Shown piece after piece: positions 1-11,673 of a DNA stretch of 11,673 nucleotides (positions are counted from its first letter, which is position 1; the number at the start of each line of letters is the position of its first letter). The stretch lies in IMG/VR virus record IMGVR_UViG_3300047550_004303, one strand, 5' to 3'. Both the position numbers and the translations under genes were made by a program. The stretch comes from a virus. Taxonomy: Duplodnaviria; Heunggongvirae; Uroviricota; Caudoviricetes. Under the pieces are notes generated by a model that made no database searches, was not told where the DNA came from, and was given only the letters and a program-made list of their open reading frames with translations.

Positions 1-796
1 CACTTGTGCCACTAAATCCACTTCTACCACTGAAGCCACTTACACCACTGAATCCACTTTCACCAGATATCCCTGAAAAGCCACTTAACCCGCTTAGACC
101 ACTGAATCCACTAGTACTTGCGCCACTTTCACCACTTACGCCACTGAATCCACTTATACCTAATGCACCCGAAAATCCGCTTGTACCGCTGACGCCAGAT
201 GGTCCTTGTATTGGTCCAACATTACTCCAAGTATTGTCTCCGTTACTTACTGCTCCATCACCTGCATTGTATCCGCCACCTGAATTAAGTATAATGTAAA
301 GAGTTCCTGCTGGAGTGCCATTTGGTAAATAAGTGTAATCTACTACTGAACCTGCTAGAGTAACAGAAGTACCATTTAATCCACTTATACCACTGAATCC
401 ACTTGTTCCACTGAATCCACTGAAACCACTTATACCTGAACCACTAAAACCACTGGTACCAGATCTGCCACTGAATCCACTTCTACCACTAAATCCGCTT
501 ATACCTGATGCTCCACTAACTCCGGATGGACCTTGTATCGGCCCAATATTACCCCAAGTGTCGTCCCCGTTACTTACTGCTCCATCACCTGCATTGTATC
601 CGCCACCTGAATTAATAACAATATAAAGTGTTCCTGCCGGAGCACCATTTGGTAAAAAAGTGTAATCTGGTACTGTACCTGCAAGTGTTACTGAGGTTCC
701 ATTTAATCCACTTGTACCACTGAAGCCACTTATACCGCAAAAACCACTAATACCACTGGTACCTGATGCACCACTTGTACCACTCGCACCTGATGC
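1..796 (-). repeat. Coding 9-nt-period tandem repeats (AGT-GGN-NNN; Ser-Gly-X) in three tracts at about 1-205, 380-532 and 707-796
   Basis: ccact/ccgct recurs every 9 nt on the + strand and translates as SG[ITVRAE]SGF on the - strand. Confidence 0.95.
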
Positions 797-907
797 TCTT
801 AAATACAACTCATCAAAATTTTGTTGGGTTTTTTGGAAAGCTGTGCGTATAGCATCAGCGTTGATGTCGTTTGGAAATGAACCAAAATCAATATTTTGTT
901 TAGCCAT
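1..907 (-). CDS. Collagen-like (Gly-X-Ser)n tail/baseplate fibre protein, 5' part only (runs off the window edge, no stop seen)
   Basis: Hand translation from ATG at 907: MAKQNIDFGSFPNDINADAIRTAFQKTQQNFDELYLRASGASGTSGASGTSGISGFCGISGFSGTSGLNGTSVTLAG..., open for 302 codons to the edge. The N-terminus resembles the T4 gp9/gp10-type 'IxxG..xD..D.lR.af.K.N.NFdELY' motif. Absent from the ORF track because it is truncated. Confidence 0.9.
   Translation of the reverse strand, partial: MAKQNIDFGSFPNDINADAIRTAFQKTQQNFDELYLRASGASGTSGASGTSGISGFCGISGFSGTSGLNGTSVTLAGTVPDYTFLPNGAPAGTLYIVINSGGGYNAGDGAVSNGDDTWGNIGPIQGPSGVSGASGISGFSGRSGFSGRSGTSGFSGSGISGFSGFSGTSGFSGISGLNGTSVTLAGSVVDYTYLPNGTPAGTLYIILNSGGGYNAGDGAVSNGDNTWSNVGPIQGPSGVSGTSGFSGALGISGFSGVSGESGASTSGFSGLSGLSGFSGISGESGFSGVSGFSGRSGFSGTS
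185..709 (-). repeat. Two copies (512-709 and 185-382; period 327 nt = 109 codons) of a 66-aa module GLNGTSVTLAG.V.DYT.LPNG.PAGTLYI..NSGGGYNAGDGAVSNGD.TW.N.GPIQGPSGVSG inside the fibre gene
   Basis: Codon-by-codon alignment by eye. Most differences are synonymous, and 240-288 is identical to 567-615 (49 nt). Confidence 0.95.
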
Positions 908-912
908 GCTTA

Positions 913-920
913 TATTTATC
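913..920 (-). promoter_or_regulatory. T4-like late promoter GATAAATA, 5 nt upstream of the fibre ATG
   Basis: The minus strand reads GATAAATA-TAAGC-ATG. It resembles the T4 late -10 element TATAAATA. No Shine-Dalgarno is present. Confidence 0.75.
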
Positions 921-947
921 TTTTGTAAATAAAATTATCTTATGGTA

Positions 948-969
948 AACCCAGCAATGTTGCTGGGTT
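948..969. terminator. Hairpin AACCCAGCAA-TG-TTGCTGGGTT downstream of the 801-aa gene; probable intrinsic terminator, possibly bidirectional
   Basis: Perfect inverted repeat (9-bp stem with a 4-nt loop) and a GC-rich core in an AT-rich spacer. It lies 21 nt past the stop at 991, with short T runs on both sides. Confidence 0.75.
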
Positions 970-990
970 AGTTTCTAAATTTAAATAGAA

Positions 991-3396
991 TTATCTGAGT
1001 CCTGCTAATTTTTTCCAATCACCAATAGATTCATTAGTAGAATATCCCATTCTATCGTTTTGTCCTGCAATTACAGGGATAGTAGTTTGTCCTGTTGATT
1101 TAGGTTTATTCAAACCACCTGCAATTGTTTGGATCATGAACTCATCATCAGTTGTGAATGTTTCTTCTTTGAACTCTTCAAGACTTTGCCCTGCATCATT
1201 TGCCCATTCATTCAACTCTTCCTCTACATTTTGAGTTGCTAATGCTTGATCTTCGGCTGCTTCGGCTTCTTCATCAGCAGTAGTTTCGGCTGCATCTGTA
1301 TCAGGAGGATTGTCTTCACTTACTTGAAATTCACGTTGTTCGTCATTTTCAACTTCATCAACTTGTTCCTCGTGATCACATCCACAATCACTTTCATATT
1401 CACCGCATGAATCACAAGTTTCTTCCTCTTCACCTTCTTCATCAGCGTAATCTTGACTGTCAGATTGACCTGTTAGTTTTTTCATGATTGACATCATTCC
1501 ATCATGATCACCTACCACTTCAATATCCCCATGTGATTCTTTACCTTGATCACTTGCACCATAATCACTAGACTGTTGATCGCCGAACAAGCCTAAACCA
1601 GCAGTTTTAATCAAGCCTAAAAGTTGTTCAGCTTCCGCATCTTGAGCAGTAACGCTTACTGAGTCAGGCATTCCTTGTTGACCTTTGCTTATAGAAACAG
1701 TCATACCTTCATCAACTTGTTCACTTTCTAAAAGTGCCTGTAGTTGATTATCTAAACTTTCAAAGAAACTATCAGTTTCTAATACTTCTGTGTCTTTGAA
1801 TGTTTGTCCAAATGCCTTGAATGTATCACCTGGTGTGGTGCTTGCCTTATGTCTCATGTATTCTGTTCTATCCATTTCATACATGTCCATTTCGTCTTCT
1901 AGTGTAGGCATTGCTGCACTTGCCATTCCAGAAACTGTTGCTGGTGGCATTGCTGGTGCAGTTTCGTATACACCCTGACCATAGCATTCATCTAAACCTT
2001 CTTTGAAGCCTTCATGATATTCTCTTGCTTCATCCATATCTTCATAACGGCAATTGTATCCTTCTTTTGCTAGTGCGTGTGATTTACCCATTAGTCTAGC
2101 AGCAGAATGTCTATGTGAACTTTCAGTAACTTTTTTCTTTTTCTTGTCACTTGCTGCTTTTTTCATAGATTCTTTTTTGTTTTTATCTTTATCAATATCT
2201 AAGAAATCAGGCTTAGCTTTTTTGCCTTCAAACGTTTTATCGCTTCTACCGGCACCTAAACCTGCACCCATGTCCATTTGATCAGATGGAATGTCTGCTT
2301 CCGCCACACCTTGCTCTTTATATTTTTTAGAAGTACTTGGATCTTTTACAAAACGATTGAAGGCACTTTGTGGATTACCCTTGTCACTATTCTTAATATC
2401 GAGATAACGTGTAGCACCATTCTTCATGGTAATTTTTATTGCCCCTGGTCCAAAATAATCATTAGTAGTCCAACTTGCAGTACCTACTACTTGACCTGTT
2501 TTGTTATTAATAATTTCGTAATCTGTATCTTTTCGTGTCATATCAACACTGCCGAAATCCTCTGGATCACCTGGATGAAATGTTTTTTCAACATTAGTTT
2601 TCTTTAGTGAATAGCCTTCCGCCACACCTTCATTGGCTTTTCTTAGATTTTTAAGAACCGCACCTGCAACACGTTCGCCTGCTGCCTTTGAACCATAACG
2701 TTTGCCTGCACTTGTAGCGATCTTACTGAATTGCTTACCTGGCTTACCGATATCTTTTCCTGCTCTTGCTTTTTTAGCAGAATAATCACCTTCTTTTTCC
2801 TTCATTGGTTGTGTTCCAGTTGGTGCTTGACCTGTTGCACCTGCAGCTGGTTGAGTTGAAGTTTGTGCAGTAGTTTGTACAATTTGTACATCTTTTGGAT
2901 CTATGCCACCTAACATTTTTTGAACTGCTGGATTTTTGCTAGTTAAAACACCTGCTCCAACTTGTTTGTTTTGTGGATTCATCATAGCTAGAGGTTTCAT
3001 CCCTGGAGGTACATTTTCTGAAACAACTTTCATCCAATCTTTCAATGAAGATTTTTTATCAGTACCTTCTGCTACACTTTCTTCTTTCATAGTATGTTTT
3101 ACACTGGCTTTACCAGGTAATTTCTTTGGTTTATTACCAACAATCCAACTCTGTAGTGTATCAGTATCCCACTTCTTTACCTCACCAGTTTCGCTATCAG
3201 CACCTTTCTTAGGACGACCACGACCACGTTTTGCGGCTGGTTCAGCTTTCTTTTCATCGTCATCTTTGTCAGGGTTAGTTTCTGGATCATAGCCGCCATA
3301 ACGTCCTGGTTTGGCTTTGTGTTTTACACCTGTCTTTGTTTCTTCTTTAGCCTCAGACAATTGGTTTAATTGGTCTAATAATGATTTAAAATCCAT
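991..3396 (-). CDS. 801-aa modular low-complexity protein; putative internal head protein or protease-processed polyprotein (basic N-half, acidic C-half)
   Basis: Long ORF with SD AAGGA 7 nt before the ATG. It carries many [LIVMF]-X-E motifs (LSE/A, VAE/G x2, VSE/N, VAE/A, VTE/S, LLE/S, VDE/G), an AT-hook KRGRGRPKK and a C-terminal DWKKLAGLR. The function is inferred. Confidence 0.8.
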   Translation of the reverse strand: MDFKSLLDQLNQLSEAKEETKTGVKHKAKPGRYGGYDPETNPDKDDDEKKAEPAAKRGRGRPKKGADSETGEVKKWDTDTLQSWIVGNKPKKLPGKASVKHTMKEESVAEGTDKKSSLKDWMKVVSENVPPGMKPLAMMNPQNKQVGAGVLTSKNPAVQKMLGGIDPKDVQIVQTTAQTSTQPAAGATGQAPTGTQPMKEKEGDYSAKKARAGKDIGKPGKQFSKIATSAGKRYGSKAAGERVAGAVLKNLRKANEGVAEGYSLKKTNVEKTFHPGDPEDFGSVDMTRKDTDYEIINNKTGQVVGTASWTTNDYFGPGAIKITMKNGATRYLDIKNSDKGNPQSAFNRFVKDPSTSKKYKEQGVAEADIPSDQMDMGAGLGAGRSDKTFEGKKAKPDFLDIDKDKNKKESMKKAASDKKKKKVTESSHRHSAARLMGKSHALAKEGYNCRYEDMDEAREYHEGFKEGLDECYGQGVYETAPAMPPATVSGMASAAMPTLEDEMDMYEMDRTEYMRHKASTTPGDTFKAFGQTFKDTEVLETDSFFESLDNQLQALLESEQVDEGMTVSISKGQQGMPDSVSVTAQDAEAEQLLGLIKTAGLGLFGDQQSSDYGASDQGKESHGDIEVVGDHDGMMSIMKKLTGQSDSQDYADEEGEEEETCDSCGEYESDCGCDHEEQVDEVENDEQREFQVSEDNPPDTDAAETTADEEAEAAEDQALATQNVEEELNEWANDAGQSLEEFKEETFTTDDEFMIQTIAGGLNKPKSTGQTTIPVIAGQNDRMGYSTNESIGDWKKLAGLR
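2298..2630 (-). repeat. Perfect 15-bp direct repeat AAGGTGTGGCGGAAG at 2616-2630 and 2298-2312 (318 bp = 106 codons apart), flanking an in-frame module
   Basis: Both copies read cttccgccacacctt on the + strand, with mismatches immediately outside both ends. They encode (E/Q)GVAE(G/A). Confidence 0.95.
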
Positions 3397-3414
3397 TTTA
3401 TTTTCCTTTAATTA

Positions 3415-4029
3415 TCATGCCATAGCGCCTGTCTTTGGCTTAGGCGGTCTTGTAATTGTGCTCATTGGACTCTTTGCACCTTTAACATCTTGTGGTATAG
3501 CTTTAAATGGGTCAAAACTATCAGGTGTCTTTTTACCTTCATATGGAATATCAATCTTACTGTTCTTACCTTGATCTTTAATTGAATTCAAATAACTTTG
3601 ACTATAAGCTTTACTAGCTTCTTTGCCATTATCAGCCATTTCTTCATGAGTAAGAACTGGACTTTCTTTCATTTGATTTGCAAATTTATCAGCTTCAAGA
3701 TTGATACTATCATCAAAATCTGTAGATATAGCACGTACCATGTTTACATTATAACCACATAACTGTGCGATTTGTTGTATCATAGGTTCAGTTGCTGGAT
3801 ATCTAAAATTAGCTTTGATTATAGTTACACTTTGATTTTCTAATCCAGGAAAACCATAAGGTGATTTTTGAATAGGAGTACTAGACGGGCTACTTATTTC
3901 AATAGGATCGAACTTGTTTAGATTGTATTTAAACAAATCCAAAAAGTTTTTATCCACATCACCGGCAATTTTAATCGTGTAATTGTATGTTTTAACACTT
4001 TCGGTTATAAACTGTTTTAAACCACGCAT
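3415..4029 (-). CDS. Conserved-looking phage protein with an N-terminal capsid-targeting-like sequence (putative internal head protein)
   Basis: Starts MRGLKQFITE|S, compared with the T4 IPII/IPIII CTS MKTYQEFIAE. SD AAGGA and an upstream late promoter are present. Tandem stops TGA-TAA. Confidence 0.7.
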   Translation of the reverse strand: MRGLKQFITESVKTYNYTIKIAGDVDKNFLDLFKYNLNKFDPIEISSPSSTPIQKSPYGFPGLENQSVTIIKANFRYPATEPMIQQIAQLCGYNVNMVRAISTDFDDSINLEADKFANQMKESPVLTHEEMADNGKEASKAYSQSYLNSIKDQGKNSKIDIPYEGKKTPDSFDPFKAIPQDVKGAKSPMSTITRPPKPKTGAMA

Positions 4030-4054
4030 AAGAATCCTTACATTAATATAATAG

Positions 4055-4062
4055 TATTTATC
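4055..4062 (-). promoter_or_regulatory. Late promoter GATAAATA for the 204-aa and 801-aa genes
   Basis: Intergenic, 25 nt upstream of the ATG at 4029, followed by SD AAGGA at 4039-4035. Confidence 0.75.
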
Positions 4063-4069
4063 ACTCTTA

Positions 4070-4543
4070 CTAAGATTTTGAGGCTAACATCTTAAGTAAC
4101 TCATTGCGATCTAATGCTTTACCTTCACCAACTGGAGTAGATTCAACTTCTTCTGCTTTAGTTGCAAGCTTTGCATCTAGCATAGCTTTTTTTAACTGCA
4201 ACTCAATTGTTTTTAATTTTTTGTTTACTTTTGCTGTTTTAGCAGTTATCGCATGACCTAACATATTGCTAGCTACACCAAATATCTCAGCACTAAATCT
4301 ACTATCAACTTGCATACCTAACTCATGCAAGTTTTTATAACTCTCTATAGCTAAATTAGCTAAGTTGTCAAATTCAGTATCACTAGCTTCAAGACCTCTA
4401 ACTTGCGGCAATGCATTTTCTATTTTTTCAATATTAGACAACGTTTCTGCTACATTCTCTCGTTGTTCTTCAACAATAGGAGTCAATAATGAATTTTCTT
4501 CATCGGTTGGTAATTCAAATAATTCAGCTAATTTTTTAGACAT
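4070..4543 (-). CDS. Helical hypothetical protein, possibly a terminase small subunit (T4 gp16-like)
   Basis: 157 aa with an acidic N-terminus, long predicted helices and a K/L-rich coiled coil. 'DSRFSAEIFGVASNML' loosely recalls gp16 'DSPRHMEVFATLMGQM'. The CDS is solid; the function is tentative. Confidence 0.45.
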   Translation of the reverse strand: MSKKLAELFELPTDEENSLLTPIVEEQRENVAETLSNIEKIENALPQVRGLEASDTEFDNLANLAIESYKNLHELGMQVDSRFSAEIFGVASNMLGHAITAKTAKVNKKLKTIELQLKKAMLDAKLATKAEEVESTPVGEGKALDRNELLKMLASKS

Positions 4544-4547
4544 CTAC

Positions 4548-4555
4548 TATTTATT
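4548..4555 (-). promoter_or_regulatory. Late promoter AATAAATA, 4 nt upstream of the ATG at 4543
   Basis: The minus strand reads TTAATAAATA-GTAG-ATG. No SD is present. Confidence 0.65.
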
Positions 4556-4577
4556 AACAATTTAAAGTTTGGGTAAA

Positions 4578-5012
4578 TTATTTTCTACCGTTATGAAACA
4601 ATTGATCTTCATTCAAAACTCTAAATCCATAGCCTTGACTTTTACAATATGCTGCTGCTGACTGCCATTTTGCATGATTAATTGCAATTACGGCTCTGTC
4701 TTTTACACTCATTGCTTTATTTTCCATCAAACTTTGTTTTTTTGGTTTTATTTCAACTATCTCAGCTAATCTTTTTCCGTATTTGTTTTCATAGACTACG
4801 AAAAAATCAGGTATATAATTAGCTGGTTTACCTGTCAAAGGATGTTTATAAGGTATAGTTATGCTTTCACTTGCCCAATACAATATGTTATTGTTAGAAT
4901 CTAAAAAATTCATGAATGCCATTTCCCAACCAGAACGATAACGAGGTTTGTGATTCCCTACATATTTCTGTGGGTTTTTAGGAGTGAATATACCTTGTGC
5001 CCATCTAGTCAT
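4578..5012 (-). CDS. Head completion nuclease, T4 gp4-like (TnsA-N-like PD-(D/E)xK fold)
   Basis: Motifs GxFxPKNPxKYVG, YRSGWE, WASE, YIPDF and VEIKP; INHAKWQSA near the C-terminus; size 144 aa. ATGA overlap with the upstream gene. Confidence 0.8.
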   Translation of the reverse strand: MTRWAQGIFTPKNPQKYVGNHKPRYRSGWEMAFMNFLDSNNNILYWASESITIPYKHPLTGKPANYIPDFFVVYENKYGKRLAEIVEIKPKKQSLMENKAMSVKDRAVIAINHAKWQSAAAYCKSQGYGFRVLNEDQLFHNGRK

Positions 5013-5371
5013 AAGACTACATTTCTTGCTACAGGTTGAACTGGTTTAGGAATAACGTTTATACCGTATAAAGAAGTTTTAGACTTTATACCATTTAAAT
5101 AGTAACAAATTTTTGCGTTCATCTGCAATTGATTATTAGTACCTTTGATTTCTCCTAATAAATCTAAAACGTTAACACCGGTAACACTTGCAATTCTACA
5201 CAATATCGCAGTGAAATTATTAGCTATAGTTTCTGAAGGACAAACGCCAACAAAATAACTACGCACAACATCATATTGATTCGCTGAAACAGAAATATTT
5301 GAATTGTAAAAACTATCAAATATTTTTATAGTTCTGTCTAAAGAATTTCTATCTTCGGTTATAGTTGCCAT
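5009..5371 (-). CDS. Hypothetical protein (120 aa) in the tail/head operon
   Basis: Tightly packed: TAA-TT-ATG upstream and an ATGA overlap downstream. Protein-like composition, no recognised motif. Confidence 0.8.
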   Translation of the reverse strand: MATITEDRNSLDRTIKIFDSFYNSNISVSANQYDVVRSYFVGVCPSETIANNFTAILCRIASVTGVNVLDLLGEIKGTNNQLQMNAKICYYLNGIKSKTSLYGINVIPKPVQPVARNVVL

Positions 5372-5373
5372 AA

Positions 5374-5631
5374 TTAAGTTATATTTTGAAAGCCAGCGAC
5401 TGGTTCAAAAGTCACAGGTCTAGGTCCAATCACAGTTCCTGCTGTAGGAGATCCTGCTGCAGGATTGGGAGTAGAAAAATTTATAGGGAAAAGTGAGTTT
5501 ACATTTCTGTTAAGTTGAGTATTATCACGCTGTGTTAATGTAAACCCTAAAATAGACTGCTCCTTATTTGTTTTAATCAAATAAGGATTTTTTTGATAAT
5601 TGTATGCTACATTTGCTTGATTGTTGTTCAT
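5374..5631 (-). CDS. Short hypothetical protein (85 aa); may be the split-off C-terminus of the upstream tube-like gene
   Basis: Starts 1 nt after the upstream stop (TAA-A-ATG) and exactly fills the gap. Pro/Gly-rich tail. Confidence 0.6.
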   Translation of the reverse strand: MNNNQANVAYNYQKNPYLIKTNKEQSILGFTLTQRDNTQLNRNVNSLFPINFSTPNPAAGSPTAGTVIGPRPVTFEPVAGFQNIT

Positions 5632-5632
5632 T

Positions 5633-6505
5633 TTATCTTTGTGTAATACTGTCTATTATAAATCCACCATTAGCAGGTACAGTTCCGTCATTCATTTGAA
5701 CTAATCTATTTTCACCTGGTTTAGTTATGGGACTTAAAGTTTTGTCGTAATTAGCTTCTAATCCAAATCCTGTTACTATGTTTTGTGGATCTTGACCATC
5801 CATTGCACCTTGATTATATATTACAGTTTCATAACCTATGTTCATACCAATTTCCATTGTTCCCCCACCTTCACTATAATTATATGTATCATGATTTAAT
5901 CTATTGATTATAGGATTTACTAATGTATATGAGGTAAATTTGTGTTGATTGAATCCAAAAATTGTAATATATTTGAAAAACGCTTTTTTAAAGGCCGATT
6001 GCGTTGTTGTTTCACCGATATAACCCCAACTTGTACTGTCATTTATATCAGGTGAATAAATGTTTTTTCTACTTTCAGGAGTTGTAGTTGCACTTTCAGG
6101 TGGAGTATATCCTCTACTACCAATGAATTGCATATTTTTATAATTCAAACTATCTTTGTAATAGTATGTGTAATACTGATTCCATAATCCTGTTATTAAA
6201 TTACTACTGTCGTCATGGAATATAATATCAATATTTTCGTATTTTATTTTAGTTTGTACTATTCTTTTGCGGTTATATTGATTTAATTCTTGTGTAGTTA
6301 CTTGAAAACTAGGCAATTTAACTGTTTTTACTAAAACACCAAATGGCTGGTCAGACGCTAAAGGCCCCAGTGTACCGTTGTTGTACGAATTTTCATTTAA
6401 TGCAAAATATACATGAAATAAAAATTTAAGTTTGGGTGCCTTAGCATAATTACCGCCCCTAAATATTTTAGAGGCGTGTGTAAAATCACGTAATGTAATT
6501 GTCAT
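5633..6505 (-). CDS. Tail-tube-fold protein (gp19 paralogue; gp54/gp48-like tube initiator or baseplate junction)
   Basis: Tube-family motif pattern PKLKFLF..VKTVKLPSF..LNQYNRKR..TKIKYENIDIIFHDD..W..YY and L.NP.I....HDTYNY....MEI.M.IGYE. It directly follows the tube gene. Confidence 0.7.
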   Translation of the reverse strand: MTITLRDFTHASKIFRGGNYAKAPKLKFLFHVYFALNENSYNNGTLGPLASDQPFGVLVKTVKLPSFQVTTQELNQYNRKRIVQTKIKYENIDIIFHDDSSNLITGLWNQYYTYYYKDSLNYKNMQFIGSRGYTPPESATTTPESRKNIYSPDINDSTSWGYIGETTTQSAFKKAFFKYITIFGFNQHKFTSYTLVNPIINRLNHDTYNYSEGGGTMEIGMNIGYETVIYNQGAMDGQDPQNIVTGFGLEANYDKTLSPITKPGENRLVQMNDGTVPANGGFIIDSITQR

Positions 6506-6520
6506 TATTTTGTAGTGGTA

Positions 6521-7129
6521 TTAAGCCCCGTCACCTGTAGCAGTACCTAAATCAGAACCTCTAGCCGGTTGAAATTCTTCACTTATTCCGCCGCCTACTG
6601 TTTGTATTGCATTATCATATTGAACAGTAAGTGCAATAAGTACAGCTTCACTTGTACCATAATTTACTGTGTTGTAGTTAACGGCAGTCAAAAAACAACC
6701 TTCAAGATCCCATTCTTCAAGTACGCCTGGATTAAATGCACCATTTGCACCATCTAGCATTTGTAACTTGAGTCTAAATTTATAATCCGCCCCTGCTCTT
6801 GCACCTGATTGCTCTAACATATCTAACTGTGCTTGAACCTGTGCACCTACTTGTTTAGTAACTCCACCTTCAATATCATCACGTAAGTTTATTGACATGG
6901 TAGCCCATGTATGTTTACCTGCTATATAAACTGTAGAGTTATAAACTGGTAAATTAATTGTCTGAAAAGTTAAACTGGGTCTAGAACAATCAACTACTTG
7001 CCTTGTCAATACTGCTGTTTCTCCGCCACCAAAATTTTCAAAAACAAGCCTAAACCTATATTGTAATTTAGGCATCAAAAGAGTTTGATTGCCGTCACTG
7101 CCAACTGATAAATTCTTTAAATTTGCCAT
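6521..7129 (-). CDS. Tail tube protein (T4 gp19-like)
   Basis: Motifs LLMPKLQYRFR, RP, YNSTVYIAGKHTW..M.INLRDD, W.LEGCF...VNY..VNY and L.VQYDNA. 202 aa, immediately downstream of the sheath, SD AGGAGA. Confidence 0.9.
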   Translation of the reverse strand: MANLKNLSVGSDGNQTLLMPKLQYRFRLVFENFGGGETAVLTRQVVDCSRPSLTFQTINLPVYNSTVYIAGKHTWATMSINLRDDIEGGVTKQVGAQVQAQLDMLEQSGARAGADYKFRLKLQMLDGANGAFNPGVLEEWDLEGCFLTAVNYNTVNYGTSEAVLIALTVQYDNAIQTVGGGISEEFQPARGSDLGTATGDGA

Positions 7130-7148
7130 ATTAGTTATCTCCTAATTT

Positions 7149-7156
7149 TATTTATC
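7149..7156 (-). promoter_or_regulatory. Late promoter GATAAATA for the tail tube operon
   Basis: Intergenic, 19 nt upstream of the ATG at 7129, with SD AGGAGA at 7143-7138. Confidence 0.8.
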
Positions 7157-7160
7157 ACAT

Positions 7161-7188
7161 ATAGAATGGGCTGTTACGCCCATTCTAT
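7161..7188. terminator. 11-bp stem hairpin ATAGAATGGGC-TGTTAC-GCCCATTCTAT at the sheath stop codon; terminator or RNA stability/processing element
   Basis: Perfect inverted repeat 7161-7171/7178-7188. The U-tract on the minus strand is weak. Confidence 0.65.
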
Positions 7189-10100
7189 TATAATGCTGCT
7201 ATTTCTCCTGTGTTGAGAATTCTTACTGGTATGTAAATAAATTCAACAGCTTTAACCGGTTCAATTGCAACATCTACCCACAATTCATTTCTATCAATTC
7301 TTGCAGGCGTATTGTTTGATTCATCGCATATCACCAAATAATCATAGATACCACGTTTTGATTGTGTATCTAACATTAGAGTTGATATAACTCCTGAAAT
7401 TTGTCCACGAGTTAATGAATCATTTGGTTCGAAGATAAACGGTCTTGCAGCAATAGTCAATTGTCTTCTTAAGTAAGCAATCAATCTTGCAACGTTTGTT
7501 CTATCCAATGCACTCTGTGAGTTGAAACTGGTCTTGTTGCCAAAATTCAACAAACCTTGACCAGTAAAGAATACTAATGGGTTGATAAAGTTTGTATACA
7601 ATACATCTCTGATTCCCAAACTAGTTCTTACTACCTGGAATTCACCAGTTTGACGATTGACATATCCAATATTTGTAGCATTGTCAATTAAACCTCTACG
7701 TGTACCTGCTGCTGCAAACCAAGGATAAGCAATACTGTCATTTCTGATGAATGTTCTTAACATCATATGTGATGCAGGAACAGCAACTAAATTACCACTT
7801 AAATCACTTGCTATTCCACTTGGATAGAAGAGACCTAAATATGTATTTCTTGTTACTAATCCATCTTCACCTGTACTTGTTGCACCAGCAGTGTTATTAG
7901 CCCAAGCAGAAATTGCAGTTGCGTTATCAGCTAATCCCATTGGGGTATCGCCGATAATATAACCTGTTTCACCTCTGTCAGCATTCAATACAACCATGTT
8001 AGGTTGAAGTTCTGGATAGTTAGGTGCTGCTAGTAAGTTGAAGAATACATCTTCATCTCTAATAGTAACGTTAGTATCAATTGTTGCTCTCATTGCTTCA
8101 ACAACCATTGCTCTTTGAGCCTTACGACCCATATAAGGAGCACCATTAGATTGTAATCCACTTACGCTTACCCATGTGTATGGGAACTCAGGTAAGTTAG
8201 CAGTATTAGTTGGATCACCTGCATCAAATGCACCTGCGTCAGGGAAGTTTGCATTGTTGAAATAATTTGAGTTAAATTCTTTCACATTATAACCTGATCT
8301 ACGTGTGTTGAATAACAACATTCCAGTTGGATACAAACTTACATCTAGAACATCTAAATCAACATAATCACTTGTTAGCAAGCTTTTTATTGTTGGGATA
8401 GGATCATCTACTGGATTTATTGCACCAGATGATGACCAACGTGCATCAGCAAATACTATTCCACTTGGATTAGTTTGGTCGGTATTATCAATTAAAACCC
8501 ATTGATCTACACCATCAGCTTGTTGCCAACGATAAATGATTGGATAGTTATCTAGATCACTTGTATCAATCCAAATATCACCATATACCAAATCAGTGCC
8601 ATCGCTCTGTGTTGTTGGTGCACTTGCAGTGACAATTGGACCGTTAGGATCTGTGCTGTTGCTTCCTGTTAATGGGAATCCATTAAGGTCATAATCTTGA
8701 TTTCTATAACCTCTCCAAGCGCCATCAAAATTTATCATGATGTCAACTTGATCTACTTCGCTGTAGAACCAATTTGTACCATTTGATGGTGTATTGACTG
8801 GTGCACCTTCATTTGCAGTATAAGCAAATTCTCTCCAGTTGCTTAGTTCTACTGCATAAAGATTATCTGGAGTACCACTTTCAAATGCGATACGTTGTAC
8901 GTTTCCAGATCCACCTACTTGTAATACTGTAGCTACTAAATCATTAGTAGTAGTTTCACCTCCCAAAAGAGATCCATCTACAGTAACACTATCACCAACT
9001 ACATAACCTGAACCAGCAGATCCGAAAGTATTTGCGTTAACAGTGTAATAACCATATCCTGATGCAATCGCAGTAATTGTTAAGCTACTACCAGATCCAC
9101 CTGTTGTAGCTACCGCAGCATATGTTGTATTAAAAGCATTATAGTTTTTGACACCATCAGTAGTACCAGCTACGAAACCGGCTAATTCTAATAATGCACT
9201 TGATCTACCTATTCCAGCACCACTAGTAATCTTATCACTGAGGATAATAGAACCACCTGCAGTATGTATCAACTGTATTGCACCATCAGTAGTTACATTT
9301 GCGTCTGTATAAGGAATACCTGCAGCCAACCATTGTGTTACAAAATCAGTTGCGTCACTTATTCCAGCAAGACCAGGAACAGTATATGTTGTAGATAATG
9401 AAGAAGAACCTGGAGTTGAAACTTGAGCGGTCAATTGATATACAGGTTGTGCAACACCAGTTCCTGAACCAGTAGCAGTAGCAACGAAAACTGTGTTTAG
9501 GTTGTTATCAGCCGCACCGCATGCTGTCCATGTTGTAGAACCTACTGTAGTAATTTTGTATGTTCTTCCGATTTCCAAATCAGCAGGAGCAACTGTAGCT
9601 AAGAAATCTGGATTTTCTACTGAACCAGTAATTACTGTGTCACCAGATGCAAATCTTTCCCATAGATAAACAGGAGCAGTTGGGAATAAATTGTTGTTGA
9701 AATTGTATTGACCGTAAACTGTACCTGCTGGTATAGCCTGTCCACCGGTCGAATCTAGCGCAGCAGTAGCAGCAGCATCGCTTACTGCTAAAGATACTGT
9801 TTTGTTTTGCCAAGAAACTAAAGTACTATCCCATTCAGCCACAACTGGAGCTAAACCAGATCCACCTGCTTTTAACCAAACTGAGCCGTTTGGTCTAGAA
9901 TATGTTTGACCTGTTTGCCATAATGGTTGTTGAGCACTTGTTCCCCATTGAACAATTGGACGATAATAGTTAGTTGCAGCAGTAATACCCAAAGTAGCTA
10001 GTGGTGTACCTGAAGTGTTTGCAAAACTTAAATATCTTGGGGTGCTTACAGGAGATCCTGATGTTGGGGTATTAACTTCTGGGTAAGTCAAGAATACACA

Positions 10101-10955
10101 TAACTTACCATCACGAACTTCTGCTGTTAGATATGTCACAGCGAGGTTGTTAATGGCTGTAGCAACGGATTCGATATTTCCTGAAACTGCAACTGATAAT
10201 GAAACATCACCTGATAAACTGATAGTGAAAGTACCTGTTATTGTTCCAGTTGGAGCTTCAGTTCCTTGAACAGTTGGAACATCTACAGCCCAATCATCAG
10301 ATCCTAAAACTACCCAAACATTGTCTGTAGTCTTGTAAAAATATTGTCCTGCTTGTGCTGAAGCTGGAGCATATTCATTTATGTCTAACGCATTTACCGC
10401 ATAATCACCGATATTGCCGATGCTTGCTATAGGTACACTGCCTGATAATGAACCGCTATCAGTAATTACTATTGGGCTTTGTAGTGTAAATTTACCAGTA
10501 GTTTTGTTCCACTGATATATTCCCCATGTTGATGTAGTAGCATTTAACCAATAACTACCTGCATCAGGAAGACCTGATGGTCTGCTTGTTTGACCTACTA
10601 AACTTGCCAAATCAATATCTGCTCTCAAAACAAAGCAACGATTTGTTACGCCTAACAATGAATATGCTGCCAATAGACCATACTCATTGAGTTCATAACC
10701 TTGAATAGGTGTACCATTTGATGTCTGATAGAAAAATGGTGTACCATATAGTGTTACTAGATCACGTTGACTAGTTACTTCAAAAACTCTTCCTGCATTT
10801 GCTGCGGTTGTAGCAGCAGCAACACCCACACCATTGGGGTCTGCTTTATCTTGTGCAGTAGCAACTAATACGAATGGTACTGAATTTGTTGGAGCTGGTA
10901 AATATTGACTTTGGTCAATTACACTAACTTCTACGCCTGGTGATGTAAGGGCCAT
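7188..10955 (-). CDS. Contractile tail sheath protein (T4 gp18-like) with large insertions
   Basis: N-terminal MALTSPGVEVSVIDQSQY. C-terminal sheath core YPWFAAAGTRRG, INP, GNKT, SALDRTNVARL, FIFEPND, ICDESNNTPARIDRNELWVDVAIEPVKAVEFIYIP. SD AAAGGA. Confidence 0.95.
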   Translation of the reverse strand: MALTSPGVEVSVIDQSQYLPAPTNSVPFVLVATAQDKADPNGVGVAAATTAANAGRVFEVTSQRDLVTLYGTPFFYQTSNGTPIQGYELNEYGLLAAYSLLGVTNRCFVLRADIDLASLVGQTSRPSGLPDAGSYWLNATTSTWGIYQWNKTTGKFTLQSPIVITDSGSLSGSVPIASIGNIGDYAVNALDINEYAPASAQAGQYFYKTTDNVWVVLGSDDWAVDVPTVQGTEAPTGTITGTFTISLSGDVSLSVAVSGNIESVATAINNLAVTYLTAEVRDGKLCVFLTYPEVNTPTSGSPVSTPRYLSFANTSGTPLATLGITAATNYYRPIVQWGTSAQQPLWQTGQTYSRPNGSVWLKAGGSGLAPVVAEWDSTLVSWQNKTVSLAVSDAAATAALDSTGGQAIPAGTVYGQYNFNNNLFPTAPVYLWERFASGDTVITGSVENPDFLATVAPADLEIGRTYKITTVGSTTWTACGAADNNLNTVFVATATGSGTGVAQPVYQLTAQVSTPGSSSLSTTYTVPGLAGISDATDFVTQWLAAGIPYTDANVTTDGAIQLIHTAGGSIILSDKITSGAGIGRSSALLELAGFVAGTTDGVKNYNAFNTTYAAVATTGGSGSSLTITAIASGYGYYTVNANTFGSAGSGYVVGDSVTVDGSLLGGETTTNDLVATVLQVGGSGNVQRIAFESGTPDNLYAVELSNWREFAYTANEGAPVNTPSNGTNWFYSEVDQVDIMINFDGAWRGYRNQDYDLNGFPLTGSNSTDPNGPIVTASAPTTQSDGTDLVYGDIWIDTSDLDNYPIIYRWQQADGVDQWVLIDNTDQTNPSGIVFADARWSSSGAINPVDDPIPTIKSLLTSDYVDLDVLDVSLYPTGMLLFNTRRSGYNVKEFNSNYFNNANFPDAGAFDAGDPTNTANLPEFPYTWVSVSGLQSNGAPYMGRKAQRAMVVEAMRATIDTNVTIRDEDVFFNLLAAPNYPELQPNMVVLNADRGETGYIIGDTPMGLADNATAISAWANNTAGATSTGEDGLVTRNTYLGLFYPSGIASDLSGNLVAVPASHMMLRTFIRNDSIAYPWFAAAGTRRGLIDNATNIGYVNRQTGEFQVVRTSLGIRDVLYTNFINPLVFFTGQGLLNFGNKTSFNSQSALDRTNVARLIAYLRRQLTIAARPFIFEPNDSLTRGQISGVISTLMLDTQSKRGIYDYLVICDESNNTPARIDRNELWVDVAIEPVKAVEFIYIPVRILNTGEIAAL

Positions 10956-11005
10956 AATTATTTCCTTTATGTAAAATTTTGAGGTTTACTACCTGTTTGT
11001 AATGA

Positions 11006-11013
11006 TATTTATT
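11006..11013 (-). promoter_or_regulatory. Late promoter AATAAATA for the sheath gene
   Basis: 50 nt upstream of the ATG at 10955, flanked by an 8-bp inverted repeat. Confidence 0.7.
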
Positions 11014-11059
11014 TGTTTATTACAAAAAGTCGGTATTACCGTGCCTTTTAAAGGTTTTA

Positions 11060-11067
11060 CATAAATA
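11060..11067 (+). promoter_or_regulatory. Divergent late promoter CATAAATA, 4 nt upstream of the ATG at 11072
   Basis: The + strand reads CATAAATA-TAGA-ATG. No SD is present. Confidence 0.65.
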
Positions 11068-11071
11068 TAGA

Positions 11072-11422
11072 ATGAATCTTAGGCCTATTTGCACAATCTG
11101 TAATAAAAATCACTGTGCTGTAAATTATCATAAAAATGATAAAACATATTACAGAAAAACTTGTGATGGTTGCGGTAGAATTTCAAAAAAATTAAAGGCA
11201 AGAAAACCCACTTGGACAAAAAGTGGGTACAAGAAAAAATCAAAATGTGATCTATGTGGGTTTAATTCATTATTTACATCACAGATTACAGTCTTTCATG
11301 TTGATGGTAATTTAGAAAACATCAACCACACTAATCTTAGATCAGTATGTTTGAACTGCATTGAAGTTATAAAACGAAAAGAAGTAAATTGGAAACGAGG
11401 AGACTTAGTAGTTGACCAATGA
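11072..11422 (+). CDS. Multi-CxxC zinc-binding protein with a degenerate HNH nuclease-like C-terminal domain
   Basis: CTIC, CDGC, CDLC and CLNC pairs. FHVDGNLENINHTNLRSVCLNC matches the HNH pattern H.DG...N....NL...C..C but lacks two usual ligands. Confidence 0.75.
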   Translation: MNLRPICTICNKNHCAVNYHKNDKTYYRKTCDGCGRISKKLKARKPTWTKSGYKKKSKCDLCGFNSLFTSQITVFHVDGNLENINHTNLRSVCLNCIEVIKRKEVNWKRGDLVVDQ

Positions 11423-11673
11423 TTCTATCTTAGAATAAAGGTCAGTAATCGTGCCATCATTATTGATGACATAATCATAAGGTAAATAAACACTACTAAA
11501 TTCACTGGTATGGATATTTAGCTCAGACAACTTTTGTAAGTTATCTTGATTAGTCAAATCTTTTGCATATTGATACCAATTTGGTTCTACACCACGTTCA
11601 ATTCTAACTGTGATCCCATCTAGATTTTTTAAACTATAAAACTCATTTGGAAATCTACAATCAGTAACAACAC
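11405..11673 (-). CDS. Deoxynucleoside monophosphate kinase (T4 gp1-like), 3' part only
   Basis: Hand translation: VVTDCRFPNEFYSLKNLDGITVRIERGVEPNWY...IHTSEFSSVYLPYDYVINNDGTITDLYSKIESLVNY* (TAA at 11407-11405). The DCRFPNE, HxSE and D.VI.NDGT..DL motifs are typical of phage dNMP kinases. Absent from the ORF track because it is truncated. Confidence 0.85.
   Translation of the reverse strand, partial: VVTDCRFPNEFYSLKNLDGITVRIERGVEPNWYQYAKDLTNQDNLQKLSELNIHTSEFSSVYLPYDYVINNDGTITDLYSKIESLVNY

Follow-up and report, generated by a model that had tools for sequence, protein, structure and literature searches.

A frozen coding junction and a likely exchangeable in-frame cassette in a putative prohead-associated protein of an uncultured freshwater jumbo myophage

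The repeat and the module it encloses

Within an 801-aa gene of an uncultured freshwater jumbo myophage, a 318-bp unit is bounded by two perfect copies of a 15-nt sequence, here called the junction, J. On balance, this unit is likely to be one exchangeable in-frame cassette occupying the single slot of a probable prohead-associated carrier protein, and cassette exchange very probably takes place at J itself. The DNA of J is the same in lineages that have diverged at synonymous sites, and it is held constant as the cassette interiors and the carrier backbone drift; it is an unusually clean case of silent-site conservation in coding sequence.

The window analysed here, a stretch of 11,673 nt, carries the gene (P0001) on its minus strand at 991..3396. 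The N-terminal half of the protein is basic and the C-terminal half acidic, and it has a single cassette slot; all features described below lie on the same strand as the gene. The repeat, AAGGTGTGGCGGAAG, is found at 2616..2630 and again at 2298..2312. As the earlier note had observed, the copies are 318 bp (106 codons) apart and in one frame of the 801-aa ORF, where they specify EGVAEG (aa 256-261) and QGVAEA (aa 362-367). The cassette starts directly after the upstream copy, and the conserved backbone (ADIPSDQ...) resumes directly after the downstream one. Identity between the two copies ends at exactly 15 nt, and the window holds no further copy even with two mismatches allowed; the chance expectation is 0.02, and two copies were obtained in none of 200 shuffled sequences. 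In the genome record (121 kb, with a CheckV completeness estimate of 35%), the 13-nt core of the repeat occurs in seven exact copies, all reading GVAE in frame and all confined to two genes, the 801-aa gene and a 959-aa gene; one additional copy with a single mismatch reads GMAEG. A genome scan for the 15-mer thus gave the picture that the earlier note had anticipated, with every copy in frame, in two late or virion-type genes, and flanking variable modules.

Short repeats can mislead assemblers, and Logan contigs do break at both copies of J, where depth reaches 3-4x the flanking value and numerous distinct sequences abut J. The same architecture was recovered in independent assemblies from ENA, JGI, NCBI and Logan, however, and one contig covers the whole stretch without differences; together with the low chance expectation, this makes the probability of a chance repeat or an assembly artefact negligible. 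P0001 is present on a 158-kb contig as well. Among public runs, the stretch was located in freshwater metagenomes from 15 studies. The earlier note had also proposed looking for excision across the junction, and no excision product was seen in the assembled contigs of the public runs. Apparent joints that skip the cassette have only 18-25 nt on one side, which is the pattern that a multi-copy repeat gives, and were rejected as evidence of excision.

The interior of the cassette, the YSLKK module (2314..2613, aa 262-361), is small and basic, measuring 106 aa, ~11.8 kDa and pI 8.8 when its junction tail is included. The segment had been described as globular and beta-rich, in agreement with its predicted structure, a compact domain with a five-stranded sheet plus helices and disordered junctions (pLDDT 68 from the single sequence and 82 with an alignment). 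The module is present in at least four carrier families and also as stand-alone genes. A fold search with the module alone found no convincing relative: PDB, BFVD, AFDB clusters, the Atlas and a wide VIA search returned weak, non-specific beta-sheet matches only (best scores, Z 5.9 and Foldseek E 0.008), from which no function was drawn, and an ESM Atlas feature search returned nothing. With neither a fold nor a family that could be recognised, the module gives no indication of an anti-defence role. Searches of the GenBank phage collection with the carrier, the window and the module gave no match, and no cultured phage with the module was found.

Junction conservation and cassette turnover

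The identity of J resides in its nucleotides as well as in its peptide. GTG accounts for 9% of Val codons and GCG for 7% of Ala codons in this genome, confirming the impression that these codons are uncommon here, and all seven GVAE sites are written GGT GTG GCG GAA, a codon set with a probability of 0.0027 per site by codon usage; GTG-GCG is used in none of the 13 other V-A-E sites. One of these, SVAEG (aa 107-111, 3064..3078), uses the ordinary codons AGT GTA GCA GAA GGT, as had been noted previously; it is confined to close orthologues, marks no cassette boundary, and provides an internal control for conservation at the DNA level. Among 11 orthologous genes, 18 of ~24 junctions match the 13-mer exactly and the remainder are 1 nt away. 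Between the window and one relative (L090), identical residues share identical codons at a frequency of 0.56, which predicts 0.12 per GVAE; all 13 junctions were observed to be identical. One shared cassette likewise contains many silent differences inside and has identical junctions at both ends.

The raw number of 15-mer matches in IMG/VR was rejected as evidence, as a synonymous control 15-mer also has at least 120 matches, 75% of its hits being in frame; the IMG/VR evidence used is the clustering of copies, the QGVAEG context and the codon tally. Two to five copies of the 15-mer are found in 22 of 80 loci, compared to 0 of 80 for the synonymous control, and the exact 12-mer is used at 43% (ascertainment-corrected) of GVAE sites against 0.9% expected. 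The 15-mer is strongly over-used relative to synonymous encodings of GVAE, in line with the earlier note.

Such freezing could have a cause in the nucleic acid other than recombination, such as a translational pause at rare or Shine-Dalgarno-like codons that would give each module time to fold, or a site bound or cut by a phage protein of the homing-nuclease kind, with the cassette boundaries being secondary. No Val codon is rarer here than GTG and no Ala codon rarer than GCG, the motif holds AAGGTG and GGAAGG, which resemble ribosome-binding purine runs, and silent positions are conserved across diverged lineages, all of which would suit this explanation. It is nevertheless distinctly improbable, as the junction letters are unchanged in contigs of 33% to ~50% G+C, despite differences in how rare these codons are, J is not followed by a start codon and no hairpin is found, decayed junctions with single silent changes keep their cassette, and the breakpoints located exactly at the motif would be left unexplained.

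These breakpoints, which support recombination at J, are evident when related phages are compared. In an alignment of 12 orthologues the flanks are conserved and the inserts are unrelated; zero, one, two or six cassettes are present at the slot across related phages, including empty-site forms (P0018, P0019), a tandem duplicate (P0012/13), two-cassette forms and a six-cassette form (P0025). Approximately 14 unrelated cassette families are found at this single slot, and one family is common to the 801-aa slot and the 959-aa gene of the same genome. Both of the outcomes sought in this alignment, empty sites and different modules between the same repeats, are thus represented, and the YSLKK module is absent or replaced in orthologues. 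For backbones with 92-99% DNA identity, similarity to the window stops 13-19 nt from the junction start on both sides, upholding the view that the module is swappable and precisely bounded by the repeat. P0009 carries a module 98% identical to that of the window in a backbone that is 68% identical, with elevated DNA identity spanning aa 205-370. In a recent transfer recognised by comparing the window with L097, the left breakpoint falls near aa 200 of the conserved backbone rather than at J, indicating that flanking homology also moves cassettes. In three other genomes the left junction of the YSLKK cassette is 1 nt off the canonical sequence, showing that this cassette need not be bounded by a perfect 15-nt repeat.

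The earlier note had likened the arrangement to an integron. Precise boundaries and one site common to many unrelated cassettes and several host genes would be expected of a true integron-like system with a dedicated site-specific recombinase recognising the 15-mer, but we give this explanation very little credence and the integron-like mechanism did not hold up. No tyrosine recombinase was found in the 121 kb (PF00589 had no match in this incomplete record, where control genomes all matched), the site lacks inverted-repeat or attC-like hairpin character, and J with its flanks folds no better than shuffled sequences (z about -0.7). The cassettes are not separate ORFs, lying in frame inside one ORF and lacking start and stop codons. 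The genome has UvsX-type recombination genes, which are sufficient, and the L097 transfer used flanking homology. Exchange probably occurs by general recombination. Each cassette carries its own 3' tail, (C/G)AAGGTGTGGCGGAAG, encoding (Q/E)GVAE, so that an inserted cassette is always flanked by two copies of J. Ordinary phage homologous or short-homology recombination between non-allelic copies of J, in co-infecting or concatemeric genomes, would then add, delete, duplicate or swap cassettes with the frame intact, and J would stay uniform because only intact copies recombine.

The junction as a putative prohead protease site

Metagenomic homologues in the family of the 801-aa carrier number more than 2000, and the family has no Pfam domain; neither carrier nor cassettes could be given a function, or an informative match, from Pfam, PHROGs or PADLOC. 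Several features of the carrier are suggestive of a protein that is addressed to the prohead. Its N-terminal 15 residues (3352..3396) form a candidate capsid-targeting leader that ends in L-S-E↓A (arrow, putative cut), and 93 homologues among the matches listed have a leader in which a small residue follows hydrophobic-x-E. A further candidate protease site, V-T-E↓S (aa 423-426, 2119..2130), separates the basic linker from the acidic C-terminal domain, its V, E and S being the same in all 12 orthologues. The C-terminal WKKLAGLR (994..1017) is the end motif of the gp22-like scaffold proteins of the relatives PA5oct, G002 and G005, and an end of this type is present in 2 of 222 ORFs of this genome, only the 801-aa ORF and the 959-aa carrier. 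The latter has an N-domain matching PA5oct gp278, which mass spectrometry identified as a virion protein; PA5oct itself has no copy of J. The J-carrying proteins of G005 are without the C-terminal KKLAG motif, which was rejected as a general mark of carriers; a scaffold-like C-terminus is not, then, a general carrier feature.

G002, PA5oct and the J-bearing G005 encode a Peptidase_S77 and a gp23-like capsid protein. The N-termini of the capsid proteins of G002, PA5oct and G005 show L-A-E, L-V-E and L-K-E just before the conserved mature start, and all junction variants keep a hydrophobic residue at P3, Glu at P1 and a small residue at P1'. The classic P3 residue of T4 prohead sites is Leu or Ile; J has Val at this position. 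The 121 kb of this record, which CheckV places at 35% completeness, yielded no gene for a protease, capsid protein or scaffold, and the link to a protease accordingly rests on the relatives. The module has no N-terminus of its own, being preceded by ..NEGVAE↓G inside the carrier. Its stand-alone homologues (P0143-P0145) start with a 10-residue leader of the pattern M-R-x-K-E-F-I-(T/S)-E↓G, which resembles the T4 CTS, MKTYQEFIAE (PMC8442874).

The earlier proposal that V-A-E is a prohead protease site is supported indirectly: the S77 protease of relatives, the hydrophobic-x-E at all junction variants, the CTS-like leader of stand-alone homologues and the scaffold-like end of the carrier point to such a site, and the cutting itself is predicted from these sequences. 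It is quite likely that J is a real protease site. The cassettes might alternatively be swappable in a chain that is never cut, with GVAEG a flexible linker in a multi-domain virion or scaffold-like protein whose modules work attached. Phage structural proteins commonly carry added accessory domains, Ig-like ones among others, disorder is predicted at the junction residues, as it would be for any linker, and this 121-kb record, 35% complete, is without a protease gene. We find a mere linker rather unlikely, as it would not need the P1 Glu, hydrophobic P3 and small P1' that are kept in all variants, the leader of the stand-alone homologues ends at the same E↓G boundary, and the lineage has an S77 protease.

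If J is indeed a protease site, its hydrophobic-x-Glu followed by Gly or Ala would be cut by the T4 gp21-type (Peptidase S77) prohead protease of the lineage. The carrier would be loaded into the prohead via its CTS-like leader and scaffold-like C-terminus and then cut at J, leaving the ~12-kDa basic module in the head in the manner of a T4 internal protein. The module might then, speculatively, be ejected with the DNA and act on the host; its delivery into the host is conceivable, if somewhat doubtful. More tentative still is the proposal that J is a dual-coded evolvability element, in which 15-18 nt would act as both a recombination handle and a protease release site, with uncultured jumbo phages sharing a population-wide library of head-packaged, injected effectors. 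To the same tentative degree, J could let any small protein plug in frame into several capsid-addressed carriers, as a protein-level integron without an integrase.

Were this so, one short sequence would be both exchange point and release point, and giant phages could vary head-packed, probably injected proteins without touching gene order, promoters or reading frames. Every module bounded by J would be a candidate injected effector, the T4 internal-protein paradigm, members of which are now known restriction inhibitors, would extend to many uncultured freshwater phages, and the arrangement would offer a natural design by which phage heads could be loaded with foreign proteins. The competing explanations of J (recombination, translation, protein binding) are separable by experiment.

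Comparison with known systems

No published description of the GVAEG cassette system was found, and its elements are each reminiscent of systems that have been described. As with integrons, one slot receives many unrelated cassettes with precise boundaries at a shared site; unlike integrons, no integrase and no folded attC-like site were found, and the cassettes, which lack a start codon, are produced within the host protein. In the PeSL shuffling of T4-type phages (Arbiol et al. 2010), short conserved repeats flank variable cassettes, which are inserted, deleted or replaced between close relatives by crossovers that fall inside the repeat, an arrangement that its authors have compared to integrons without an integrase (PMC2839356; PMC4122927). 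PeSLs are ~100-bp intergenic early promoter and stem-loop elements that flank whole ORFs (PMC2839356; PMC4122927). J resembles them in that variable cassettes are flanked by a conserved repeat at which close relatives differ, and is unlike them in being 15-18 nt long, lying inside a reading frame that must be kept, having no hairpin and encoding a peptide.

The polyvalent proteins of phages and conjugative elements (Iyer et al. 2017, summarised in PMC9503650) are defined by recognisable conflict domains including ADP-ribosyltransferases, anti-restriction domains, peptidases and MuF. The carriers would be similar to them as large virion-embedded proteins with variable arrays of unrelated domains, predicted delivery with the DNA and, sometimes, processing. 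No recognisable conflict or enzymatic domain was identified in the carrier or cassettes by Pfam, PADLOC or informative PHROG matches, and we found no description in the literature of a DNA-fixed junction in polyvalent proteins. In the giant phages phiKZ, 201phi2-1 and SPN3US, many head proteins are processed after the Glu of a short motif by a prohead protease related to that of T4, and long propeptides are believed to direct proteins into the prohead (PMC5694885). The cut motifs in those phages have A, S or G at P3 (AXE, SXE) and belong to fixed genes, with no cassette arrays and no exchange junction.

[quoted passage not shown] In both systems, small, basic and mutually unrelated proteins share only a short address or cleavage peptide that ends in hydrophobic-x-Glu. 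In T4 these proteins are separate genes with an N-terminal leader, whereas the modules described here are in-frame inserts in a larger carrier, and the shared peptide therefore sits between modules. The element held in common also differs, being a promoter plus leader among the T4 internal proteins and a fixed coding sequence of 15-18 nt here.

The repeat and its carrier genes

The source of the window is a jumbo myophage, represented by a 121-kb IMG/VR record (CheckV completeness 35%) whose large terminase shares 50% identity with its counterpart in Pseudomonas phage PA5oct; the stretch is present in freshwater metagenomes from 15 studies. The repeat described in the earlier note is confirmed: the 15-mer AAGGTGTGGCGGAAG lies at 2298-2312 and 2616-2630 on the minus strand, the only two copies in the window even at two mismatches, with 0.02 copies expected by chance. 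Both are in the same frame of the 801-aa carrier ORF (991-3396, minus strand), where they encode EGVAEG (aa 256-261) and QGVAEA (aa 362-367) at a spacing of 106 codons. No Pfam domain was found in the 801-aa protein, which has more than 2000 metagenomic homologues.

Genes near the carrier encode a tail sheath, a pair of tail-tube paralogues and a "head closure" protein with a TnsA fold. The sheath (7188-10955, minus strand) is unusually long at 1255 aa, a length kept in relatives (1198-1255 aa). Only its last ~550 residues match sheath families, which leaves 700 N-terminal residues as an extra part; a weak Flagellin_IN match was also detected. The 144-aa head closure protein (4578-5012, minus strand), so annotated by PHROGs and in the PA5oct record, has a TnsA-like endonuclease fold (PF08722, E 2e-18), and in every relative compared its gene keeps the same syntenic position, with the tail-tube genes on one side and the carrier on the other. 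Downstream of the carrier, a gene at 2-907 (minus strand), which extends beyond the window (118291-121206 of the full record, G000), starts with Gly-x-Ser/Thr collagen-like repeats. Its product measures 395, 563, 1017, 1092 or >1400 aa among close relatives, making it a second variable locus beside the cassette slot.

A 13-nt core, GGTGTGGCGGAAG, occurs seven times in the 121-kb record, always on the coding strand and always as in-frame GVAE: twice in the 801-aa gene and five times in a 959-aa gene directly after the terminase (G000 61311-64190; L001:6312-9191), which has an additional one-mismatch copy reading GMAEG. Two CxxC pairs, as in a zinc ribbon, occur in one 81-aa cassette of this second carrier. 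The 60% G+C content of the 15-mer and its GTG/GCG codons, as well as the GTA/GCA codons of SVAEG at 3064-3078, were confirmed. From the codon usage of this genome, 0.27% of GVAE sites would be expected to read GGT-GTG-GCG-GAA, and GTG-GCG is used in none of the 13 other V-A-E tripeptides. The repeats are therefore identical at the DNA level, as the earlier note had proposed.

This DNA identity extends to relatives. Across 11 orthologous genes, the exact 13-mer was found at 18 of ~24 GVAE cassette junctions, the remainder being one base off; different codons encode the native first junction (GVSE). The window and locus L090 share 59% protein identity, with identical codons at a fraction of 0.56 of identical residues; this predicts codon identity at 0.12 per GVAE site, yet the six junctions of L090 are the same as the seven of this genome. 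The sole cassette common to the two lineages has frequent silent differences inside and identical junctions on both sides. The raw IMG/VR count of the exact 15-mer was rejected as evidence, since it and a synonymous control 15-mer each had at least 120 matches. Among those matches, 2-5 copies occur in 22 of 80 loci versus 0 of 80 for the control. In the loci listed, which range from 33% to ~50% G+C and in which QGVAEG is the dominant context, the exact 12-mer is found at 43% of in-frame GVAE sites versus 0.9% expected, after removal of one ascertained copy per locus; most other GVAE sites are one silent change away.

Cassette turnover and module distribution

Alignment of 12 orthologues showed aa 1-255 and 368-801 to be conserved, with unrelated sequence between the junctions. 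In homologues whose flanks are 92-99% DNA-identical to the window, the match stops, on either side, 13-19 nt from the start of the junction. The main check proposed in the earlier note gave a positive result: both empty sites and different modules occur at this slot. Among the best 120 of >2000 homologues, the slot is empty in P0019 (..EGVSE|ADIPSDQ) and in most distant members (..KTNE|ADIPSDQ), and elsewhere holds one cassette, an array of two, a tandem duplicate or, in P0025, an array of six. Clustering sorted the inserts at this single slot into ~14 cassette families of 54-127 aa, one of which the 959-aa gene carries as well. The module of the window itself is 98% identical in P0009, against only 68% identity in the backbone. 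With regard to cassettes and junctions, the earlier interpretation is strongly supported. In another carrier subclade (P0087, P0088, P0099, P0106 and P0117), this backbone position also holds unrelated inserts, but they are bounded by ..KLEE and ..KVKE|G rather than GVAE, so that the site is a hot spot for insertions with at least two junction dialects; the insert of P0106 is similar to part of the N-terminal half of the 959-aa protein.

The module also occurs in other host proteins: an exhaustive profile-free search detected it in 35 representatives of 107-1601 aa, at many positions and in four or more carrier families (those of the 801-aa and 959-aa proteins and two others), almost always preceded by hydrophobic-x-Glu|Gly. 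Three stand-alone or N-terminal forms, one of them on a 143-kb phage contig, start with MRAKEFITE|G, MKLTEILSE|G and MRFKEFISE|G, leaders that resemble the T4 capsid-targeting sequence MKTYQEFIAE (PMC8442874). An AlphaFold model (pLDDT 82; alignment of 29 homologues) predicts an antiparallel sheet of five strands, then two helices, and an unstructured tail where the junction lies. This fold has no convincing match in any structure library searched, and the module no defence-related or other family match. Its proposed role as injected anti-defence cargo is speculative, the anti-defence function being an analogy with T4 Ip1-3 (PMC12373910).

GVAE as a candidate prohead-protease site

No head-core genes were found in the 121-kb record (35% complete). 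In the relatives G002, PA5oct and the 300-kb, junction-bearing G005, a Peptidase_S77 (T4 gp21-type) protease gene adjoins genes for a scaffold protein and a gp23-like capsid protein, and the capsid proteins have L-A-E, L-V-E or L-K-E directly before the conserved mature N terminus. These sites correspond to the T4 gp23 cut after L-T-E. Natural junction variants (GVSE, GVTE, GVKE, GMAE, GLKE and KVKE; ancestral TNE, VSE and MNE) all keep a hydrophobic or similar P3 residue, Glu at P1 and Ala, Gly or Ser next. Within the carrier, a 15-residue leader ending L-S-E|A is conserved, and V-x-E|S at aa 423-426 is invariant. Cleavage at the leader, junction and V-x-E sites would separate a basic N-terminal part from the 11.8-kDa module (pI 8.8), a basic linker and a C-terminal part of 41 kDa that is very acidic.

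The carrier C terminus (..WKKLAGLR) matches the scaffold-protein ends of PA5oct, G002 and G005 (..RRLAGIK, ..KRLAGL), and within this genome such an ending is found in 2 of 222 ORFs, both of them cassette carriers. The PA5oct-like scaffold proteins L095 (G002), L088/L092 (PA5oct) and L224/L225 (G005) all end in (K/R)RLAG(L/I); this type of motif, common to the 801-aa carrier family, may serve as a tag that binds the capsid or the portal. The N-terminal domain of the 959-aa carrier matches PA5oct gp278, identified as a virion protein by mass spectrometry. Counting against the protease reading, P3 is Val, not the classic T4 residue, and the scaffold-like C-terminal motif is absent from the G005 carriers. 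On this indirect evidence, GVAE is a plausible prohead-protease site.

Cassette exchange and known systems

The simplest reading is that exchange would occur when junction copies at non-allelic positions recombine between genomes that are otherwise homologous, one crossover giving a two-cassette product and an empty one; a UvsX-type recombinase and a gp32-like protein are both encoded in the genome. In P0012 (locus L098) and P0013, a 54-aa "SKKIPASN" cassette is tandemly duplicated, as would be expected if two copies of the junction had undergone unequal exchange. The high-identity block common to the window and L097 runs from ~aa 205 to 370; its left end is within the conserved backbone, suggesting that flanking homology also contributes. 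In three other genomes the left junction of the window's YSLKK cassette is one base off canonical, so an exchange of this kind may have reset the window's repeat to a perfect one. Contigs from public runs break at the junction, where depth is higher, and no valid excision joint was seen among the assembled contigs.

The integron-like mechanism suggested earlier was not supported: no tyrosine recombinase was found in the 121-kb record (CheckV 35% complete) and no hairpin at the junction. The cassette system is not an integron, and the analogy serves as a loose picture only. A limited literature search found no published description of the GVAE junction system. The closest known systems are the T4 internal proteins with their capsid-targeting sequence in function, PeSL-mediated shuffling (PMC2839356) in evolutionary mechanics, and polyvalent proteins (PMC9503650) in architecture. 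In contrast to all three, the shared element here is a 15-18 nt coding sequence inside the reading frame, one that, judged from sequence, appears to be both the exchange point and the cleavage site.
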